In this document: positions 1 to 64,000 of the stretch, piece by piece
Layout of the letters: each line of letters opens with the position of its first letter
How positions within the stretch are numbered: position 1 is the first letter of the stretch
Assembly (NCBI GenBank): GCA_963795855.1
Contig: CAWCIZ010000002.1
Location: 544,001 to 608,000, forward strand
Source of the DNA: Vulcanimicrobiota bacterium
GTDB lineage: Bacteria > Vulcanimicrobiota > Vulcanimicrobiia > Vulcanimicrobiales > Vulcanimicrobiaceae
DNA: 64,000 nucleotides
Direction of reading: 5' to 3'
Translations under genes and position numbers: made by a program
The notes under the pieces: generated by a model
What the model was told of the DNA's origin: nothing
The model's input: the letters and a program-made list of their open reading frames with translations, nothing else
Database searches by the model: none

Positions 1-1065
1 CTGCAGCGCAACGGAAATCGAGCGCGGGGAGCCGAGTTGCACGACGAGATCGATCGTACCGATGTCGATGCCGAGTTCGAGAGAAGCGGTCGCGACGACG
101 GCGCGCAGTTCACCGTTCTTCAGCCGGTTTTCGGCTTCGAAGCGCTTCTCTTTCGAAAGACTTCCGTGATGCGGCATGACCACGCCCTCGCCCAGGCGCT
201 CGGTCAATGCAAACGTTGCGCGTTCGCTCATGCGCCGCGTGCCGACGAACACGAGCGTCGTGCGGTGCGCGCGAATATGATCGGCGACGCGATCGTAGAT
301 CTCCGCCCACATCTCCGCGCTGGCGACGGGACCGAGTTCGTCGCTCGGAACTTCTACGGCGATGTCCATCTCGCGGCGGCTCCCGACGTCGATCACCCGT
401 GCGCCCGCGCTCAAAAACCGTGCTATTTCCTCGATCGGCCGCACCGTCGCGGAAAGCCCGATACGCTGCGGTTTGCGTCCCGCGTGCGCTTCGACGAGGG
501 CGTCGAGCCGCGCAAGCGTAAGCGCGAGATGCGATCCGCGCTTGTCCGCGGCCATAGCGTGGATTTCGTCGACGATCACCGTGGTAACGTTGCCGAAGAG
601 CGCGCGCGACTTTTCGGCCGTCAGCAATATGAAGAGCGATTCGGGCGTCGTCACCAGTACGTGCGGGGGTTTTCGCAGCATGCGCGCACGGTCGGCGGTC
701 GTCGTATCGCCGGTGCGCACTGCGGTGCGAATCGGCGAAAGCCCGATACCGCGCCGCTGCGCCAGCTCGAAAATCTCGCCGAGCGGGATTTCGAGATTCT
801 TTCTGATGTCGTTGGTGAGCGCTTTGAGCGGTGAAACGTAAACGACGAACGTTTGGCCGGATAGGGTGCTGCGCTGCGCTTGCTCGAGCAGGCGGTCAAG
901 GCAAATCGAAAAAGCGGCGAGCGTCTTGCCCGAACCGGTCGGCGCGGATATGAGCACGTCGCTGCCGGACCGGATGAGCGGCCAGCCTTCGATCTGCGGC
1001 TGCGTGGGGGACCAGGCGCGGCTCTCAAACCACGCTCGCAGCAGGGGGTGAAAATCTTCGAGCAC
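1..1065 (-). CDS. lhr: Lhr-family DEAD/DEAH helicase, N-terminal part (runs off window start)
   Basis: Manual minus-strand translation from GTG 1065: MLEDFHPLLRAWF...SAPTGSGKT (Walker A), YVSPLKAL, VTTPESL, IVDEIH, ATASLELGIDIG...QLGSPRS. Frame stays open to position 1. Not in the ORF track; the plus-strand 37..834 ORF is its shadow. Confidence 0.92.
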   Translation of the reverse strand, partial: MLEDFHPLLRAWFESRAWSPTQPQIEGWPLIRSGSDVLISAPTGSGKTLAAFSICLDRLLEQAQRSTLSGQTFVVYVSPLKALTNDIRKNLEIPLGEIFELAQRRGIGLSPIRTAVRTGDTTTADRARMLRKPPHVLVTTPESLFILLTAEKSRALFGNVTTVIVDEIHAMAADKRGSHLALTLARLDALVEAHAGRKPQRIGLSATVRPIEEIARFLSAGARVIDVGSRREMDIAVEVPSDELGPVASAEMWAEIYDRVADHIRAHRTTLVFVGTRRMSERATFALTERLGEGVVMPHHGSLSKEKRFEAENRLKNGELRAVVATASLELGIDIGTIDLVVQLGSPRSISVALQ

Positions 1066-1155
1066 TGTTGCGGTATTCAACACCGCCCGCCTCGTGCCGT
1101 TTGCGCGCGGACCGATTCCGAGGAGTTCCGGCGCATGAGGGATTAGGATTGGTGG

Positions 1156-3327
1156 ATGCTCACGCCGCCCCTCAGCGCGATTGCCGCTCTCGTTCTCGCC
1201 TTGGCAACCGGCGGCACGCCGCCGGGTGAGATCCCTTTCACGAAAGACATGCCGGCGCTGGCGGCGCGCGTCCTGGCGTCGTATCACGGCAGCGATCGCA
1301 CTACGGACCTCGACAACCGTTTTCGCCTTCAAATCGTCGCCGGCCGTTACGCGGATGCCGAGCGAAGCCTGAACCTTCTGCGACGCGATGAAGACCCGGC
1401 CTACCCGCAGTCCGCGACGAATTACTCGCAGTACGTCATCTTCGTGCGCGCCATGCGCATGCAGAGCATCGCAGTGCCGTTCGCGCAGGCGTTTGCTCGG
1501 GCGTTCACGCGTTTTGTCGGACCGCTGAGCGACGTCAAAGCGGCCTACGTGATTCGCCGGTTCATCATTCTCGCCGGCCTGCAAAACGGCGTCGATGCGG
1601 ACCTGAAAGCGCAAGGCGCGAAGCCGGCGATCTCGCTCGGAGATGCGCTCGATCTTTTGCGGCGCTATCAAATCGCGACGATGTACCGCGCTTTCGCCAC
1701 GCAGACGAGCGCGCTGATTGCACGCGACGATCGCCGCAGGTACGTCATCGAACGCAACGTCTTGGTGAAAGCGCCCGACGGCCGCTCGATGTGCGCGTAC
1801 GTCGTCCGGCCGCGAGGCGCGAAGCGAGCGCTGCCGGCGCTATTAGAGTATTCGATTTACGCGGACCGGCGCATCGTGTTACAGGATCCGCGGCTTTCGG
1901 CGGCACACGGCTATGCGGGTGTAAACGCGTACACACCCGGAACCGCGTGCAGCAGCGGCGCAATCGTGCCGTACGTGGGCGAAGGCGCGCACGCCGATGC
2001 CGTCATCAGGTGGATAAGCCGCCGGCCGTGGAGCGACGGCCGCGTCGGCATGTTCGGCGGCAGTTACAACGGTTTCGCGGTATGGGCGGCGGCAAAGGAT
2101 GCGCCGTCTGCGCTCAAAGCGCTCATGTCATCGGTGTCGAACGCGCCCGGCGTCGATACGCCGATGGAGCGCAACGTCTTCGAAACGTGGGTGTTTCCGT
2201 GGCCGCTCTACACAACCGCGGCGAAATGGCTGGACGCGAGTACGGAAACGATGCCGTTCGATTTGGCGCAGGTTCAAAAACGCTGGTACGTGAGCGGGAA
2301 AGCATACAGTTCGCTCGACCGCATCGCCGGCGTTCGCAATCCGATCTGGGACGGCTGGCTGCATCATCCGAGATACGACGCATTCTGGCAGAGCCTGATA
2401 CCGTACCGAAGCGATTTTGCGCGGATTCATCTTCCCGCGCTGCTTACCGACGGCTACCTGAGCGGGCAGAACGTGGGCGGCATCTACTATTTTTCGCAGT
2501 ACCGCCGGCATAGCCCGAGTGCGCAAGCGTATTTCGTAGTCGGGCCGTACGATCACTTCGCCGGTCAATTCGGAACGACGACGTCGGCGGGGCGTGACGA
2601 ACGCGAAATCGACGGCTACGCGATCGATCCGGCGGCCGACGTCGACATGCAGGCGTTGCGATACGCGTGGTTCGATTTCATTTTCAAAGGCGCGGCAAAG
2701 CCCGCGCTGCTTGCGGACCGCGTCAACTACGAAGTGATGCACGGCAACCATTGGGAACACGCGCCGACGATCGGCGCCATGGCTCGCCGGATTTTATCGG
2801 TGCACTTACGCAACGCGCGGCAGAGCGTGAACTTCGCGGACCGCGCCGACGTCAACCGCGTGCCGCCGGCAACCGGCCTGGACACGTATCTCGGAATCGC
2901 GTACGAGAGCGCGCCGCTCGCGCATGCCGTCGAAGTAAACGGCATCATATCCGGCCGGCTCGACTTCATCTGCAACAAACGAGACTTCGACTTCAACATC
3001 GGTCTCTTTCAACGGCTGCCGGACGGCACGTATGAGGCCGTTACCAACTATATGGCAAGAGCGAGTTACGTCGGCGATCCCTCGCTGCGAAAACTTCTCA
3101 CACCAGGAAGGCGCACGAGCCTGCGGTTTACGGGCAGCCGGCTGACGGCGTGGAAGTTCGAGCGGGGAAGCCGCATCGTCGTCCTCGTGAGCATCGTCAA
3201 AGATCCCGGCCTGGAATTGAATTACGGAACCGGAAAGGCGGTCGCGGACGAAACGATCGCGGACGCAAAGATGCCGCTGCGCATTCAATGGTTCCCGGAC
3301 AGCGTGGTCGACGTACCGGTGCGCTAG
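1156..3327 (+). CDS. Secreted CocE/NonD-family (S15-like) hydrolase
   Basis: Signal peptide; WSDGRVGMFGGSYNG nucleophile elbow; GPYDH; C-terminal PepX_C-like beta domain. Confidence 0.85.
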   Translation: MLTPPLSAIAALVLALATGGTPPGEIPFTKDMPALAARVLASYHGSDRTTDLDNRFRLQIVAGRYADAERSLNLLRRDEDPAYPQSATNYSQYVIFVRAMRMQSIAVPFAQAFARAFTRFVGPLSDVKAAYVIRRFIILAGLQNGVDADLKAQGAKPAISLGDALDLLRRYQIATMYRAFATQTSALIARDDRRRYVIERNVLVKAPDGRSMCAYVVRPRGAKRALPALLEYSIYADRRIVLQDPRLSAAHGYAGVNAYTPGTACSSGAIVPYVGEGAHADAVIRWISRRPWSDGRVGMFGGSYNGFAVWAAAKDAPSALKALMSSVSNAPGVDTPMERNVFETWVFPWPLYTTAAKWLDASTETMPFDLAQVQKRWYVSGKAYSSLDRIAGVRNPIWDGWLHHPRYDAFWQSLIPYRSDFARIHLPALLTDGYLSGQNVGGIYYFSQYRRHSPSAQAYFVVGPYDHFAGQFGTTTSAGRDEREIDGYAIDPAADVDMQALRYAWFDFIFKGAAKPALLADRVNYEVMHGNHWEHAPTIGAMARRILSVHLRNARQSVNFADRADVNRVPPATGLDTYLGIAYESAPLAHAVEVNGIISGRLDFICNKRDFDFNIGLFQRLPDGTYEAVTNYMARASYVGDPSLRKLLTPGRRTSLRFTGSRLTAWKFERGSRIVVLVSIVKDPGLELNYGTGKAVADETIADAKMPLRIQWFPDSVVDVPVR

Positions 3328-3403
3328 CCCGGCGGCGAGGACCCATCGAAATCGCAAAACGTGGCTCTTTCGAAATCACCGTTCATCCGGTATCTTTGAC
3401 CGG

Positions 3404-3892
3404 ATGGAAGCAACAGCGCCGCAGCGCGACTGCAGTCGCGATTTCGATTTTTTGTTCGGCATTTGGCGCGTGCGGCATCGCCGGCTCCGCCGTCCGTTGT
3501 CTGATTCCGATGAGTGGTACGAGTTCGACTCGGAGTACAAAGCCGTGCCGATCTGGGGCGGCAAAGCGAACCTGGACGAGTTCGCCGGTGAATCGCCGCT
3601 CGGCCGATTCGAAGGCCTGACGCTTCGCTTGTACGATACGGCGAGCCAAACTTGGAGTTTGTATTGGGCGACGGCCAAAAACGGCCTAACGGTAACGCCC
3701 AACGTCGGCACGTTCACCGACGAGGGAGTCGGCGAATTTTTTTCGGACGAACTCTTCGACGGAAAGCCGATACGCTGCCGGTACCGCTGGATTCAGCAGT
3801 ACGAAAGCGGCTGCCGCTGGGAACAAGCATTTTCCGCCGACGGCGGCCGCAGATGGGAAACGAATTGGACCATGGACTTCACGCGCGCGTAA
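3404..3892 (+). CDS. DUF1579-like hypothetical protein
   Basis: DFDFLFGIWRVRHRRL N-terminus and WEQAFSADGGRRWETNWTMDF C-terminus are typical of this family. Confidence 0.75.
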   Translation: MEATAPQRDCSRDFDFLFGIWRVRHRRLRRPLSDSDEWYEFDSEYKAVPIWGGKANLDEFAGESPLGRFEGLTLRLYDTASQTWSLYWATAKNGLTVTPNVGTFTDEGVGEFFSDELFDGKPIRCRYRWIQQYESGCRWEQAFSADGGRRWETNWTMDFTRA

Positions 3893-3918
3893 CCGCGCCG
3901 CGCGAAAACGGTTTCGGC

Positions 3919-4608
3919 GTGGTGGAGTTGCGCCGCTACACCGTCGTGCCGGGGCGACGGGACGACCTGATCTCCCTCTTCGAGCGCGAATTCATCGAAA
4001 GCCAAGAGCAGTGCGGAATGGTCCCGGTCGGGCACTATCGCGAAATCGGAAATCCGGATACCTTCATCTGGTTTCGCGGGTTTGCGGACATGGATCGACG
4101 GCGCAGCGCGCTCGAGGCGTTCTACCTTCAGTCGCCGGCATGGCTGCAGAATCGAGACGCCGCGAACGCGACCCTGATCGATTCCGATAACGTGCTGCTG
4201 CTGCGGCCTGCGCGGCCGGCGAGCGGATTCGATTTGAGCGGATTGCCACGCCGTTCGCAAACGGAAACCGCGAACGGCTCGTGCGTCGCTGCGGCAATCT
4301 TCATGCTTGCCGATCCTGCATCGCGCGAGATCCTCGATCGGTTCGGCGAAAACGCGCTCGCGGCCGCGGCGCAGGACGCGCGGCGGATCGCGTGGTTCAT
4401 CACCGAAGAACGCGCGAACGACTTTCCGCGCTTACCGGTTCGCGAAAACGAACGCGCGCTGGTCGTGACCGGAATTTGTGAGGATGAGGAGCAGGCCGAA
4501 CGCTGGCTCGACGCTCTCGAAAACGCGATGCCGCCGCAATTGCGCACGGCACTCCTGCACATCGAACGGCTGCGCTTGCAGCCGTGCGCGCGCGCCATCT
4601 ACCAGTAA
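3919..4608 (+). CDS. NIPSNAP-family protein
   Basis: VVELRRYTVVPGRRDDLISLFEREF...FIWFRGF...DSDNVLLLRP. Start approximate; the ORF-track start at 3652 overlaps the upstream gene. Confidence 0.75.
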   Translation: MVELRRYTVVPGRRDDLISLFEREFIESQEQCGMVPVGHYREIGNPDTFIWFRGFADMDRRRSALEAFYLQSPAWLQNRDAANATLIDSDNVLLLRPARPASGFDLSGLPRRSQTETANGSCVAAAIFMLADPASREILDRFGENALAAAAQDARRIAWFITEERANDFPRLPVRENERALVVTGICEDEEQAERWLDALENAMPPQLRTALLHIERLRLQPCARAIYQ

Positions 4609-4615
4609 ACGCGCT

Positions 4616-6040
4616 TTAGAGCAATCCGGCGAGCGTCTTAATCGCCTGCTTCCCGGCGGCGGGCGGCACGGCCGCAAATCCGATGACCACGCCGTTCATA
4701 GACGATGGTCCGCGAAAATACGACGAAAGCGCCGGAACGATGATGCCGCGCTCGGCTGCGCGACGTGAAAATGCCGCATCACTGACGTCTTTGGGAAGTT
4801 CGACGATAAAGTGCAGGCCTGCCGCTGAATCGCGAATGCGCGCGCGCGAACCAAAGCGCCGCACGATCTCGCTGCTCGCGGCGCGACGGCGCTCGTCGTA
4901 CACTTTGCGCATCCTGGTAACGTGACGCGCGAACTGACCGGTCTCGATAAACGTCGCGAGCGCATCCTGCATGACTGCCGCGGGTTGCCCGCCGAGAACC
5001 TGCTGAGCGGCATGGAACGCGCCGTACAACGCTCTAGGAACGACGATGTACGCGACGCGCAGCGCCGGCGCGAGCACTTTGCTGAACGTTCCGACGTACA
5101 ACACGCGCCGGCCGCCATCCAATCCCTGAAGTGCCGGCTGCGGTCGACCGGTGTAGCTGAATTCGCTGTCGTAATCGTCTTCGACGATCCACGTCTCGTT
5201 TTTTTTCGCCCAATCGAGCAGCGCCAACCGGCGTTCGAGCGAAAGCACGGCGCCGGTCGGGTACTGGTGCGAAGGCGTGACGTGAATGAGCGAAGCGTGC
5301 ACGGACGCAAAGCGCGCAACCTCGACTCCCGCGTCGTCGACCGGCGCGGGAACGAGCTGCGCACCGTGGGCCAACAGTACACCCTGTACGCTCGGATACC
5401 CCGGCTCCTCGACCAGCACGGCGTCGCGTTCGTTCAGCAGCACGCGAGCGATGAGGGCAAACGCCGCTTGCGCGCCGGCAGTGACCAGCACCTGATCCGG
5501 CGTACATGCAATCCCGCGCGTTTGCCGCAGCCTGCGGGCGATCGCGCTGCGCAGCCGCTCATCGCCGAACGCCGGCGGATAATCGAGCAGTTCGCCGCTC
5601 CAGCTTCGCGAGTCGAACGCACGCTTAAACTGCGCCGCGGGAAAGAGATCGAGCGCGGGAATGCCGGGCCGAAACGGCGCGCACAGGCGTTGGTTCGCCG
5701 CCAAGTCCTGCGCCGCGACGAACGCGGCTGCCGCGCGCGAGGGCAAAAACTCCGTTTCGTCGTGCGTTGTTGCCGCATGCATGCGATACTGCAGCGCATC
5801 GGCGACGAACGTCCCAACGCCTCGAACGAATGTGAGATATCCTTCGGCTTGCAACTGCGTGAGTGCGGCGACGATCGTATTGCGCGATAGACCCAAGTGC
5901 ACGCGCAAGTCGCGGCTCGACAAAATGCGCTCGCCCGGTTCCAGGCGGCCCGACAAGATCGCTTCCCGGATCGACGCTTCCAATTGCCGGTGCAGCGGGA
6001 CCGCCGACTTGCGGTCCACGACGATGCCTCGATCGCGCAC
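4616..6040 (-). CDS. MocR/GabR-family regulator (GntR HTH plus PLP aminotransferase domain)
   Basis: GntR HTH (LEASIREAILSGRLEPGERILSSR), VTPSHQYPTG, IVEDDYDSEF, GTFSKVLAP. GTG 6040 lies just after the upstream stop. Confidence 0.9.
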   Translation of the reverse strand: MRDRGIVVDRKSAVPLHRQLEASIREAILSGRLEPGERILSSRDLRVHLGLSRNTIVAALTQLQAEGYLTFVRGVGTFVADALQYRMHAATTHDETEFLPSRAAAAFVAAQDLAANQRLCAPFRPGIPALDLFPAAQFKRAFDSRSWSGELLDYPPAFGDERLRSAIARRLRQTRGIACTPDQVLVTAGAQAAFALIARVLLNERDAVLVEEPGYPSVQGVLLAHGAQLVPAPVDDAGVEVARFASVHASLIHVTPSHQYPTGAVLSLERRLALLDWAKKNETWIVEDDYDSEFSYTGRPQPALQGLDGGRRVLYVGTFSKVLAPALRVAYIVVPRALYGAFHAAQQVLGGQPAAVMQDALATFIETGQFARHVTRMRKVYDERRRAASSEIVRRFGSRARIRDSAAGLHFIVELPKDVSDAAFSRRAAERGIIVPALSSYFRGPSSMNGVVIGFAAVPPAAGKQAIKTLAGLL

Positions 6041-6045
6041 GCGCG

Positions 6046-8307
6046 CTACCGTCCCGTCAGCGTCAGCGTATCGGCCGCCGCGCGGTTCACGGCGTGTTGG
6101 GAGAATGGAAGCGGAACCATCGCACCGCGAATCCACGCCGAAGCGAGATCGTCGTAGTGGCCGGATCCCGGTTCGCCCGACTCTCCGCTCGGCAATACAA
6201 TTCCGCCGCCGTCCCAATTTCCGACGTCCCACACCGCGCGAAAGCCTTGCGCGAATCCCGGCTCCTGCAGATGGATGCTGTACTCATCGCCGTCGCCGGG
6301 CAGCGAGATGCCGCGCAGCAATCCGTACCACGTTTGCGAGAGCGGATGCTCGACGTCGACGCGGCCGCCCTCGCCCCACGGAGACGGTTCGTCTTGCGGC
6401 TCGCGCAATGCGGCGCTCGCAGTTTCGTCGATGCTTTCGCGCGCGCCGCTGTTCGATTCGCGAATTTGCGCGAGCAGATAGGCGGGCGATGCGTTTTGCT
6501 GCAGCAAATCGTTCATAAGACTGTGTTCGAACGACGCCGTTCGCGAATCCGGTGTGAAGCACCCGTTCCACCGAGCCAGGCCCATCCGCAGCGGACTGCG
6601 CCGAACCTCGCCGTCCGGTTGCGTGGCGCGCACCACGTCGCGTGCGAATTCCGCGTCGATCGGCGAACACGAGTCCATCTGCATTCGAGAAAAATATGCC
6701 GCATCGTACGCCTTACGCGAATGCAGCAGCGCGGCAATGCGATAGGCCCGGTACGGCGGTTCGAATGCCGCCGACAAGCGGTATCGATAGCCGGCTCCAT
6801 ACATGCGGTTGTTGGCGCTGATGAGGATGCCCGAACGCGAGGCGGCGCGAGCGGGCAATGCGCGGAACGGAATCAGCGCAAATGGCTTCGGCAAGTGGCG
6901 CGCGGAGTGCACGTAACGGCCCCACGCGGGATCGCCGGGAATCGAACCGGCTAGATGATAGGCGACCGCGCCGGACAGGTCGGCGACGATGAAATTTTGC
7001 GGCGCGCCGCGGTATGCGGCGAGCGCGCGCATCGCCGCATGTATGCTGCTCGCACGGTCCAATTCGAGCAGCGTCGCTATGCTCGTCTTCGTCTGCATGT
7101 AAGGCGCCCAACGCACGAACACGACGTCGCCGTCTTCACCGGCTTGGATCGAAAACGCGTCTGCGGTGCGATAATACGTCTTCCACACCGCCGGAGCGAA
7201 GCGAACGCCGAACCGCTCGAGCGTTTTCGCGCCCCGCGGAAAAACGCGGACGCGATATAACGAACTCGTGGTTACCTCCGCATTGGTTACGGCCCACGCA
7301 ATGCGCTCGTTGTGACCGAGCACCACGCCCGGAAGTCCCGGCACGACGGCGCCCGCGGCATGAAACCCGGGCGAACGAAGATCGATGGCGTACCAAATTC
7401 CCGGAATCGTCAGGTCTACGTGCGGATCGTTCGCGATCAGCGCGCGATGCGCACGCGTGAGCACCGAGCCTGCGGCCCACGCGTTACTTCCGGCGCGCAG
7501 CCGCGATGGGCGATACGCAAGCGAATTCGCTGCGCAGTCGACGGTGCGACGCGGGCTTGCAACGGTACGCAGCGGACGGCCGCCGAGCGACACGTCGTAC
7601 CGCGTATCTGAAAGTGGAAACTGCACGTCGTAGCATGCGCGGCCGAGCGCTTTCCATCGGTCGTCGCGAGCGAGGACGTCATACCACGAATCGCCCAGTT
7701 CGAGCGCCGCGACTATCGATACCGCGATGGAATCCTGCGGAGTCCAGGCCGCCGGCCGGTACAGCAGCATTCGAAATTCCACGGGCAGCGGCTGGCGCGC
7801 TTGCGCCGCATTGACGCCGGCACTGAATGCATCCAAAGCCTCGCGCGTCGCTGCATCGGTTCCACGCCACTGGCGCGACGCAATGCCTTGCACGTCCACC
7901 GCGCGCATCTCTTCGTCGAGCGCGAGCGCCTTCGCGCCGAACACTTCCGCGAGCCGCCCGTACGCATAGCGGCGCGTGAGATCCATTTCGAACAGCCGGT
8001 CCGACGCCTGCGCGAAGCCTTCTCCGAAGAACAGATCGTGCGCATTGCGCGCCCGAACGTGCGGAATGCCGCGCGCGTCGCGCACAATTGCGACGGCGCT
8101 TGTAACGTCGAGTCCGTTTACGGTACCGCGCGTTATAGCGCTGCTTCTGAAGCCCGCGGCGACGTTCGCGGTGTAAGAGAGCGCCATCAGCAGCAGCAGT
8201 GCGCCGGCCACGGCGACGTGGCGCCGCACCATTGCGTACAGCGCCGACGGCCAAGTAGGGTCCGCGCAAGCGAGCAGGCGCGGATCCTTGCGTGTGAACA
8301 CGCTCAT
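6046..8307 (-). CDS. Penicillin acylase family (Ntn hydrolase, S45)
   Basis: RDARGIPHVRA, DRLFEMDLTRR, GSNAW autoprocessing Ser, ANDPH, SANN, GESGEPGSGHYDD. Confidence 0.92.
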   Translation of the reverse strand: MSVFTRKDPRLLACADPTWPSALYAMVRRHVAVAGALLLLMALSYTANVAAGFRSSAITRGTVNGLDVTSAVAIVRDARGIPHVRARNAHDLFFGEGFAQASDRLFEMDLTRRYAYGRLAEVFGAKALALDEEMRAVDVQGIASRQWRGTDAATREALDAFSAGVNAAQARQPLPVEFRMLLYRPAAWTPQDSIAVSIVAALELGDSWYDVLARDDRWKALGRACYDVQFPLSDTRYDVSLGGRPLRTVASPRRTVDCAANSLAYRPSRLRAGSNAWAAGSVLTRAHRALIANDPHVDLTIPGIWYAIDLRSPGFHAAGAVVPGLPGVVLGHNERIAWAVTNAEVTTSSLYRVRVFPRGAKTLERFGVRFAPAVWKTYYRTADAFSIQAGEDGDVVFVRWAPYMQTKTSIATLLELDRASSIHAAMRALAAYRGAPQNFIVADLSGAVAYHLAGSIPGDPAWGRYVHSARHLPKPFALIPFRALPARAASRSGILISANNRMYGAGYRYRLSAAFEPPYRAYRIAALLHSRKAYDAAYFSRMQMDSCSPIDAEFARDVVRATQPDGEVRRSPLRMGLARWNGCFTPDSRTASFEHSLMNDLLQQNASPAYLLAQIRESNSGARESIDETASAALREPQDEPSPWGEGGRVDVEHPLSQTWYGLLRGISLPGDGDEYSIHLQEPGFAQGFRAVWDVGNWDGGGIVLPSGESGEPGSGHYDDLASAWIRGAMVPLPFSQHAVNRAAADTLTLTGR

Positions 8308-8314
8308 TTATTCG

Positions 8315-8323
8315 ATTATAGCA
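8315..8323 (-). promoter_or_regulatory. Extended -10 promoter (TGcTATAAT), likely leaderless transcript
   Basis: TATAAT ends 7 nt before ATG 8307; no SD sequence. Confidence 0.65.
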
Positions 8324-8347
8324 GCAGCGGCGTGACCGGCCGAAGTA

Positions 8348-8689
8348 TCAGTCCCCTTCGCGAAACGATTCGATCGCCTCGTCGACGGTGTCGAACAACG
8401 GCCACACGCGATCCAACTGCGTCGCGCGGAAAATCTTCTTGAGGCGCGCGCTGACGCCGACGAGCCGCTCCACCGGCATGTCGTTCTGCGAACGGCGCCG
8501 GCGCATGCGCATCAACGCGCCGAACGCCGTGCAATCCAACAGACGCACTGCACTGAAGTCGAGGACCACGTGCTCCTGCCGGTAGACCGGAGCCAATCGG
8601 TGGGTGAACTCGGCGCAGTGAAAAACATCCAAATCGCCGGAAAGCGAAATTACGAGCGAGTCTACGGTTCGCGGTGCGTATTCAAGCAT
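8348..8689 (-). CDS. STAS-domain anti-sigma factor antagonist
   Basis: ISLSGDLDV...VVLDFSAVRLLDCTAFGAL...LFDTVDEA. Confidence 0.85.
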   Translation of the reverse strand: MLEYAPRTVDSLVISLSGDLDVFHCAEFTHRLAPVYRQEHVVLDFSAVRLLDCTAFGALMRMRRRRSQNDMPVERLVGVSARLKKIFRATQLDRVWPLFDTVDEAIESFREGD

Positions 8690-8900
8690 TACGCCATCCC
8701 CCTGGTTGCCTATCCTACCCGGGAACGGCGCGAGCAGCCTAGAGCCATCTCGACTGGGTGCCATGAGCCGCTTGGCGGATATTGTCCAGAGCATCGCGCG
8801 AGCGCCGGCCCGACTCCTACGAAGAGTGGGGCTCAATACCCACTGCCGGATTCCCGAGGCACCCTTCCGCCGCCGGGGCGGTTCGACGCATCATGCCTGC

Positions 8901-9845
8901 ATGGGTGAACGGGGGCCTGAAATCAGCGTTATCATCCGCACTCGCGGCGACGACTCGCGCCGCGCCAGCCTTCGCCGTGCCATCGACTCGGTGCTCGAGC
9001 AAGAAGGCGTGCAAGCGCGGTGCATCGTCGTATTCAATGCCGTCCCATCGACCAAACTTCCGCCGGAACTCGAAGAGCCCAATCCCAACATCCTCTTGCT
9101 CTCGATGGCGCGCGAGGATAAGGCGTTGGCGACGTCCGTCGGCCGCGCCGCGGTTCAAACGAAGTACTTCACGTTCTTGGACGACGACGACGAACTGCTT
9201 GCGGACTCCCTCGCATATCGCGTGCGCTTCCTGGAGCGCGACCGGAGTCTGGATTGCTTGGCGACCAACGGCGAATACGTCATCGACGGCGCGAGCCGGC
9301 CCGCGCTGGTCGTAAAATCGGGATCCGCCACGGATTACGCAGACGAAATTCTGCGCGGCCGCAACTGGCTGGCTTCGTGCGGCGCGGTCTTTCGGACGCA
9401 CACGATCTGTCAAGAGTTTTTCGAACACCTGCCGGTTCACTTCGAGTGGACCGTCATCGGATTCCGCATCGCGGTGCGGCGCAAAGTGAAATACGTCAAC
9501 GTGCCCACGTACCGGATTTACAGCACTCCCGATTCCCAGTCGAAGATCCCAAATTACGTGGACACGCCGCCGGAGATCGTCGACGACATGCACCGTTGGA
9601 ACGACGCCTATCGCCGGCTTCCGCTTCTGCTTCGCCGGCGCGCCGTCGCGAACCACGAAGCGTGCTCGCACTACCGCCTGAACGGAAATTTTGCGCGCGC
9701 CTGGCACTATCACTGGAAGAGTCTCTCGAACGTCTTCGGCCTTGACTATGTGCCGTACACGCTGCTTCTGCTTGCGCGATCCCGCGCACCGATCCCGACG
9801 CTCAACGAACTTTTCAAAGGGTCGGCCGCGGAAAACTCGCCGTGA
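8901..9845 (+). CDS. Glycosyltransferase family 2
   Basis: ISVIIRT, LRRAIDSVLEQ, YFTFLDDDD (DxD). Confidence 0.85.
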   Translation: MGERGPEISVIIRTRGDDSRRASLRRAIDSVLEQEGVQARCIVVFNAVPSTKLPPELEEPNPNILLLSMAREDKALATSVGRAAVQTKYFTFLDDDDELLADSLAYRVRFLERDRSLDCLATNGEYVIDGASRPALVVKSGSATDYADEILRGRNWLASCGAVFRTHTICQEFFEHLPVHFEWTVIGFRIAVRRKVKYVNVPTYRIYSTPDSQSKIPNYVDTPPEIVDDMHRWNDAYRRLPLLLRRRAVANHEACSHYRLNGNFARAWHYHWKSLSNVFGLDYVPYTLLLLARSRAPIPTLNELFKGSAAENSP

Positions 9846-10784
9846 AATCGCCGCTCTATTACGCCGAACGCATCGTCGCGCAGCCCAAGCGCTATCTAAA
9901 CCGCGACGTCTTCAGACGCGTCGTCAAAGAAGATACGCTGCGGTTGCGAACCAACGCCCGATACGCGGTGCCGTTCGTCCAGAAGCGGTTGTCCACGCGC
10001 AAGCGCCGCAAAGTGGCGGTCTTTCCGACGTCGATGAACTACTTCTTCCCCGCCGAATCCTACGTCGCTTGGAAAACGCTGCGGGCGTGCGGCGCGACGC
10101 TCTGTGGGGCCGGTGAAAAAGATACGCAGGCTGGCGATTGCGTGGAACCCATCGACGCAGTACGAACCGGATGCGCCGACGCTCGAACGGCTGCGGCAAC
10201 GCCATTACGTCGTGAACGGTGAGTGCACGGACATTCGCAAGTCGCGCGTCGGCGACGAGTTCTTCAACGTGTTCGGGTACCGGCTAGAAATCGATCCGTT
10301 GACGTACGACGGCATTTTGGTGCGCAAATCGGAGCGGAACGGCCCGCACGACGCGACGCTCTTGCAAGGCCCGCTCGCGAGCGTCGAACCCGGCTACGTC
10401 TATCAGCGGCTCATCGACTACCGCACGTCGTACGGGATGACGGAATGGCGCGTGCTGATCGTCGGCCGCCGCATCGTGCACGTCTACGCGAATTGCCGTC
10501 CCGTCGACAACCGCTTCGTCACGGTTGCGGCCAGAAGCGTCATATGCACGCTCGAGGAGACGTTCAGCCAGGACGAACGCCGCGACATCGAGCGGTTCAC
10601 GGATGCAATGCGATTGGATTTCGGGGCGCTGGACGTGCTGCGCGACGAACGTGACGGCCGCATCTACATTTGCGACTGCAATAACACGCCGACTGGCCCT
10701 TCATCGATCATGCCCGGGCGTTTGCAGGTACGAATCGTGCGCGATTTGGCGGAGGCTTTCGAGGCGGCGTACTTCCGGCAATGA
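9842..10784 (+). CDS. ATP-grasp-like protein, frameshifted near 10105
   Basis: ORFs 9842..10222 and 10104..10784 join. C-terminal half has VRKSE, YVYQRLI, EWRVLIVG, LDFGALDVLRD...IYICDCNNTP. GTGA coupling to the GT2 gene. Confidence 0.6.
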
Positions 10785-10788
10785 CCGC

Positions 10789-11922
10789 GTGATTGCGGCG
10801 GCGCTGCTCCTTGCCGCATGGATCGGCACATGGGCAACTGCGCCCGTGCGTGCCGACGAGGCGATGTCGTTTCAGAACGAGACGCTGCGGCAGGTCGTCC
10901 ACGTCAGCATCGGCGGTTCGGAAGTTCGCGTGCGTTTCACGAACCGCTTCGGCGATGCGCCGGTGGTCATCGGCAGCGCAGCGATCGCTCTACAACGCGC
11001 TGGAGCAGTGCCCGAAACCGGAACGGAGCGTCGCTTGACGTTCATGGGCGCCGAATCGATAACGATTCCACCCCATGCGGACGTCTTTTCCGATGCGGTC
11101 TCGCTGCGCGTGAACGCGCTCAGCAATCTGCTCATCGACGCGTATCTTCCAGGACCCACAGGGCCTGCAACCGCACATTCGCTGGCGTATCAAACGAATT
11201 ATTACGCTGCGGGGAATCGCGCGGGTGCATCCGCAGTGGCGTTCGGCTCGACGTTCGAGTCGTGGTACTTTTTAGCGAGCGTCGACGTTTCCGGAACGCC
11301 GGCACGCGGCGCCGTCGTCGCGTTGGGCGATTCCATCACCGACGGAGCGGGCGGAAAAAAGAACGCCAACGATCGCTGGCCCGACTTCTTGGCAGCGCGC
11401 TTGAATTCGCTGCCGGCCGTCGAGCATCTGGGCGTGCTGAATGAAGGGATCTCCGGAAATCGCATTCTGCTGAGCCACGCCTTCTTCGGCCCCGATGCGC
11501 TCGCGCGCTTTGACGCGGACGTGCTCTCGCAAAGCGGCGCTGCCGACGTCATGCTGCTGCTCGGCATAAACGACATCCAGCAGGATCCGCATCAGTACGA
11601 TGCCGCACGCATCGAACAAGGGCTGCTTCAGTTGGTCGTCGCGGCGCGAACGCACGGGTTGCGCGTCGTCGGCTGCACGATTACGCCCTACGCGGGCTGG
11701 TTCAGTGACGACGGCAAAGGTGAAGCGACGCGCCTTGCGGTGAACGCTTTCATTCGGCGCAGCGGTCTTTTCGACGCGGTAGTCGATTTCGATGCGGTGG
11801 TGCGCGATCCGCGCGATCCGCACCGCCTTGCCGCGCCCTACGACAGCGGCGATCATCTCCACCCGAACGCCGCCGGGCATCGCGCCATGGCGGCCGCCGT
11901 GGACTTACGCGCGCTACGGTGA
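10789..11922 (+). CDS. Secreted SGNH/GDSL hydrolase
   Basis: WIGTWAT, GDSITDG, NEGISGNR, GIND, DHLHPN. Confidence 0.9.
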   Translation: MIAAALLLAAWIGTWATAPVRADEAMSFQNETLRQVVHVSIGGSEVRVRFTNRFGDAPVVIGSAAIALQRAGAVPETGTERRLTFMGAESITIPPHADVFSDAVSLRVNALSNLLIDAYLPGPTGPATAHSLAYQTNYYAAGNRAGASAVAFGSTFESWYFLASVDVSGTPARGAVVALGDSITDGAGGKKNANDRWPDFLAARLNSLPAVEHLGVLNEGISGNRILLSHAFFGPDALARFDADVLSQSGAADVMLLLGINDIQQDPHQYDAARIEQGLLQLVVAARTHGLRVVGCTITPYAGWFSDDGKGEATRLAVNAFIRRSGLFDAVVDFDAVVRDPRDPHRLAAPYDSGDHLHPNAAGHRAMAAAVDLRALR

Positions 11923-12466
11923 GGGCGGCGGCGTTCCCTCGACTGCGATGAACGTCACCGTATCCCACGCGTTCCGGATTCCGACGAAGATCAGCAGCGC
12001 GGTGCCGGCCGCGAGTATGAATAGCGCCGGCCTTGGCCGCGATTGCAAGAGTATTGCAGCCGCGAGAATCGCCAGGTATGCCGCGAGCGGCACGACGGTG
12101 TACCAAAACCAGTCGTCGAACCGGGGAAGATAGGTCGAGCGCATGCGCATCATGCGCAGGCCGACGCGCGCGACGTACACCGCACCATAGCATCCCGCGA
12201 TCGCAATCAGTATGGACGGCCCTAGGAGCCGCATCCACGGCGCCGCGAGAATCACGGACACGAGCAGCGCGGCGCAAAAATGCACGACCGTCGGCGAGCT
12301 CGAAGGTTTCAACTCCGTCCCGCAAACTGGTTTGCGCGCGCTCCTGTCCGGCGACCAGGGTAATGACGACGAAAACCAATCCCGTCAGCGCCGCCGCCGC
12401 GGAGCCGGTGATCGTGTAGAACGTGGCCCACGCGGCGAACAGAGCGGATGCGTTCGCGTGCATCAC
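11914..12466 (-). CDS. Multi-pass membrane protein, frameshifted near 12300
   Basis: TGSAAAALTGLVFVVIT (frame 1) joins SSPTVVHFCAALLVS...IRNAWDTVT (frame 2). Confidence 0.7.
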
Positions 12467-12468
12467 GA

Positions 12469-12903
12469 TCAGTGATGCATCATCTGCATTTCGGGTCCGT
12501 GACCGCCGGTAAGCATGAGCAGAATGCCTCCGGGCGTTAGGTGTTCTCCGCCCATTGCCGGGTGATCTTTGGGCATCATCGACTGCACCTTTGCGCGCAT
12601 CGCGCTTGCAGCACTCAAGATGTGAGTTTTTTCGGCGGGCGAGAGCGCTGCGTCGAGGCGCGCTGCTGCCGCATCGTAATCCGGGTTGGTCGAGGTCGCG
12701 AGCCGTCCGGCAACTTGCGCCAACAGCGCTTTGTGCGCGGGCGTGAGATCGTTCAAGAGCTGCGCGCGCAACTGCTGATGCATTTGTCGCATCTGCTGCA
12801 TCTGCGCGCTGCTCATGTGGGACGTCATGGGTCCCGGATGCTGCGCGGCTGCGGGAGCCGCGGTCAATGCCGCCAAGGCGGCGGCTAGGAGCAAGCGTTT
12901 CAT
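12469..12903 (-). CDS. Secreted Met/His-rich helical protein (Spy/CpxP-like)
   Basis: Signal peptide MKRLLLAAALAALTAAPAAAQ; LTPAHK and LSPAEK repeats; Met/His-rich termini. Confidence 0.6.
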   Translation of the reverse strand: MKRLLLAAALAALTAAPAAAQHPGPMTSHMSSAQMQQMRQMHQQLRAQLLNDLTPAHKALLAQVAGRLATSTNPDYDAAAARLDAALSPAEKTHILSAASAMRAKVQSMMPKDHPAMGGEHLTPGGILLMLTGGHGPEMQMMHH

Positions 12904-12998
12904 AGCGAAGACTCGGTAAGCTTGCCTAGGTTCTCCTGCAAGAAGCGACATATGCGTCCGTTCGAGGGCGAGGAAGCGCGACTCTTGAACCCAGCGGT

Positions 12999-15400
12999 AT
13001 GAGTTTGCGGGTGTTCCGTCGAGCGTTCCTCGCCATCGTTATCGCGCTGCTTCCCGTTGCCGCGCTCGCGCAAAGCCAGGAAAATGCGACCATCGTCATT
13101 CGCGTAACGGATGCGACGACGGGCAAGCCCATCGACAACGCGCAAGTCTACTTGCTGGGCGGCGACACGCCGGAGAATTCGCTGACGAACGCGCACGGCG
13201 TCCTGATTTTCGACGTTCCGCCGGCGCTCTATCACGTCCAAGTCAAAGCGCCCGGATACGCCGACAGCAATTCCGCCGAAGTGGATGCGGGCGAAGGACA
13301 GCACTTGGCGGTCGTCGTCAAGATGAGCCTGCGCATCATCGCAGACGTCGTGACGCACCCAAGCATCAGCGTTTCATCGGTGAACGTGGGCGAAGACGGC
13401 GCGCAGCGCAAGGTGTCGCAGTCACTTTCCGACGCATTGAACAAAATCGCCGGCGTGACCGTGGACGACCAACTCTACGGGGACAACTCGGCGTTCAACA
13501 TTTCGCTGCACGGCGCGGACGCATCGCAGACCGCGTACTCGATCGACGGCGTGCACATCGGCGGTGCGGGCGCGCAAGCCGTGAGCGGCCTGCAGGATCT
13601 GTTCAGCGGCAGTTCCATCAATTTTTCTCCGAGCGCCATCAGTACCGCGGGCAGCGTCAACTTCTACACCGCGCAGCCGACGAAGACTGTGGAGTTATCG
13701 CTTCACCGGGACCGTCGGAAACTACGGCAATACGCTCGGTACGTGGCTAGCAACCGGCGGCGGCGGTCGGTTCGCGTTCGCATTCGAGCACACGGGCGGC
13801 GGGCAAGATTATCCGCTCGACGGGCACTTTTTTGCCGATGAATCCGGTTCCGCGTACGTGCATCAGGGCGGTTTCGCTCGAAATGCAAACATGATGAAGG
13901 TCGCGGCCACGCTTTCGCCGGTCTCAACGCTCAAGTACACGCTGATTGGCGGGACGAACGACAACGCGTACATCTGCGCGAGTCAAACGACGCTGCTTCC
14001 GTGCGGACTCGGCCCCGATAGCGGTTCGCATAGTTCCGATATCGTTCAGACGCTCGGGTTCTCGTCTTTAGCCGGAGACACGCAATACAACCTGTTCGCG
14101 AACTACGGAAAGTTTCAGAATGTGCAGCGCCAGCCGTATCGCGCCGTAAACGGATCGCTCAGTCCGTACGAAGCATCGGATTCCTTTCCATGGTTTAATT
14201 CCGGCGCGTACTTGAGTTCGAGCGCGCGCCGGCATACGCTCTCCGGCGGATACTACGGTTCGCTGGATACGAGCACGTATACGTCGACGTACAACGCGGC
14301 ACAAACGCTTACCAGTTCGCGCTCCGAACGGTTCGGAAGCGCCTGGGTGAGCGACAAAGTCAAATCGAACGACAAACTCGCGCTCACCCACACGATCTCG
14401 CAAGCGGGCGGGACGGGAGTGGGAAGTTCGTTCGAACTCGACGAGGACGTGACGTGGCAGCCGCGCACGGCCGACGTCTTCAGCGCCGATCTGGGTATCG
14501 GCAGCAGCGAGCCGGCGAGCGCATTTACCGGCACGCTGGGCGACCCGCTCAGCGCGGATTTCGATTGCTACAACCAGTCGGCGTTCCTGCAAGGCCCGAG
14601 CGATCAGCCCGCGCACGAATCCTCGACGCAATACAGTTTGGGATGGCGTCACACGTGGAAGGACGGCTTCGTCGACGTGAACGCTTATCGCAACGGGTTC
14701 CTCGGTCAAACCGCGCGCGTGGCCGTTCCCTTCGCAGCCGAACCGGCTTCGCTATTTCCGAACGGACCGAATGCGTATCTGCAGCAACTGCAAGCGATCT
14801 GGTCTCAACCGACCGAATGCGGCAGCATGCCCTTCGATCCGTCGCGCGTGTACGTCGATCAGCTTGCGACGAACATCGGACAGGTACAGCAAGGATTTAC
14901 GGTGAGCGCGCAGATTCCGCATGGGCCGGTACGTTTTGCTGTATCCGAATTACGCTACGACCAACTCGTATTTTTCAACGCTCGATCCGCGGCTCTCGGC
15001 GACCGGAAGCCTGTACGCCGCGGGCGCGCAGTTGCCGCATCATCCGCTTCACACGGCCGGGCTAATCGTGGACGGAGTCATTCCACATTCCTCGCTCGAA
15101 TGGTTGGCCGACGCGCAGTTCACGTCTGCAAATAATCCGCAGAATCTTCCCGGTTACACGACCTACAGCGCCGGCCTGGTCGTTCACGCGCTGCGCGGCT
15201 CCCTCGAAATACTCGAGAGCAACATCTTCGGGAATCACACCGGTCTGTTCACGACGTATCAGGGCGTCAATCCGCTCGCGGTGCAAGGCGGCGGCACGTT
15301 TGCGTATGCGACGACGCCCCTAGCCCCGCGCACGTTCACCGTGGAATACGACGTACGCTGGCATCAGCACGAGAAAGCGAAGTCGCCCGTCAAGCACTGA
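12999..15400 (+). CDS. TonB-dependent receptor-like outer-membrane protein, two frameshifts (~13686, ~14920)
   Basis: Signal peptide, carboxypeptidase-regulatory-like domain, plug (LSDALNKIAGV...ISLHG...YSIDGV), beta-strand-rich C-terminus ending PRTFTVEYDVRW. Confidence 0.75.
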
Positions 15401-15458
15401 CCGCTGTACGCGCGAAACAGAAAAACCGGGAACTCGGTAGTACGAGTATGAGGCGGCG

Positions 15459-16067
15459 GTGGCGGGAGACTACGCGCGTGCGGTGTCCTATCTCGACCGG
15501 TCACGTATGCCGGCTTACGTTTCGTTTGTCGAGCGCACGTCGGCTCGCGGCATCGGCGGCGCGCAGAGCGACGACCAACGAATCTACGTGCGCATGTCGG
15601 ACGGCAAAATCGTCAGCGGCGTGCCTCCGGTCGGCTCTCATGCCGTCCGCAGCCCGAATGGCGACAGCGACAACCCTTTCCGCGGGGGTGGATTTTTCAA
15701 TCCGCAGTGCTACGTTCCCACGAATGAGTCACAAACGCGCTGGAACGGTCAGCCCGCAGTGCGCTTCCAGCTGCAAGCCATATGCAGCAACGAGAACGGA
15801 ATTACGGAATTGTACGCCGATCCCGAAACGCTCCGGCCCGTTGCGGCGGACGGCGTCATTCCTGATCCAGACGATCACGTGTCTGCCGCAGTCGAGCTGC
15901 GTTACGCAACCATTGGGCAGTACACCCTTCCCTCCAGCATTCGCGCACATGCCGTCGGCCATGGGTGGCTGTTTTGGGTGCGCGAGCGCGTGGAAGTGGA
16001 CTATTCGGCGTATCGGTTCTACACCACTGAAGAATTCACGCGACGGCAAGCGGCAAAACCGGATTAG
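15459..16067 (+). CDS. Hypothetical protein (possible LolA-like fold)
   Basis: 202-aa ORF with good coding pattern; ELYADPETLRP and VDYSAYRF motifs. Start uncertain. Confidence 0.6.
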   Translation: MAGDYARAVSYLDRSRMPAYVSFVERTSARGIGGAQSDDQRIYVRMSDGKIVSGVPPVGSHAVRSPNGDSDNPFRGGGFFNPQCYVPTNESQTRWNGQPAVRFQLQAICSNENGITELYADPETLRPVAADGVIPDPDDHVSAAVELRYATIGQYTLPSSIRAHAVGHGWLFWVRERVEVDYSAYRFYTTEEFTRRQAAKPD

Positions 16068-16082
16068 CAGCCGTACTTTAAG

Positions 16083-16550
16083 TCATAAGTCGCGCGCCAT
16101 GCGGCTTTCGCCAAGTGCTGCGGCGGCCGGATAAGCGACGAACCGGAATCCGTGCCGCCGGTAGAGCGCGATCGCGGTTTCGTTCGTGGTAACGACGTCG
16201 AGAGCGACACGGCGCAGTTTCCGCTCGACCGCCCAATCGATTACCGCGCGGACTAGTGCATCGCCGACGCCGCGGCCGCGGGCGAACGGCGCAACCCACA
16301 ATGAGATGAGTTCCGTCGCGAGATTGGCGTCCGGTGCGGTGGCGCTCACGATGCCGGCTGCGTTGCCATCGAGGTGCGCAATCAAGTTTAACGGGACACT
16401 CGCGAGGCGCGCACGCCAGCGCTGTTCCGTGTCCCCGGCGCCCTGCCACTCGGCGAGCGTCGACCCGAACGCGTAGGGCGCTTCCGCCAGCGCCGACAAG
16501 CGTACGTCGCGCCAGCTTTGCCAATCGTCGGGACGAAGAACGGTTACGAT
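16083..16550 (-). CDS. GNAT acetyltransferase
   Basis: LRPDDWQSWRDVRLSALAEAPYAF...LWVAPFARGRGVG...NETAIALYRRHGF. Expected start position reads ATC. Confidence 0.85.
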   Translation of the reverse strand: MVTVLRPDDWQSWRDVRLSALAEAPYAFGSTLAEWQGAGDTEQRWRARLASVPLNLIAHLDGNAAGIVSATAPDANLATELISLWVAPFARGRGVGDALVRAVIDWAVERKLRRVALDVVTTNETAIALYRRHGFRFVAYPAAAALGESRMARDL

Positions 16551-16789
16551 TAGGCGTCCCGGAATTCGAGACGGTCCAGGCGCGCGTTCACGTTCGTGAA
16601 ACCTTCATCGACGCGCGACTCCAAATTGGTCACGCGTCTTTCTACACGATCCAACCGCGACTCGACTCCCACGAAACGCGAGTCGATTGCATCGAAGCGC
16701 TTGTCGATTGCGTCGAAACGCGAACTTACCGCATCGCGAAAATCAATGAGGGCGTCGAGGATTTGTCCGGTCGTCGGCTGCTCGTACAT
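16550..16789 (-). CDS. Small heptad-repeat coiled-coil protein
   Basis: RFDAIDK-RFDAIDS-RFVGVES-RLDRVER-RVTNLES heptads. Confidence 0.75.
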   Translation of the reverse strand: MYEQPTTGQILDALIDFRDAVSSRFDAIDKRFDAIDSRFVGVESRLDRVERRVTNLESRVDEGFTNVNARLDRLEFRDA

Positions 16790-16835
16790 AGAAGGTCGCC
16801 TAGGCTACGCTTTTTGCCGCCATGTTTCCTCGCGA

Positions 16836-16844
16836 TGCTATAAT
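16836..16844 (+). promoter_or_regulatory. Extended -10 promoter TGcTATAAT, leaderless
   Basis: TATAAT 16839-16844 lies 6 nt before GTG 16851. Confidence 0.7.
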
Positions 16845-16850
16845 ACGGGT

Positions 16851-17765
16851 GTGCTCGCCGCAGCCGCCGCGCCGCCCGATCCGTATGCCATCTACGACCG
16901 CGCACGCACGTATTGGGACGATGCGGTATACCCGCGCTCCCTCGCGTACGAAATCGTCGTTACCGTGAAACGCAACGCGGTCGTCTCATCGGCGCACTAC
17001 CATGCGTACTACGACACGCTCGCGGACAAAGTCACGTTGAACGCGGTCAGCGACGAGGAATCGGAGCATCCGTACACGCCGAGAGGGATTAAGACCGCTA
17101 TCAACCTTTCGCTCTACGGAGTGCCGCTCAAATCCATTCCGCTCAGCGCGCCGGAACGCACGTTTGACTATCTCGGCGTGCCCGTGCTCTCGCCCACGTT
17201 CTCATTTGGAATGGCCCACGCGCTGCCGCATACGCAAGGCACCAATCCTGCCGATTTGATACGGCAAATCCGAGCGCAATTTCACGATCAGGAGGCTGCG
17301 CGTTCTCCCGTGCCGCATGGGGCGTTGAAAACGATCGCGTCGGTCGCCGTGGCGCGGCGAAGTTACACGATCGTGCTGGCCGGCATGACGCCGGTAGCGG
17401 GACATGTCGACTATCATTTGAGGCTGACGCCCGTTAGGGATCCGTCGCGCTATCGCATTCGCGAACTCTTCATCAATACGCAGACGTTCGCAACGGATCG
17501 CATGTGCACACAGGGCAATTTCACGGCCGGACAGCTTGCGGCAATTCCATGGGTTCTGACGTTCCGGCAAGTCGGCGGCGCGCCGCTCATCGAATCGGAG
17601 CAGTCGGCGTCGGGCTTCGTCTTCGACAGACGGCGTTACGACGGCGCGAGCGTAAGTTTTACGATGATTAACGCGCAAGGACTCCCGCCGTATGCGAGCC
17701 TATCGACCTTTGCCACCAATGCGCAGACCGCCCCCGAGATCCTCGCCGAGCCCGCAACGGAATAG
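16851..17765 (+). CDS. Hypothetical protein, paralog of 36152..36829
   Basis: DPYAIYDRARTYW; LKTIASV...YHLRLTPVRDPSRYRIRELFIN. Confidence 0.7.
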   Translation: MLAAAAAPPDPYAIYDRARTYWDDAVYPRSLAYEIVVTVKRNAVVSSAHYHAYYDTLADKVTLNAVSDEESEHPYTPRGIKTAINLSLYGVPLKSIPLSAPERTFDYLGVPVLSPTFSFGMAHALPHTQGTNPADLIRQIRAQFHDQEAARSPVPHGALKTIASVAVARRSYTIVLAGMTPVAGHVDYHLRLTPVRDPSRYRIRELFINTQTFATDRMCTQGNFTAGQLAAIPWVLTFRQVGGAPLIESEQSASGFVFDRRRYDGASVSFTMINAQGLPPYASLSTFATNAQTAPEILAEPATE

Positions 17766-17812
17766 ACCTATCGGCACGCGACCCAGCCGGAAAAAGGCTG
17801 TATACTCCGGGC

Positions 17813-19700
17813 ATGAATTCGCGCGTCCGCGTTTTGGTCGCGGGATTGACGTGCGTCTTTTTGCTGGCCGTACCGCCCCGTCCAGCTCCGGCGCTCCCGC
17901 ATGCCGTGAGTACCGCGCCGTGCGGCGCGCCTCTCCCAGGGGGACAGGCTTGCGAATCCTCCGCAAGTCGAAGTCGGTACGCTTCCGCTGGACGATCGCG
18001 GCCGGCACGAACTGATTCTGCGCGTGGCGCGGGACCACGATCGCTTCTGCTTCCGCTATATGCTGAACGGTGTCGCGCAGGATAGCGCGCCCATTTTACG
18101 CGCGCATCGGGGCGAGCGCTTCGCGCTCCGCATCGTCAACGAGTTGCGCGGGCCCGCAAGCGGCGCCACGCTGCCCGCGAGCGCTCTCGCTCCGTGCAGC
18201 CCGCGCTCTATGCCGGCGATGATGCCCAAGCAGTACGCCGGCTATCTGAACCACACCATTCGCTCGCGCGCGATGCCCATGCCGGATACGGACGTAAATC
18301 TGCACCTCCACGGTTTCGAGGGGCCGGCGGCGCAAGAGAACGTATTTCTGTCGACGCTCAGCACGCCGATGCACGCGTGCGAGTACGACATTACGATCCC
18401 GGCTACGCAGCCGCCCGGAACGTATTTTTATCATCCCCACGCGCACGGCATGGCGGGAGACGAAGTAGGCGGCGGACTTGCCGGAATGTGGATTGTCGAT
18501 CCCGACTCGCCGCAAATTTCCTCTGAGGACGAGCATCCGATAATCTTGCAATATCGCGTGCCGTATGTGAACGACAACAATTTTCTTCCCGCCACCGGCG
18601 CGCTCGGTAGTGCAGCCCTAGCGCACGAAGCGACGTTGCGTCCAGCCGCACGCGTCTCGTACAATCCATTCGATCCGCCGCCCTGGCCATCGTCATTTCC
18701 GGTGCGTTCCGGCACCGAATCACTCGTGGGCTTTTGCGGAAACCGGAGCGGCACGCTGCTTGCCGTAAACGGCGTCGACGCGCCGGCGCGGCTGACTGTA
18801 CCAGCGGGTCGACCGCAACTCCTCCGACTGCTCAACGCCACATCGGACAGCGTCGAATTTCTCCACGTCAAGGATGCCGCGGGACGCATGCAGACGCTGC
18901 ACGTCGTCGGCCGCGACGGGGTGCCGGTCGGTGGCGACGACGCGCATCCGCTTTCCCGCTATATCGCGATGCGCGAAATGGAACTGGTTCCGACGGGTCG
19001 CGTGGACGTATTGCTGACCCTCAAAGCGGGGGATGTCCTCACGCTCTACGGCGATCATCACTGCATCGCGCCGCTCGACGAATTCCACGTCAGTCACGAC
19101 GTCCTCAAAATCATCGCCGGTCCCGCCGTCGCGAACCCGGCGACGATCGCATCCGCGCCGTTGCAACCGGCTGAATCACCCGCGCTTGCGCTGCTGCAGT
19201 TCGCGCGTGAGAATCCGAGCGCGGTTCGCCGGCGAGCCATCACCTATACCGAATACGCGATTCCGAACGCGAGCGGCCACGGCGGTCATGCGGAATATTA
19301 CATCACCGAAACGAGCGTTCGAAATTTCCACGAGCATCCGTACTGGCCGCAATACCGCAAAGGCGCCGTGGTTCCGCAGCCCGACATCGTGGTGAAGCAA
19401 GGAACGATTGAGGAATGGTATCTTTTCAACGCGACGCTGGAGGAGCACTCGTTCCACATCCATCAGATGGCGTTCGTCGCGGAAGACGCCGCGCCCGGGC
19501 CGGCGACGGTCGATACCGTACTCGTTCCAGTGGGCCGCTTACTGCCGAATAAGGCCAATCCCGATTATCCGTTGATAAAGCCGTCCGTCACACACGTGCT
19601 GCTGGATTTTCGCCACGTCCCTCGCGGAACGTTCCTCTTCCACTGTCACATGCTGTTCCACGAAGATCGCGGAATGATGGCCGTGATTCGCGTCGAGTAA
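17813..19700 (+). CDS. Multicopper oxidase, frameshifted near 17948
   Basis: Signal peptide; NLHLHG, YFYHPHAHG, HSFHIHQ, HCHMLFHEDRGMM copper motifs; TATACT 6 nt before ATG. Confidence 0.9.
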
Positions 19701-19704
19701 CCGC

Positions 19705-20949
19705 TTAGGCTACCGCGCCGCGATCCGCGCTCTCGGACGATGCAAGTTGCAGCGCGAAGCCTTCCTGAATGAGTTTGCGCACGACTTTGAGCGCATGCTC
19801 GTCCTTTGCGATAAGCGACGCCAGCTCCACGGAAGGCTTGGCTTCGAGTTCCCGAACGATGGACGCGGCATTCTTGCCGAACGTGAGGTTTTTTCCGGAA
19901 AACGCAATCTTGGTGCTTTGTTCGCCTTCGGTCATCTCGTAGAGCATGTTGGCACGCATCGCCACGACTGAATGTTCGTTCAGTTGCGGTAAATCGGCGA
20001 TTTGACGCATCTGCCCGTCTAAGCCGTTCGGACGCTCTTTGAAGAACGAGGACACGGCAGCGTCGAACGCGCCGTGGAGTCGTTCGGACGAGAACACGCT
20101 TTGCAAAACGGCGGCAAACTCCGGGTCCGCCAAGTCGTTGAAGTCGACGGTTCCGCGAAGACGCGGCTCCGCTTCCGCCGCCTTGGCGACTGCGTCGGCG
20201 AGAACGTGATACCACTTGTGCGGATAAAGGCCCAGAGTCACGTGCAGCGAGAGTTCTTCGTTCGCCTTGCCTTCGTGCAAGAATCCGCGCGGAATGTAAA
20301 GCAGGTCGCCCGGCTGCATCTCGATTTCGAGCTGCACGTCGCCGACCGCGTGGAGTTTTTTGTCGAAGAACCGGTCCTCGAGCGGCAGCTGCGAGGGCGC
20401 ATCGTAGACGCGCCAATGCTTGGAACCTTCAATCTGAATGATGATCGTGTCGTGCGTGTCATAGTGCATCGCGAAGCCCTGGTTGCCCGGGGGCGTCATG
20501 TAGACGTTGGCATTTACGCGATGCCGGAAGAACGACTCCATTTCGCGGCAGAGCGTCGCGATGGGCGGGGACATCTTTCCGACGGCATCGAGCACTAACG
20601 AGCAGCCGCCGCTGAACAGCGAACTGACGCGGTCGGGATCGATCAGATCGTATGACGGGGCTTTGCGGTTCTTGGGATCGGATTTGTTCACTTGCGCGTA
20701 CGTATCGATGCGCGCGGAAACACCGTCTTTGACGAGGCCGAGATCCTTGGCACGCACGATGCTGCCGTACAGGATTCGCTCGTACTCCTGCAGCGTGAAA
20801 TAGCGATCGTACCGGTTCGGCTCGTTCCGCGAAATGTGCAGCGGCGCGCGTTCGTAATAGCGCTGCCGGAAATCGTCCAGCGAATGCGGCGCGAGCAGCC
20901 ACGTCAGAACGGCGCGGTCGCGTGCGTTAGAACTCCACATAGTGCTCAT
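19705..20949 (-). CDS. JmjC/cupin_4 Fe(II)/2-oxoglutarate oxygenase (ROXA/NO66-like)
   Basis: NVYMTPPGNQGFAMHYDTHD (HxD), QIEGSKHW, PGDLLYIPRGFLH, SLHVTLG; C-terminal winged-helix-like end (VRKLIQEG). Confidence 0.9.
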   Translation of the reverse strand: MSTMWSSNARDRAVLTWLLAPHSLDDFRQRYYERAPLHISRNEPNRYDRYFTLQEYERILYGSIVRAKDLGLVKDGVSARIDTYAQVNKSDPKNRKAPSYDLIDPDRVSSLFSGGCSLVLDAVGKMSPPIATLCREMESFFRHRVNANVYMTPPGNQGFAMHYDTHDTIIIQIEGSKHWRVYDAPSQLPLEDRFFDKKLHAVGDVQLEIEMQPGDLLYIPRGFLHEGKANEELSLHVTLGLYPHKWYHVLADAVAKAAEAEPRLRGTVDFNDLADPEFAAVLQSVFSSERLHGAFDAAVSSFFKERPNGLDGQMRQIADLPQLNEHSVVAMRANMLYEMTEGEQSTKIAFSGKNLTFGKNAASIVRELEAKPSVELASLIAKDEHALKVVRKLIQEGFALQLASSESADRGAVA

Positions 20950-21040
20950 GGTAATGCAGACGAGCCTTCGGGCAAAGCCGCTCGGGCATCATGCGATGCG
21001 GGTAGAACGTCTCACGGAATCGATGGGACGTGTTGCTCAG

Positions 21041-21089
21041 AAAAATTGGGAGGGGCGCCTCGACGGCGCCCCGACTCGGTTCCCCTCCC
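21041..21089 (-). terminator. Rho-independent terminator-like hairpin after the peptide gene
   Basis: GGGGCGCC-N5-GGCGCCCC (21052-21072), alternative outer stem GGGAGGGG/CCCCTCCC, followed on the minus strand by AATTTTT. Confidence 0.7.
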
Positions 21090-21103
21090 GCAGAGATTCG
21101 CGA

Positions 21104-21274
21104 CTAGTAGTCGCCGTCCGGGAACACGGACTTCGGTCCGCCGAAGTCGCAGTGTGCGGAGTCATCTCCGAAGCCGGAGTTCGGGCTGCACGGGCTCGAT
21201 GCGAAACCCGTCGCTTCGCTCATGAGCGTGCTCATGTGATACGAAGTGACGATGTCAGGCTTGATATAGTCCAT
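21104..21274 (-). CDS. Putative RiPP precursor peptide, 56 aa
   Basis: Manual translation MDYIKPDIVTSYHMSTLMSEATGFASSPCSPNSGFGDDSAHCDFGGPKSVFPDGDY*; CAGGAG SD 6 nt upstream; GC3-rich codons; own terminator; below the ORF-track cutoff. Confidence 0.8.
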   Translation of the reverse strand: MDYIKPDIVTSYHMSTLMSEATGFASSPCSPNSGFGDDSAHCDFGGPKSVFPDGDY

Positions 21275-21327
21275 TACAATCTCCTGGCGTAAGCATGCCG
21301 AGAAGTAGCCTTCACGGTCATATCGCT

Positions 21328-21356
21328 AGGCTACCGCGCGGGGCGGTCCCTTGAAA
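21328..21356 (-). promoter_or_regulatory. Putative promoter of the precursor gene
   Basis: TTTCAA-N17-TAGCCT on the minus strand. Confidence 0.45.
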
Positions 21357-21477
21357 GTGCTCCGTGTATCAGCGCCGGGTGATGATTTACTTCCATGAGA
21401 ATTTGCTGAGAATCGCCGCAATGCGCAATAGGTACCCCGAAAGTCCCACACAGGCGTAGTACTGCAGGACGATATTT

Positions 21478-22647
21478 TCACGCCGCGACCGTACTGAAGA
21501 GCGGGCGGAACAGATCGAGGGTGTGAAGCCTGTGCCAATCGCGCCGTAACTCGGCCGACGTGGGCGCGCCTTCACCGCGGAGTGCCGGGCCTAAGAGCAG
21601 TGAAGGCCGCGTAATCGATGTTCCGAGATTGTGACGTGCAGCGAGCTCGTCGACCAAACCCAGCAATTTCGTCAGCGGCTCTTCCTGCGGGAACCGGCGC
21701 CGAATCAGGTCCTCAATCACCGTGCGGTCGGGTGCGCGAAGAAGCATAGCCAGCAGCAGACGCATTTCCGGCTGCTTCATGCTCTTCATCAGGCGGGTTA
21801 TCAGACGCTCGCGGTGCATTTCGCGGAACGCGCCGGCCGCCGTGCCGGCCAAGCGCGCATGCCGCCGCCGCAGCAAGGCCTGCAATTCGAGCGTTATCGC
21901 GGAGTGCAGTTCTTCGCTTGCCGCGACGCGGCAAGCCTGGTACGAATGCCACCAGTCGCCGCTTGCGACCGCCTTACGCGCGAGATCGGCGAAGAGGTAC
22001 GGGTGCGAGCGATACAGCGTGCGCATCAGTTGCAGGCGCCGCTGCGCCACGATGTCGCGCTCGACGGGGTCCCACGCCAGCCCGGGAGCGACGTAATTGA
22101 ACTGCGGCAGATGCGCGGGCTCGCTGTTGGTCCGAATTACGATGCTGACCGAAGGCGAATTCAAATGCAGCAACGCATGGATGAACGCGCCGCCGGCGTG
22201 GATGGACCGAAAGTCTCCGCGTCCGAGCACTTCCGCCGAGTCGAAGCGCAGGTCGCCGATGCAGAGTTCGCGGCAGAGCCGCTCCTCCGGCGCGAACGCG
22301 TACGTGCTGTGGAAGCTCGACCCGTGCAGTACCCCGAATACGCCTGAAAACGAGTGGTGGTGAATCGTCGTCGGCGAGTCCACCCAAAACAGGATCTCGA
22401 TGTAGAACCCGCGGCCGACATATGCGCGGATTGGGGGCTGGCCGAACTTACTCAATTTCTGGTCCGGAAGATCGAGAGCAGTCATGAACCATTCGACGAC
22501 GTCTTCGAACCGCACGCGATCGAAAACGCCGGAGTCGCCGAGCGCGTTCGTGGCGATCTCCGGAAAGGCCGCCGGATCGCAGTCTGCACCATCCCAGCGC
22601 GACTGAATCTGCTCGCCGAGCTTTTGAAAGAGCTGCATTGCCTCCAT
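21478..22647 (-). CDS. His-triad cupin (cysteine-dioxygenase-like fold) with helical C-terminal extension
   Basis: IEILFWVDSPTTIHHHSFSGVFGVLHG...FIHALLHLNSPSVSIVIR resembles the CDO pattern W-x5-6-IHxH...H. TACGCT 6 nt before ATG. Confidence 0.65.
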   Translation of the reverse strand: MEAMQLFQKLGEQIQSRWDGADCDPAAFPEIATNALGDSGVFDRVRFEDVVEWFMTALDLPDQKLSKFGQPPIRAYVGRGFYIEILFWVDSPTTIHHHSFSGVFGVLHGSSFHSTYAFAPEERLCRELCIGDLRFDSAEVLGRGDFRSIHAGGAFIHALLHLNSPSVSIVIRTNSEPAHLPQFNYVAPGLAWDPVERDIVAQRRLQLMRTLYRSHPYLFADLARKAVASGDWWHSYQACRVAASEELHSAITLELQALLRRRHARLAGTAAGAFREMHRERLITRLMKSMKQPEMRLLLAMLLRAPDRTVIEDLIRRRFPQEEPLTKLLGLVDELAARHNLGTSITRPSLLLGPALRGEGAPTSAELRRDWHRLHTLDLFRPLFSTVAA

Positions 22648-22773
22648 CCGCCAAGCGTACTGCTAAGGCGGCGCCGGCCGACGTTCCATCTGCTCTACGC
22701 GTCTATGGGTCGGCCAACCCATTTCAGGCTTTTTGGAAAGGGCAAGCGGGGCGGGCGTAAAGAAACGCGTGCC

Positions 22774-23421
22774 ATGGAACCGGACTGGCTTGCATGGCAC
22801 CGCGAGTATCGCGATCCCTCGACGAAACTTTCGGAGCGCCTGCAAATCGTGCAGCAGCGCATTCGCGAGACGGTCGACGCCGCGCAATCGCCGCAAATTC
22901 GCATCATCAGCATTTGTGCGGGACAGGGGCACGACGTCCTCGGCGCGCTCGCCGAGCATCCTCGCGCCGATGCGGTTCGAGCACGCCTGGTCGAGATCGA
23001 TTCGCGCAGCGTCGAGATGGGCCGCGTGGCGGCGGAGACGCTGCAACTGCCGGGCGTGGAATTCATCTGCGGCGATGCTTCGGTTACCGATGCGTACGCG
23101 GGCGCCGTTCCGGCGCAACTGGTCGTGTGCTGCGGCGTGTTCGGGAACATCTCGCTGGACGACGTGCGCCGGGCCATCCTGCATTTTCCGCAGCTTTGCG
23201 CGCAAGACGGTATCGTGATTTGGACGCGGCATCGTCGCGATCCCGACGTCACGCCGGAGATTCGGCAGCTCTTCACCGGCAACGGATTCAGCGAAGTCTC
23301 GTACGACGAAACGGAACGGTTCGGCGTCGGCGTCGAACGGCTGACCGATTCGCCGCAGCCGTTCAAAGCGGGGCAGCGTCTCTTTCAGTTCGGCAGCGGG
23401 CTTTGGGCCAATCGCGCGTAA
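22774..23421 (+). CDS. Class I SAM-dependent methyltransferase
   Basis: IISICAGQGHD (motif I), LVEID, GDA, CGVFGNI. Confidence 0.8.
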   Translation: MEPDWLAWHREYRDPSTKLSERLQIVQQRIRETVDAAQSPQIRIISICAGQGHDVLGALAEHPRADAVRARLVEIDSRSVEMGRVAAETLQLPGVEFICGDASVTDAYAGAVPAQLVVCCGVFGNISLDDVRRAILHFPQLCAQDGIVIWTRHRRDPDVTPEIRQLFTGNGFSEVSYDETERFGVGVERLTDSPQPFKAGQRLFQFGSGLWANRA

Positions 23422-24314
23422 GCGAGATGTGCGAATCCGTATTCCTCACGTGAAATGCGGGCGGCGTGCAGGCTAGCGCGATCGGACGAACGGGTGAAGA
23501 TGCTTGCGCCGGTCGGATCTTTCGAATAGCGCGAAAAACACCGTTCGACTTCTTCTCGGTCGACGTCTTCGGGGGCGATGCCGAGTTTCGGCAATAACTC
23601 GAAGACCGCGGCCGGATTCAGCGTGTCATAGTCGATGCAGAGCGTGCCGGGCGTGCTCATGGCGGCGGTACATTGCCACTCGAACACATCCGACCAGAAC
23701 CGGCTCGGCGAGGGATTCCAGCGCTCGGGTTTGCTCATGAGCCGGCGCATCAGCGGCACGCAGGCCGCGCGCGCCTCTTCGGAAACCTCGGCGAGTTTCG
23801 AGCCGATCACCGCTTGCGGATCGCGATAGAGAAATACGAATTGCGCGCTCGGGAATATGCCGCGCAAGGCCGGCAGAAACATCGACGCGAGATTCATGAA
23901 CTTGACGAACAGATACCGCTTCGGTGGCCCGTTCGCCGCGCAGGCGTTAATCGCGCCTCGCAACAGTTCCGCGTCGATGGGCGGCGCTAGCGCCTGCTCC
24001 AGCCGCGTCAGGGGCGGTTCCGCGAGCACCATCGCTTGCGAGACCGCTTTGAGCGCGTTCGCAAGCAGCGTCGAACCGCAATGGGAGACGTGAAAGACGA
24101 ACGTCAGCGGCACGTGCGGCGATAGTTGCGCGAAGCGGCGCAACGCGTCCCCATCAGTGACCAGTTCTTCGCAGCCGCTCTCGCTCAGCCGAGCCAAGGT
24201 TTGCCAGAAGAACGGTTCCGGCACGTCGATGTGCGGGAAACGCATCCACGTCACGCGCCGGCGCGGTCTGGCTCCGTCGATCCAGACGGGAACGAACTCC
24301 CGCGGAACGTTCAC
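23385..24314 (-). CDS. Sulfotransferase-like P-loop protein (paralog 2)
   Basis: FVFHVSHCGSTLL (5'-PSB-like) and FLYRDPQAVIGS (3'-PB-like); GTGA-coupled to paralog 1. Confidence 0.75.
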   Translation of the reverse strand: MNVPREFVPVWIDGARPRRRVTWMRFPHIDVPEPFFWQTLARLSESGCEELVTDGDALRRFAQLSPHVPLTFVFHVSHCGSTLLANALKAVSQAMVLAEPPLTRLEQALAPPIDAELLRGAINACAANGPPKRYLFVKFMNLASMFLPALRGIFPSAQFVFLYRDPQAVIGSKLAEVSEEARAACVPLMRRLMSKPERWNPSPSRFWSDVFEWQCTAAMSTPGTLCIDYDTLNPAAVFELLPKLGIAPEDVDREEVERCFSRYSKDPTGASIFTRSSDRASLHAARISREEYGFAHLAYARLAQSPLPN

Positions 24315-25288
24315 GCCCGCTGCAGTTCCCTCGAGAGCGCGTCGATGCGAGAATACGCGGCTTGCGCAGCTTCATCACGCCGCGTTGCGTCGTGCGATTC
24401 CGAGCCGAACTGCCGCGCTCCGGGGACGTCTTTGGAGTACCAGCGGAACGCTTCGCGCATCAGCGTGGCGTTGAGGTCATCTTCACGAACGCCCGCGAGC
24501 GCGAGCAGTTCGACCGCGCGTTCCGGCGTGAGATCGCGATAATTCGCGCACACCACGTCGCGCGTCAACATCGCCGCCGTGCATTCGGCTTCGAACACGG
24601 TGGACCAGCATTGCGCCGCCGAAGGATTCCAATCGTCGGGTTTGCCGAGCGCGTAGCGGATGAGCGGCATGCGCGATTGGCGCACGGCCTCGCTGACCGC
24701 ATCCTGCAGTTTCGGAATCACTTCCGCGGGATCGCGATAGAGAAAAAGAAACGGACTGTCCGGGAACAGCTCGCGAAACCGCAGCAAAAACAGGCTGGCG
24801 AGATTCATGAGTTTGATGAAGACGTAGCGCTTTGGCGGGCCGCCGTTTGCGAGCGAATTCACGGCCCCGCGAATGAGCGCGCCATGCAGATCTTCGCTGA
24901 ACGGTACGCCGGTTTGCGGGTCGCGCAAGCGCCGCAGCAACTGGCGCGGACCCAGTATCGGCGGCTCGGAAATGACGCGCGCGCCGCTTACGGTTTTGCA
25001 GGCGTTCGCGAAGAGCGTCGACCCGCAGTGCGAAACGTGAAAGATGAACGCAACCGGTGCCGCGGCGGTTTGGATGCCGCACCGCGCGAGGACGTCCGCA
25101 TCGGTGAACCGTTCGGGCTCGCTCGTGCTGATGCGCTCGATGGTTTGGCGGAACGAGGGTTCTGCGGTGCTGAAGGTGTCGTAGGGAAGCCAGCCGACCC
25201 GCAGTTGCGGGCCGTGGCGGAGAAATGATGACGCAAAACAGTCACGCATATACAAGTCGAGCATACTAGGCGGCGCGAAGGGCGTCAC
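24311..25288 (-). CDS. Sulfotransferase-like P-loop protein (paralog 1)
   Basis: FIFHVSHCGSTLF and FLYRDPAEVI. Start uncertain (25288, 25264 or 25249). Confidence 0.75.
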   Translation of the reverse strand: MTPFAPPSMLDLYMRDCFASSFLRHGPQLRVGWLPYDTFSTAEPSFRQTIERISTSEPERFTDADVLARCGIQTAAAPVAFIFHVSHCGSTLFANACKTVSGARVISEPPILGPRQLLRRLRDPQTGVPFSEDLHGALIRGAVNSLANGGPPKRYVFIKLMNLASLFLLRFRELFPDSPFLFLYRDPAEVIPKLQDAVSEAVRQSRMPLIRYALGKPDDWNPSAAQCWSTVFEAECTAAMLTRDVVCANYRDLTPERAVELLALAGVREDDLNATLMREAFRWYSKDVPGARQFGSESHDATRRDEAAQAAYSRIDALSRELQRA

Positions 25289-25310
25289 TCCTACAATGGC
25301 CTAGTCGGCC

Positions 25311-26921
25311 ATGAGCAGAGCGCACTATACCGTGCGGCCGGGCGGTGTCCGGCGCGGCGGGTGTTCCGGCGCGTGGACGGCGAAGAGACGCACCATACGC
25401 CGTTATTTTGCGCTCGTCACGATCCTGCTGCTCGCGGCAGCGTTGCGCTGCTATCATCTCGCGAGCGTGCCGACCGAACTGATCGTCGACGAGATCGACT
25501 TGTACAACTCGGTGAGCAGCATCGTTGCGACGGGGCACGACGTGGACGGTACGCTGCAGCCGTTCCTGTACTCGCAGTTTACGCGAAATCCGCCCGTGTA
25601 TGGTATCGCGTCTTACGCTTCGAGCCGCGTGCTCGGCAAGAACGCGTTCGGACTTCGCTTCCCGGCGGTGCTGTTCGGGCTTGCTGCGATCGTCTTCGTC
25701 TTTTTGCTCGTCCAGGAGATAACCCGGCGAGACGCCGTGGCGCTGCTGGCGGCGCTGTTCGTCGCGGTTGCGCCGATCTTCGTCCAATTCTCGCGCATCG
25801 GCTGGGAACCGGCCGCGGAGCTGCCGTTTCTGCTTGCCGGGTTGTATCTGCTTATGCGCGGCATTCGGCTTTCCGGGTCGAACTACGCGTTCTCCGCTAT
25901 AGCGTTGGCGATCGCGTGCTATACGTACATGACGGGGTGGTTTTACGCCGTCATTCTCGCGGGCAGCGCGCTGGCGATTCACTGGAAGAGCTTTCGTTCG
26001 TGGAAGTCCGCGCAGCCGCTACTCGGCGCGCTGGTGCTTTGGGCCGCACTTGCGGCGCCGGCGCTGTGGATGTGTTTTTTCGATCCGCTGACGGCGTCAA
26101 AGGTCTCGCGCGTATCGACGTTCTCGCACGGCGTAACGTTGGATGCACTTAAGGTCTTCATGCACAACTATGCAGCGCACTTTAGTCTTTCGTACCTCGT
26201 CGTCAACGGTGCGGCTGAGGCCGGTTCGACGTGGCGATATTTGAACGGGTTCGGTGCGTTTTATTGGTGGATTATTCCGCTTGCGGCCGCCGGGCTCGTC
26301 GCGACCTGGAGCGGTGCGTTTGACAAGCGCGTTCGCGCGTGGCTGATCGTATGGCTGCTCGCATATCCGCTTGCCGGCGCAGTGACGAACGACGGCGTGC
26401 CGAATGCGCCGCGAACGCTCGCCGGCGCTCCCGTCTTCTGTATCTTTGCCGCAATCGGCGCGTTCGATCTATACGCGTGGATTTCTACGTCCGTCGCGAA
26501 GTCGCGCCGAGTCTTGCAAATCGTTGGAGCCGCCGTACTGCTCCTGTCCGTGTTTCGGTTTTCGGCCAACTATTTCGTTTACTACGTGCACCGCAATTCA
26601 AACGCATGGGACTCGGGCACGCGCTCGATGTTCGCCGCGATCGAACGTTACCGCAGCCGTTACGAACGCGTGTGCATCTCCGTGTGGCCGGCGTGGTACG
26701 GAATCGAGTCCTACTTGCGGTTTTACATGCCGGGCGACGATGGCGTCATCACCTCGATTTCTGCGCCGGCGTGTTATTTGCCGGGGACGCTGCTGGTGAC
26801 GGACAACGATCAGCACGTTTCCCGGCATGGCTTTACGCCGCTGACCACGATTCGGGACGTAAACGGGGCAGGTTTTGCGCATATCAGCGGGCGTTCAGTC
26901 GAGTTTGCGCAGCACCGCTGA
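25311..26921 (+). CDS. ArnT/PMT-like (GT-C fold) membrane glycosyltransferase
   Basis: LRCYHLASVP...DE, FGLRFPAVLFG, FSRIGWE; many TM segments. Confidence 0.8.
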   Translation: MSRAHYTVRPGGVRRGGCSGAWTAKRRTIRRYFALVTILLLAAALRCYHLASVPTELIVDEIDLYNSVSSIVATGHDVDGTLQPFLYSQFTRNPPVYGIASYASSRVLGKNAFGLRFPAVLFGLAAIVFVFLLVQEITRRDAVALLAALFVAVAPIFVQFSRIGWEPAAELPFLLAGLYLLMRGIRLSGSNYAFSAIALAIACYTYMTGWFYAVILAGSALAIHWKSFRSWKSAQPLLGALVLWAALAAPALWMCFFDPLTASKVSRVSTFSHGVTLDALKVFMHNYAAHFSLSYLVVNGAAEAGSTWRYLNGFGAFYWWIIPLAAAGLVATWSGAFDKRVRAWLIVWLLAYPLAGAVTNDGVPNAPRTLAGAPVFCIFAAIGAFDLYAWISTSVAKSRRVLQIVGAAVLLLSVFRFSANYFVYYVHRNSNAWDSGTRSMFAAIERYRSRYERVCISVWPAWYGIESYLRFYMPGDDGVITSISAPACYLPGTLLVTDNDQHVSRHGFTPLTTIRDVNGAGFAHISGRSVEFAQHR

Positions 26922-27269
26922 GATTTCGGTTTTGGAATAGCCGCGGTGCCGCAGCTTCGTAACGAACCCTTCGACGTCGCGCCGTAGAAGCAGCGCACGC
27001 GACTGCGCATCGTCGGCGGGCGTCGATTGCGCAACGCGAGTTCCGCGGCGGCCGTCGCTGGTCAGCCAACCTGTACCTTGCAAATCGCCGTACGCGCGTG
27101 CGACGGTGTTGGGTGCGACGCCGAGGTCGTTCGCGAGTTGCCGCACCGTCGGCAATGCGTCACCCGCGTGGAGCTCGCCACGCTCGATGAAGGCGCGCAG
27201 CTGATCCGCAATCTGTTGAAACGGAGGCATATCGATCTCCGGGTCCACGGAGAGGACCAAACGGCTCAC
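26895..27269 (-). CDS. GntR-family (YtrA-like) regulator
   Basis: PPFQQIADQL...LPTVRQLANDLGVAPNTVARAY; GTGA-coupled to the upstream gene. Confidence 0.9.
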   Translation of the reverse strand: MSRLVLSVDPEIDMPPFQQIADQLRAFIERGELHAGDALPTVRQLANDLGVAPNTVARAYGDLQGTGWLTSDGRRGTRVAQSTPADDAQSRALLLRRDVEGFVTKLRHRGYSKTEISAVLRKLD

Positions 27270-28039
27270 AGCGCGAGCGGCGCGCGCGATAGGCGACGCG
27301 AATAAAGCGATTGCCACAACCAGATGCCCGCCCAGACGACGACCGCCCCAAGGATGATTCCGATGCGAACGCGATTGACGCTCGGCGGCCCTTCCACGAA
27401 GCTCGCGAAAACGAAAACGGTGCCGACCGCAAGCACGCACGTAAGCCCGGTGCGCGTTGCGCGCGTCGCACGATCGACATTCTGCTCCGCTTCGAGATCG
27501 TCGCCGAACAGCAGCGGCGGAGCGCTCGCGATACGCCATGCCACAAACGCCATCGCGGCAACGCACAGCGCCACGACGATCGCCGATAAACGATCCGATC
27601 CGCTGACGACGTAGGGAAAGAGGAAGAACGCCGACGCCGCGGTTAGCGCAATCCACGTCAATAGAACGTAATCCACGCCGCGCGAACGTCCAAGCACCGC
27701 TGCGCGCCGCCTGGGTGCGCGCTCTTCTGAAATCTGATCTGCAACCGCGCGCGTCACCATCGCCAAGCACAGAACGGCGTACGCGACCGCCGCGGGGATG
27801 AGATGCGCCAGTAAGCACCCTGCAGTCGCAAATGCGACGCAGGCAACCGCATAGCGCGGAAAAGCCGCGGTGCGCGTTCGCGCATGATCGGCACGCTGCA
27901 GGCGTTGCTGCGTACGAACTCCCGCCGGCGGTTCGCAGGCAGCTGCACCATCCGCAGAGCGCGCGGCCAGCGCCGACCGAAGGTACACAATGCCGCACAG
28001 CAGCGCAAATGCGCAAACTACCGCGCTTTCCAAGTCCAT
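27266..28039 (-). CDS. Multi-pass membrane protein
   Basis: About 7 hydrophobic segments; AAAGGAG SD. Confidence 0.75.
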   Translation of the reverse strand: MDLESAVVCAFALLCGIVYLRSALAARSADGAAACEPPAGVRTQQRLQRADHARTRTAAFPRYAVACVAFATAGCLLAHLIPAAVAYAVLCLAMVTRAVADQISEERAPRRRAAVLGRSRGVDYVLLTWIALTAASAFFLFPYVVSGSDRLSAIVVALCVAAMAFVAWRIASAPPLLFGDDLEAEQNVDRATRATRTGLTCVLAVGTVFVFASFVEGPPSVNRVRIGIILGAVVVWAGIWLWQSLYSRRLSRAPLAL

Positions 28040-28055
28040 ATTTGCGGATGCTCCT

Positions 28056-28093
28056 TTGTATCAACAGCATAACACAATGGGCGTTCGTGTCAA
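28056..28093 (-). promoter_or_regulatory. Sigma70 promoter overlapped by a YtrA-type operator
   Basis: TTGACA(28093-28088)-N16-TATGCT(28071-28066); imperfect palindrome TTGTATCA-N6-TAACACAA at 28056-28077. Confidence 0.7.
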
Positions 28094-28150
28094 GCCCCTG
28101 ATACAAACGGGCGCGCCGGCGATGTCGCTATGCGTGGGTATATGCGGCAC

Positions 28151-28615
28151 ATGGAAAATCAACCGGAAACCGCCGGTGTAATCGCTTTTCCACCGCTGAT
28201 CTACGCGATTCCGCTCGCAGCAAGCGTTGTCGTGGATCGGCTGCTGTTCAAGCGACGCATGCCGGCGGCGGCGCCCGTATTATCGATAGGATTCTTCGCC
28301 GCGGCGGCTTGGCTCGTGGCGCCGGGAGTTGCCGAATTCAAAAAAGCGGGAACGGCGATCGATCCGTTTGAGGAAACGACCGCGCTAGTCGAGTCCGGCC
28401 CTTTCGCATACACGCGCAATCCGCTCTATCTGGGCTTGACTATGGCGTACGTCGGATGTGCGCTTGCAACCCGCGCGGCGTTGCCGCTGGCGGTGTTGCC
28501 GAGCGTGCTTTGGCTGATGAACGTGGGCGTGATCGAGCGGGAAGAGCGGTATTTGCAACGCAAATTCGGCAACGCGTATCAACAGTACCGCGAGCGCGTG
28601 CCGCGCTGGGTGTGA
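28151..28615 (+). CDS. Isoprenylcysteine carboxyl methyltransferase/PEMT-family membrane protein
   Basis: LVESGPFAYTRNPLYLG...EERYLQRKFGNAYQQYRERVPRW. Confidence 0.9.
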   Translation: MENQPETAGVIAFPPLIYAIPLAASVVVDRLLFKRRMPAAAPVLSIGFFAAAAWLVAPGVAEFKKAGTAIDPFEETTALVESGPFAYTRNPLYLGLTMAYVGCALATRAALPLAVLPSVLWLMNVGVIEREERYLQRKFGNAYQQYRERVPRWV

Positions 28616-28622
28616 GTCCACA

Positions 28623-28985
28623 TCATCCGCCCTGCGCTTTTCGTTGATGCAGCGCGAAGCGGTTTCCGTCGGGGTCCTTTGCGAAACAGCTCCAGCATGG
28701 CGGAAATTCGTGAATTTCGGAGACGTCTGCACCGCCCGCGACCAGACGCGTGCGCGCCGTCCGGATGTCATCCACTTCGAAAGCGGCGCCCGTAGAGGTT
28801 CCCGGAACGATTCCGAGCGCTTCTCCCGTTCCGTCTATTGCGAACGTCGCGCTGCCGAGATCGAATTCGACCCAATCGTCGCTGACCAATTCGCCGAGCC
28901 GTAGCCCGAGCACGTCGCGGTAAAATGCGGTGGCTTTGCGTACGTCTTTAACGAAATAGGCGACGAAGGCTAACTCTTTGACCAT
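28623..28985 (-). CDS. VOC/glyoxalase-family protein
   Basis: VKDVRKATAFYRDVLG, FEVDDI, KDPDGNRFALHQ. Confidence 0.9.
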   Translation of the reverse strand: MVKELAFVAYFVKDVRKATAFYRDVLGLRLGELVSDDWVEFDLGSATFAIDGTGEALGIVPGTSTGAAFEVDDIRTARTRLVAGGADVSEIHEFPPCWSCFAKDPDGNRFALHQRKAQGG

Positions 28986-29137
28986 GAATGTATGCTTTCT
29001 TTTGTGGAAACGAGCAATGGATCTTCGAGAGCGCTGCTCACCTCGTTTGGCGTTTTTGGCGAAAACTAACGCGTTGGGTTTACGCAGAAAACGCACTTTC
29101 AGGTGTTGGCTGCCGATGAGCGGCGTGGATGACGACG

Positions 29138-29752
29138 TTATTGGCGAGCGACAATGACCCGAATAGTATAGCCGGTCGGCACGGAAACGTCCCCGTCACG
29201 CTGAGCCCACATGGGCAGCATGTTCAGGTCGAAGTCGACGTGCTTGCTATCGCGTTCGTCGGGCGGCCCAAGCGGGATGTGCGTGCTGTTGCCGCTCTCG
29301 ACCGCCACGTCCGCATAATAGATCGTGCCGGGCCGCGCGCTCGGTATGTTCAGCGTTATGTGTGGAAAGCCGGCGAAAGTCAGCCACTTGTTCGTGCACG
29401 CGTCGTTCACCGCGATCGTCAACACGTAAAAGGGCTGCCAACCAGTTTTGCCGGCATGATAAACCGTGTCCAGATATGTCATGCGTGCCAGGCCCGCCGG
29501 GCCGACGGCATCTGCACGGATCGTCGAGCCCGCGCACGCATCGTTGCTCGGATACCAGAGTTGCGCAGCGACTCCATCGGACGCGGGGATGTCGAGGCGG
29601 CCTCCCGCGGGGGTTAGGGGCGCTTGTGCGCTTCGCGATATCTTCGCCAAGATCGGATCTATCGTGTAGATGTCGTCGGCGCGGGCGTGCACGGACCATG
29701 CCGCGTGCGCCGCGATAATGAGGCCGATCGCAAAACACGTTCGTCGTAGCAT
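29138..29752 (-). CDS. Hypothetical secreted protein
   Basis: Signal peptide ending ARA-D; two Cys in the mature part; no family recognised. Confidence 0.55.
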   Translation of the reverse strand: MLRRTCFAIGLIIAAHAAWSVHARADDIYTIDPILAKISRSAQAPLTPAGGRLDIPASDGVAAQLWYPSNDACAGSTIRADAVGPAGLARMTYLDTVYHAGKTGWQPFYVLTIAVNDACTNKWLTFAGFPHITLNIPSARPGTIYYADVAVESGNSTHIPLGPPDERDSKHVDFDLNMLPMWAQRDGDVSVPTGYTIRVIVARQ

Positions 29753-29760
29753 ACACGAAT

Positions 29761-30189
29761 TCACAACTCGCAACGCTGCAACACGCGGCCATCGTCACAC
29801 ACGAACAACAGCACTTTCGTATGAGGCCAGGGCTGTTTGCAGATATTTTCTATGTCCTTCTTCGCCGGCTCGGGCAGCGTAGCCCATGCGTCAGAATCGA
29901 TTAGAAGTCGAATTGCGGCAATCCCGCCTACCATAGCGTCAAAGTCCACGGACTTCACGAAGTTTCGAATTCCTAGCCCGGCACTATAACGCTCGAGTTC
30001 TTCGTGCGTTGCCCGCGCGGTATTCCATTTGTGAAAATCGGTAACGTTAAGATCGTCGCGGCCGTCCCGTAGGGTGGGCTGCGGGAGACGTGCGTAGTCG
30101 TTCCGATAGCGTTCTTGGTTCGCCAACGTCTTGGCGATCGCGAGCACGATGAACGGAGCGATGATGGAGGCCAGAAACAAGGACAGCAT
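29761..30189 (-). CDS. Hypothetical protein with N-terminal TM anchor
   Basis: 142-aa ORF in tandem with pip; no family recognised. Confidence 0.5.
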   Translation of the reverse strand: MLSLFLASIIAPFIVLAIAKTLANQERYRNDYARLPQPTLRDGRDDLNVTDFHKWNTARATHEELERYSAGLGIRNFVKSVDFDAMVGGIAAIRLLIDSDAWATLPEPAKKDIENICKQPWPHTKVLLFVCDDGRVLQRCEL

Positions 30190-30195
30190 CGTCCG

Positions 30196-31161
30196 CTAAC
30201 GCCGCGCGCTTGCCGGAGCCGGCTCGATGGTGCGGAAGCGATCCAACGCTGCGACGATACGATCGGGGAAGGAGCCGTTTCCATGACCGGCGTCCACGAC
30301 CTGAAGGTCGCTTCCCGCCCAGCCCTGATGCAATTTCCACGCCGTTTCCAGGGGGCTGCTCACGTCGTAGCGGCCGTGGATAAGGACGCCGGGAATACCA
30401 TTCAACGAAGCAGCTTTGCGCAGCAATTCGTCCTCTTCGAAGAACGCGGCATGCCGCCAGTAATGCGTTACGAGGCGCGCGAAGCGCAGGCGAAACTCCG
30501 GATCTTCAAATCGGCGGTTCGGAACGTATCCGGGGACGAGCGACACGTGGCTATCTTCCCATGCGCACCATTCGAGCGCGGCTGCGGCGCAGACAGCGGG
30601 GTCGTCATCGAACAGCAGCGCAGCGTAAGCGTCGACGATGCGTTCGCTCTTGAGCGGCGGCGGAATATGTGACACGAGCCGCTCCCACTGCTGGGGGAAA
30701 ACGCGCCCGACGCCGCATGTGATCCAGTCCACTTCGCGGCGGGACGTCGTCGTGACGCATCCCAAAACGAGCGCGGCGACCCGATCGCGATGAGCCTGCG
30801 CGTACGCAAGCGCCAAGGTGCTGCCCCACGATGCGCCGAGCATGACCCAGCGGTCGATGGCAAGATGCGTGCGGAGGATTTCCAAATCGCCAATCAGGTG
30901 CGCGGTGGTGTTGGTCTGCAACTGGGTTCGTTGCGTCAAGAGCGGCCGGCTGCGGCCGCAGTTGCGTTGGTCGAACAAGACGATGCGGTAATGCTCCGGA
31001 TCGAAAAATCGCCGCGCGCCGGGCGTGCATCCGGAACCGGGTCCGCCGTGAATGTATATTGCGGGCGCGCCGTTCGGATTGCCGCAGCACTCCCAATACA
31101 TCTCGTTGCCGTCGCCGACATCGAGCCGGCCTTGGTCAAACGGTTCTATCGCGGGATACAT
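30196..31161 (-). CDS. pip: Proline iminopeptidase
   Basis: HGGPGSG, FDQRNCGRS, GASWGSTL, HGRYD, DAGH. Confidence 0.92.
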   Translation of the reverse strand: MYPAIEPFDQGRLDVGDGNEMYWECCGNPNGAPAIYIHGGPGSGCTPGARRFFDPEHYRIVLFDQRNCGRSRPLLTQRTQLQTNTTAHLIGDLEILRTHLAIDRWVMLGASWGSTLALAYAQAHRDRVAALVLGCVTTTSRREVDWITCGVGRVFPQQWERLVSHIPPPLKSERIVDAYAALLFDDDPAVCAAAALEWCAWEDSHVSLVPGYVPNRRFEDPEFRLRFARLVTHYWRHAAFFEEDELLRKAASLNGIPGVLIHGRYDVSSPLETAWKLHQGWAGSDLQVVDAGHGNGSFPDRIVAALDRFRTIEPAPASARR

Positions 31162-31249
31162 GATCTCCGCACCGCCGCGGCCAAGAATTCAAAATCGGCG
31201 TCACCCATTGCTACGATTTTAACATAGGGCCGCGTCGCAGGGGGCAGCC

Positions 31250-31865
31250 ATGTTGGAAAGCAGTCACGAACGGCTTGCGGGACAGCCATGGGACGCGTCG
31301 TACAGCGACGGGCCCGCGCCGTGGGATATCGGCGCCCCGCAACCGGCGATCGTGCAATTGGCATCGCACGGCGCGTTCACCGGAACGGTGCTCGACGCCG
31401 GCTGCGGAACCGGTGAAAACGCCTTGCATATCGCGTCGCTTGGCTTATCGGTTCTGGGCGTCGACGTGGCGGAGACGGCAATCGCAATCGCGCGAAACAA
31501 GGCTGCGGAACGCGGGCTAGACGTCCAGTTTGCAGTCGCAAATGCATTTCAGTTGCAGCGCTTGGGACGCACTTTCGAGAGCGTTCTGGACTGCGGCTTA
31601 TTCCATACATTCGACGACGACGAGCGAACGCGCTACGTGGCGAGTTTAGCCTCCGCGACGCACCGCGCTGCAATGTTGTATGTCCTATGCTTTAGCGATG
31701 AAGGTCCCGAGACCGGGCCGCATCCCATCAGTCAGCAGCAGTCTGCGAAACGCGTTCGACGCGGTCACCGGATGGGACATCGTCACGATTGAAGCGGAGC
31801 GCGTTCGCACGAGATTCCACGAGCACGGAGCACCCGGTTGGCTTGCGACGATGAGGCGCACTTAG
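31250..31865 (+). CDS. Class I SAM methyltransferase (TPMT-like), frameshifted near 31742
   Basis: APWDIGAPQP, VLDAGCGTGEN, LDCGLFH; C-terminus continues in the 31680..31865 frame. Confidence 0.85.
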
Positions 31866-31946
31866 GCGTCAGCCGCCGCGAAAAAGCGGAAACCGGCAGC
31901 AGCCTACCTAACGACTGTTGGGTCTGCCCCGAAGGGAGGTCTAGAC

Positions 31947-33189
31947 ATGAGTACTCCGGTTCCGGTTAACATCGGCAACACCGCATTCATGCTCATCTGT
32001 GCGAGCCTCGTCATGCTCATGACGCCGGGGCTCGCGTTTTTTTACGGGGGCCTGGTCGGCCGTAAAAACGTGCTGACGATCATGATTCAGAGACTTCATG
32101 TCGCTCGGATGGACGACGGTCGTCTGGGTCGCAGTCGGCTATTCGATGTGCTTCGGCAACGACTGGCACGGCGTCATCGGCAATCCGGCGCAATACTTCT
32201 TCCTGCGCGGCGTAACGCTGCACACGATGTTCATGGGCAACGACGCCGGCATTCCGCTGGTCGTGCACATCGCCTATCAGATGATGTTCGCCATCATCAC
32301 GCCGGCGCTCATCACCGGTGCGTTCGCAAACCGCGTCACGTTCAAAGCATACTTTCTCTTTCTTACCGGCTGGCTGCTGTTCGTCTATTTCCCGTTCGTC
32401 CACATGATCTGGAGCCCGGACGGCGCGCTCGCGAAATGGGGCGTACTCGATTTCGCGGGCGGCATTGTGGTGCATGCGTCCGCGGGGTTCGCGGCACTTG
32501 CTTCGGTGCTGTTCATCGGGCGGCGCTACGTGATCGAAAACAAGCCGCATAACGTTCCGCTGATCGCGCTCGGCACCGGTTTGCTGTGGTTCGGCTGGTA
32601 CGGATTCAACGCCGGCTCGGAGCTGCGCGTCGACGCCGTTACTGCGTCGGCATTTTTGAACACCGACGTTGCGGCATCGTTTGCGGCCGTTGCGTGGCTT
32701 CTGATCGAATGGGCGCGCGGCAGACAACCGAAATTCGTCGGCTTGCTGACCGGCGCCGTTGCGGGGCTTGCAACGATTACTCCGGCGGCGGGGTACGTTT
32801 CACCGGTTGCCGCGATTTTGTTCGGTCTGCTGGCCGGCGCGGTGTGCTACTATGCGGTCGCGCTGAAAAACCGGCTTGGCTGGGACGACGCGCTGGACGT
32901 CTGGGGCGTGCACGGCGTCGGCGGCGTGCTGGGCATCACGCTGCTCGGCATCTTTGCTACGAAACTGTGGAACCCGGCCGGCGCGAACGGTTTGCTGTTC
33001 GGCGGCGCGTCGTTCTTCGGCAAGCAAGTCGCCGCTGCAGTATTTTGCAGTGCGTGGGCCTTCGCGTTTACGTACGGAATGCTCTGGCTCATCAGCCGCG
33101 TCACGCTGACCAAAGTACCGCGCGATGCCGAAGAGCGCGGATTGGACATCGAACTGCACGGCGAGGAAGCCTACCCGCTCGGCATCTGA
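31947..33189 (+). CDS. amtB: Ammonium transporter, frameshifted near 32093
   Basis: LVMLMTPGLAFFYGG, DFAGGIVVH, LLWFGWYGFNAGS, DDALDVWGVHGVGG. Confidence 0.93.
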
Positions 33190-33202
33190 CTCGCGGGAAG
33201 AC

Positions 33203-34232
33203 ATGCTCGCGCTGCTCGGCATCTTGCTGCTCGCGCAGGCGGTACCGTCGCCGTCCGCCTCGCCAAACCCGCAGCCTACCCAGACTCCGGCGCCGGCGAT
33301 CGCCGTCGCCCCGGAGTTTGCGCTGTACGATTTTCAAACGGCCGACGTGTCGGACGCATTGCTGAATTTCAGCATCAATCTCGGCAAGCTGCACGCCAAC
33401 GCGACCGCAGGCGATTATGCTTTTCCGGTCGTCGGGTTTCCGCTGGTTCCGGACAATGCTCCGGGTGCGAACGTTGCTTTGTACAGTCCGCTGCCGCTTG
33501 CCACGCTGACGTATCAATTCAATCCGCACGGCGGCATCACTGCCGGAAAATTTGCCTCACTGCTCGGTCAAGAGTCACCGTTCACCTACCAAAACCTGAA
33601 CGTGCAGCGTGGAATCGCATGGAACATGGAGCCGGCTATCAGCCGCGGCGTGCAATTCGGCTGACTCCAACGGCCCGTGGAGCGCGAATCTGCGCGAGGA
33701 CGACGCGTATTACTCCGGCAGTAATCGCGCCTTTGAGGGTCTTGTGGGCTGGTCACCGTCCACGAATACGAGCGTCCAGTTTGCGGCAATGATTCCGGGC
33801 GCAAACGTTCCGCCCAACGTAACGACGAGCGTGGGCAACAAACAAGAGTACGATTTGATGTATACGCGCACCATCGGCAAACTCGAGGTGCTGCCGTACG
33901 TTTTGTGGGTGCATTCTCCGGCGTCGCACGTGCTCGGTTATACGAACGGCGAAAACGCTAACGCGGAGGTACTGCTCGGAACGTGGACGTTCTCGCCCCA
34001 ATGGAGCGTTGCGTTTCGCTACGAGGAGGCGCGCAACGCGAGCTCCGCGTCGGACCCGAGCCCGAACGCGGATCTCGTCGGCTTTGGTGCGGGCGCCAGC
34101 GCCATATCGCAAACGCTTACTTCTGCGTATCATTTCGGAAACGGCGGCGTGGTGCGTCTCGAGTACTCGCACGTTTCGGCTACTAATCTAATTCAAAATC
34201 GCTTCGGGTTCGAATTCGGCGTCATGCATTGA
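33203..34232 (+). CDS. Outer-membrane beta-barrel (putative porin), frameshifted near 33662
   Basis: Signal peptide; ITAGKFASLLGQE; amphipathic beta strands; VRLEYSH...FGFEFG C-terminus. Confidence 0.7.
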
Positions 34233-34249
34233 CCGAGGTGTGCGGCGGC

Positions 34250-34690
34250 TTAGAGCATCGTGATGCCGTGACGCCGTGCAATCTCCGTCATGATTTGCGG
34301 ATTCAACTCTTTTTGAGAGCCGAGTTCGGCGAAGAATTCTTCGATGCCGCCGGGCGTAAACCCGAACAGCACGCGCCCGGGGGCCGTTCCGATATTTTTA
34401 TAGCGATGCGGCATTCCGCGCGGCGCGAAGACGAACGTTCCGGGACCGCCCGCAACGCGATCCGATCCGCAAACGAATTCGAATTCGCCCTCGAGCACGT
34501 AGTAGGTTTCGTTCTCCTTTTCGTGGACGTGCAGCGGGGGTCCGGAATCGGGCGGGATGACGTCTTCGATGACCGTCGCTTCGCCGTTTGACTGCGCCGC
34601 GGCCAACTTCACGCGGATCTCCTGTCCGCCGTAACGGATGCACGGGCCCTGTCCCGCGGGGACATGATGAATAGCCTGCTGCTTCAGCAT
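34250..34690 (-). CDS. Cupin_2-domain protein
   Basis: GPPLHVHEKENETYYVLEG...PRGMPHRYKN; AGGAGG SD. Confidence 0.88.
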   Translation of the reverse strand: MLKQQAIHHVPAGQGPCIRYGGQEIRVKLAAAQSNGEATVIEDVIPPDSGPPLHVHEKENETYYVLEGEFEFVCGSDRVAGGPGTFVFAPRGMPHRYKNIGTAPGRVLFGFTPGGIEEFFAELGSQKELNPQIMTEIARRHGITML

Positions 34691-34706
34691 GATGTTCCTC
34701 CTTCGT

Positions 34707-34731
34707 GGTACTTGAGTACCGTAACGGTACT
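34707..34731. promoter_or_regulatory. Putative TetR operator (overlapping palindromes)
   Basis: AGTACCGT-A-ACGGTACT (34715-34731) and GGTACT-TG-AGTACC (34707-34720) between the divergent cupin and tetR genes. Confidence 0.7.
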
Positions 34732-34750
34732 GTGATACTATAAGTCGGTC

Positions 34751-35404
34751 GTGATATTCCGTCAAGCCGGGCCGCGCAGGGCGACTGCGAACGTCGGCCG
34801 AGTCGCACAAAAGGAGCGCACGCGTCTGCAATTGTTGCAGGCGGCGCGCAATTTGCGCTCGGACGGCCACGTCCCGAGCGTGGCCGACGTCGCGGACGCA
34901 GCCGGCATTTCTCGTACGACGGCCTACCGGTATTTTCCGACTCAGGAAACGCTGCTCGCCGAAGCCACTGCGGAGCCGCTTATCGATGCCGTCCGAAATG
35001 CGATTGCACGCGCGGCAGATCAGTGCGACGTCGTCAAGCGGGTAGACGCGGTTTTCGCAGAACTCGTGCCGCTCTTACTTCAGCATGAGCCCGAGTTGCG
35101 CACGTTGCTGAAGCTCTCGCTCGAGAGCTCGTTGGAACAGGCGCACAAACGGCGGGCTCCGCTCTTGAGCGGCAGCTGGATTCTCGCCTGGGACGGCATT
35201 TTGGAGCCGTTGCGGCGCGAGGTGCGGCCAAAAACTTACGCGTTGATGGCGCGCACGCTGGGAACCCTACTCAGCATAGAAAGCCTCAACGTTTTACGCG
35301 ATGCGTGCGACCTTGACGAACGAGCCACGATCGAAGCCGTTCGATCTGCGGCCCGAGCGCTGGTCCGCGGATTCCTACTCGAACTACGAAAGAGAAAGAA
35401 GTAA
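34751..35404 (+). CDS. TetR/AcrR-family regulator
   Basis: SVADVADAAGISRTTAYRYFPT HTH. Confidence 0.9.
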   Translation: MIFRQAGPRRATANVGRVAQKERTRLQLLQAARNLRSDGHVPSVADVADAAGISRTTAYRYFPTQETLLAEATAEPLIDAVRNAIARAADQCDVVKRVDAVFAELVPLLLQHEPELRTLLKLSLESSLEQAHKRRAPLLSGSWILAWDGILEPLRREVRPKTYALMARTLGTLLSIESLNVLRDACDLDERATIEAVRSAARALVRGFLLELRKRKK

Positions 35405-35592
35405 TGAAATACGTATTGTGCCCGCCTTGCGGTACCGTTTTTGAAGGAGAGACCGAACAGGACCTCATCCGCACGACGCAGCAGCACTCCAAGGAGAAGC
35501 ACGACTACCTCCCGCCCGCGGATGAAGTGCGCAAATTCATACGTGCGACGCCGCCGCCCGCGGACGACACAGTCCATCGCTCCCAACATTGA
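35404..35592 (+). CDS. Small DUF1059-like metal-binding protein
   Basis: CPPCG...GETEQDL...HSKEKH (Cys2His2); TAATG coupling to tetR. Confidence 0.7.
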   Translation: MKYVLCPPCGTVFEGETEQDLIRTTQQHSKEKHDYLPPADEVRKFIRATPPPADDTVHRSQH

Positions 35593-36094
35593 AAACGCGG
35601 TTCGCGCGGGCCCGCATGTTTTCAAACCCGGCGACGCTTGCAAGCTCGATGAGCTGCTCCTCCGAAAAGTGGCGGCGCAGTTCGGCGTAAAGATCGTCGC
35701 CGACGTTCGCGGGCGTCTCCGCGAGTGCGTCCGCCATGCGCAGGAGCGCCGTTTCTGCAGGCGCGAATCCCTCGAGCTCGCCGGATGTAATCGACGCCAG
35801 CTCGGCATCGGTTAGGCCGTACATTCTGCCACCTGCAGAATTTGAGTCGATTCAAAACGGGCAGCCGACGCGCGCCGCCGTTCGCAAGGCGACAATCAAG
35901 GGCTGCCGTTTCGGCAAGGCGGACCTCTCGAAGAGCAGCCACTGCGCCAGACCATGCAACCAAAAGACGCGGGGTACGCGGGCCGCGATTAACTGCGGGG
36001 TAAGGTCGCGGCCCATCATTTTACGCACTTTGTTGAAGACAAACCGCATCGAGAACGGGGCGCGTTTCGGGTCGATGCCGCTGATTCGTGCCAT
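35537..36094 (-). CDS. AhpD/carboxymuconolactone decarboxylase-family selenoprotein (CxxU), 185 aa
   Basis: ORFs 35852..36094 and 35537..35824 are in the same frame, separated only by TGA in VGCPF-TGA-IDSNSA; SECIS-like hairpin follows; AAAGGAG SD. Confidence 0.8.
35823..35841 (-). promoter_or_regulatory. Bacterial SECIS element
   Basis: AUUCUGC-AGGUG-GCAGAAU hairpin starting 10 nt after the UGA. Confidence 0.75.
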
Positions 36095-36151
36095 TTTTAC
36101 TCCTTTACCGAATGGACGATTCGCGAGTGGGAAAAGTGACTCTGCTTGGCG

Positions 36152-36829
36152 TTAATCGGGAAACGTCACATTAGTCAGATGCAGTATACTCGTGAACTGC
36201 ATATCCTTCGCATCGTGCGGCGGCGGAAGCCAGGTTGCACCGATTGAGTCGATCCACCATGTAGCATTTGGCGGAAACGGACGGAATGAATAGTCGATGC
36301 TCGCAAACCACCCGTCCTGATGCATCGCGTACGTGAGTTTGCGTACGTCATAGGTCGTTTCGTCGGTCCACACAGCGCGCAACGGGTAATAGTCGGGATT
36401 GCCAATCGGCTGCAGCAGCAGATGGTAGCAACGGTGCCCCTCGACCACCTGTTCGCCGGCCAACGCGACGGTATAGTGCAAGGCATGCACGGAAGCGATC
36501 GTGGCGAGCGGACCGACGAAGGGATCGAGTTGCGTGCTCGCCGGATACCTGGCGGAGATGTTGAAACCCAACGGCGAACCTGCAGGCCCGACGCATGACG
36601 GTCCGTCGCTGGTCGTCACGTCGGGCGAATCCGAATCGATTTCGCGCGTCCGGCACCAGTGATCGAACGTGCGCAGCAGAACGTGCTCGTTACCCGTGAC
36701 CTCTTTTCCGGAGACGTAACGATGCCGTATTGCTATGTCGAACTCGACGTAGCGCGGCAAACGGCGAGCTTCCCATGCATTCTGCGCACGCTGGAAGATG
36801 ACGACGGCGGCAGGTGGAGTCAACAACAT
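36152..36829 (-). CDS. Hypothetical protein, paralog of 16851..17765
   Basis: IFQRAQNAWE; LATIASV...YHLLLQPIGNPDYYPLRAVWTD. Confidence 0.7.
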   Translation of the reverse strand: MLLTPPAAVVIFQRAQNAWEARRLPRYVEFDIAIRHRYVSGKEVTGNEHVLLRTFDHWCRTREIDSDSPDVTTSDGPSCVGPAGSPLGFNISARYPASTQLDPFVGPLATIASVHALHYTVALAGEQVVEGHRCYHLLLQPIGNPDYYPLRAVWTDETTYDVRKLTYAMHQDGWFASIDYSFRPFPPNATWWIDSIGATWLPPPHDAKDMQFTSILHLTNVTFPD

Positions 36830-36939
36830 CTCGGTCTCTGTCCAACGGCACTACAGCCAAATCGCGAATTCTGCCAAAACCCAACGGGTTGGCTTTTTCC
36901 CAAAATTGCGGATCAAGGTGTGCCGCCACCAGCGCCAGG

Positions 36940-38163
36940 TTATTCCAGTTCGGCGATTCGGCCGGCGATGTAGCGGCGTTCTGCCTCTTGCTCCGTCAAC
37001 TCAAGTGCGCGGGCATACGCAGATCTCGCTTCCCCGATTCGCCCCAAACGCCGGTACATGTCGGCACGCGCCGAATGTGCAAACCGATAGTCGCTGAGCG
37101 CTCCGCGATCGATAATTTCCTCCATCAGTGCAAGGCCGGCAGCCGGACCATCCCGCATCGCAATCGCCGCCGCGCGGTTGAGCTGGATAATCGGCGACGG
37201 GTCGAGTTCGAGCAGAACGTCATACAGCCGAACGATTTTGGTCCAGTCCGTATCTTGCGGGCGCGGCGCTGCGGCGTGGACTTGCGCGATCGATGCCTCG
37301 CACGCGTAGCGTGACATGCGACCATCTTCGAGCGCACGCTTTAAGAACGCTTGTGCTTGTGAAATCGCCGCCCGGTCCCATTTCGAACGATCTTGATCGT
37401 CTAGGAGAATCAACTCGCCCTCTGGTCCCATACGCGCGTTTCGCCGCGAGTGCTGGAACAGCATTAGCGCGAGCAGGGCATAAATTTCCGCGCTCGGCAA
37501 AAGTTCTGCGATAAGCCTCGCAAGGCGAACCGCCTCGCCGCAGAGATCGACGCGGAGGAGCGATGGACCGAACGACGCTTCGTAGCCTTCGTTGAAAAGC
37601 AGATAGATCACGTGCAGTACGCCTTGCAGACGCTGCGTCAGATCTTCGTCCGCAGGCACTTCATAGGCGATACCGGCGTCTCGAATTTTTGACTTTGCGC
37701 GAACGATGCGCTGTGCGATCGCCGAGGGTCTCGCGACAAACGCTTGCGCGATCTCTTCCGTCGTCAATCCGCATGCCTCCCGCAGTGTGAGCGCAACTTG
37801 CGCGTCCAGCGAGAGCGCGGGATGACAGCACAGAAAGATCAGGCGCAAATCGTCGTCCGCTATGTAATCGAAATCTGCGCTCAACTCTTCGCTCACCTTC
37901 GACTCGTGCGCGAACCGCTTCAGGGAGGCATCGTAACGGGCACGCCGGCGAACCGCATCGATTGCTTGAAAGCGCCCCGCCGAGATCAGCCACGATCGCG
38001 GATTGCGCGGCATGCCCTCACGCGGCCATTGTTCGGCAGCGGCGAGAAACGCTTCGTGCAACGCGTCTTCCGCGAGATCGAAGTCGCCGAGCAGCCGAAT
38101 CAGCGTCGCCAGGACATGCCGGGATTCCGCGGCATAGACTGACTCGAGGTCGAGTGCCGTCAT
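36940..38163 (-). CDS. ECF42-type sigma factor with C-terminal TPR extension
   Basis: LIRLLGDFDLAEDAL, LRLIFLCCHPAL, YLLFNEGY, DQDRSKW, TDWTKIVRLYD. Confidence 0.92.
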   Translation of the reverse strand: MTALDLESVYAAESRHVLATLIRLLGDFDLAEDALHEAFLAAAEQWPREGMPRNPRSWLISAGRFQAIDAVRRRARYDASLKRFAHESKVSEELSADFDYIADDDLRLIFLCCHPALSLDAQVALTLREACGLTTEEIAQAFVARPSAIAQRIVRAKSKIRDAGIAYEVPADEDLTQRLQGVLHVIYLLFNEGYEASFGPSLLRVDLCGEAVRLARLIAELLPSAEIYALLALMLFQHSRRNARMGPEGELILLDDQDRSKWDRAAISQAQAFLKRALEDGRMSRYACEASIAQVHAAAPRPQDTDWTKIVRLYDVLLELDPSPIIQLNRAAAIAMRDGPAAGLALMEEIIDRGALSDYRFAHSARADMYRRLGRIGEARSAYARALELTEQEAERRYIAGRIAELE

Positions 38164-38511
38164 GACGGCTTGGGAATGTCGTGTACCGGACGGATTTCTA
38201 TCGCATCGTAAGACGCCGCGGGGTGGGCGCCGGCGATGCGGATGGCTTCATTCAGATCGCGCGCTTCGATGATGAAAAAGCCGCCGAGGTGTTCTTTAAT
38301 CTCGGCGAACGGGCCGTCGGTCATCGAGAGCTTGCCGTTCCGGCGGCGAACGGTCGTGGCCGTGTCGGCATCTTCGAGCGCCTCGAGGGCAACGAGATGG
38401 CCCTTACGTTTGAGCTCTTCGTGGTAGGCAATGCTGTCGTCGCGCAGACTGCGCTTGCTCGCCCTCGGGCAGCGGCTCGTCGTCACCGTAAATAAAGCAT
38501 GCATATTTCAT
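38160..38511 (-). CDS. YCII-related (DGPF) protein, frameshifted near 38448
   Basis: MKYACFIYGD (AGGAG SD) joins ...TDGPFAEIKEHLGGF...IEIRPV. Confidence 0.88.
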
Positions 38512-38534
38512 GTCGTACGTTCTCCTCGCCCTAT

Positions 38535-38562
38535 TGTCGATTTTCGCCTGCCCGAATCGACC
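38535..38562. promoter_or_regulatory. Overlapping divergent ECF42-type promoters
   Basis: Plus strand TGTCGA-N17-CGAC; minus strand GGTCGA-N17-CGAC. Confidence 0.6.
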
Positions 38563-38665
38563 AGAGGCATGTGTTTGGAATGCATCCCCGGAGTAGCACC
38601 GCTGGTCGTGGACGCCGTCGTGGCGCTCCGCCCCATGCTGCTACTGTATATGAAAGGAACCCACC

Positions 38666-39454
38666 ATGATGACGCACCCGAAGATCGCGACGCGCGAGGA
38701 ATGGCTCGCCGCTCGGCTGGAGTTGCTGAAGTCGGAAAAAGAATTGACCCACCGCAGCGACGAGCTGACGCGCCGGCGCATGGAACTGCCCTGGGTTCGG
38801 ATCGACAAGGAATATCGGTTCGAGACGGACGAGGGCACGGCGTCGCTTGCCGACCTCTTTAAAGGACGCTCGCAGCTGCTGATCTACCACTTCATGTTCG
38901 GACCGGATTACGAGGCGGGATGTCCGTCGTGCTCGTCCATTGCCGACGGCTTCAACGGCATCGTCGTGCATCTGCAGAATCACGACGTCGCGTTCAGCGC
39001 GGTGTCGCGCGCTCCGCTCGCCAAATTGCAAGCGTACAAGAAACGCATGGGCTGGAGTTTCCCATGGGCATCCTCGTCGGAGAGCGACTTCAACTTTCAA
39101 TTCAACGTCTCGTACACGGAGGAGCAAGAGCGCGAAGGCGACGTCGAGTACAACTTCCGGCGGATGGAAGCGGATCCGACGCCAATCGAAAGTTCGGAAG
39201 AGGAACATCGCTGGTCGAAGCGCTTCGCCGCGATGGCTGGAACCGATCGCGCAACGTACGGTCGTGAAGCACCCGGCGTAAGTGCGTTCGTACGCGAGGA
39301 CGGTGTCGTGTACCACACGTACTCGACGTATGCGCGCGGTCTGGACGGGTTATGGAATATGTATCAGTGGCTCGACCGCGCACCGCGAGGACGCAACGAA
39401 AGCTTCGATGCCGAACCATGGCTGCGCCAGCACGACAGATACGGAACGCCGTAG
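38666..39454 (+). CDS. DUF899 thioredoxin-like protein
   Basis: REEWLAARLELLKSEKELT, YHFMFGP...GCPSCS, YHTYSTYARG. Confidence 0.9.
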   Translation: MMTHPKIATREEWLAARLELLKSEKELTHRSDELTRRRMELPWVRIDKEYRFETDEGTASLADLFKGRSQLLIYHFMFGPDYEAGCPSCSSIADGFNGIVVHLQNHDVAFSAVSRAPLAKLQAYKKRMGWSFPWASSSESDFNFQFNVSYTEEQEREGDVEYNFRRMEADPTPIESSEEEHRWSKRFAAMAGTDRATYGREAPGVSAFVREDGVVYHTYSTYARGLDGLWNMYQWLDRAPRGRNESFDAEPWLRQHDRYGTP

Positions 39455-39522
39455 CGCCAGCGCTAATTCCGCAGCCTATCGCTGTCGATTTACCGCGGCA
39501 CCGGATCTGCACGTTACCGAGT

Positions 39523-40371
39523 CTACGGGTTGGAGTGGCTCTTCACCAGAGCTAATGCTGCAGTGATCGCGTCGACTACACAGCCGGGTTGATCGACTTG
39601 GATGTAATGCCTGGATTCCGGAACGAGGACGTGCATCGCGTGTGGGATTGTCGCTAAGAACTTTTCATGAAGCTGCAGTTTTAGGTCCTGTTCGAGGGGA
39701 TTTCCCGGAAAGGCAGGGTTCTTTTTCGTACCGGTAAGTAGGATAGTCGGAACTACGGGTAATGGAAAGGCCATCGACGCTTCGACGCCGCTCGACTGCA
39801 ATGCTTCGTTTTCTCGACGTACTGCCGGAGGCATTGCGCCCTCGCTGGCTTTTATCGAAGCAAGGCGCGCTGCATAATCAGCCTTTGACATGTGCTCTTT
39901 CACTGCTGCCTCGAGGCCTTCCGGAACGGGATCGACGAAAACAAGAGCGGCGGTTTCACGGGGATACGTGTGCGCGAACACGCGAATTACCAGACCACCT
40001 AAAGAATGTCCGACAAGCACGTAGGGTGGCGGCACATCAAGCATCCGTAAGAGCTCGTGCAGATCAGCCGCCATCGTCGCCGCGTCCCGTTTGCGAGATG
40101 TGGCCGCGGATTCTCCAAGCCCGGGACGGTCATAGGAAACCGTTGTAGCGAATTTCGCAATCGCCGGGACCACTTTCGACCAAGTTGTTCCATCTTCACC
40201 CAAGCCGGACTCAAAAACCACCGCTGCATCACCCGCATGTCGCGATACGACCGCGTGTACTGAAGTACCGTTCAAGTTAACATAGGTGTCGCCACTGACG
40301 GAAACGGGCGGCGGCGACACGGCGAGCGCGAATAGCGCAACGCAAGCACCAGCGACGCGAAATGCGATCAC
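39523..40371 (-). CDS. Secreted alpha/beta hydrolase
   Basis: VVFESGLG, YDRPGLG, GHSLGG, SRHYIQ. Confidence 0.88.
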   Translation of the reverse strand: MIAFRVAGACVALFALAVSPPPVSVSGDTYVNLNGTSVHAVVSRHAGDAAVVFESGLGEDGTTWSKVVPAIAKFATTVSYDRPGLGESAATSRKRDAATMAADLHELLRMLDVPPPYVLVGHSLGGLVIRVFAHTYPRETAALVFVDPVPEGLEAAVKEHMSKADYAARLASIKASEGAMPPAVRRENEALQSSGVEASMAFPLPVVPTILLTGTKKNPAFPGNPLEQDLKLQLHEKFLATIPHAMHVLVPESRHYIQVDQPGCVVDAITAALALVKSHSNP

Positions 40372-40574
40372 ACACTACCGTCCTCAGCACGAAGGAAGTT
40401 AACTCTTAATATATTAGTTGATGTTCGCCGCGTTGTCAATTGTGGCACGAGAACGAACGGGTGATTCGCAAGATTGCGCAATGCGTGTCGCAGAAAAACT
40501 CGCGCCAATGTGGTGAGTGCGGCGTTGTCCGGCACGACGCGGGAAACGCACATCCGCACCGCGTAGCTCGCCGA

Positions 40575-42602
40575 ATGATGCTCGCTGCGATTGCCTTTTC
40601 ATTGGCACAGGTTCTTTCGTATCCGCTTCCTACGGCGCTCAGCGCGAGCGCCGATGGCCGCACGATCGTCTACGCTATAAATCAGCAGGGCAAGCGCAGC
40701 ATTTGGATCGCGCGCGCACCGCAATATCAACCCAAAAGAATCGTCGCGTACACGAGCGACGATGGGCAGAGCATCGGTTCGGTGCAAATCTCGGCGGACG
40801 GCTCGCACGTCGTGTACGTGCACGGGAATTCCGAGAATCCGAGCCTGCAACTGAGCAAACCAGAGCCACAGGTCTACGCCGTCGACGTGGGCACCGGCGC
40901 CCAGGCGCTGCTCGGTGCGGGATATGGGCCGGCGATCTCGGCCGACGGCGCGCAAGTCGCGTTTCTCAATAAAAATGCGGTCTGGACAGTTCCCATTGAC
41001 GGGCAAACGGCGGCGAGGCAACTGTTCTACGATCAAGGCAAGGATTCGGATCTGCAGTGGCAGCCGCACGGCGATGCGCTGGCGTTCACCTCGACGCGCG
41101 ACGATCACTCGCTCATCGGCGTTTATCGGGGCCCGAATCGGCCGCTGCAATTTCTTGCGCCGTCCGTTTACAATGACATGGAAGAACGCTGGTCGCCGGA
41201 CGGCACGCGCATCGCGTTCGCACGCACACCGGGTGACGGCGGCGCGCCGCAGTCGCCGCTGCAGCGGCCGATTGTGCCGTGGTCGCTCATGGTTGCGCAG
41301 ATCTCCGATGGAAGCGCGCGCGCCATGTGGCGCGGTCCGCGCACCGAACGCGCGTCGTTTCCGACCGAAGGGGGCGACGTCGATCTCACGTGGGCCGGAA
41401 ACGATCGAGTCGTATTCATCAGCGAGATGGACAATTGGCCGCATCTGTACGCGGTCAGTGCAGAGCAGAGTGCGAAGCGATTAACGAGCGGCAATTTCGC
41501 AGTCACGTCGTTCACCGTTTCTCCTGATGGGCAATCGATAATCTACTCGGCGAATACCGGTAGAACGGCGGGTGATATCGATCGCTGGCATCTGTACCGC
41601 GTGAATATTGCGAACGGGGCAACGCAGACCTTGACCTCGGGCGCATCGTCGCAGTGGTGGCCGGCGCAGCTCGCGGACGGGCACATCATGTACGTCACCG
41701 CAACCGCGCAGCAGCCGCCGATGATTGCCTTCGCGGATGCAAACGGTTCGCAGCGGCGCCTGCTCGACGGCTTGCTGCTGCCGGGCGATTTTCCGGCATC
41801 GAAACTCGTCACGCCGCGCGACGTGACGTATCATGCGCCGGACGGCACGCTCATTCACGCGCAACTGTTTGAACCTTCCACAAACGCGCGCCGAGTGACA
41901 AACCGATACCCCGCGGTTATTTTCGTCCATGGCGGACCGATGCGACAGATGCTGCTGACCTGGAATTCGAGCGGATATTATTCCAATGCGTACGCGGTGG
42001 ACCAATATTTAGCGCAACGGGGTATCGCAGTTCTTTCCATCAACTATCGTTCGGGTATCGATTACGGGCACGATTTCCATTACGCGCTTCGCCGCGGATG
42101 GACCGGTGCGAGTGAATACCAAGACGTGCTCGCGGGGGCCCACTGGCTCCAGGCGCAGCGGGAAATCGACGGCGCACACATCGGCATCTGGGGCGGTTCG
42201 TGGGGCGGTTATCTGACGGCCCTTGCCCTGGCGCGAAACTCCGACGTCTTCAAGGCAGGAGTCGATTTTAGCGGCGTGCACAATCTCTCGCACGACGCGG
42301 TGTGGTACTTCCATGGCGAGCAGGCCGACACGATCGACCTGAAGCCGTGGATCCAACTCGGATGGCAATCTTCGCCGGATGCCTCGATTGCGAAATGGCG
42401 CTCGCCGGTGCTGCTGATTCAAGGCGACGACGATCCGGACGTTTCTTTTCATCAACTCGTCGACTTGGTGCCGCGTTTAGAGGAGCATCACGTGCCGTAT
42501 CAACTGCTGGTGTTCCCCGACGAGGGACATTCCTTCTTACGTTATGCAACGTGGTTGCGCGCCGATACGGCGACCGCCGCATTTTTGACGGAGCACTTGT
42601 AA
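40575..42602 (+). CDS. S9-family (prolyl oligopeptidase-like) peptidase with PD40 propeller
   Basis: HGGP, GIWGGSWGG, QGDDDPDV, PDEGH. Confidence 0.92.
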   Translation: MMLAAIAFSLAQVLSYPLPTALSASADGRTIVYAINQQGKRSIWIARAPQYQPKRIVAYTSDDGQSIGSVQISADGSHVVYVHGNSENPSLQLSKPEPQVYAVDVGTGAQALLGAGYGPAISADGAQVAFLNKNAVWTVPIDGQTAARQLFYDQGKDSDLQWQPHGDALAFTSTRDDHSLIGVYRGPNRPLQFLAPSVYNDMEERWSPDGTRIAFARTPGDGGAPQSPLQRPIVPWSLMVAQISDGSARAMWRGPRTERASFPTEGGDVDLTWAGNDRVVFISEMDNWPHLYAVSAEQSAKRLTSGNFAVTSFTVSPDGQSIIYSANTGRTAGDIDRWHLYRVNIANGATQTLTSGASSQWWPAQLADGHIMYVTATAQQPPMIAFADANGSQRRLLDGLLLPGDFPASKLVTPRDVTYHAPDGTLIHAQLFEPSTNARRVTNRYPAVIFVHGGPMRQMLLTWNSSGYYSNAYAVDQYLAQRGIAVLSINYRSGIDYGHDFHYALRRGWTGASEYQDVLAGAHWLQAQREIDGAHIGIWGGSWGGYLTALALARNSDVFKAGVDFSGVHNLSHDAVWYFHGEQADTIDLKPWIQLGWQSSPDASIAKWRSPVLLIQGDDDPDVSFHQLVDLVPRLEEHHVPYQLLVFPDEGHSFLRYATWLRADTATAAFLTEHL

Positions 42603-42676
42603 CATCGTGCTGGCCGGATCACGACGAGCGGGGAACGACCTTGTTTGGTTTGCGGCGCCACAATGACGCACCCTTA

Positions 42677-44119
42677 CTAGTAAGTCAGCGTATCGATAAC
42701 CTCGGCGCCCGCAACGAGGCCGTCGTCATCGCGGCTGTATGCGTAAAGCAGCGTTTTCTTCGCCGTCTTTACCATGAAGAGATACGCGGTGGTGGGCGGC
42801 CGGCGATCCGTCGAAACCAGCTTGTACGTGCGACTGCCCAATGACCCGAGCGCTTGCAACGCCGCGCGGTGCGCCGGAATCAGATGCGCGCGAAAGTCCG
42901 GACGCAACTTCGACATGTCGACGCGGCCGGCGATTGCATCGTCGAGCCAGCGCTGAGCCGCCGCGACCATTGCCGGATCCGCCGGCGGGCGCGCGGCCTT
43001 ACCGGGCGTGGCTCCAGGATGCGGCGAGGGCTTCACCGCCGCGGACGGAACGAGCGCGCGATACAGCGCGGACACCGTGCTGTTGTAGCTGAACGCACCG
43101 CTGTTCGCTAAGACGACGATGCCGAGATGGTCGTCCGGAAAACGCGCATCCTGCGTTGCGGCGCCGTACGTGTTGCCGCCGTGCGAGATCATCAAGTGCC
43201 CGTTCGGCAAATGCGAAATCTCGATTCCGAATCCGTAATCCGGAAACGGATCGTTTTTACCGATGCGGTGCGGCGTCATCATTTCGGTGAGCGAATGCTT
43301 GGAGAGCAGTCTTCCGCCGGATAGCGCGGCATTCCACTTTGCAAGGTCGCGAGCGTTACTGATGATCGCTCCCGCGCCGCCGAACCACGTGTAATCCAGG
43401 TGCGTCGCGTGCTCCCACGGTCCGAGCGCAAACGACTCGTATTCCGTCGCGACGTTGGGGCGCGTGTCGTCGTAGCCGCGCACGAAGGTCGACGTCATGC
43501 CGAGCGGTTTAAAGATCCGCTGCTCGAGGAAATCGCCGTAACTCATGCCGGAAACGTGTTCGATGAGCAGCGCCAGCAGATTGTATCCGGTATTCGAATA
43601 CTCGCGCGCCGTTCCGGGCGTGAATGCAAGCGGCCGATGATCGACCGAGTTCACCAAGTCCTGCAGCGTGGTCGGGCGGTTCCCGATTTCATCGAAGGTC
43701 CCGATCTCGGTGTATTCCGCGTAACCGCCGGAGTGCGTGAGCAAATTGCGCAGCGTCACCTGGTTCGCATGCGGGATATTCGGCAAGTATTTGGAGAGGC
43801 GATCGTCGACGTTCAGTTTCCCTTCGTCCTGAAGCATCAGGATCGCCGTCGCGGTGAACTGCTTGGTGTTCGAACCGATCGGGTAACTCGTGTCGCCGCG
43901 CGCGGGGACCGCATCCTCGACGTTCATGTAGCCGAAGCCCTTGGCATAAACCACCGAGCCGCGGCTCAGGATCGCAATGGTGACGCCCGGCGCCGCTCGC
44001 CCGGCGACCGACTTGTTTCCAATGGCATTAATCGCAGCGATTTGTTGCGGCGTGAGCGAAAGGGGCGCAGCGCCGAGAAGGCCCAGCAGTGCCGCTGCAG
44101 CGGCGATCGTTCGAATCAT
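42677..44119 (-). CDS. Secreted serine hydrolase (beta-lactamase class C-like)
   Basis: GSNTK (SxxK), LLTHSGG, YSN, HGG. Confidence 0.9.
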   Translation of the reverse strand: MIRTIAAAAALLGLLGAAPLSLTPQQIAAINAIGNKSVAGRAAPGVTIAILSRGSVVYAKGFGYMNVEDAVPARGDTSYPIGSNTKQFTATAILMLQDEGKLNVDDRLSKYLPNIPHANQVTLRNLLTHSGGYAEYTEIGTFDEIGNRPTTLQDLVNSVDHRPLAFTPGTAREYSNTGYNLLALLIEHVSGMSYGDFLEQRIFKPLGMTSTFVRGYDDTRPNVATEYESFALGPWEHATHLDYTWFGGAGAIISNARDLAKWNAALSGGRLLSKHSLTEMMTPHRIGKNDPFPDYGFGIEISHLPNGHLMISHGGNTYGAATQDARFPDDHLGIVVLANSGAFSYNSTVSALYRALVPSAAVKPSPHPGATPGKAARPPADPAMVAAAQRWLDDAIAGRVDMSKLRPDFRAHLIPAHRAALQALGSLGSRTYKLVSTDRRPPTTAYLFMVKTAKKTLLYAYSRDDDGLVAGAEVIDTLTY

Positions 44120-44196
44120 GCCGGGTCTTACGGCGCCTCAACGATATTTTCCCGCATTCGGCAGTATTTCGGCCGACATTCCCAAAAAGGCCAACC

Positions 44197-45753
44197 ATGA
44201 ACAAGACGGTCTTCGTGGGCGCAACGGTCGTGGACGGCACCGGCGGACCCGCTCGCGCGTGCGACGTGTTCGTTGACGCAGAGCGCATCGAAGACGTACG
44301 GCCGCATGCGGACACGCACGCAGGTTGGAGGACCGTCGATGCCACGGGTCTGGTAATCGCGCCGGGCTTCATCGACGTGCACTCGCACGGCGACAACGCC
44401 CCGCTTCTTCCCGAAGACGACACGATGAAGATACTGCAAGGCGTCACGACCGAAGTGGTCGGCAACTGCGGCATAAGCCTTGCGCCGACCTCACCGCAGC
44501 ACCGCCCCGCGATGCTGATCGGCACGCATTTTGCCGACCTGCTGCGTGCCACGGACGCGCGGGGGTACGTCACCAATTACGCGCCGCTCGTGGGACACGG
44601 CTCGCTGCGCGCGGCGGCAATGGGGATGGATCGCCGCGCAGCAACGGCGCAAGAACGCGCATCCATGCGGGCATCGCTCGAAGAAGCGATCGAGGCTGGA
44701 GCATTCGGGCTTTCCACAGGACTCATTTATCCGCCCGGCGTGTTTTCCGATTTGGACGAACTCGTCGATTTGGCGAAATGTCTGCCGGCCGGAACAATCT
44801 ACACATCGCACATCCGCGGCGAGGGCGATACGCTGCTCGACGCCGTCAGGGAGGCGTTGGCGATCGGCGAAAAAGCACGCGTTCCGGTGCAAATCTCGCA
44901 TCACAAAGCCAGCGGCAAGAAAAACTGGGGAAAGACGCGCGACTCGCTCGAGTTGATTCGACAAGCACGCGCGCGCGGCGTGGTGGTGCATCAAGACGTG
45001 TATCCTTACACCGCCGGCAGCACCTATTTGAAAGCGGTGCTCCCGCCCGAATTCCACGAGGGCGGGAATGAAGCGACGCTCGAGCGTCTGCGCGATCCGC
45101 AGCGATTGAAAGAACTGCGAAACACGATCGAGGGCGATACGGCGGATTTTCAAAATTTCGTTGCGGAAGCGGGATACGACGGAATTCTGATCGCGTTCAC
45201 GCCGAGCCATCGTTTCGAGGGCCGGACAATTGTCGAAATTGCGCGGGAGCGCGGCTGCTCGGAATTCGACGCGCTGATTCACGTTCTCGTGACCGAACAA
45301 CTGTCCGCGATGATGACGATCTTCCTGATGAACGAGGACGACATCGCGCGCGTACTGCGCGACGAACACACGGTCATCGGTTCGGACGGAGCGGCGCCCG
45401 GCGTGCAAGGGCGCCATCATCCGCGATCGTACGGCACCTTCCCGCGGGTCATCGCGCAACACGTGCGCGAACTCGGCACGCTTACGCTGGAAACAGCCAT
45501 TCACAAGATGACCGGCTTGCCGGCCCGCATTTTCAACATCGCCGATCGCGGCACGATCGCTCCGGGGAACTTCGCAGATCTGGTTGCGTTCGATCCGCAG
45601 ACGTTTTCGGACGATCTGGATTACCGCGATCCGGTGCGCAATCCGAAAGGCTTGGCCTGGGTGACGGTGCGCGGCACCGAAGTGGTTCGCGGTACGACGT
45701 ATCTGGGGAGGCGCTGCGGCGCACGATTGACGCCGGCGGCTTTCATGCAGTAG
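44197..45753 (+). CDS. N-acyl-D-amino-acid deacylase (D-aminoacylase)
   Basis: PGFIDVHSH, GVTTEVVGNCG, ISHHK, DVYPYTAGST, GSDG, HPRSYGTFPR. Confidence 0.92.
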   Translation: MNKTVFVGATVVDGTGGPARACDVFVDAERIEDVRPHADTHAGWRTVDATGLVIAPGFIDVHSHGDNAPLLPEDDTMKILQGVTTEVVGNCGISLAPTSPQHRPAMLIGTHFADLLRATDARGYVTNYAPLVGHGSLRAAAMGMDRRAATAQERASMRASLEEAIEAGAFGLSTGLIYPPGVFSDLDELVDLAKCLPAGTIYTSHIRGEGDTLLDAVREALAIGEKARVPVQISHHKASGKKNWGKTRDSLELIRQARARGVVVHQDVYPYTAGSTYLKAVLPPEFHEGGNEATLERLRDPQRLKELRNTIEGDTADFQNFVAEAGYDGILIAFTPSHRFEGRTIVEIARERGCSEFDALIHVLVTEQLSAMMTIFLMNEDDIARVLRDEHTVIGSDGAAPGVQGRHHPRSYGTFPRVIAQHVRELGTLTLETAIHKMTGLPARIFNIADRGTIAPGNFADLVAFDPQTFSDDLDYRDPVRNPKGLAWVTVRGTEVVRGTTYLGRRCGARLTPAAFMQ

Positions 45754-45809
45754 CTTGCCGACCCGTGGTCACACCCGCTGAAATGGGTTTTTCGCTAAAA
45801 CCGGACGCG

Positions 45810-46385
45810 TTAAAGCGGCGACCTCGCAGCGACGACGGCCGCGGCCATCGCGAGTTTGTGATCGGCGTTCCAAGGCGGACCGATTGTTTTGCGCAGTTCG
45901 AGAAAATATGCGTCGAGGTTTTCGAGGTGCAGTGCTTGCGTTGCGGAAGCGAAGACCGTCTTCGCGTCGTACCAATGGACCCGCAAACCGCGCGCCTCTG
46001 CAGCGCCGGCAAGTGCTTTGCGATACATCACCCAGTCGGCGAGGTTTCGCGCGCGGTAGTCTTTGATGCGTTCGGCAATCGTCGGCGGAAGCGGCGGGCA
46101 GATGCGAAGTGCTATGTCTTCAATCCCCGGTACCGCTGCCGCGGTGGCATCCAGCGCAAGCACCGCATGTTTTTCTGCGGAGGCGTGCACGCGCTCCACT
46201 AACGCGACGGCTGCAGCGTCCGGTAACATCTGCGCTTCGTGATGATGCGGAATACTCGGCAAGGACTCATCCACAAGTTCCACGCGGCGGCGATCCAGGA
46301 GCGTTCCATCGCGCGTTGCCGTCACGAACACCGCCCAGCCGCCGTGATCCGAAACGCCGATTATAGCGCGATTCGGGACCTTCAC
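45810..46385 (-). CDS. Hypothetical protein (RNase H-like start, IGVSDHGGWA)
   Basis: GTGA-coupled to the upstream gene; GPPWNADHKLA C-terminus. Confidence 0.65.
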   Translation of the reverse strand: MKVPNRAIIGVSDHGGWAVFVTATRDGTLLDRRRVELVDESLPSIPHHHEAQMLPDAAAVALVERVHASAEKHAVLALDATAAAVPGIEDIALRICPPLPPTIAERIKDYRARNLADWVMYRKALAGAAEARGLRVHWYDAKTVFASATQALHLENLDAYFLELRKTIGPPWNADHKLAMAAAVVAARSPL

Positions 46386-47207
46386 ACCGCCGTCAGCGCC
46401 GTGGCCTGCAAAAACAAGCTGAACCAGTTGTAACGCTGCATCAGTTCGTCGTGCGCTACGGTCGTCAGCACGAACGTCGGTGCGCGGGTTTGCAACTCGG
46501 CCAGCGTCATGCCGTGCGCCGTATGGACGAAGATATTCGGCGTCGGCCCCTGGATCAGGGACATGAGGTAGACGTTTCCGTTTTCCGTGTCCGCGGTGAA
46601 AAGGCTGAGCAAATGATTGCCGTCTCGCGCTTTGACCCAAGACGCGAAGACGTCGTAGAACGCATACGCGGTGTCGAACATGAGGACGTCGGTAATGGCA
46701 TCGCTCAATCCACCGCGAGCCAGAACGCCCGCTTCGCCGCCGTAACCGCCACTGTGCGAACTTAGGACGACTTTTCCGGTGCCGGTCGCTTGCGTTACGC
46801 CCTGCGTACGCAGAAACGCGGCGATCTCATCGATGAGACGCGCGAAGCCCGCCGTCATCGTGCTCGAGCTTGCCGAAGTCGTCATCGCGCGCATCTTTGG
46901 GGCCCTGCGGAACCACGAGGATCGCGTTGCGCCCACTCAGATCCAGTTGTTCGCGTAATCGATAGCGCTGCAGCACGTGGCTGACGTCATTGCAAAAGCC
47001 GTGAAAGTGAACGACGTAGTCGATGGTGTCGGTGGCACGGAAGGCCGCGGGAACGTAAATGCCGACGGTGGAGTCGCGATATGGACGCCCCGCATGCGGA
47101 TACGGCGCGGCATCGAACGGCCGCAGGAACGTACGTCCTTTGAGAGCGGGCAACACCGGCGACGCGAGCGCGCCTCCGGCGATACAGAGGAAATCGGAGC
47201 GACGCAT
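46382..47207 (-). CDS. Alpha/beta-hydrolase-like protein with Tat-like leader, frameshifted near 46850
   Basis: MRRSDFL; VVHFHG; VVPQGP; SHSGGY; HDEL. Confidence 0.65.
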
Positions 47208-47255
47208 AAGCCGTTGTTCCATTTGTTGGGCTACGCCCCTCTCGTCGATTGTCGA

Positions 47256-48356
47256 TCAGCGTTTCGCGAACGAGCCGATCGCAAGCGCAGCCTCCGCGAA
47301 GGCTGCGCGCCGCAGGCGGTACATGACGAAGTATCCGTTGCGGTCGCGTTCCACCAGACCAGCGTGAAAAAGCATGCGCAGATGCCGCGAAACTTGCGGC
47401 TCGGTCGTGTCCAGAAAGCCGGCCAGTTCGCGCGTGGACAAATCCCTTGCGCCAAGCAATTCCACGATGCGCAGCCGCGTTTCATTGCCGAGAGCCGCAA
47501 CACTTCGCGCAAGGGCTGCACGATCTCGCAGCGGCCTTGTGCGAGCAGAGAGCGGGACGACCGGGTAGGCGATGCTGACGCGCAATCCACGCGGCGTGCG
47601 AAGGACGAACGCCTGCAAATGGGGCCAACAGAAATACGAGGGCTCCAGCGTGACCGTGCAGCGCCCGCTCAGATCCACTTGCGCGTCGGCGGCGCCAAAA
47701 ACCAGCGTTGCGCTGCCGTCGCGAGCCTGCCGAACCGAAAGATCATTTGAGAGCGTGCGCATCAGCGCGGTAACGCCGTGGTTTTCGAGCAGCGCCCGGC
47801 GCATTGCGATGTCGTTCAGTAGGCGCGAATGGATCTCGCCCCACACCGGCTCGACGATTTCTGCTTGCACTTGCAGGAGCATGCCGCAGAACCGTTCCAA
47901 ACTCGCAGCGGGCGACGCGACGAACTCGTCCAGCATCGGGCCTGCATCCGGATGACGTTCTGAATATTCCCGGACAGCACGGCGGTACCAGCGCGGCTTG
48001 TCCAGCTCCCGAACCTGATTTGCAGCAAGAAGTTTCGCGCCGCTGAGCCGTCGCACGACGGCTTCGCGGTACGCGCCTACATTCCGACCAAGCACGTCGA
48101 TCTCTGCGGCAGCCGTGCCGGAGCGCGTCCCGCGCCAAAGTTTCGGAAATATCTCCGCTCCCGATGAAAACAAAAACCGGAAGTGCGCCATCTCCGAGCG
48201 CAGCCGCAGCGTGAGGCGCCGTCGAGCATTTCGGATCCACGGCATCTGCTCCGCATGGTGCGCCGGATGCAAGAGCACCTCGACGCTGCGCAGCGTCTCG
48301 CGCGCGGCGGAGAAAGCGAAATGGACCTGGCCCTCGCGGACGCCGTTCAGCTGCAT
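47256..48356 (-). CDS. ArsR-family regulator with long N-terminal (DUF5937-like) domain
   Basis: PSYFCWPH; ALGNETRLRIVELL...VSRHLRML. Confidence 0.85.
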   Translation of the reverse strand: MQLNGVREGQVHFAFSAARETLRSVEVLLHPAHHAEQMPWIRNARRRLTLRLRSEMAHFRFLFSSGAEIFPKLWRGTRSGTAAAEIDVLGRNVGAYREAVVRRLSGAKLLAANQVRELDKPRWYRRAVREYSERHPDAGPMLDEFVASPAASLERFCGMLLQVQAEIVEPVWGEIHSRLLNDIAMRRALLENHGVTALMRTLSNDLSVRQARDGSATLVFGAADAQVDLSGRCTVTLEPSYFCWPHLQAFVLRTPRGLRVSIAYPVVPLSARTRPLRDRAALARSVAALGNETRLRIVELLGARDLSTRELAGFLDTTEPQVSRHLRMLFHAGLVERDRNGYFVMYRLRRAAFAEAALAIGSFAKR

Positions 48357-48414
48357 TGATTGCGTATTCCGATAATCAGTTGCCGGTCTGCACCGGGACG
48401 CTTATCATACCGGA

Positions 48415-49545
48415 ATGCACCTGATTTTTCTATGCCTGCTCGCGCTGCGCGCCGGTTCGACGCCGGCGCCCGGAGATACGCTCTTCGCGCACGGCCGGTT
48501 TACCGAAGCGAACGCTGCATACGCAAAAGCCGTTGCGATCGATTCGCGCGACGTTGACGCGCATGCAGGCCTCGCGCGTGTCGCGCTCTTCGAAAATCGT
48601 TTGGGTGAAGCGGCGCGGGAGGCCCACGCGGCGCTCGCGCTCGATCCTCACAACCGCGTCGCAGAACGGATACTCCACACCGTCGCGCAGCGTCGCGGCG
48701 TGCTGGAAAGTGCGCAAAAACTCGACATTCCCGCTGGAGGCATCATCGTTCCCTTTTTGGCGGTCGATCCGCTGCCGCTGATGCAGTTCAAGGTCAACGG
48801 CCGCATCGGGAATTTTTTACTCGACACGGGCGGCCCGGACGTCGTTCTTGATCCGGGTTTTGCAAACGAACTGGGCTTGGCGGTTACAGGCGGCAAGACC
48901 GGCACGTTCGCGGGCGGGCGCACCGCCCAGGTTCGGCAAACCTTCATTTCCGAAATGAGCGTCGGGCCGCTCGTGCTGCACAACTTGAATGCCGACGTCC
49001 TTCCATCGCGCGGGCTTCCGTTTTTCGGCGAACGCAAGGTCGACGGAGTCGTCGGTACCGTGTTCTTATCGCGGTTTCTTGCGACGATCGATTACCCGCA
49101 TCGACGGCTGGTCCTCAAACCGCGCACCGGCGCCGCTCCGCCCGGTACCGCAGTACCGATGTGGCTGGTTGGCGACCACTTCATCTTCGCCCGGGGCAGC
49201 GTCAACGGCTTGCGCGACCAACTTTTTCTCGTGGACTCCGGCTTGGCGGGCGGCGGCTTTTCACCCGAGGCGAAAACGATAGCGGCCGCGCACCTGAAGA
49301 CGTTTCCGGACAAGGCGCAAACCGGCATCGGCGGCGGCGGTCCCGTCAAGTTCATTCCGGTTGTCGCAGACGAATTATGCCTCGCGAATGCATGCCAAAA
49401 GGACATTCCCGGCATGTATACACCCGAGGGATCGCCGTTGGCGATGTTCCCGTTTGCGGTGTCGGGCGCAGTATCGCATAAGTACTTGGAGCACTACGCG
49501 GTAACGCTCGATTTTTCGAGGATGGAGCTGACGCTGTCGCCCTGA
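48415..49545 (+). CDS. TPR plus tandem retropepsin-like aspartyl protease
   Basis: TPR N-terminus; FLLDTGG...DGVVG and FLVDSG; TATCAT 6 nt before ATG. Confidence 0.85.
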   Translation: MHLIFLCLLALRAGSTPAPGDTLFAHGRFTEANAAYAKAVAIDSRDVDAHAGLARVALFENRLGEAAREAHAALALDPHNRVAERILHTVAQRRGVLESAQKLDIPAGGIIVPFLAVDPLPLMQFKVNGRIGNFLLDTGGPDVVLDPGFANELGLAVTGGKTGTFAGGRTAQVRQTFISEMSVGPLVLHNLNADVLPSRGLPFFGERKVDGVVGTVFLSRFLATIDYPHRRLVLKPRTGAAPPGTAVPMWLVGDHFIFARGSVNGLRDQLFLVDSGLAGGGFSPEAKTIAAAHLKTFPDKAQTGIGGGGPVKFIPVVADELCLANACQKDIPGMYTPEGSPLAMFPFAVSGAVSHKYLEHYAVTLDFSRMELTLSP

Positions 49546-49584
49546 GCGGGATGAGTCGCGCGCTGTTCGCGAAATATCGAGGGT

Positions 49585-50607
49585 ATGAATAGGTTCGAGT
49601 TCACCGTCTCGTCCGCAGCAGCGGTTGCCGCAATGGTGTCACCGATTCAGGCTGCCGCAAATCCGCCGGCTAGGCCGGCGTTTCGATTTCGCAGCGGCTT
49701 CTGGCAGAATTTACACCATACGCTGTACTATCAGGCGCAGGTGCTCGAAACGATCTACGGTGCCGGCGTCGGGCAGCTTGCGCCCATCGATCGTGCCGCC
49801 GATCGAGACTTCCTGACGGCTACCAACGCAAACGAAGATCTTTGGTTTCGCGCCATACGCATCTACCACGACCACTACGCCTCGATGAGTTTCGTTTTCG
49901 ACCAGACGCTTATGAACGCCGACAACGCCATTTCCGGGGACGAGGCGCAGCCATTACCGGCATCGCTTCCGGCGCCGATGCGCGAAGCGCTCCGCATCGC
50001 CGCGCCCGTTTACAGGAACGCGCTATGGAAAACGCACGACGCATCCAACCGCGCCTTCATCGATCGGCTCAGCGCCCTCGTCACGCGATATCATGCCGGC
50101 CTATCCGCGCGTTTGGCTCGTATTTATGCAGCGCAGTGGCTCGCGCAGCCCTACGTCGTGGATGTCGTGCAGTACGCGCAGTGGAACGGCTCCTACTCCA
50201 ATAACGCGGGCGATTTCGTGCACATCGTTATGTCGGCGCAAGATCCATCGGAACGCGGTATGGGTTCGCTCGACATGCTGTTTCACGAAGCGTCACACTC
50301 GGTCGCCGATCCGCAGCACGGAACGATCGGAGGCCCGATAACGGCTGCAGCAGCGAAACTGAACCGGCCGGTGCCCGACCAGTTTTGGCATGCGGTCATC
50401 ATGTACGCGCCCGGAAAAACAGTGGAAGACCTCGCGAAAACATCGAACGAAAAGTACACGATGGTGTGGATGCAGCCGGGACTCTTCGGCGGCTCCTGGC
50501 GCCGGTATTACGACGCTTTGCAGACGCACTTCTATCGGTACATGCAGGGAACAGGAACGCTCGATTCCGCACTGGCCGCGTGCGTCAGGGAGATTGTGAG
50601 TCTATGA
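49585..50607 (+). CDS. Secreted hypothetical protein with HExxH motif
   Basis: Signal-like N-terminus; FWQNLHH; MLFHEASH. Confidence 0.65.
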   Translation: MNRFEFTVSSAAAVAAMVSPIQAAANPPARPAFRFRSGFWQNLHHTLYYQAQVLETIYGAGVGQLAPIDRAADRDFLTATNANEDLWFRAIRIYHDHYASMSFVFDQTLMNADNAISGDEAQPLPASLPAPMREALRIAAPVYRNALWKTHDASNRAFIDRLSALVTRYHAGLSARLARIYAAQWLAQPYVVDVVQYAQWNGSYSNNAGDFVHIVMSAQDPSERGMGSLDMLFHEASHSVADPQHGTIGGPITAAAAKLNRPVPDQFWHAVIMYAPGKTVEDLAKTSNEKYTMVWMQPGLFGGSWRRYYDALQTHFYRYMQGTGTLDSALAACVREIVSL

Positions 50608-51050
50608 TTCGGCGAATTGCCGCGCCCACGTCTCCCCCGCCGCCAAAGTACACAACCTCCCAGTAGTTGTCTTCCGGATCCGCAAAATATGCGGATCGGC
50701 CATCGAAAAGCGTTGCCTCCACGGGTTCTTTCGTAATGCGGCCTCCGCCCGAACGAATCTTCGCGATCGCCGAATCGACCTGTTCTCGGGAATCGACATT
50801 CATTGCGAGGGTAAACCCGCGCATTCCGGTTCCCGGCGAGTTCGCTTTGAGCTCGAGCATCCGCTTCGAGCGCGCTTAGCTCGAAGACGGCGAGCAACGC
50901 GCCCAGCGTTTGAAATACGACGAAGTCTTCAGAATCCACGAGCAGCGGCCAACCAAGGCCGGCGTAGAAGTCGCGTAGTTTCTTCACGCTACGCGCGCCA
51001 AGCGTTATTACGGTCATGCGCGGCGGCACGCCGCGGTCTTCAGATGACAT
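50585..51050 (-). CDS. VOC-family protein, frameshifted near 50854
   Basis: ITLGARSVKKLRDFYAGLGW joins FTLAMNV...YFADPEDNYWEV. Confidence 0.85.
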
Positions 51051-51269
51051 AGCGCCCTTCTATTGCGCCTCCGCGCTAGGTAGAAGTTCGACGAATGGAG
51101 CCGAAGAACATGGGAGCGCGCGCATAACCAACAGGCGCTAGGAACGGCAAGCCGGGAAACCTAAAGCGGCAGAGGAGCCGGTTGCGCGCATGATGATGAG
51201 TGAATTGGCAAAGAAGTGGGAGACGCAATTGACGCCCGTGCCAGAAGCATACTGGTTCGTCTCCTAGTG

Positions 51270-51906
51270 ATGGGCAAGAATTTAAGGGGTAGATCGACGA
51301 AGCCGCTCGACGCCGCGCAGACGCGGGATCGTTTGCTTAAAGCCGCATTTCGGGAGGTTTACAAAGTCGGCTTTCAGAGCGCCGGCATCGATACGATCTT
51401 GGCCGCGGCTAATTTAACCAAGGGAGCATTTTACCACCATTTTGAAAGCAAAGATGCCCTTGGGCTCGCGATTATTGAAGAGATCGTCTCAGGAGCTCAC
51501 TCGCGATCGATGGGTAGTTCCGCTTGAAAAGAATCGGGATAAGGACCCGATCGATTTGTTGGCCGGCATCGTCACAGCATTGCCGGCTCGGAAGAAAAAC
51601 GTAAACGGCGGATGTCCATTAGTCACTCTTGCGCAAGAGATGTCGCTTCTCGATGAACAATTCCGCACGCGACTACAGAGAATTTTCCGCTCTTGGCAAG
51701 ACGAAGTTGCCGCGACTTTGCGGAGAGGGCAGTCCGATGGCACAGTCCGCAGAAACTTGAATCCGGAGAAAACAGCGAGTTTCTTGATTGCGATGGTCGA
51801 AGGTTACGCAGTCTTAGCAAAGAACGCGCAAGACACGGAAGTGTGGAAGATAGGGATTGCAAATATTGTGAGCTGGCTGTACTCTCTTCGCACGCCGCGC
51901 ACGTAG
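51270..51906 (+). CDS. TetR-family regulator, frameshifted near 51493
   Basis: LTKGAFYHHFESK HTH; GCPLVTLAQE C-terminal domain. Confidence 0.85.
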
Positions 51907-51920
51907 TTAAACCTAATGAG

Positions 51921-52780
51921 TTATAAACGGTCCCGGATGATCGTGGGCGATTTTCCAGTGAATCGCCGGACGCATCGCGCCATATGACTCTGGTTGGCGA
52001 AACCGGCCTGAGCGGCGACCTCTCCTAAGGGAAGGCGACTTAGCGCGATGAGGTTCACGGCCAGATCCACTCGCGCTCGCATCACATATCCATGCACCGG
52101 GACACCCATTGATTCTTTAAAGAGCAGATTGAAGTGCGAGGGACTTAACGCGGCGAGCGCGGCGAGTTCGATAATCGAAAGATCCGCACCCAAATGCTCA
52201 TGGATATAGTCGATGGCGCATTGAATGCGCCGCTTTGGAAGCGTACGCAGCGCTGGCGGCGATCCTTTATTTCTGTACCGGCGAAGTAATTGCGTGCACA
52301 GCGCTAAACCGAGACTTTCAGCGTAAAGGCGCCCAAAGGGCTGCTCCTCCTCCAACTCGGCTTTGAGCGCCCAACTGATGTGCTCGATGCGCAAATCGCG
52401 CACGTGGAGTGCGGCTCCGCATGGTTGGCCTGCGCGTCAATCCCGTTTTCCGCAGACGACATCAGCGAGGGGTGTAGCCGCACGGTCAAAATAGTTGCGG
52501 GACTTTCATCTTGCCACGCAGCGGACACGTTTGCAGGCATGACATCGAGATCGCCTGCGGTCTGCAACCGCGACAATAACCGGCCGTTACAGCGACAAGT
52601 ACTTTGAACCGGCGCACCCAAATGCATGCACACGAGGTGATCGACCGAAGGAGCCAATTGCCTAAAACCTGGAGCGGTATCACAAATGAACGCTTCAAGA
52701 CCAGACCAGCCGCGGTCTTCACTGCCGACGCGAACGACGGTTTCGTGTCCCTGCTCGACCTGTTCGGATTTGAGTTCCAT
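51921..52780 (-). CDS. AraC-family regulator, frameshifted near 52409
   Basis: GWSGL N-domain; LSPSHFNLLFKESMG...GFANQSHM HTH. Confidence 0.88.
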
Positions 52781-52971
52781 CGTGCATGAGAACTATCGCT
52801 GCGAAGGACCCCGGTGTGACCGTCTCCATACAGACCGGTTGGTATGTGCTTCTTTGTGACCCGAATGTGTTTCTAATCGGCCGAATAGACGCGACTGCCA
52901 ATCCTGCTGTGATGTATTTTTGACTAAGGTTCCTCTGCGACGCAGTGGAGCCACAGACAAAGGAGAGAACC

Positions 52972-55900
52972 ATGCTAAGAGTTCGATTTCGGCATGCGTT
53001 CACGGCTTTGGCTTTACTCGGTTCGATGCTGGTCCAGGAAACATGGGCACTGGCAGGCACGACCGGCGGAATCCAAGGTAACGTGACGGATGCCTCGACC
53101 GGAGTTCCTATTGCAGGAGCGATGGTAACGGCCGTGTCTCCGTCGCAGCGTGCAAACACGACGACGGACAATACAGGTCACTACGTGTTTCTGGCGCTGG
53201 ATCCGGACACGTACACCCTGTCAACAGAAAAGAGCGGCTATCAAGCCGCGTCACAAGCCGGCGCCACGGTCTTTGCCGACCAGGTCGCCACGCAAAACTT
53301 TCGCATACACCCCGGATTGCGCACCATTGCTCAAGTGACGTCTCGGGCAGCCGGCAACCTCGTCAAGCCGGGGGTGACCGCCGACGTTTACAGCGTCAAC
53401 TCGACAGCGGCCGCTGCGGCTGCGCCGTTGGGCGGCGGCGGCAACCTCGACAGCGCGTACTCGGCAATGTCGTCGGTTCCCGGTCTGAACGTCCCAATCG
53501 GCGGGACCGGCTGGAACAACAACACCGCGCCGTACATTCACGGCCAGGATTACTACTTTACGGCGTTCGAGTATGACGGCGTTCCGGTCAACCGCGCTTT
53601 CGACAACTACAACGCCTCAACCGAATCGAGTCTCGGCCTGCAAGAGACTGCAGGTCTACACCGGCGGTGGTCCGGCTTCGAATTCATCTGCCGGAACGTC
53701 AGGGTTCGTAAACCAAGTCATCAAAACCGGAACGTTTCCCGGTTTTGGAACGCTGGACGGAAGTTTGGGCGGACCGCAGTACTACCACCAAGCAAAAGTC
53801 GAAGCAGGCGGCGCATCGCCGAACCGCGACTTCAGTTATTACGTAGGCCTGAGCGGTTACGACCAAGGCTTCAACTACTACGACCACAGCAACGGCGCAT
53901 CGCTGTTCCAGCTCGGCGGAACCTATGATTTTGCGGGGCAGTTCGGCGTGCTGCCGAACCTGAACAGCGTCACGGGCCGCGGCGTCTGGCCGGTCTGCAC
54001 GGGAGTTTCAGGTCTAACCTCGCCGATCGCCGGAACGCAACCGTTCCTGACAAACCCGGCGTGCTTCAACTACGATCCGGCCGCCGGATTGTACGGTGAC
54101 GTCGCATCGATCAGCGACCGGGAAAGCGTCGTCAATCTGCATTTCGGAATTCCGCACAAGAACGGGATGCGGGACGATCTCCAGCTTCTCTGGGGTGCGT
54201 CGTCCATAAACACGGCCGAATACACCAGCCCGAATGATGCCGGCGGCCCCGAGCAGTATTGGGCGGCCGTTACGGGCGGTTTCAACCCGTTAGCGGGCAC
54301 CTTGGGCAATACGTATTGTCCGGCCAGCGGCTCCTACAACGGCGCGGCATGCACGCCGACGCCGGGTATCTCGTACCCGAGCTACATCGATAATCCCAAT
54401 ACATACAATCTGCCGTTCGGAACGCCGATTCAACCTAACGGCGTCCCATTGCCCACGCAACGCTATCTGCAGCCATCCAGCCAGCAGAATCGGCAAACGT
54501 TGGCGCAAGTGCCGAACGATCTGCGTGATACCATTTTCAACGACACCGGCGTGACGAAGATCCAATACACCCATTCGCTGGGCTCGAACGCGTACGTTCG
54601 GCTGTTCGGCTACACGTTCTTCTCCGATTGGACGCAAGCCGGCGCGAATGCGACCTTCAACGAATACCTTTACGGCATTGGTGGGCCGTTCACTCCGAAC
54701 GTTTCTGCCAACTACGATCTGATCACTCATACGGCCGGCGGCGAATTGCAGATCGCGGATCAGATCACGGCCAAACACCTAGTGCAGTTTACCGCCAACT
54801 ACACCACGGCCGGCGTGACCAGATTCAATAACACCGGGTTTATCGGCGATTTTGGAAATGGCGGATCACCGGTCGGCTATCTGGCTTACCAGAATGGCCA
54901 GTACACCTGTTACGACCCCGCCACGGGGCAGCCATCGAGCTGCTTCGGCGGCGCGGCGCGCAGCGTTGCTGGTGCGGGACCATATCCAGTCGCTGCGGCG
55001 GGAACTCCGGCAGCCCTCGCCGGTGCGCAGTGGGTGACGCTGCAAAACGGCTCTACCTATGGAACGTTCAATACGGTCAAACCGAAGTTCACGTTCATGT
55101 CGCTTACGGATGATTGGCGTCCGAGCGATAAGCTCGACTTCAACATCGGGCTGCGCTTCGACAACTACCTGTACGATCTCGCACCGGTGACACCGGGAAC
55201 GCAGTTCTATGCACAGCGAATCGAACAACAGGTATGCCAAAACAGCGCAGGTCAGATCTACACCGCCGTGTTGAAGTCGGGGCAAGCGCCGCCCGCGCCG
55301 GTTATCTACACCACGACTTGCCCAGCCGGATTCTTCCATCCGGCATTCAGTGCGAGTTCGCCGAGTTCGTACAAGTTGGGCGATCTGGCGCCGCGCGCAT
55401 CGTTCACTTACACCCTCGATCCGCGCACGGTGATTCGCGGCGAGATCGGGCGTTACACACAGCCGCCGATCTCCGCCTCGTTGCAGTACCTGAACAGCTC
55501 GGGCAACGCGCTAACGGTCTGGAACGCCGGTCTTCCGCTTGGATTCCACAGCCCGTTCCATCCGATTCCGGCGCAATCGGCTATCCAGACGGATCTGTCG
55601 CTCGAGCACCAGTTCAATGGAACGGACATCACGGCCAAGATTAGCCCGTTCTTTAACTACACGGCAGGGTATCAGCAGCAAAGCTTCATCGGTCCGAATT
55701 TCGTGACGCAAGTCCCGGCCGGACAGTTCCGAAGCTACGGTGTCGAAATGGCACTGAGCAAGGGCGACTTCAACCGTGAAGGTCTTTCCGGAGTCCTGGC
55801 CTTGACGTACACGAATGCAGCCATCCAATTCCAAAACAAGTACTTCGGAAACAACCAGGTCAACGCGATGGACTATGCAATTCAGCAGTTCAACGCGCTG

Positions 55901-56755
55901 ACGAAGGCCGGCGGCGGTTCGGCATGCTACACCGCATCGAACGGGTCGGCACCCGGGACGCCAACATCCTGCGGCACGGCCGGGGCAATTGCCAATCCGT
56001 ACTACGGCATGGCGCTGCAGCCGCAAATCGATCCCAACGGTTGGTATCCACCGTTCGGCGTAGGACTTTCTCCAACGAACAACACGCTTTCAGCGACAGA
56101 CGGAGACGCGCCGTTCGTGACCTCGCTGATCCTCAACTACAAGCATCAACGGTGGGCCATTACGCCGAGCTTCCAGCTTTCCGAGGGTTCGACGTACGGC
56201 AATCCGTTCGACGTTGCGGGGTACGACCCGCGCGCTTGCACGCAAAACTCGGCCGCGGCCGGCATCACGGCGGTGTCGCCGCAAACGAATGCCAATCAGT
56301 GCAACGTCCTGAGCGTCTTCACCGGAAACGCAACAGTGGGTGCGGTAGCAGGTCAATTCTTCGTCCCGAACCTGCAGACAGGGAAGTTCGCGAGCATCGG
56401 ACAGTTCCGCGATCCATGGATAGCGCTCGCCAACATGCAACTGCGCTATGACGTCTCGCCGAAACTGACGGCTCTCGTGACGCTCTCCAATCTGTGGCAC
56501 ACGTGCTTCGGCGGTTCGAGCGAACCGTGGACGAAGGCGTATGCACCGGGTCCGAACGTTTGCGGCTATAATGCGAACGGCTTCTACGTCAGCAATTACT
56601 ACAACGGAACCAGTCCCACTGACGCAGCGGCAAACGGCGTGCCCGCACAGAAGTGGCTCCAGCAATCCTATCTGCCGAGCGGGATAGGCGGTTCGATCGG
56701 ATCGGGTCTGCCGTTCCCGTTCAACGCCTACTTCCAGCTGCAAGTCAAACTGTAA
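52972..56755 (+). CDS. Large TonB-dependent receptor, frameshifted near 53647
   Basis: Signal peptide, GTTGGIQG carboxypeptidase-regulatory-like domain, plug (EYDGVPVNR), GLRFD, APRASFTY, C-terminal AYFQLQVKL. Confidence 0.85.
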
Positions 56756-56787
56756 CCGCTAACCCTGATCTCCCTGACGGCCGGATA

Positions 56788-56817
56788 GAGAGGCGCACCG
56801 TCCGCGGTGCGCCTCTC
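56788..56817. terminator. Perfect 13-bp hairpin between convergent genes
   Basis: GAGAGGCGCACCG-TCCG-CGGTGCGCCTCTC; no clear U-tract. Confidence 0.65.
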
Positions 56818-56834
56818 CCGAGAGCAATGCGGGA

Positions 56835-59800
56835 TCACATGCCGGCGGCTGCTCTTATCCGTGCGATTCCCGCGTCGGCTTGCGCCTCGAGTTGCTTTGC
56901 CGCATCTATTTCCGCGGCGGTTGGAGCCGAATACGAAAGATCGAGCGAGTTCATCAGCATCGCGAGGTGGTCGCGAAGCTTGGATGGGAACATGACGTCC
57001 GCCTCGCTCGAACGATAGATCGGTTGGTATACCGATGTGACGGCATTTTCGATCGCGGAGCGCTTGGCGGTGGAGGACGACGCCGCCTTGCTCTGCGCGG
57101 CGTTGACCGCCGTGTCCATTTCGTCGATCTTGTTCGAAAGCTCCATGGCGAGCGACAAACGCGACGCCAACGCATCCGCCGGCGGATTGAAGCGCGGATC
57201 GAGTTGAATCTTCAGCGGCGCCTTGCTGACGCGGCCGCCGTAATTCAACACGACCGTATAATCGCCGGGAAGCGCCGTCGGACCCAGCAAGTCGTCGCGG
57301 AAGTCATCCGTGGGAACGATGTGCTGACCAACGATTTCCGCAGCCGGCGCGTAACGCAGATCCCAGAGGAATTTGTTCATCCCGGGTTCGACGGCGGTTT
57401 CTTGCGAGAGACGATAATTCGCTACGCTGATTGCATCCATTGCCGTCAGCTGCCAGCCCTCGTATTTCTTCGCCTTCTTATTCTTTAGATGCAACGTAAA
57501 CGTTCGAATCGTTTTGCCGCTTGCGTCTTGGAATGAAAGCGTGGCCGGCGTGCGTCCGTTGTAATTAGACGGGAGATTGAAGAAAACGCTCGCGCCGTAG
57601 TCGGGGTTTTCGCCCGCCGGACCGAAGGCGCCGCCGCCATATGCATGCGTCAGCCATGCCGTTTCCGGTTGGAATACTTGCGCGGTCGCCGTAGAGGGCG
57701 ACGATTCGCGCGCGATGTCTTCGATCTGCTGAAGGTCGTCGAGCGCCCAGAACGAGCGCCCATGCGTTGCAATCGCGACTTCGCCTTCACGAGCATTGAT
57801 TGCGACATCGCGGACCTCGACAGGCGGCAGATTCAACGCCAGCGATTGCCACGAATCTCCCCCGTTGAGGCTCACGTACACGCGGCTGCGCGTTCCGGCG
57901 AACATCACGCGCGGCTCGCGCGGGTCGATACGCACCGCGTAAACGGATTGGTCGGACGGAATGCCGTTCGTCATCGACGTCCAGCTGGCGCCGCAATCCG
58001 TCGTTTTGAAGACGTACGGACGCATATCGTCCCACATGTAACGCGACGCCGTCATCCACACGGTGCACGGCTGCGTTTGCGAGGGTTCGAAGCTCGTAAT
58101 CCGAGACCACGTCGAGCCCATTTGTTTCGGCGTTACGTTTTTCCACGTCGTGCCGCCGTTTTGCGTCACGTGAACGAGTCCGTCGGCCGAACCCGCCCAA
58201 ATGAGATCTTTGTTGACGGGCGAGAAGCCGAGCGATGCGATGTCGGGATAGGTCTCGGCGCCGGTTTGATCCCAATACACGTCGCCTCCGCTCGGACCTT
58301 CGGTGGACTTGTCGTTGCGGGTCAAATCGGGGCTGATCACTTTCCACGTGCGTCCGTAATCGTCGCTGCGGAAAACGACCTGAGCCGTCTCGAACAGCGT
58401 ATGCGGTTCGGCCGGGGAGAACATGATGGGGTGCGTCCAGCTGAAGCGATATTTCTGGTCGCTGGCCTGATGTCCCGGAAGATAGAGCGCCCACGGCGAG
58501 ACGTTCTTTACGTCGCCGGTCGCCGTATCCATACGCGCGAGCAGGCTGTAATATCCGGCGCCGTACGTGACTTTGGGATTGTTCGGATCGACCGCAACGT
58601 ACGTGCTCTCGCCAAGCGCAACGCCGTGGACGACGTTGGCGCCGAGCCCTTCGTTCGATGCACTGGGAATTTCGAATGCGCCGGCGTCCTGCATCGCGCC
58701 ATACATGTGATACGGGAATTGCCCGTCGAGCACGATGTGATAGAACTGCGAGAGCGGTTGATTCTGCGTCGTGCTGAACGTTTTTCCGCCGTCGACGGAG
58801 ACGTTCGCGCCGCCGTCATCGCCGATAATCAAAAGCCTGGGATTACGCGGATTGATCCAAATGATATGGTTGTCGCCTAAACCCGGTCCGAGGGGCTTCC
58901 ACGTGTGCCCGCCGTCGGTCGTTTTGAAGACGCTATCCACGTTCGGCGCGTATGCAACCTTCCAATTCGTCGGGTCGACGTAAATTGCCATGTAATAAAA
59001 CGCGCGCTGCCGCAGCTTCCATTCGTCGTTGACGCGCGACCACGTTGCGCCGCCATTGTCGGAACGGAATACGCCGCCGTCGCGCGCTTGCACGATCGCG
59101 TAGACGACGTTCGAATTGTTGGGAGCAACCGCCACGCCCATTTTGCCGAGCAGGCCCTTTGCGAAGCCGGGGTTACTCGAAATCTTCTTCCACGTTTTAC
59201 CGGCATCGGTCGTCTTGTAGATCGCGCTGCCGGGACCGCCGCTCTTGAGCGCCCATTCCGTTCGCTGCGCTTGCCACATCGTTGCGTACAAGACGTTCGG
59301 ATTCTTCGCGTCCATGACGACATTGTTTGCGCCGGTGTTGTCGTCGACGAAGAGCACCTTGGTCCACGTCTTGCCGCCGTCGGTCGTTTTGTAGATGCCG
59401 CGATCCGGGTTCGGTTTGAAGACGTGACCCAACGAACTCGCATAGGCAACGTCGGGGTTATGCGGATCGATGACGATCGTACCGATTTGCCGCGTTTCGC
59501 GCAGCCCCGCGTATTTCCACGTTTTCCCGGCGTCGGTCGATTTATATATGCCTTCGCCGTTGGCCCAGTCACCGCGAATGTCGCTTTCGCCCGTACCGAC
59601 GTAAATGATTTTCGAATTCGACGGAGCCACGGCAATCGCGCCGATGCTATGCGAAACGGTGCCCATTTTACCGTCGGTGATGTTATCCCAAGAGTTGCCG
59701 TAATTTTCGCTCTTCCAGACGCCGCCCTGAACGCCGCCCATATAAAAGAGATTCGGTTGGTCGGGTACGCCTGCGACCGCAACGACGCGGCCGCCGATGT

Positions 59801-59927
59801 ATGGCCCGACGAGACGCCACTCCATCTTGCTCAGCAGCTTTTGCGATGCGGAGCCGGACGCGGCGGGAACAGCACTTGGAGCCAGGGCAAAAGCCGCGGC
59901 GAGCAGGGTAGCAACGATGCGCTTCAT
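56835..59927 (-). CDS. Secreted VPS10/sortilin-like BNR-repeat beta-propeller (glycosyl hydrolase-like)
   Basis: WRLVGPYIGGR; multiple S/TxDxGxTW Asp-boxes; ATHGRSFW. Confidence 0.88.
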   Translation of the reverse strand: MKRIVATLLAAAFALAPSAVPAASGSASQKLLSKMEWRLVGPYIGGRVVAVAGVPDQPNLFYMGGVQGGVWKSENYGNSWDNITDGKMGTVSHSIGAIAVAPSNSKIIYVGTGESDIRGDWANGEGIYKSTDAGKTWKYAGLRETRQIGTIVIDPHNPDVAYASSLGHVFKPNPDRGIYKTTDGGKTWTKVLFVDDNTGANNVVMDAKNPNVLYATMWQAQRTEWALKSGGPGSAIYKTTDAGKTWKKISSNPGFAKGLLGKMGVAVAPNNSNVVYAIVQARDGGVFRSDNGGATWSRVNDEWKLRQRAFYYMAIYVDPTNWKVAYAPNVDSVFKTTDGGHTWKPLGPGLGDNHIIWINPRNPRLLIIGDDGGANVSVDGGKTFSTTQNQPLSQFYHIVLDGQFPYHMYGAMQDAGAFEIPSASNEGLGANVVHGVALGESTYVAVDPNNPKVTYGAGYYSLLARMDTATGDVKNVSPWALYLPGHQASDQKYRFSWTHPIMFSPAEPHTLFETAQVVFRSDDYGRTWKVISPDLTRNDKSTEGPSGGDVYWDQTGAETYPDIASLGFSPVNKDLIWAGSADGLVHVTQNGGTTWKNVTPKQMGSTWSRITSFEPSQTQPCTVWMTASRYMWDDMRPYVFKTTDCGASWTSMTNGIPSDQSVYAVRIDPREPRVMFAGTRSRVYVSLNGGDSWQSLALNLPPVEVRDVAINAREGEVAIATHGRSFWALDDLQQIEDIARESSPSTATAQVFQPETAWLTHAYGGGAFGPAGENPDYGASVFFNLPSNYNGRTPATLSFQDASGKTIRTFTLHLKNKKAKKYEGWQLTAMDAISVANYRLSQETAVEPGMNKFLWDLRYAPAAEIVGQHIVPTDDFRDDLLGPTALPGDYTVVLNYGGRVSKAPLKIQLDPRFNPPADALASRLSLAMELSNKIDEMDTAVNAAQSKAASSSTAKRSAIENAVTSVYQPIYRSSEADVMFPSKLRDHLAMLMNSLDLSYSAPTAAEIDAAKQLEAQADAGIARIRAAAGM

Positions 59928-60135
59928 TCAGGCGCTATACCGCTGCTTTTTGCCGGTTCCTTTCGGCGGCAGGTCAACGACGTGGCACAGACGTGCGCGC
60001 TACGGAGCGCCGCTGCAGACTATCCTGTAGTCATATGTGGCGGCGGTTCGATCGTGCTTGTAATGCGGCATCGCCGTGCTGAGGCATCGCAGAGGTTGAT
60101 GCCGAATGGCTGCCCCAGCCATCCGGGAGGAACCG

Positions 60136-60693
60136 ATGAACCTCGAAATTTGGAGCATCCTCGTCAGTGCGGGGACGTTCGTCGTCATCGCTGCCACTGC
60201 AATTGCGGCGCTCGTGCAATTGCGTCATATGCGCGCCGGCAATCGACTCACCGGATTGCTTGACGTCCTGAGCCGCGTCGAATCCCCAATGTTCAACGTG
60301 TATACGGATAAAGCCAAGCACATGCTGGAGCAAAGTCTTTCTTCGCAAGTCTATCGCGAGGCCATCGAAAGCGGCGATTTCCCGCGTGAAGACAATGCTT
60401 GGCTGAATCTTGCAAACTCGTACGAATGGGTCGGCAGTTTGGTGAAGCACGGTTTGATTCCCGAGGAGCCTTTCATGGATGTGTACTCCTCACGATTGAT
60501 TCGGGCATGGTCGATCGTCGAGCCGGTCATCGCCATAGCGCGGCGGCCGGGAGATCAGTCTCTTTGGGAAAATTTCGAGTTTCTCGTCGTTCGCGCTCAC
60601 GATTGGGAGCGCTCGTTCCCGAACGGGGCATATCCACGCGGCTTGCGGCGCTTGAAGATCGTCGATGAGTGGGCGCAGCACGATCGGGTGTGA
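60136..60693 (+). CDS. Hypothetical protein with N-terminal TM (DUF4760-like)
   Basis: GGAGG SD; TAIAALVQLRHMR; YEWVGSLVKHG; WENFEFL. Confidence 0.65.
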   Translation: MNLEIWSILVSAGTFVVIAATAIAALVQLRHMRAGNRLTGLLDVLSRVESPMFNVYTDKAKHMLEQSLSSQVYREAIESGDFPREDNAWLNLANSYEWVGSLVKHGLIPEEPFMDVYSSRLIRAWSIVEPVIAIARRPGDQSLWENFEFLVVRAHDWERSFPNGAYPRGLRRLKIVDEWAQHDRV

Positions 60694-60700
60694 TTGAATC

Positions 60701-61426
60701 TTATAGCGGCGGTCCCGGTGTGCCGTCCGACCATTTGCCGAGCGGCACGAAGAAGATCGTTTGCGGCTCAGGCCACAACTTGTGGGCGCTATCCATCACC
60801 ACCGGCGACGCGGGCAAGTTTGCTCCCCAACTTGCGCCCGCGTTTGAGCCGTCCGCTTTCGGTACGTGAAACATCAGGTGCGGATACCAATTGCGGACGG
60901 CATCGTTCAGGTACTGATGCTTCGACATCATGTACGACATCGATCCCGGTTCCGGCGTAGGCAGCCCGCCCTTCGCAACGATTGCGTTGAGGCGCGAGTA
61001 CATTTGCGATTTCGACAGCCCGGCGAGCACCAATTTCACGCGCGCGTAATCGTAACGGAGCACGGTTCTCGACGCCGGCGGATTGTAGCAAACAGCGCCG
61101 CGGCCTTTGGGATTCCAGAATTGCGGATCGTCGAACGCGGACATCCAGTCGCGTTCGACCAGGCACGTAAAGCCGTTGCTGCCGTCTACCGCCGTTACGT
61201 AACCGTGCGAGGTCAAGATCAATACACGCGCGTCTTTCGAAATGGAGCGAGGTGCTGCACTTCGCGCTAGTGCGATCTCGGCGTTCCTGACCATCATGTA
61301 CTGCGCCAGCGGCGCCATCCGCGCGTAGGTTTCGTGGCCTTTGCCGCGCGCCGGCAGGACGACGACCGCGGCGCATGCCAGGGCAATTGCGGGTAGCAGA
61401 AATCGCAGCAGTGCCATTCGCTTCAT
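60701..61426 (-). CDS. Secreted hypothetical protein
   Basis: Signal peptide; EIALARSAAP, GSNGFTCLVER, MSYMMS, WYPHLMF. Confidence 0.75.
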   Translation of the reverse strand: MKRMALLRFLLPAIALACAAVVVLPARGKGHETYARMAPLAQYMMVRNAEIALARSAAPRSISKDARVLILTSHGYVTAVDGSNGFTCLVERDWMSAFDDPQFWNPKGRGAVCYNPPASRTVLRYDYARVKLVLAGLSKSQMYSRLNAIVAKGGLPTPEPGSMSYMMSKHQYLNDAVRNWYPHLMFHVPKADGSNAGASWGANLPASPVVMDSAHKLWPEPQTIFFVPLGKWSDGTPGPPL

Positions 61427-61541
61427 ACAGCGCTCCAGTTATGTTTTAGGCAATCAGTCTTGTTTATAACCGGCTGCGCACCGGTGATGTGACGGTTCGG
61501 GCGGCAGCGGTGCTCGGCCGCGGCGCGTCGAAGCGGTTCCC

Positions 61542-61712
61542 ATGAGCGGTCCACGGATAGGTACGGCGTTCTATCTGGCGGCGATGATAGTCGTCATAGT
61601 CGCTTTAGACGTCGCATTCTTTAGAAATCGATTCTGGGAACGGCTGATCGCAAACATCGGTATCGTGCTTGTGTTCGCAGCCTTCTACATGCGCTTCTTC
61701 AGGAATCCGTGA
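61542..61712 (+). CDS. Small two-TM membrane protein, 56 aa
   Basis: Manual translation MSGPRIGTAFYLAAMIVVIVALDVAFFRNRFWERLIANIGIVLVFAAFYMRFFRNP*; not in the ORF track. Confidence 0.7.
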   Translation: MSGPRIGTAFYLAAMIVVIVALDVAFFRNRFWERLIANIGIVLVFAAFYMRFFRNP

Positions 61713-61720
61713 CCTCCGGG

Positions 61721-62640
61721 TTACAAAACGGAGGACCGCGTTTGCGCCATAATCCACGATTCAAAATCCGGCTTTAACATAGGGGCCGCCATTGCAACGC
61801 TCTGCGCGTACCGGACTTCAAAGGAGCGCAGGACATTCCACTGCAACTCGCGGTCCCCGTGCACGTAGATGTCCCATGGAAGCACGCCGGCCCAGCCGGT
61901 TTCCAAACGATCCACGGGGATTTTCACAAAATTGAGCGGCAGCGACTGCAGCAGGCTCACATCGATGACGGTTCTGGAATCATCCATCTCGACGCCGACT
62001 TCCCCGATGGCGGAAAGCCGCCGCACCACGCCGGCAAAACGTTCATCGTATTGACCGTCGTGTTTGAGCTCCAAGACGAGCATCGCGGGAGCGGCGGCAT
62101 GCGTCGCACTCGCTGCGTCGAGAAACGAAGTTGACTCAGCGTCGGCCAACGTTACGTTCACGTGCATTTTGTCGATGCCGTTCGCGCGCAGGCTCGCGGC
62201 GATCGTCGAAGACGCATGAATCGCATCTATTGGCGCGCCCAGAGCTGCACTCGCGTCGCCCGGCGAAGAGCCACCGAAAATATCGGCTGGATTCGCAGAA
62301 GGCTTGCGTCCGTTTGCGCTGTCGCTGTCGGTGCCGCAGTACCTTCTGCCGGCGCGTGTGAAACCAATTGTGCGAGCAGCTCGACGACCCAATCGTCGAG
62401 CAACGATGGTAGAACGAACGATTGCTCGTCGCGAGAACCGCAAACTAAGCACCAATCGATGCCGCCTGCATCGAACTGCTGATGTATTGCGTAATCCAGG
62501 TGCAGCGACTTGCGGACACCGCGCCACGCGTTCTCGCTCTCGCCCTCCCACGGAACCGTAGCACCGGCCAGCTCGGCATCATTCGATGCGGCGACCAGCG
62601 CGCTGTTGCCGGCGATCCGTAGGAGAGCGAAGATGCGATC
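61721..62640 (-). CDS. Degenerate EAL-domain-like protein, probable frameshift near 62243, start unclear
   Basis: Upstream frame ...RIQPIFSV...; downstream frame HVNV, LVLEL, VEMDD, LPLNFVKI, YAQ; no EAL motif. Confidence 0.45.
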
Positions 62641-62645
62641 CGCGC

Positions 62646-63308
62646 TTATTCGTCGTTCAGCGTCGCGCCTACGTGGCCATCCGTTTCCAGCCGCGCCCGC
62701 TCTTTTCGAAGTGAAGCCGACACGTGCTGCGTTTCCTCGACTGGGCGCTTTTCCACGCCGACCTCCTCGGTTGTGACGACTTCTTTTTCGACTTGCACTT
62801 CATCGCGCAACACCGGAATGCGAACTTCTTCGCCTTCACCGAGTTCGGCCCGATCCTCGGGCTCGTCGACGCGGCGCCGGGTAAGGAGAACCTCTTCGCG
62901 CTTCACCGGTACGTCGATCTCTTCTTGTCGCGTCTCGACGTCCTTGGTGAGACGAACCTCGCCTTCTTTTTCGGCATGTTTCGTAACGTTTAGGCGCTCC
63001 TCGTGCAGCTTCATCGTGCCGCCGTTTGTTTCCGTTGCGCCCATGCGCCCGCCGTAACGAGCGAGAACCGGTTCGAGCGTTTCGCGATCCGCGCGCTGCA
63101 CGACGAGCAGAGCACCGTCCCCGTTACTTCCATCAAGTTCCTCGCCACTGAAGAATCGCTTCACGCCATCGAGAAAGCCGCCGCCTTCGGAACCTTGTAC
63201 GGCAATGTCGCCGTTATCCACACCGGAAGCGCGTAATTCATCGGCCGCTGCGTCCGCCGAGGCACGATCGGGAAAGAATGCTCGGATTTGATTGCTGCCA
63301 TCGTCCAT
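62646..63308 (-). CDS. YsnF/AvaK (DUF2382) general stress protein
   Basis: LHEERLNVTK...GEVRLTKDV...VPVKREEV...LRKE. Confidence 0.88.
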   Translation of the reverse strand: MDDGSNQIRAFFPDRASADAAADELRASGVDNGDIAVQGSEGGGFLDGVKRFFSGEELDGSNGDGALLVVQRADRETLEPVLARYGGRMGATETNGGTMKLHEERLNVTKHAEKEGEVRLTKDVETRQEEIDVPVKREEVLLTRRRVDEPEDRAELGEGEEVRIPVLRDEVQVEKEVVTTEEVGVEKRPVEETQHVSASLRKERARLETDGHVGATLNDE

Positions 63309-63313
63309 ATCGC

Positions 63314-63988
63314 TTAAAGTCTCCGTCGTTTCAGATCTAGAGGGGAGCTTTTCCCTTCGGTAGTAGCAGCAAACGTGCTTGTGCGATCCCCGGTCGAGCA
63401 ATCGACATGATGCACTTCGAGCACTTCATGACGCAGCGGTTCGCTAATGTGCGCCACCGACTCGGCGGACTCGCGACGAATGGTAACCTCATTCGTGACG
63501 ACCATGCGTTTTTGCAGGTCGACTTCCTCGTGTTTGGTTGGTATGCGTAAGACTTCAGGTTCTTCTCCGGGCGACGTGCGGACCACGACCAATTCCTCGC
63601 GCGTGAGCGGAACGTCGATGTGTTGCGTGACCGAGCGGACGATTTTACGTATGCGTACCTCCGCGTCGCTGACGTACCGTTTGCTGACCTTCAACTTTTC
63701 CGCGTGCAACGGGATACGGACCGTTTCGTCGCTCGGTTCGGCAAGTGCATCCGCACCGGCTTCGCGCAGCGCGTGCAGGCGCTCATCGGCATGAAAGGCG
63801 GCCGGCAGCAAAAGCATGACGCGGCCGGATGCGATTTGCCGCTCGGCGTCCGCGGCACGTTCGACCGACACGCCAACTTCCTGCAATTGCGGCGCAACCG
63901 GACCTTCGCACGGTATGGCACCGGTCTCGTTACAGAAGTCAATGAGATCGCGTACGTCGGCAATCGCGGCGCAAACCTCATCGGGCAA
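63314..63988 (-). CDS. Second DUF2382/YsnF-like protein (may start beyond the window)
   Basis: IPLHAEKLKVSKR...EVRIRK...VPLTREEL...LRHE. Confidence 0.75.
   Translation of the reverse strand: MPDEVCAAIADVRDLIDFCNETGAIPCEGPVAPQLQEVGVSVERAADAERQIASGRVMLLLPAAFHADERLHALREAGADALAEPSDETVRIPLHAEKLKVSKRYVSDAEVRIRKIVRSVTQHIDVPLTREELVVVRTSPGEEPEVLRIPTKHEEVDLQKRMVVTNEVTIRRESAESVAHISEPLRHEVLEVHHVDCSTGDRTSTFAATTEGKSSPLDLKRRRL
63350..63374 (-). promoter_or_regulatory. SigB-like promoter
   Basis: GTTTgc-N13-GGGAAA upstream of the DUF2382 gene. Confidence 0.55.
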
Positions 63989-64000
63989 AACGCCTTGCGC

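Follow-up and report, generated by a model that had tools for sequence, protein, structure and literature searches.

Organization of the locus

The window, i.e. the whole 64,000-nucleotide stretch of DNA that was analysed, carried the features listed below.

19705..20949, minus strand: JmjC oxygenase of the NO66/ROX type (Fe/2OG), 414 aa, assigned by Pfam and fold
21048..21089, minus strand: stem-loop with a short U-rich tract after it, in the interval between the precursor and JmjC genes, terminator-like or mRNA-stabilising
21104..21274, minus strand: predicted precursor ORF, 56 aa, recognised by leader/core conservation
21281..21285, minus strand: ribosome-binding site AGGAG of the precursor gene, 6 nt upstream of the ORF
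21478..22647, minus strand: cupin with a thiol-dioxygenase fold, 389 aa, assigned by fold
22774..23421, plus strand: inverted SAM methyltransferase-like gene with weak Pfam methyltransferase matches
23385..24314, minus strand: ST2, sulfotransferase-fold protein, 309 aa, Pfam Sulfotransfer_3
24311..25288, minus strand: ST1, sulfotransferase-fold protein, 325 aa, weak Pfam Sulfotransfer_3 match, 42% identical to ST2

All six ORFs described in the initial annotation were intact, and their coordinates and order were confirmed. A Pfam scan of the locus returned JmjC_2 (E 1.5e-29) and Sulfotransfer_3 (E 4.5e-6 for ST2 and 0.06 for ST1), and neither Pfam nor NCBIfam held a family for the cupin or the 56-aa peptide. 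The genes do not form a single operon; the methyltransferase gene was inserted between the cupin and ST2 genes, head-to-head with the former and tail-to-tail with the latter. The proposed lack of a cyclase was borne out by a scan of 61 window ORFs, which contained no LanM, YcaO, radical SAM enzyme or lasso cyclase. The methyltransferase, already suspected of being a passenger, was absent from all 5 other precursor genomes checked and was found in 1 of 200 genomes of the phylum, that one without the precursor. It was rejected as a member and in all likelihood would take no part in maturation.

A terminator had been proposed after the peptide gene. The hairpin is present (21089-21048, -29.5 kcal/mol) but modest (z -1.97, with 8 of 200 shuffles equally good), and it was missing from the list returned by a terminator scan of the window. 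Hairpins at homologous precursors were stronger in 4 of the 5 tested (z -2.6 to -6.2).

A conserved leader and variable cores

The 56-aa precursor consisted of a leader of about residues 1-23, with invariant Y3, P6, Y12, L17 and G23, and a core that began F24-x-S26 and contained two Cys, five Asp and a C-terminal Asp-Tyr. The leader consensus of the family was Y-x-x-P-x5-Y-x4-L-x5-G-F-x-S, in which eight leader-region positions were invariant, and the cores were variable. Six related precursor copies were found in this genome, three of which immediately precede a JmjC gene. Across the 24 leader codons of the 11 JmjC-linked members (1320 codon pairs), the mismatch at codon positions 1, 2 and 3 was 0.38, 0.34 and 0.63. 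Because leader mismatches were concentrated at codon position 3, the peptide is taken to be real: judged from these sequences, the leader is under protein-level selection and the peptide is more than a chance ORF. The conserved leader, the variable cores and the matching ORF at homologous loci agreed with the earlier reading of a YxxP-leader RiPP precursor, and by its conservation and context the ORF is almost certainly translated as a leader-core precursor. The JmjC-linked cores held 2-6 Asp in 11 of 11 and two Cys in 10 of 11. Ser26 was invariant; of the two cleavage registers considered possible, one makes it core Ser3.

The precursor and the JmjC oxygenase as the recurring unit

A search of 400 further genomes from the phylum placed the close NO66-like JmjC clade (E < 1e-100) in 7, the next genome scoring 1e-53. 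Strong precursor matches among the same 400 fell in exactly these 7 genomes, 3 of which had been left out of the search model; an eighth match, G051, had an E value of 0.009. The precursor lay within 1.5 kb of the JmjC gene at 7 of 8 close-JmjC loci versus 0 of 22 distant-JmjC loci. It sat directly upstream of a JmjC gene in the close-JmjC genomes, where a genome held as many as four JmjC paralogs, paired with different cores. Scanning the flanks of enzyme homologs, as the initial annotation had advised, thus did recover a similar short ORF.

The full set of five enzymes, expected earlier to recur, did not: the sulfotransferase was found in 1 of the 400 other genomes and the cupin in 3 of the 6 further published genomes with a precursor. 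Near 160 cupin loci, a JmjC gene was found at 4 (tblastn) or 5 (HMM), a sulfotransferase at 0 or 1, a methyltransferase at 0 and the precursor family of this locus at 1. The scarce co-occurrence of cupin, sulfotransferase and methyltransferase ruled out the five-enzyme set as the conserved unit, which, as far as genome comparison goes, is the precursor plus the JmjC only. A predicted RiPP precursor is hence co-conserved with its putative modifying enzyme, and by gene content the ORF family with its JmjC is a previously undescribed cyclase-free RiPP branch.

Proposed leader handling by an LPP-like cluster

The same leader recurred 440 kb away on the same contig, in a cluster (C2 120-124 kb) encoding a PqqD-type RRE, an S24/S26 signal-peptidase-like protease, an HprK-like kinase, an NTP transferase and an ABC-2 exporter. 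LPPs were described from Bacillota by Popov et al. 2026 (PMC13381572); their core genes encode an RRE, a signal-peptidase-like protease, an HprK-like kinase, an NTP transferase and an ABC transporter within a polysaccharide locus, their leader consensus is YxxPxVLxHQxIxFETxxS, and core Ser3 is phosphorylated. That paper nowhere mentions a JmjC, cupin or sulfotransferase ('jmjc', 0 occurrences). Shared with LPPs were the YxxP leader, the lack of a cyclase, an invariant Ser readable as core Ser3, and the gene set of the C2 cluster, whose precursors carry the leader of the window locus. The window locus itself differed in having JmjC, cupin and sulfotransferase genes instead of any LPP core gene. 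The LPP leader consensus was not satisfied, the matches being YxxP, the L..F spacing of seven and the final Ser only; YxxP lay farther from the cut, the exporter was ABC-2 and not MsbA-like, and the cores had a Cys pair.

LPP-like core genes together with same-leader precursors were found in G000, G253, G379, G037 and G038, and G072 carried PqqD, precursor, JmjC and two HprK-like genes in one run. A PqqD gene was present in 5 of 6 other published precursor genomes; G207 (93% complete) had the precursor and JmjC, yet gave neither a PqqD nor an S24/S26 match. No RRE, SpI-like peptidase, HprK-like kinase, NTP transferase or transporter was found at the window locus. The RRE, protease and exporter, noted earlier as gaps, are indeed absent from the locus but not simply missing: other parts of the genome carry candidates for them, together with precursors that share the leader. 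On gene content, these functions are probably supplied in trans; the arrangement, which extends the LPP design beyond Bacillota, hints that scattered modules can share a single RRE/peptidase hub. We lean slightly towards the LPP-like cluster (RRE, peptidase, exporter) as the one that serves the locus, with a cut after small-x-Gly23 that would make Ser26 core Ser3; in the alternative register the cut would follow Ser26.

The JmjC oxygenase as candidate maturase

The HxD...H triad (H162, D164, H225) and the 2OG-binding Lys (K177) were invariant in the JmjC protein, which possibly starts at Met4. In the fold search it matched NO66 with Z 30.5 (rmsd 4.7, 378 aligned, E 2e-28), and YxbC was the third-best match (Z 19.6). 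The C-terminus formed a beta3-alpha3 winged-helix domain, and the dimerisation helices were also present. The earlier NO66/ROX-like assignment therefore held for both catalytic residues and architecture. NO66, MINA53 and YcfD share all parts of this architecture (JmjC domain, dimerisation helices and winged helix); the present enzyme was nearer eukaryotic NO66 than bacterial YcfD and differed in occurring as multiple paralogs within a genome, each with a neighbouring peptide gene.

Ribosomal oxygenases being its best structural relatives, the JmjC might hydroxylate an ordinary protein like YcfD, and the short ORF, which with its terminator-like hairpin upstream of a gene has the layout of an attenuator, might be a regulatory leader peptide or small protein. 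This is very improbable: the N-terminus is conserved and the C-terminus hypervariable, the same leader adjoins PqqD, kinase and peptidase genes, each of the paralogous JmjC genes has its own core, and distant JmjC loci lack the ORF.

Passages of three reports (PMC11575548, PMC12707348, PMC12257519) describe the JmjC enzymes CzlI and BipG/PbsQ as hydroxylating RiPP precursors. Compared by description, CzlI (curacozole) and BipG/BpmG/PbsQ (biphenomycin) have in common with the present enzyme a precursor-adjoining JmjC Fe/2OG protein and peptide hydroxylation; they tailor YcaO- or MNIO/radical SAM-defined products, whereas here the JmjC is the sole enzyme always paired with the precursor. The context points to the precursor peptide instead of a ribosomal protein as substrate, and genome-level co-occurrence and adjacency make it very likely that the JmjC is a dedicated maturase of the precursor. 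We give even chances to beta-hydroxylation of core Asp/Asn; apart from the F-x-S start, no other side chains recur in every core. Modification of a peptide precursor by a NO66-like oxygenase from a bacterium could be new chemistry, linking ribosomal oxygenases and RiPP maturases.

Rarer chemistry was also considered, namely conversion of Phe24 to Tyr (then sulfatable) or an oxidative Cys cross-link. Phe24 was invariant in 11 of 11 JmjC-linked precursors and variable among kinase-linked precursors where the genome lacks the JmjC. In the relevant passages, CzlI, a JmjC close to YxbC, converts Phe to Tyr in its precursor (PMC11575548) and a 2OG-dependent Cys-Tyr cross-link is reported (PMC12636437). 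We regard such chemistry as distinctly unlikely, with 7 of the 11 cores lacking Tyr and one lacking Cys; Phe24 was also retained in kinase-linked precursors of JmjC genomes, where it may be a cleavage determinant like LPP F-3.

The topology of the C-terminal domain matched that of a PqqD-like RRE. The module might be self-sufficient, with the winged helix reading the YxxP leader, general proteases trimming the product, and the LPP-like cluster being the evolutionary source of the leader only. The profile match to PqqD was not significant (probability 0.3%, E 0.22), and no PqqD-like chain was among the 50 fold matches listed, all of which were taken by the catalytic domain. The same domain occurs in NO66/MINA/YcfD, which act on ribosomal proteins, and most other precursor genomes have a PqqD gene. 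We consider self-sufficiency unlikely and retain handling in trans.

The thiol-dioxygenase-fold cupin

The cupin contained a three-His motif (H96, H98, H157), which we take to match the metal ligands of CDO. H157 was invariant in 158 of 158 family rows; H96 and H98 were built into the search pattern. Its top seven fold matches were thiol dioxygenases (Z 13.0-10.0, rmsd 3.4-4.2, 142-172 aligned), the next scoring 8.5. Fold and three-His motif were common to CDO, MDO, ADO and plant cysteine oxidase, and the differences were 10-16% identity, an extra 190-residue helical domain here, the lack of a Pfam match, a frequent RiPP context and linked precursors of which several lack Cys. The model thus has a CDO-type fold with a three-His site, thiol-to-sulfinate activity being predicted only.

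The family comprised about 2,000 sequence clusters without a Pfam model, and an Atlas search returned unnamed clusters only. A stand-alone Verrucomicrobiota/Planctomycetota clade made up 99 of the 158 rows, and the nearest relatives lay mostly outside recognisable RiPP clusters; the family also recurred in lasso, lanthipeptide-leader and radical-SAM clusters, and is another possible source of new chemistry. The cupin was present in G000 (twice beside precursor and JmjC), G379 (beside both), G253 and G072, and in 0 of 60 relatives. It is an optional component of precursor loci, and marginally the better reading is that it acts as an optional second oxidase on the peptide. Core Cys would be its simplest target, a tentative assignment; otherwise the two Cys would form a disulfide loop. 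A flanking PMT-type glycosyltransferase, considered as a further member of the system, had only a weak 81-residue match to a gene adjoining the G253 cupin.

The sulfotransferases

ST2 scored above the Sulfotransfer_3 cut-off, with a feature score of 0.98 to Sulfotransfer_3, and the solved structures nearest to the fold were TPST1/2, a weak match (E 0.014). In the PSB loop His replaced Arg in ST1, ST2 and 5 other close homologs (7/7), and all 27 distant homologs from the phylum have Arg there. In passages of PMC11143521 this Arg is essential in SslST and its loss kills activity. A His at a position where the enzymes characterised so far require Arg is a caveat to sulfation by this clade, which could be a further source of new chemistry. 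The 3'-PB Arg and Ser were both retained in ST2 and its G253 ortholog, and the Ser was lost in ST1 (Lys instead) and in P0164. From these residues, ST1 is possibly a non-catalytic partner.

A sulfotransferase was found in 2 of 8 precursor genomes, counting this one. The G253 ortholog (44%, E 1e-70) lay inside a precursor-JmjC cluster, between JmjC genes and right after the precursor. APS kinase was present in both sulfotransferase genomes and in 1 of 4 others tested. The C-terminal DY was not conserved across the family; a final Tyr next to Asp was confined to the 3 precursors of the 2 sulfotransferase loci (3 of 3 cores there, versus any Tyr in 1 of 8 other cores), a correlation based on two loci. 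With few Tyr-containing cores and few sulfotransferase genomes, Tyr sulfation does not appear to define a class. ST2, possibly paired with ST1, is the candidate for sulfating the C-terminal Tyr of cores that end Asp-Tyr or Tyr-Asp; we put the chance of this at slightly under even.

The JmjC alone might modify the peptide, the cupin and the sulfotransferase pair being mobile neighbours with other targets (a small thiol, a polysaccharide, another protein) or a non-PAPS donor. The Arg to His exchange throughout the clade, the mostly stand-alone cupin family, the single other precursor genome with a sulfotransferase and the inverted methyltransferase splitting ST1/ST2 from cupin and precursor are consistent with this. 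The position of the G253 ortholog, the retention of His in all seven close homologs, so not decay, the tracking of sulfotransferase loci by terminal Tyr-Asp and the wedging of the cupin against precursor and JmjC in three loci make it improbable.

RaxX/RaxST systems presumably have a RaxB-type peptidase-transporter, unlike this locus, where none was found. Sulfatyrotides (RaxX/RaxST) and SslST lanthipeptides (PMC11143521) share with it a TPST-nearest fold (weak) and an acidic residue beside Tyr in a linear precursor; they differ in that here His stands for the essential PSB Arg, the genes are twin, the leader is YxxP, LanM is absent and oxygenases are present. Of the loci of distant phylum sulfotransferases, 4 of 7 examined carried ORFs that we take to be Nif11-like and tail-collar-like genes, a different system.

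Proposed system and its relatives

We consider the locus a satellite module of an LPP-related cyclase-free RiPP system of Vulcanimicrobiota (Eremiobacterota), a reading that is reasonably probable. The expected product is an acidic peptide, either linear or closed by a disulfide loop, that would be hydroxylated and, at this locus, also sulfated; a link to the cell-surface polysaccharide locus where relatives lie is probable. The precursor family and its enzymes point to modified peptide natural products of a new kind. We consider less likely than not a new RiPP class with the NO66-like oxygenase as its defining enzyme and a thiol-dioxygenase-fold maturase and a His-loop sulfotransferase heterodimer as plug-ins on an LPP-like leader/RRE/peptidase; if true, the cupin would be the first thiol-dioxygenase-fold peptide maturase, oxidising internal residues. 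Either way, a soil phylum with hardly any cultured members yields a small, defined and testable RiPP family whose natural precursor/enzyme pairs differ in core and enzyme set.

Paeninodin-type lasso peptides have in common the YxxP leader and, in the genome, PqqD, HprK-like kinase and NTP transferase; they differ in their B2 peptidase, for which the 86%-complete genome gave no PF13471 match and the window none, and no cyclase occurred in any precursor locus examined. Lasso, lanthipeptide and YcaO routes were rejected, with no B2, no YcaO and a single short LanC-like ORF that had no neighbouring precursor. One full Asn_synthase gene was present elsewhere in the genome.

Precursor peptides are paired with a NO66-like JmjC oxygenase

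The six ORFs proposed in the initial annotation were found at their positions with reading frames intact:
19705..20949 (-), JmjC oxygenase
21104..21274 (-), precursor, 56 aa with a YxxP leader
21478..22647 (-), cupin
22774..23421 (+), methyltransferase
23385..24314 (-), sulfotransferase ST2
24311..25288 (-), sulfotransferase ST1

The GC content of the locus was close to that of the window. Pfam assigned a JmjC domain to the oxygenase and a sulfotransferase domain to ST2, with ST1 below the cut-off, and gave a weak methyltransferase match; the cupin and the peptide matched no Pfam family, and an NCBIfam scan gave no additional match. As had been reported, no LanM, YcaO, radical SAM or lasso enzyme was present among the 61 window ORFs scanned. 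The host genome (3.06 Mb, 86% complete) gave zero matches to lasso B2 and YcaO, and carried a single short LanC-like ORF without a precursor and one full asparagine-synthase-family gene. A PMT-type membrane glycosyltransferase gene (window 25311-26921, +) lay divergent from ST1; look-alikes of weak sequence similarity stood beside the cupin on contig C1 and in genome G253.

Including the window copy, six related short ORFs were identified in the host genome (contigs C1 to C3; L numbers are loci in local coordinates):
C1 247-251 kb (L003:7070-11123), one copy upstream of a JmjC-cupin-JmjC group, the second JmjC divergent and the cupin a paralog
C2 108.6 kb (L004:6623-7956), one copy upstream of a JmjC
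C2 121.5 kb, two tandem copies
C3 683.7 kb (L023:1450-1602), an orphan copy with no enzyme nearby

Other orphan precursors of the family were also without an adjacent enzyme (L297:7512-7664 and L298:5281-5406), and together with L023 they suggest processing in trans. Both paralogous JmjC genes downstream of precursors (C1 and C2 108.6 kb) were split by frameshifts. Since unrelated host genes such as APS kinase were equally split, these frameshifts appear to be assembly indels. TonB-dependent-receptor-like and porin genes in the window (12999-15400 and 32098-34232) were likewise broken into multiple ORFs, as would be expected if indels are frequent in this assembly.

When 400 other genomes of the phylum were searched, 63 (the unpublished G277 among them) matched the JmjC at E <= 1e-20. 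Close matches (E < 1e-100) were confined to seven genomes, the next genome scoring 1e-53. A 9-row precursor model (E <= 0.01) identified eight of the 400 genomes, namely the same seven and G051 (0.009); four of the seven were represented among the model rows, and G207, G253 and G289 were not. As the initial annotation had anticipated for homologous loci, a similar short ORF was present: a precursor lay no more than 1.5 kb from the top JmjC match at 7 of 8 close loci and at 0 of 22 distant-JmjC loci, and these tallies include the unpublished G289, without which they become six genomes and 6 of 7 loci. The one exception was the last gene in a run of four JmjC genes with two precursors upstream. 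The genomes carrying both genes were related, yet they came from six genera in two families, while the peptide was found in 0 of 7 genomes of the host's genus; the pair is therefore patchy and moves together. The largest module, L244:5016-14422 in G253, comprised a Carn_acyltransf acyltransferase, two precursors, four JmjC genes and a sulfotransferase with a His loop.

Eight positions (M1, Y3, P6, Y12, L17, G23, F24 and S26) were invariant across 11 JmjC-linked precursors. Over a 24-codon block of these genes, mismatch at codon positions 1, 2 and 3 was 0.38, 0.34 and 0.63, and 394 of 659 same-residue pairs used differing codons. The cores were 14-35 residues long; all 11 contained 2-6 Asp, 10 contained exactly two Cys, six contained His and four Tyr. 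The C-terminal DY did not hold as a family motif. At the site of the terminator proposed downstream of the peptide there was a hairpin with a U-rich tail; such a hairpin came after 5 of 6 precursors tested, that of the window being the weakest of the five.

Folds of the JmjC oxygenase and the cupin

H162, D164, H225 and K177 of the JmjC were invariant in 14 aligned homologs. Residues 6-408 of its structure model (pLDDT 90.5) matched human NO66 with Z 30.5 (rmsd 4.7, 378 aligned), followed in order by MINA53, YxbC and YcfD. By sequence search NO66 (E 2e-28) was much nearer than YcfD (7e-10). In the model, the tail of the JmjC showed the beta3-alpha3 order of an RRE, the PqqD-type leader-binding domain; profile comparison with eight PqqD proteins was not significant. 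Earlier studies describe RiPP precursors hydroxylated by JmjC enzymes, with CzlI converting Phe to Tyr and BipG/PbsQ acting on Orn (PMC11575548, PMC12707348, PMC12257519), RRE-like folds fused to JmjC with bacterial homologs in undefined RiPP-like contexts (PMC12710340), and, as a mention in PMC12636437, a 2OG-dependent Cys-Tyr cross-link (Xia et al. 2025).

The structure model of the cupin (pLDDT 88.4) had thiol dioxygenases as its top seven fold matches (Z 13.0-10.0; next 8.5). These included ADO and plant cysteine oxidase, both of which act on peptides. H157, H161, W88 and R172 were invariant in 158 of 158 cupin rows; H96 and H98 belonged to the search pattern. Among named relatives, those nearest to the cupin were from Vulcanimicrobiota (Eremiobacterota).

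Accessory enzymes of the window locus

The enzyme set proposed as a unit did not travel together: among precursor genomes, the cupin was present in the host (G000), G253, G379 and G072 and was not found in G037, G038 or G207, and it occurred in 0 of 60 relatives searched. The last three of these genomes have minimal pairs made up of just a precursor and a JmjC, and the G038 core contains neither Cys nor Tyr. The methyltransferase was not found in any of the five precursor genomes tested or the 160 cupin loci, and the single genome of 200 in the phylum that carried it had neither precursor nor close JmjC. It is a passenger, as had been suspected.

The sulfotransferase fold was supported by Pfam, Atlas (0.98) and weak TPST matches. 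Matches were found in 39 of 400 phylum genomes, of which only G253 was close (44%, E 1e-70; next 2e-24), and its ortholog lay within the precursor-JmjC run of that genome. The window precursor ends in Asp-Tyr and the two G253 precursors in Tyr-Asp; Tyr occurred in one of eight other cores, from the host genome. Both G000 and G253 carried APS kinase, as did one of four further precursor genomes tested. The PSB loop carried His in all seven close sequences (ST1, ST2, the G253 ortholog and four metagenome homologs), where Arg was found in 11 of 12 distant homologs (alignment of 16 of the 24 non-self matches) and in every one of the 27 distant phylum loci, out of 28, whose motif could be read. At L253, L254, L256, L257 and L252, Arg-type relatives of the sulfotransferase lie with what are presumably Nif11-like small ORFs and tail-collar-like genes; this is a different system, frequent within a single genus (27 of 33 genomes). 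The 3'-PB Ser was absent from ST1 and its ortholog P0164. In SslST, the sulfotransferase of sulfated lanthipeptides, R12A abolishes activity and S183A nearly abolishes it (PMC11143521); judged by motif spacing, these residues would occupy the PSB-loop and 3'-PB positions. Because of the His in place of Arg and the missing Ser in ST1, sulfation by the window enzymes is plausible yet uncertain, and ST1 could be a partner protein without catalytic activity.

A candidate RRE, protease and exporter elsewhere in the genome

The reported gap in protease, exporter and RRE stood for the window locus itself, but candidates for all three were present in the same genome, around the tandem precursors:
C2 about 119.9-124.5 kb (L004:17936-19692, L005:7793-10522), a cluster like that of linear polyphosphorylated peptides (LPP), in a polysaccharide locus

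Ahead of the tandem precursors lay genes for an ABC-2 transporter and an NTP_transf_5 protein; behind them came genes for PqqD, an HprK-like kinase and an S24/S26 peptidase, with the kinase and archaeal-SpI matches below curated cut-offs. This gene set equals the LPP core gene set (PMC13381572). The same cluster was found in G253, G379, G037 and G038, and these clusters together would extend LPPs to this phylum. Precursor-JmjC modules flanked the polysaccharide locus in G253, in G379 and at C2 108.6 kb. In G072, PqqD, precursor, JmjC and two kinase-like genes formed a single run; G207 gave neither a PqqD nor a peptidase match. A kinase-linked 32-aa precursor (L004:19594-19692) was without the two Cys present in its G253 and G379 orthologs, possibly through another indel.

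Two cleavage registers were compatible with LPP rules. Cleavage after Gly23 gives small-x-small, places the invariant Ser at core position 3 and also suits related leaders without Phe; cleavage after Ser26 gives L-10 and F-3, like LppA. We lean slightly towards Gly23.

Beside the observed precursor family, its pairing, folds and motifs, we infer the following chemical steps and a link in trans to the LPP-like cluster. Most likely, the precursor would be bound via its YxxP leader and the JmjC would hydroxylate Asp/Asn of the core; the cupin, where encoded, would oxidise the peptide further, and the sulfotransferase, where encoded, would sulfate the terminal Tyr. Ser26 might be phosphorylated, and the LPP-like cluster would then cleave and export the peptide. 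By layout the system is a RiPP, outside the LPPs, lasso peptides and sulfatyrotides. In the full texts searched, which cover few subscription papers, we found no account of the precursor family, nor of a RiPP maturase resembling NO66 or a RiPP enzyme with the thiol-dioxygenase fold; the supplements of PMC12710340 and PMC13381572 may list some of the genes described here. PMC13060819, PMC9259500 and PMC12871766 had no bearing on the locus.

The cupin family in other peptide loci

The cupin family, for which there is no Pfam model, comprised 2,224 representatives at 50% identity (1,984 at E <= 1e-10). We examined 160 loci (the best 80 of 341 and the best 80 of at least 549); two short rows were dropped, leaving a tree of 158. 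One Verrucomicrobiota/Planctomycetota clade held 99 rows, and no RiPP context was seen in it. Of the other 58 non-window rows, 32 were hand-labelled as RiPP-like, many being near-copies or on short contigs. Family scans supported several of these labels: L151, L176 and L115 had lasso B2 over the cut-off and cyclase-like genes under it, L054 had a leader of class I lanthipeptides over the cut-off, and L126, L128 and L117 had radical SAM/SPASM genes.

The cupin stood beside B2 and cyclase genes in lasso clusters at L149, L151, L159, L176, L177, L179, L182, L115, L074 and L036/L130, where it is a candidate for an undescribed lasso tailoring enzyme. The precursors near it were mostly without Cys and had acidic tails. 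Candidate precursors of L104, L128, L149, L151, L176/L179 and L177/L182 contained no Cys, which argues against the cupin oxidising Cys in all systems.

Single short peptides directly adjoined the cupin at L054:7782-7955, L085:7611-7787, L131:2585-2749, L104:7789-7947 and L126:8990-9175. Their leaders were of lanthipeptide type or resembled double-glycine leaders, and no synthetase was visible nearby; two radical SAM genes were present at L126. Another system of the peptide-cupin-JmjC type, whose precursor is conserved but unrelated, was identified at L029:7706-11544, L035:7738-11456 and L111-L113. Here a 75-96 aa peptide with Pro-Cys-Pro and a His-Asn-His stretch was followed by a member of this cupin family, in many cases joined to a 300-aa domain that matched no Pfam family, and then by a NO66-like JmjC, and the arrangement was found across three phyla or sources.

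Follow-up and report, generated by a model that had tools for sequence, protein, structure and literature searches.

What does a short open reading frame in a probable Candidatus Eremiobacterota genome encode, and which enzymes act on its product? The stretch analyzed here, referred to as the window, comprises 64,000 nucleotides (C2:544001-608000 of genome G000, which is 86% complete), and the original prediction read one 56-aa frame within it as an unannotated RiPP precursor with a leader and a core. The features behind that reading (Cys29 and Cys42, five Asp, four Phe at positions 24, 35, 44, and 51, a terminal GDY, and an AGGAG) are all present:

21104..21274, minus strand: precursor peptide gene, 56 aa, supported by the coding test, a called gene, and family members
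21282..21286, minus strand: Shine-Dalgarno sequence AGGAG, 7 bases 5′ of the ATG

A hexamer model trained on the host's own genome scores the precursor frame at +0.39 and the other five frames at -0.16 to -1.33, and each of five paralogs in the same genome likewise scores highest in its own frame. Relative to four homologs, the leader codons differ mostly at third positions (7/7/15 against the closest paralog). The exact 56-aa protein is present as a called gene (P0004) in the protein collection, so that "unannotated" holds with respect to Pfam and NCBIfam, neither of which matches the precursor (NCBIfam also matches none of 54 relatives), and fails with respect to gene calling. Searches of the precursor profile and of the RRE against PDB sequences give no meaningful match, a hairpin 3′ of the stop codon does not rise above shuffled sequences (z -1.25), and a promoter scan finds nothing directly upstream of the gene on the minus strand. 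Because paralogs and orthologs exist, the frame is not a chance occurrence, and together with a fixed leader and a variable core they make it almost certainly a genuine gene for a RiPP precursor.

The family to which this peptide belongs is characterized by a fixed leader (YxxP, A/G/V-x-G, F-x-S) and a hypervariable, Asp-rich core with nearly always two Cys (132 Asp versus 9 Glu across the precursor cores). Y3, P6, Y12, L17, and G23 are invariant in 13 aligned precursors. Signal peptidases favor small residues before the cut, and on this basis, ahead of the comparison with LPPs given below, the leader/core boundary was placed after A/G/V-x-G. A cut between Gly23 and Phe24, which is probable, therefore makes the invariant Ser26 the third residue of the core:

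21206..21274, minus strand: leader, residues 1-23, with YxxP at residues 3-6 (21257-21268), ending in A-T-G
21107..21205, minus strand: predicted 33-aa core with Phe24, Ser26, Cys29/Cys42, and Asp55-Tyr56, its cut and modifications being predictions
21197-21199, minus strand: Ser26, i.e., core Ser3, the predicted phospho-acceptor

Precursors are sparsely distributed. Among 401 genomes from the phylum, the profile detects them at E<1e-5 in 8, two of which had seeded it, and in none of seven genomes of the host's own genus; a search of all 348 family genomes adds no carrier to the six known ones apart from one weak match. One carrier, G289, is unpublished, and without it the counts become seven genomes rather than eight, 11 peptides rather than 13, and three rather than four carriers of the kinase described below. 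Searching 1.84 billion representative sequences returns 53 matches, two of which are false or fused. In 48 of the 53, the distance between YxxP and the Gly that precedes [FY]-x-S is exactly 21 residues, with Ala, Gly, or Val at position -3, and YxxPx[ILV] is present in 50. The profile itself contains the Gly, Phe, and Ser positions, so their conservation among these matches is in part circular. This applies to the 43 library cores dissimilar to the profile's training set (hereafter new cores), which have Ser at core position 3 in every case (given the predicted Gly23 cut and at a position that the profile holds) and Phe at core position 1 in 40 cases. It does not apply to the cysteines, whose spacing varies from 3 to 19: exactly two occur in 37 of the 43 new cores, where 11.1 would be expected and at most 26 were reached in 200,000 simulations.

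These data sustain much of the original prediction, including a conserved leader before a variable core, the existence of paralogs (five in G000, with about 50 further library precursors), a leader/core boundary now supported at Gly23/Phe24, and a probable disulfide, the last on the strength of the two-Cys excess. The reading of YxxP as an RRE-type motif also gains support from the arrangement of the paralogs, of which two precede further JmjC genes, two stand in tandem directly 5′ of a PqqD/RRE gene, and one lies beside a GNAT-like gene. Orphan precursors with the same leader occur directly 5′ of GNAT-like genes in two genomes (G000 C3:683652-683825, equivalent to L009:8653-8826, and L079:5281-5433) and represent a second kind of satellite, with a near-identical core in the metagenome protein P0006. 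Short frames with a similar leader and no processing genes within ~5 kb (L087, L089, L090, and L085, from G021, G075, G088, and G289) are either further orphan precursors or weak false matches.

The leader motif would also suit a lasso peptide precursor, and Asp or Glu does occur at core positions 7-9 in 34 of 51 sequences; the window core, however, has neither residue there, and Thr at position -2 is found in 3 of 51, the window peptide among them. The lasso machinery is likewise missing from the places searched: the B2 protease (PF13471) was not found in G000 (86% complete), G207, G048, G253, or G062 and lies on another contig in G379, no cyclase is present among the scanned neighbors, and the PF00733 matches of G000 are far from every precursor. 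A lasso product is thus disfavored and highly improbable. A transglutaminase-like protease and a PqqD gene 3 kb apart in G379 (C30:13391-16843) probably represent a genuine lasso cluster; it would coexist there with the LPP-like system described below, as in Bacillota.

The constant partner of the precursor, which the original prediction overlooked along with the invariant core Ser3 and an LPP-like kinase/peptidase locus, is an oxygenase:

19705..20949, minus strand: JmjC (ROX/NO66-like) Fe/2OG oxygenase, PF08007 at 102.6 bits, directly downstream of the precursor

Residues His162-Asp164-His225 and Lys177 of this protein are intact, its nearest solved structures are NO66/MINA (the top PDB matches), and its C-terminus is a winged helix of the ROXA type that could serve the protein as an internal RRE. 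PMC12710340 notes fusions of JmjC domains to an RRE-like fold as well as bacterial homologs whose surroundings are RiPP-like. At E<1e-100, the oxygenase is found in the same 8 of 401 genomes as the precursor, with a precursor directly 5′ in each, and in none of six sampled genomes of the same genus. More distant JmjC proteins occur in fifty further genomes of the phylum, and no leader match was found at any of 21 checked loci that encode them. The metagenome matches listed, all distant homologs (24-36% identity), serve as a negative control, and none of 80 such loci has a leader match. A quick tree groups all 13 JmjC proteins encoded at precursor loci in a single clade, apart from 42 others (SH-aLRT 99); an indirect sign of the same pairing is that 8 of 26 precursor clusters looked up are on a contig equal in length to one with a close JmjC.

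Automatic annotation names close homologs "ribosomal protein L16 Arg81 hydroxylase," and genes for ribosomal proteins are found close to one paralogous locus, which would suit a housekeeping ribosomal-protein hydroxylase beside an incidental short frame. Up to four copies per genome, restriction to 8 of 401 genomes, an invariable position beside a precursor, and a separate clade refute that explanation, which retains a negligible probability. That the oxygenase instead modifies the precursor is quite likely. Its target can be guessed as Asp/Asn or Phe1; apart from Phe1 and Ser3, no conserved core position points to a substrate residue. Precursors linked to an RRE in G050 and G295, genomes without the close JmjC clade, keep A-x-G followed by x-x-S and lack the Phe. 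This pattern is suggestive of a tie between core Phe1 and the JmjC clade and serves as a lead only, because it rests on one verified JmjC-less genus. The same two precursors (L088:7584-7745 in G050 and L086:6868-7023 in G295) are RRE/kinase-linked and have cores ending in His-Gly repeats, which are possibly metal-binding. Convergent with the JmjC gene in the window, a multicopper oxidase gene (18024-19700, plus strand) ends four bases from the JmjC stop codon.

A second set of enzymes is encoded on the same contig, 444 kb from the window locus. There, within polysaccharide genes (G000 C2:119.9-124.5 kb), lies an RRE-kinase-signal peptidase-NTP transferase-ABC block in which the genes after two tandem paralogs of the precursor encode the RRE, a kinase resembling HprK, and a Ser/His/Asp peptidase, while those on the 5′ side of the paralogs encode an exporter of the ABC-2 type, an NTP_transf_5 protein, and a regulator of the LuxR type. 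The discrete RRE (C2:121207-121404) matches PF05402 above cut-off and sits directly behind the two paralogs; the window locus has none. Two HprK-like kinase genes match TIGR04352 below cut-off (E 3e-9 and 1e-18). The archaeal-type signal peptidase (C2:119935-120321) has Ser23, His59, and Asp74 and is 53% identical to a G379 protein with a match to PF00717 and a below-cut-off one to TIGR02228. The NTP transferase matches PF14907 at 163 bits, with Poly_export, Wzy_C, and glycosyltransferases around it, and the transporter consists of an ABC ATPase and an ABC-2 membrane protein.

The same block is found in G253, G379, G289, G061, and G062, and in G048 the RRE, precursor, JmjC, and two kinases are contiguous. 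A single cluster in G253 unites four JmjC, two precursors, a sulfotransferase, polysaccharide genes, the block, and a cupin. Overall, the RRE and kinase block is held by 7 of 8 carrier genomes, and, of 301 family genomes, 4 encode the close kinase (E<1e-50), each of them a carrier of JmjC-linked precursors; G016 has one weak extra match.

This combination recalls the linear polyphosphorylated peptides (LPPs), whose capsule loci encode an RRE, a kinase resembling HprK, an archaeal-type signal peptidase, an NTP transferase, and a transporter like MsbA (Popov et al. 2026, PMC13381572). According to that study, LPPs are confined to Bacillota, and it assigns them neither a final structure nor a function; leader cleavage is RRE-dependent, and LppA is polyphosphorylated at core Ser3. 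On this basis, the window frame is read, with slightly better than even confidence, as the precursor of an LPP-like RiPP at a satellite locus that is served by an LPP-type hub elsewhere on the chromosome. Since the kinase and peptidase lie 444 kb away, we infer their action on the window precursor in trans, and phosphorylation of Ser26 by this route is somewhat favored over its absence.

Two other arrangements of the same parts merit consideration. One is a stand-alone pathway in which a class-defining JmjC oxygenase reads the leader through its own winged helix, without a kinase or dedicated peptidase, the leader being a matter of descent from LPP-like precursors. It draws on the RRE-like fold reported for such fusions (PMC12710340), on bare precursor-JmjC pairs in G061, G062, and G379 C22, and on G207 (93% complete), where JmjC and three precursors are present and the RRE, peptidase, and close kinase were not found. 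G207, though, is assembled in 90 contigs, so the block possibly went unassembled, the 7 of 8 genomes noted above hold RRE and kinase, and Ser3 and the A-x-G site are kept in the satellites; this pathway is therefore considered unlikely. The other retains the machinery and moves the cut to Ser26, with F-x-S as the counterpart of F-E-T in LppA, where Phe(-3) fits a hydrophobic cleft of LppS and Thr(-1) is at the active site (PMC13381572). The core would then start at Ser27 with no conserved phospho-acceptor. Phe at the matching place in 40 of 43 new cores speaks for this register, and against it speak the Phe-less RRE-linked precursors of G050 and G295, which belong to one genus, and the kinase, which would be left without a conserved target. 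It too is given a low probability, and the Gly23 cut within an LPP-like pathway remains the preferred reading.

Upstream of the precursor lie two genes that may bear on its terminal tyrosine:

23385..24314, minus strand: sulfotransferase-like protein 1, 309 aa, PF13469 at 27.5 bits (cut-off 27)
24311..25288, minus strand: sulfotransferase-like protein 2, 325 aa, sharing 42% identity with protein 1, PF13469 below cut-off

The stop codon of the second overlaps the start of the first. A structural model of protein 1 (pLDDT 76) retrieves tyrosylprotein sulfotransferases at all of fold ranks 1-11 (E 4e-7 to 3e-5, TM 0.40-0.46). Glu99 and Lys138 are invariant in 12 sulfotransferase sequences, and their alignment to the TPST1 residues is exact or off by one column. 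The Arg of the 5′-PSB motif, on the other hand, is His in 7 of 7 close enzymes (His78 in protein 1) and Arg in five distant ones; loss of this Arg is described as abolishing SslST activity and lowering that of TPST2. The close clade occurs in 2 of 401 genomes, both times at precursor loci.

Tyr beside Asp in the last two residues is found in 3 of 3 peptides at sulfotransferase loci (two genomes) versus 1 of 10 at other JmjC loci, an association (Fisher p 0.014 by peptide and 0.036 by genome) that was drawn post hoc from two genomes. Tyr lies within the last three residues of 4 of 13 peptides at JmjC loci and of 2 of 43 new cores. Both sulfotransferase carriers have a CysD-like gene and one for APS kinase, apparently split in the G000 assembly, and the two genes occur together in none of three other genomes tested. 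A 93,941-base contig that resembles the G253 cluster seems to contain a third such set, with one peptide ending in Tyr-Asp and another with Tyr six residues from the end.

These observations leave sulfation of Tyr56 as a tentative prediction. It is improbable that sulfation is the defining step and the product a sulfotyrosine peptide like RaxX or plant PSY, along the lines of the original prediction. Such a product is favored by the fold of the neighboring enzyme, the confinement of its clade to precursor loci, the terminal Asp/Tyr association, and the CysD-like and APS-kinase genes. Against it stand the post hoc nature of that association, the rarity of a terminal Tyr in the new cores, the His for Arg in every close enzyme, the opposite-strand gene between the sulfotransferases and the precursor in the window, and the apparent split of the PAPS genes in G000; the acceptor could instead be a phospho- or hydroxy-residue. 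Sulfation would be a local add-on rather than the trait that defines the family, and nothing connects the peptide to RaxX or to mimicry of plant PSY/PSK. According to PMC11143521, bacterial RiPPs seldom carry sulfated Tyr.

Between the sulfotransferases and the precursor are two further genes:

21478..22647, minus strand: 389-aa protein, thiol-dioxygenase-like three-His cupin (His96, His98, His157) with a helical C-terminal half
22774..23421, plus strand: methyltransferase-like gene, between the sulfotransferases and the cupin

The 389-aa protein matches nothing in Pfam, NCBIfam, or PDB sequences. Its fold matches are headed by ten cysteine/thiol dioxygenases, based on a low-confidence model (pLDDT 54) built on four sequences. 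A genome scan with the cupin alignment yields 80 loci, 77 of them outside Eremiobacterota and mostly in Verrucomicrobiota, and the three His are invariant in 41 aligned proteins (from the 80 fetched loci and the host's own copies). The best scan matches are loci with the same clusters. At the 77 outside loci there is no match to the precursor, JmjC, or sulfotransferase and, barring overlapping frames, no neighbor common to more than 10 loci; a further copy in a carrier genome (L171) also has no precursor alongside. Because these 77 foreign loci lack peptide-pathway context, the cupin is not RiPP-specific. It represents a widespread family without a Pfam model (L174-L250).

The methyltransferase-like gene has no homolog in 25 other fetched regions searched and is probably outside the pathway. 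Because it intervenes on the opposite strand, a single operon from JmjC to the sulfotransferases is not established. PMT_2-type membrane glycosyltransferase genes lie beside three JmjC/cupin loci (window 25311-26921, plus strand; G000 C1:245068-246530; L072:14846-16399); the copy at G000 C1 and that of G253 are 45% alike, the one in the window being distant, and further tailoring by them is possible. Elsewhere in the window, a TonB-dependent-receptor-like gene (12999-15400, plus strand) runs across three frames, with CarboxypepD_reg and Plug in the first piece, and a gene at 31947-33189 (plus strand), which we take to be ammonium-transporter-like, begins in one frame and continues in another. 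The split TonB-receptor, JmjC-paralog, and PAPS genes suggest indel errors of the assembly rather than true pseudogenes.

The pathway that emerges may be outlined as follows: (i) the YxxP leader would be bound by the discrete RRE or, alternatively, by the winged helix of the JmjC, (ii) the JmjC would hydroxylate the core, with Asp/Asn or the conserved Phe1 as the likeliest residue, (iii) the HprK-like kinase would phosphorylate Ser26 (core Ser3) in trans, (iv) the archaeal-type signal peptidase would cut the leader after Ala-Thr-Gly23, (v) a Cys29-Cys42 disulfide would close a 12-residue loop, (vi) at the window locus only, the TPST-like enzymes may sulfate Tyr56 and the cupin may oxidize a thiol, and (vii) an ABC-2 system would export the product, a strongly anionic looped peptide. 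Its role, read from gene neighborhood alone, could be that of a strain-specific signal or of a tag tied to capsule or matrix production, a tentative assignment that is preferred to plant-hormone mimicry because of the hypervariable cores, patchy distribution, LuxR-type regulators, and polysaccharide context. In its fullest form, the proposal envisages for Candidatus Eremiobacterota a RiPP system built of modules: a central LPP-like hub would serve scattered precursors, each satellite would have a leader-reading JmjC, and the window product would combine phosphoserine, sulfotyrosine (made by the His-for-Arg clade), hydroxylation of one residue, and, at its cysteines, disulfide formation or else oxidation by the first peptide-acting bacterial thiol dioxygenase of a RiPP pathway. 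This complete version is a doubtful one.

A peptide bearing phosphate as well as sulfate would be out of the ordinary, and because each group adds ~80 Da, the two are easily misassigned. The LPP-like processing logic would extend beyond Bacillota to another phylum. The short, disulfide-looped cores are easy to make and analyze, ~50 natural precursor sequences with a fixed leader are supplied, and three enzyme groups are offered for study: a JmjC clade possibly with its own RRE, a His-for-Arg sulfotransferase clade, and a cupin family without a Pfam model.

Searches on this enzyme combination in bioRxiv and in the openly licensed part of PubMed Central turned up no account of the family, although RRE-mining data sets (e.g., PMC12710340) may list its loci. 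The main text of the LPP paper mentions no JmjC, cupin, sulfotransferase, disulfide, or member of this phylum; its supplements place Sulfotransfer_3 beside 1 of 126 peptidases and include Cupin_4 once in a domain list (PMC13381572). The family thus appears to be a previously undescribed, LPP-like one, with tailoring by JmjC, cupin, and sulfotransferases predicted from sequence.

Several known systems share individual parts with it. JmjC enzymes are described as hydroxylating RiPP precursors in the curacozole (CzlI) and biphenomycin (BipG) pathways, and, compared by description, these Fe/2OG enzymes (Phe to Tyr for CzlI, γ-hydroxy-Orn for BipG) likewise act on a RiPP precursor. Their part there is an auxiliary one, in pathways of the YcaO or MNIO/radical SAM kind, whereas here the JmjC is the constant and often sole neighbor of the precursor. 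RaxX/RaxST and SslST resemble the window locus in placing a TPST-like sulfotransferase beside a Tyr-bearing peptide, and SslST is described as preferring thioether- or disulfide-cyclized peptides. The present locus differs in the His that replaces an essential Arg and in a Tyr that is not family-wide; neither LanM nor a peptidase-containing transporter of the RaxB type was found among the 13 window proteins scanned. The phosphorylated lasso peptides (paeninodin, pseudomycoidin, and Bsf) share the RRE, the HprK-like kinase, and the nucleotidyltransferase; BsfK is described as phosphorylating core Ser3, and some Firmicute lasso clusters as carrying a putative sulfotransferase. The B2 protease, macrolactam cyclase, and Thr at -2 that accompany them are not features of this family.

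The closest overall resemblance is to the LPPs. Shared with them are an RRE encoded as a separate protein, a kinase resembling HprK, an archaeal-type signal peptidase with Ser/His/Asp, an NTP transferase, an ABC exporter, and a polysaccharide locus as well as a YxxPx[VIL] leader, a conserved core Ser3, the absence of a lasso cyclase, and a patchy distribution. In contrast, the leader departs from the YxxPxVLxHQxIxFETxxS consensus after YxxPxV and has a Tyr-to-Ser distance five residues longer, the residue at -3 is small rather than the Phe of LppA, and the transporter is of the ABC-2 rather than the MsbA-like type. This system also belongs to another phylum, its cores have two Cys, and its satellite precursors are accompanied by JmjC, thiol-dioxygenase-like, and sulfotransferase genes. 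Because the leader consensus and the transporter type fail to agree, the family is designated LPP-like rather than LPP.
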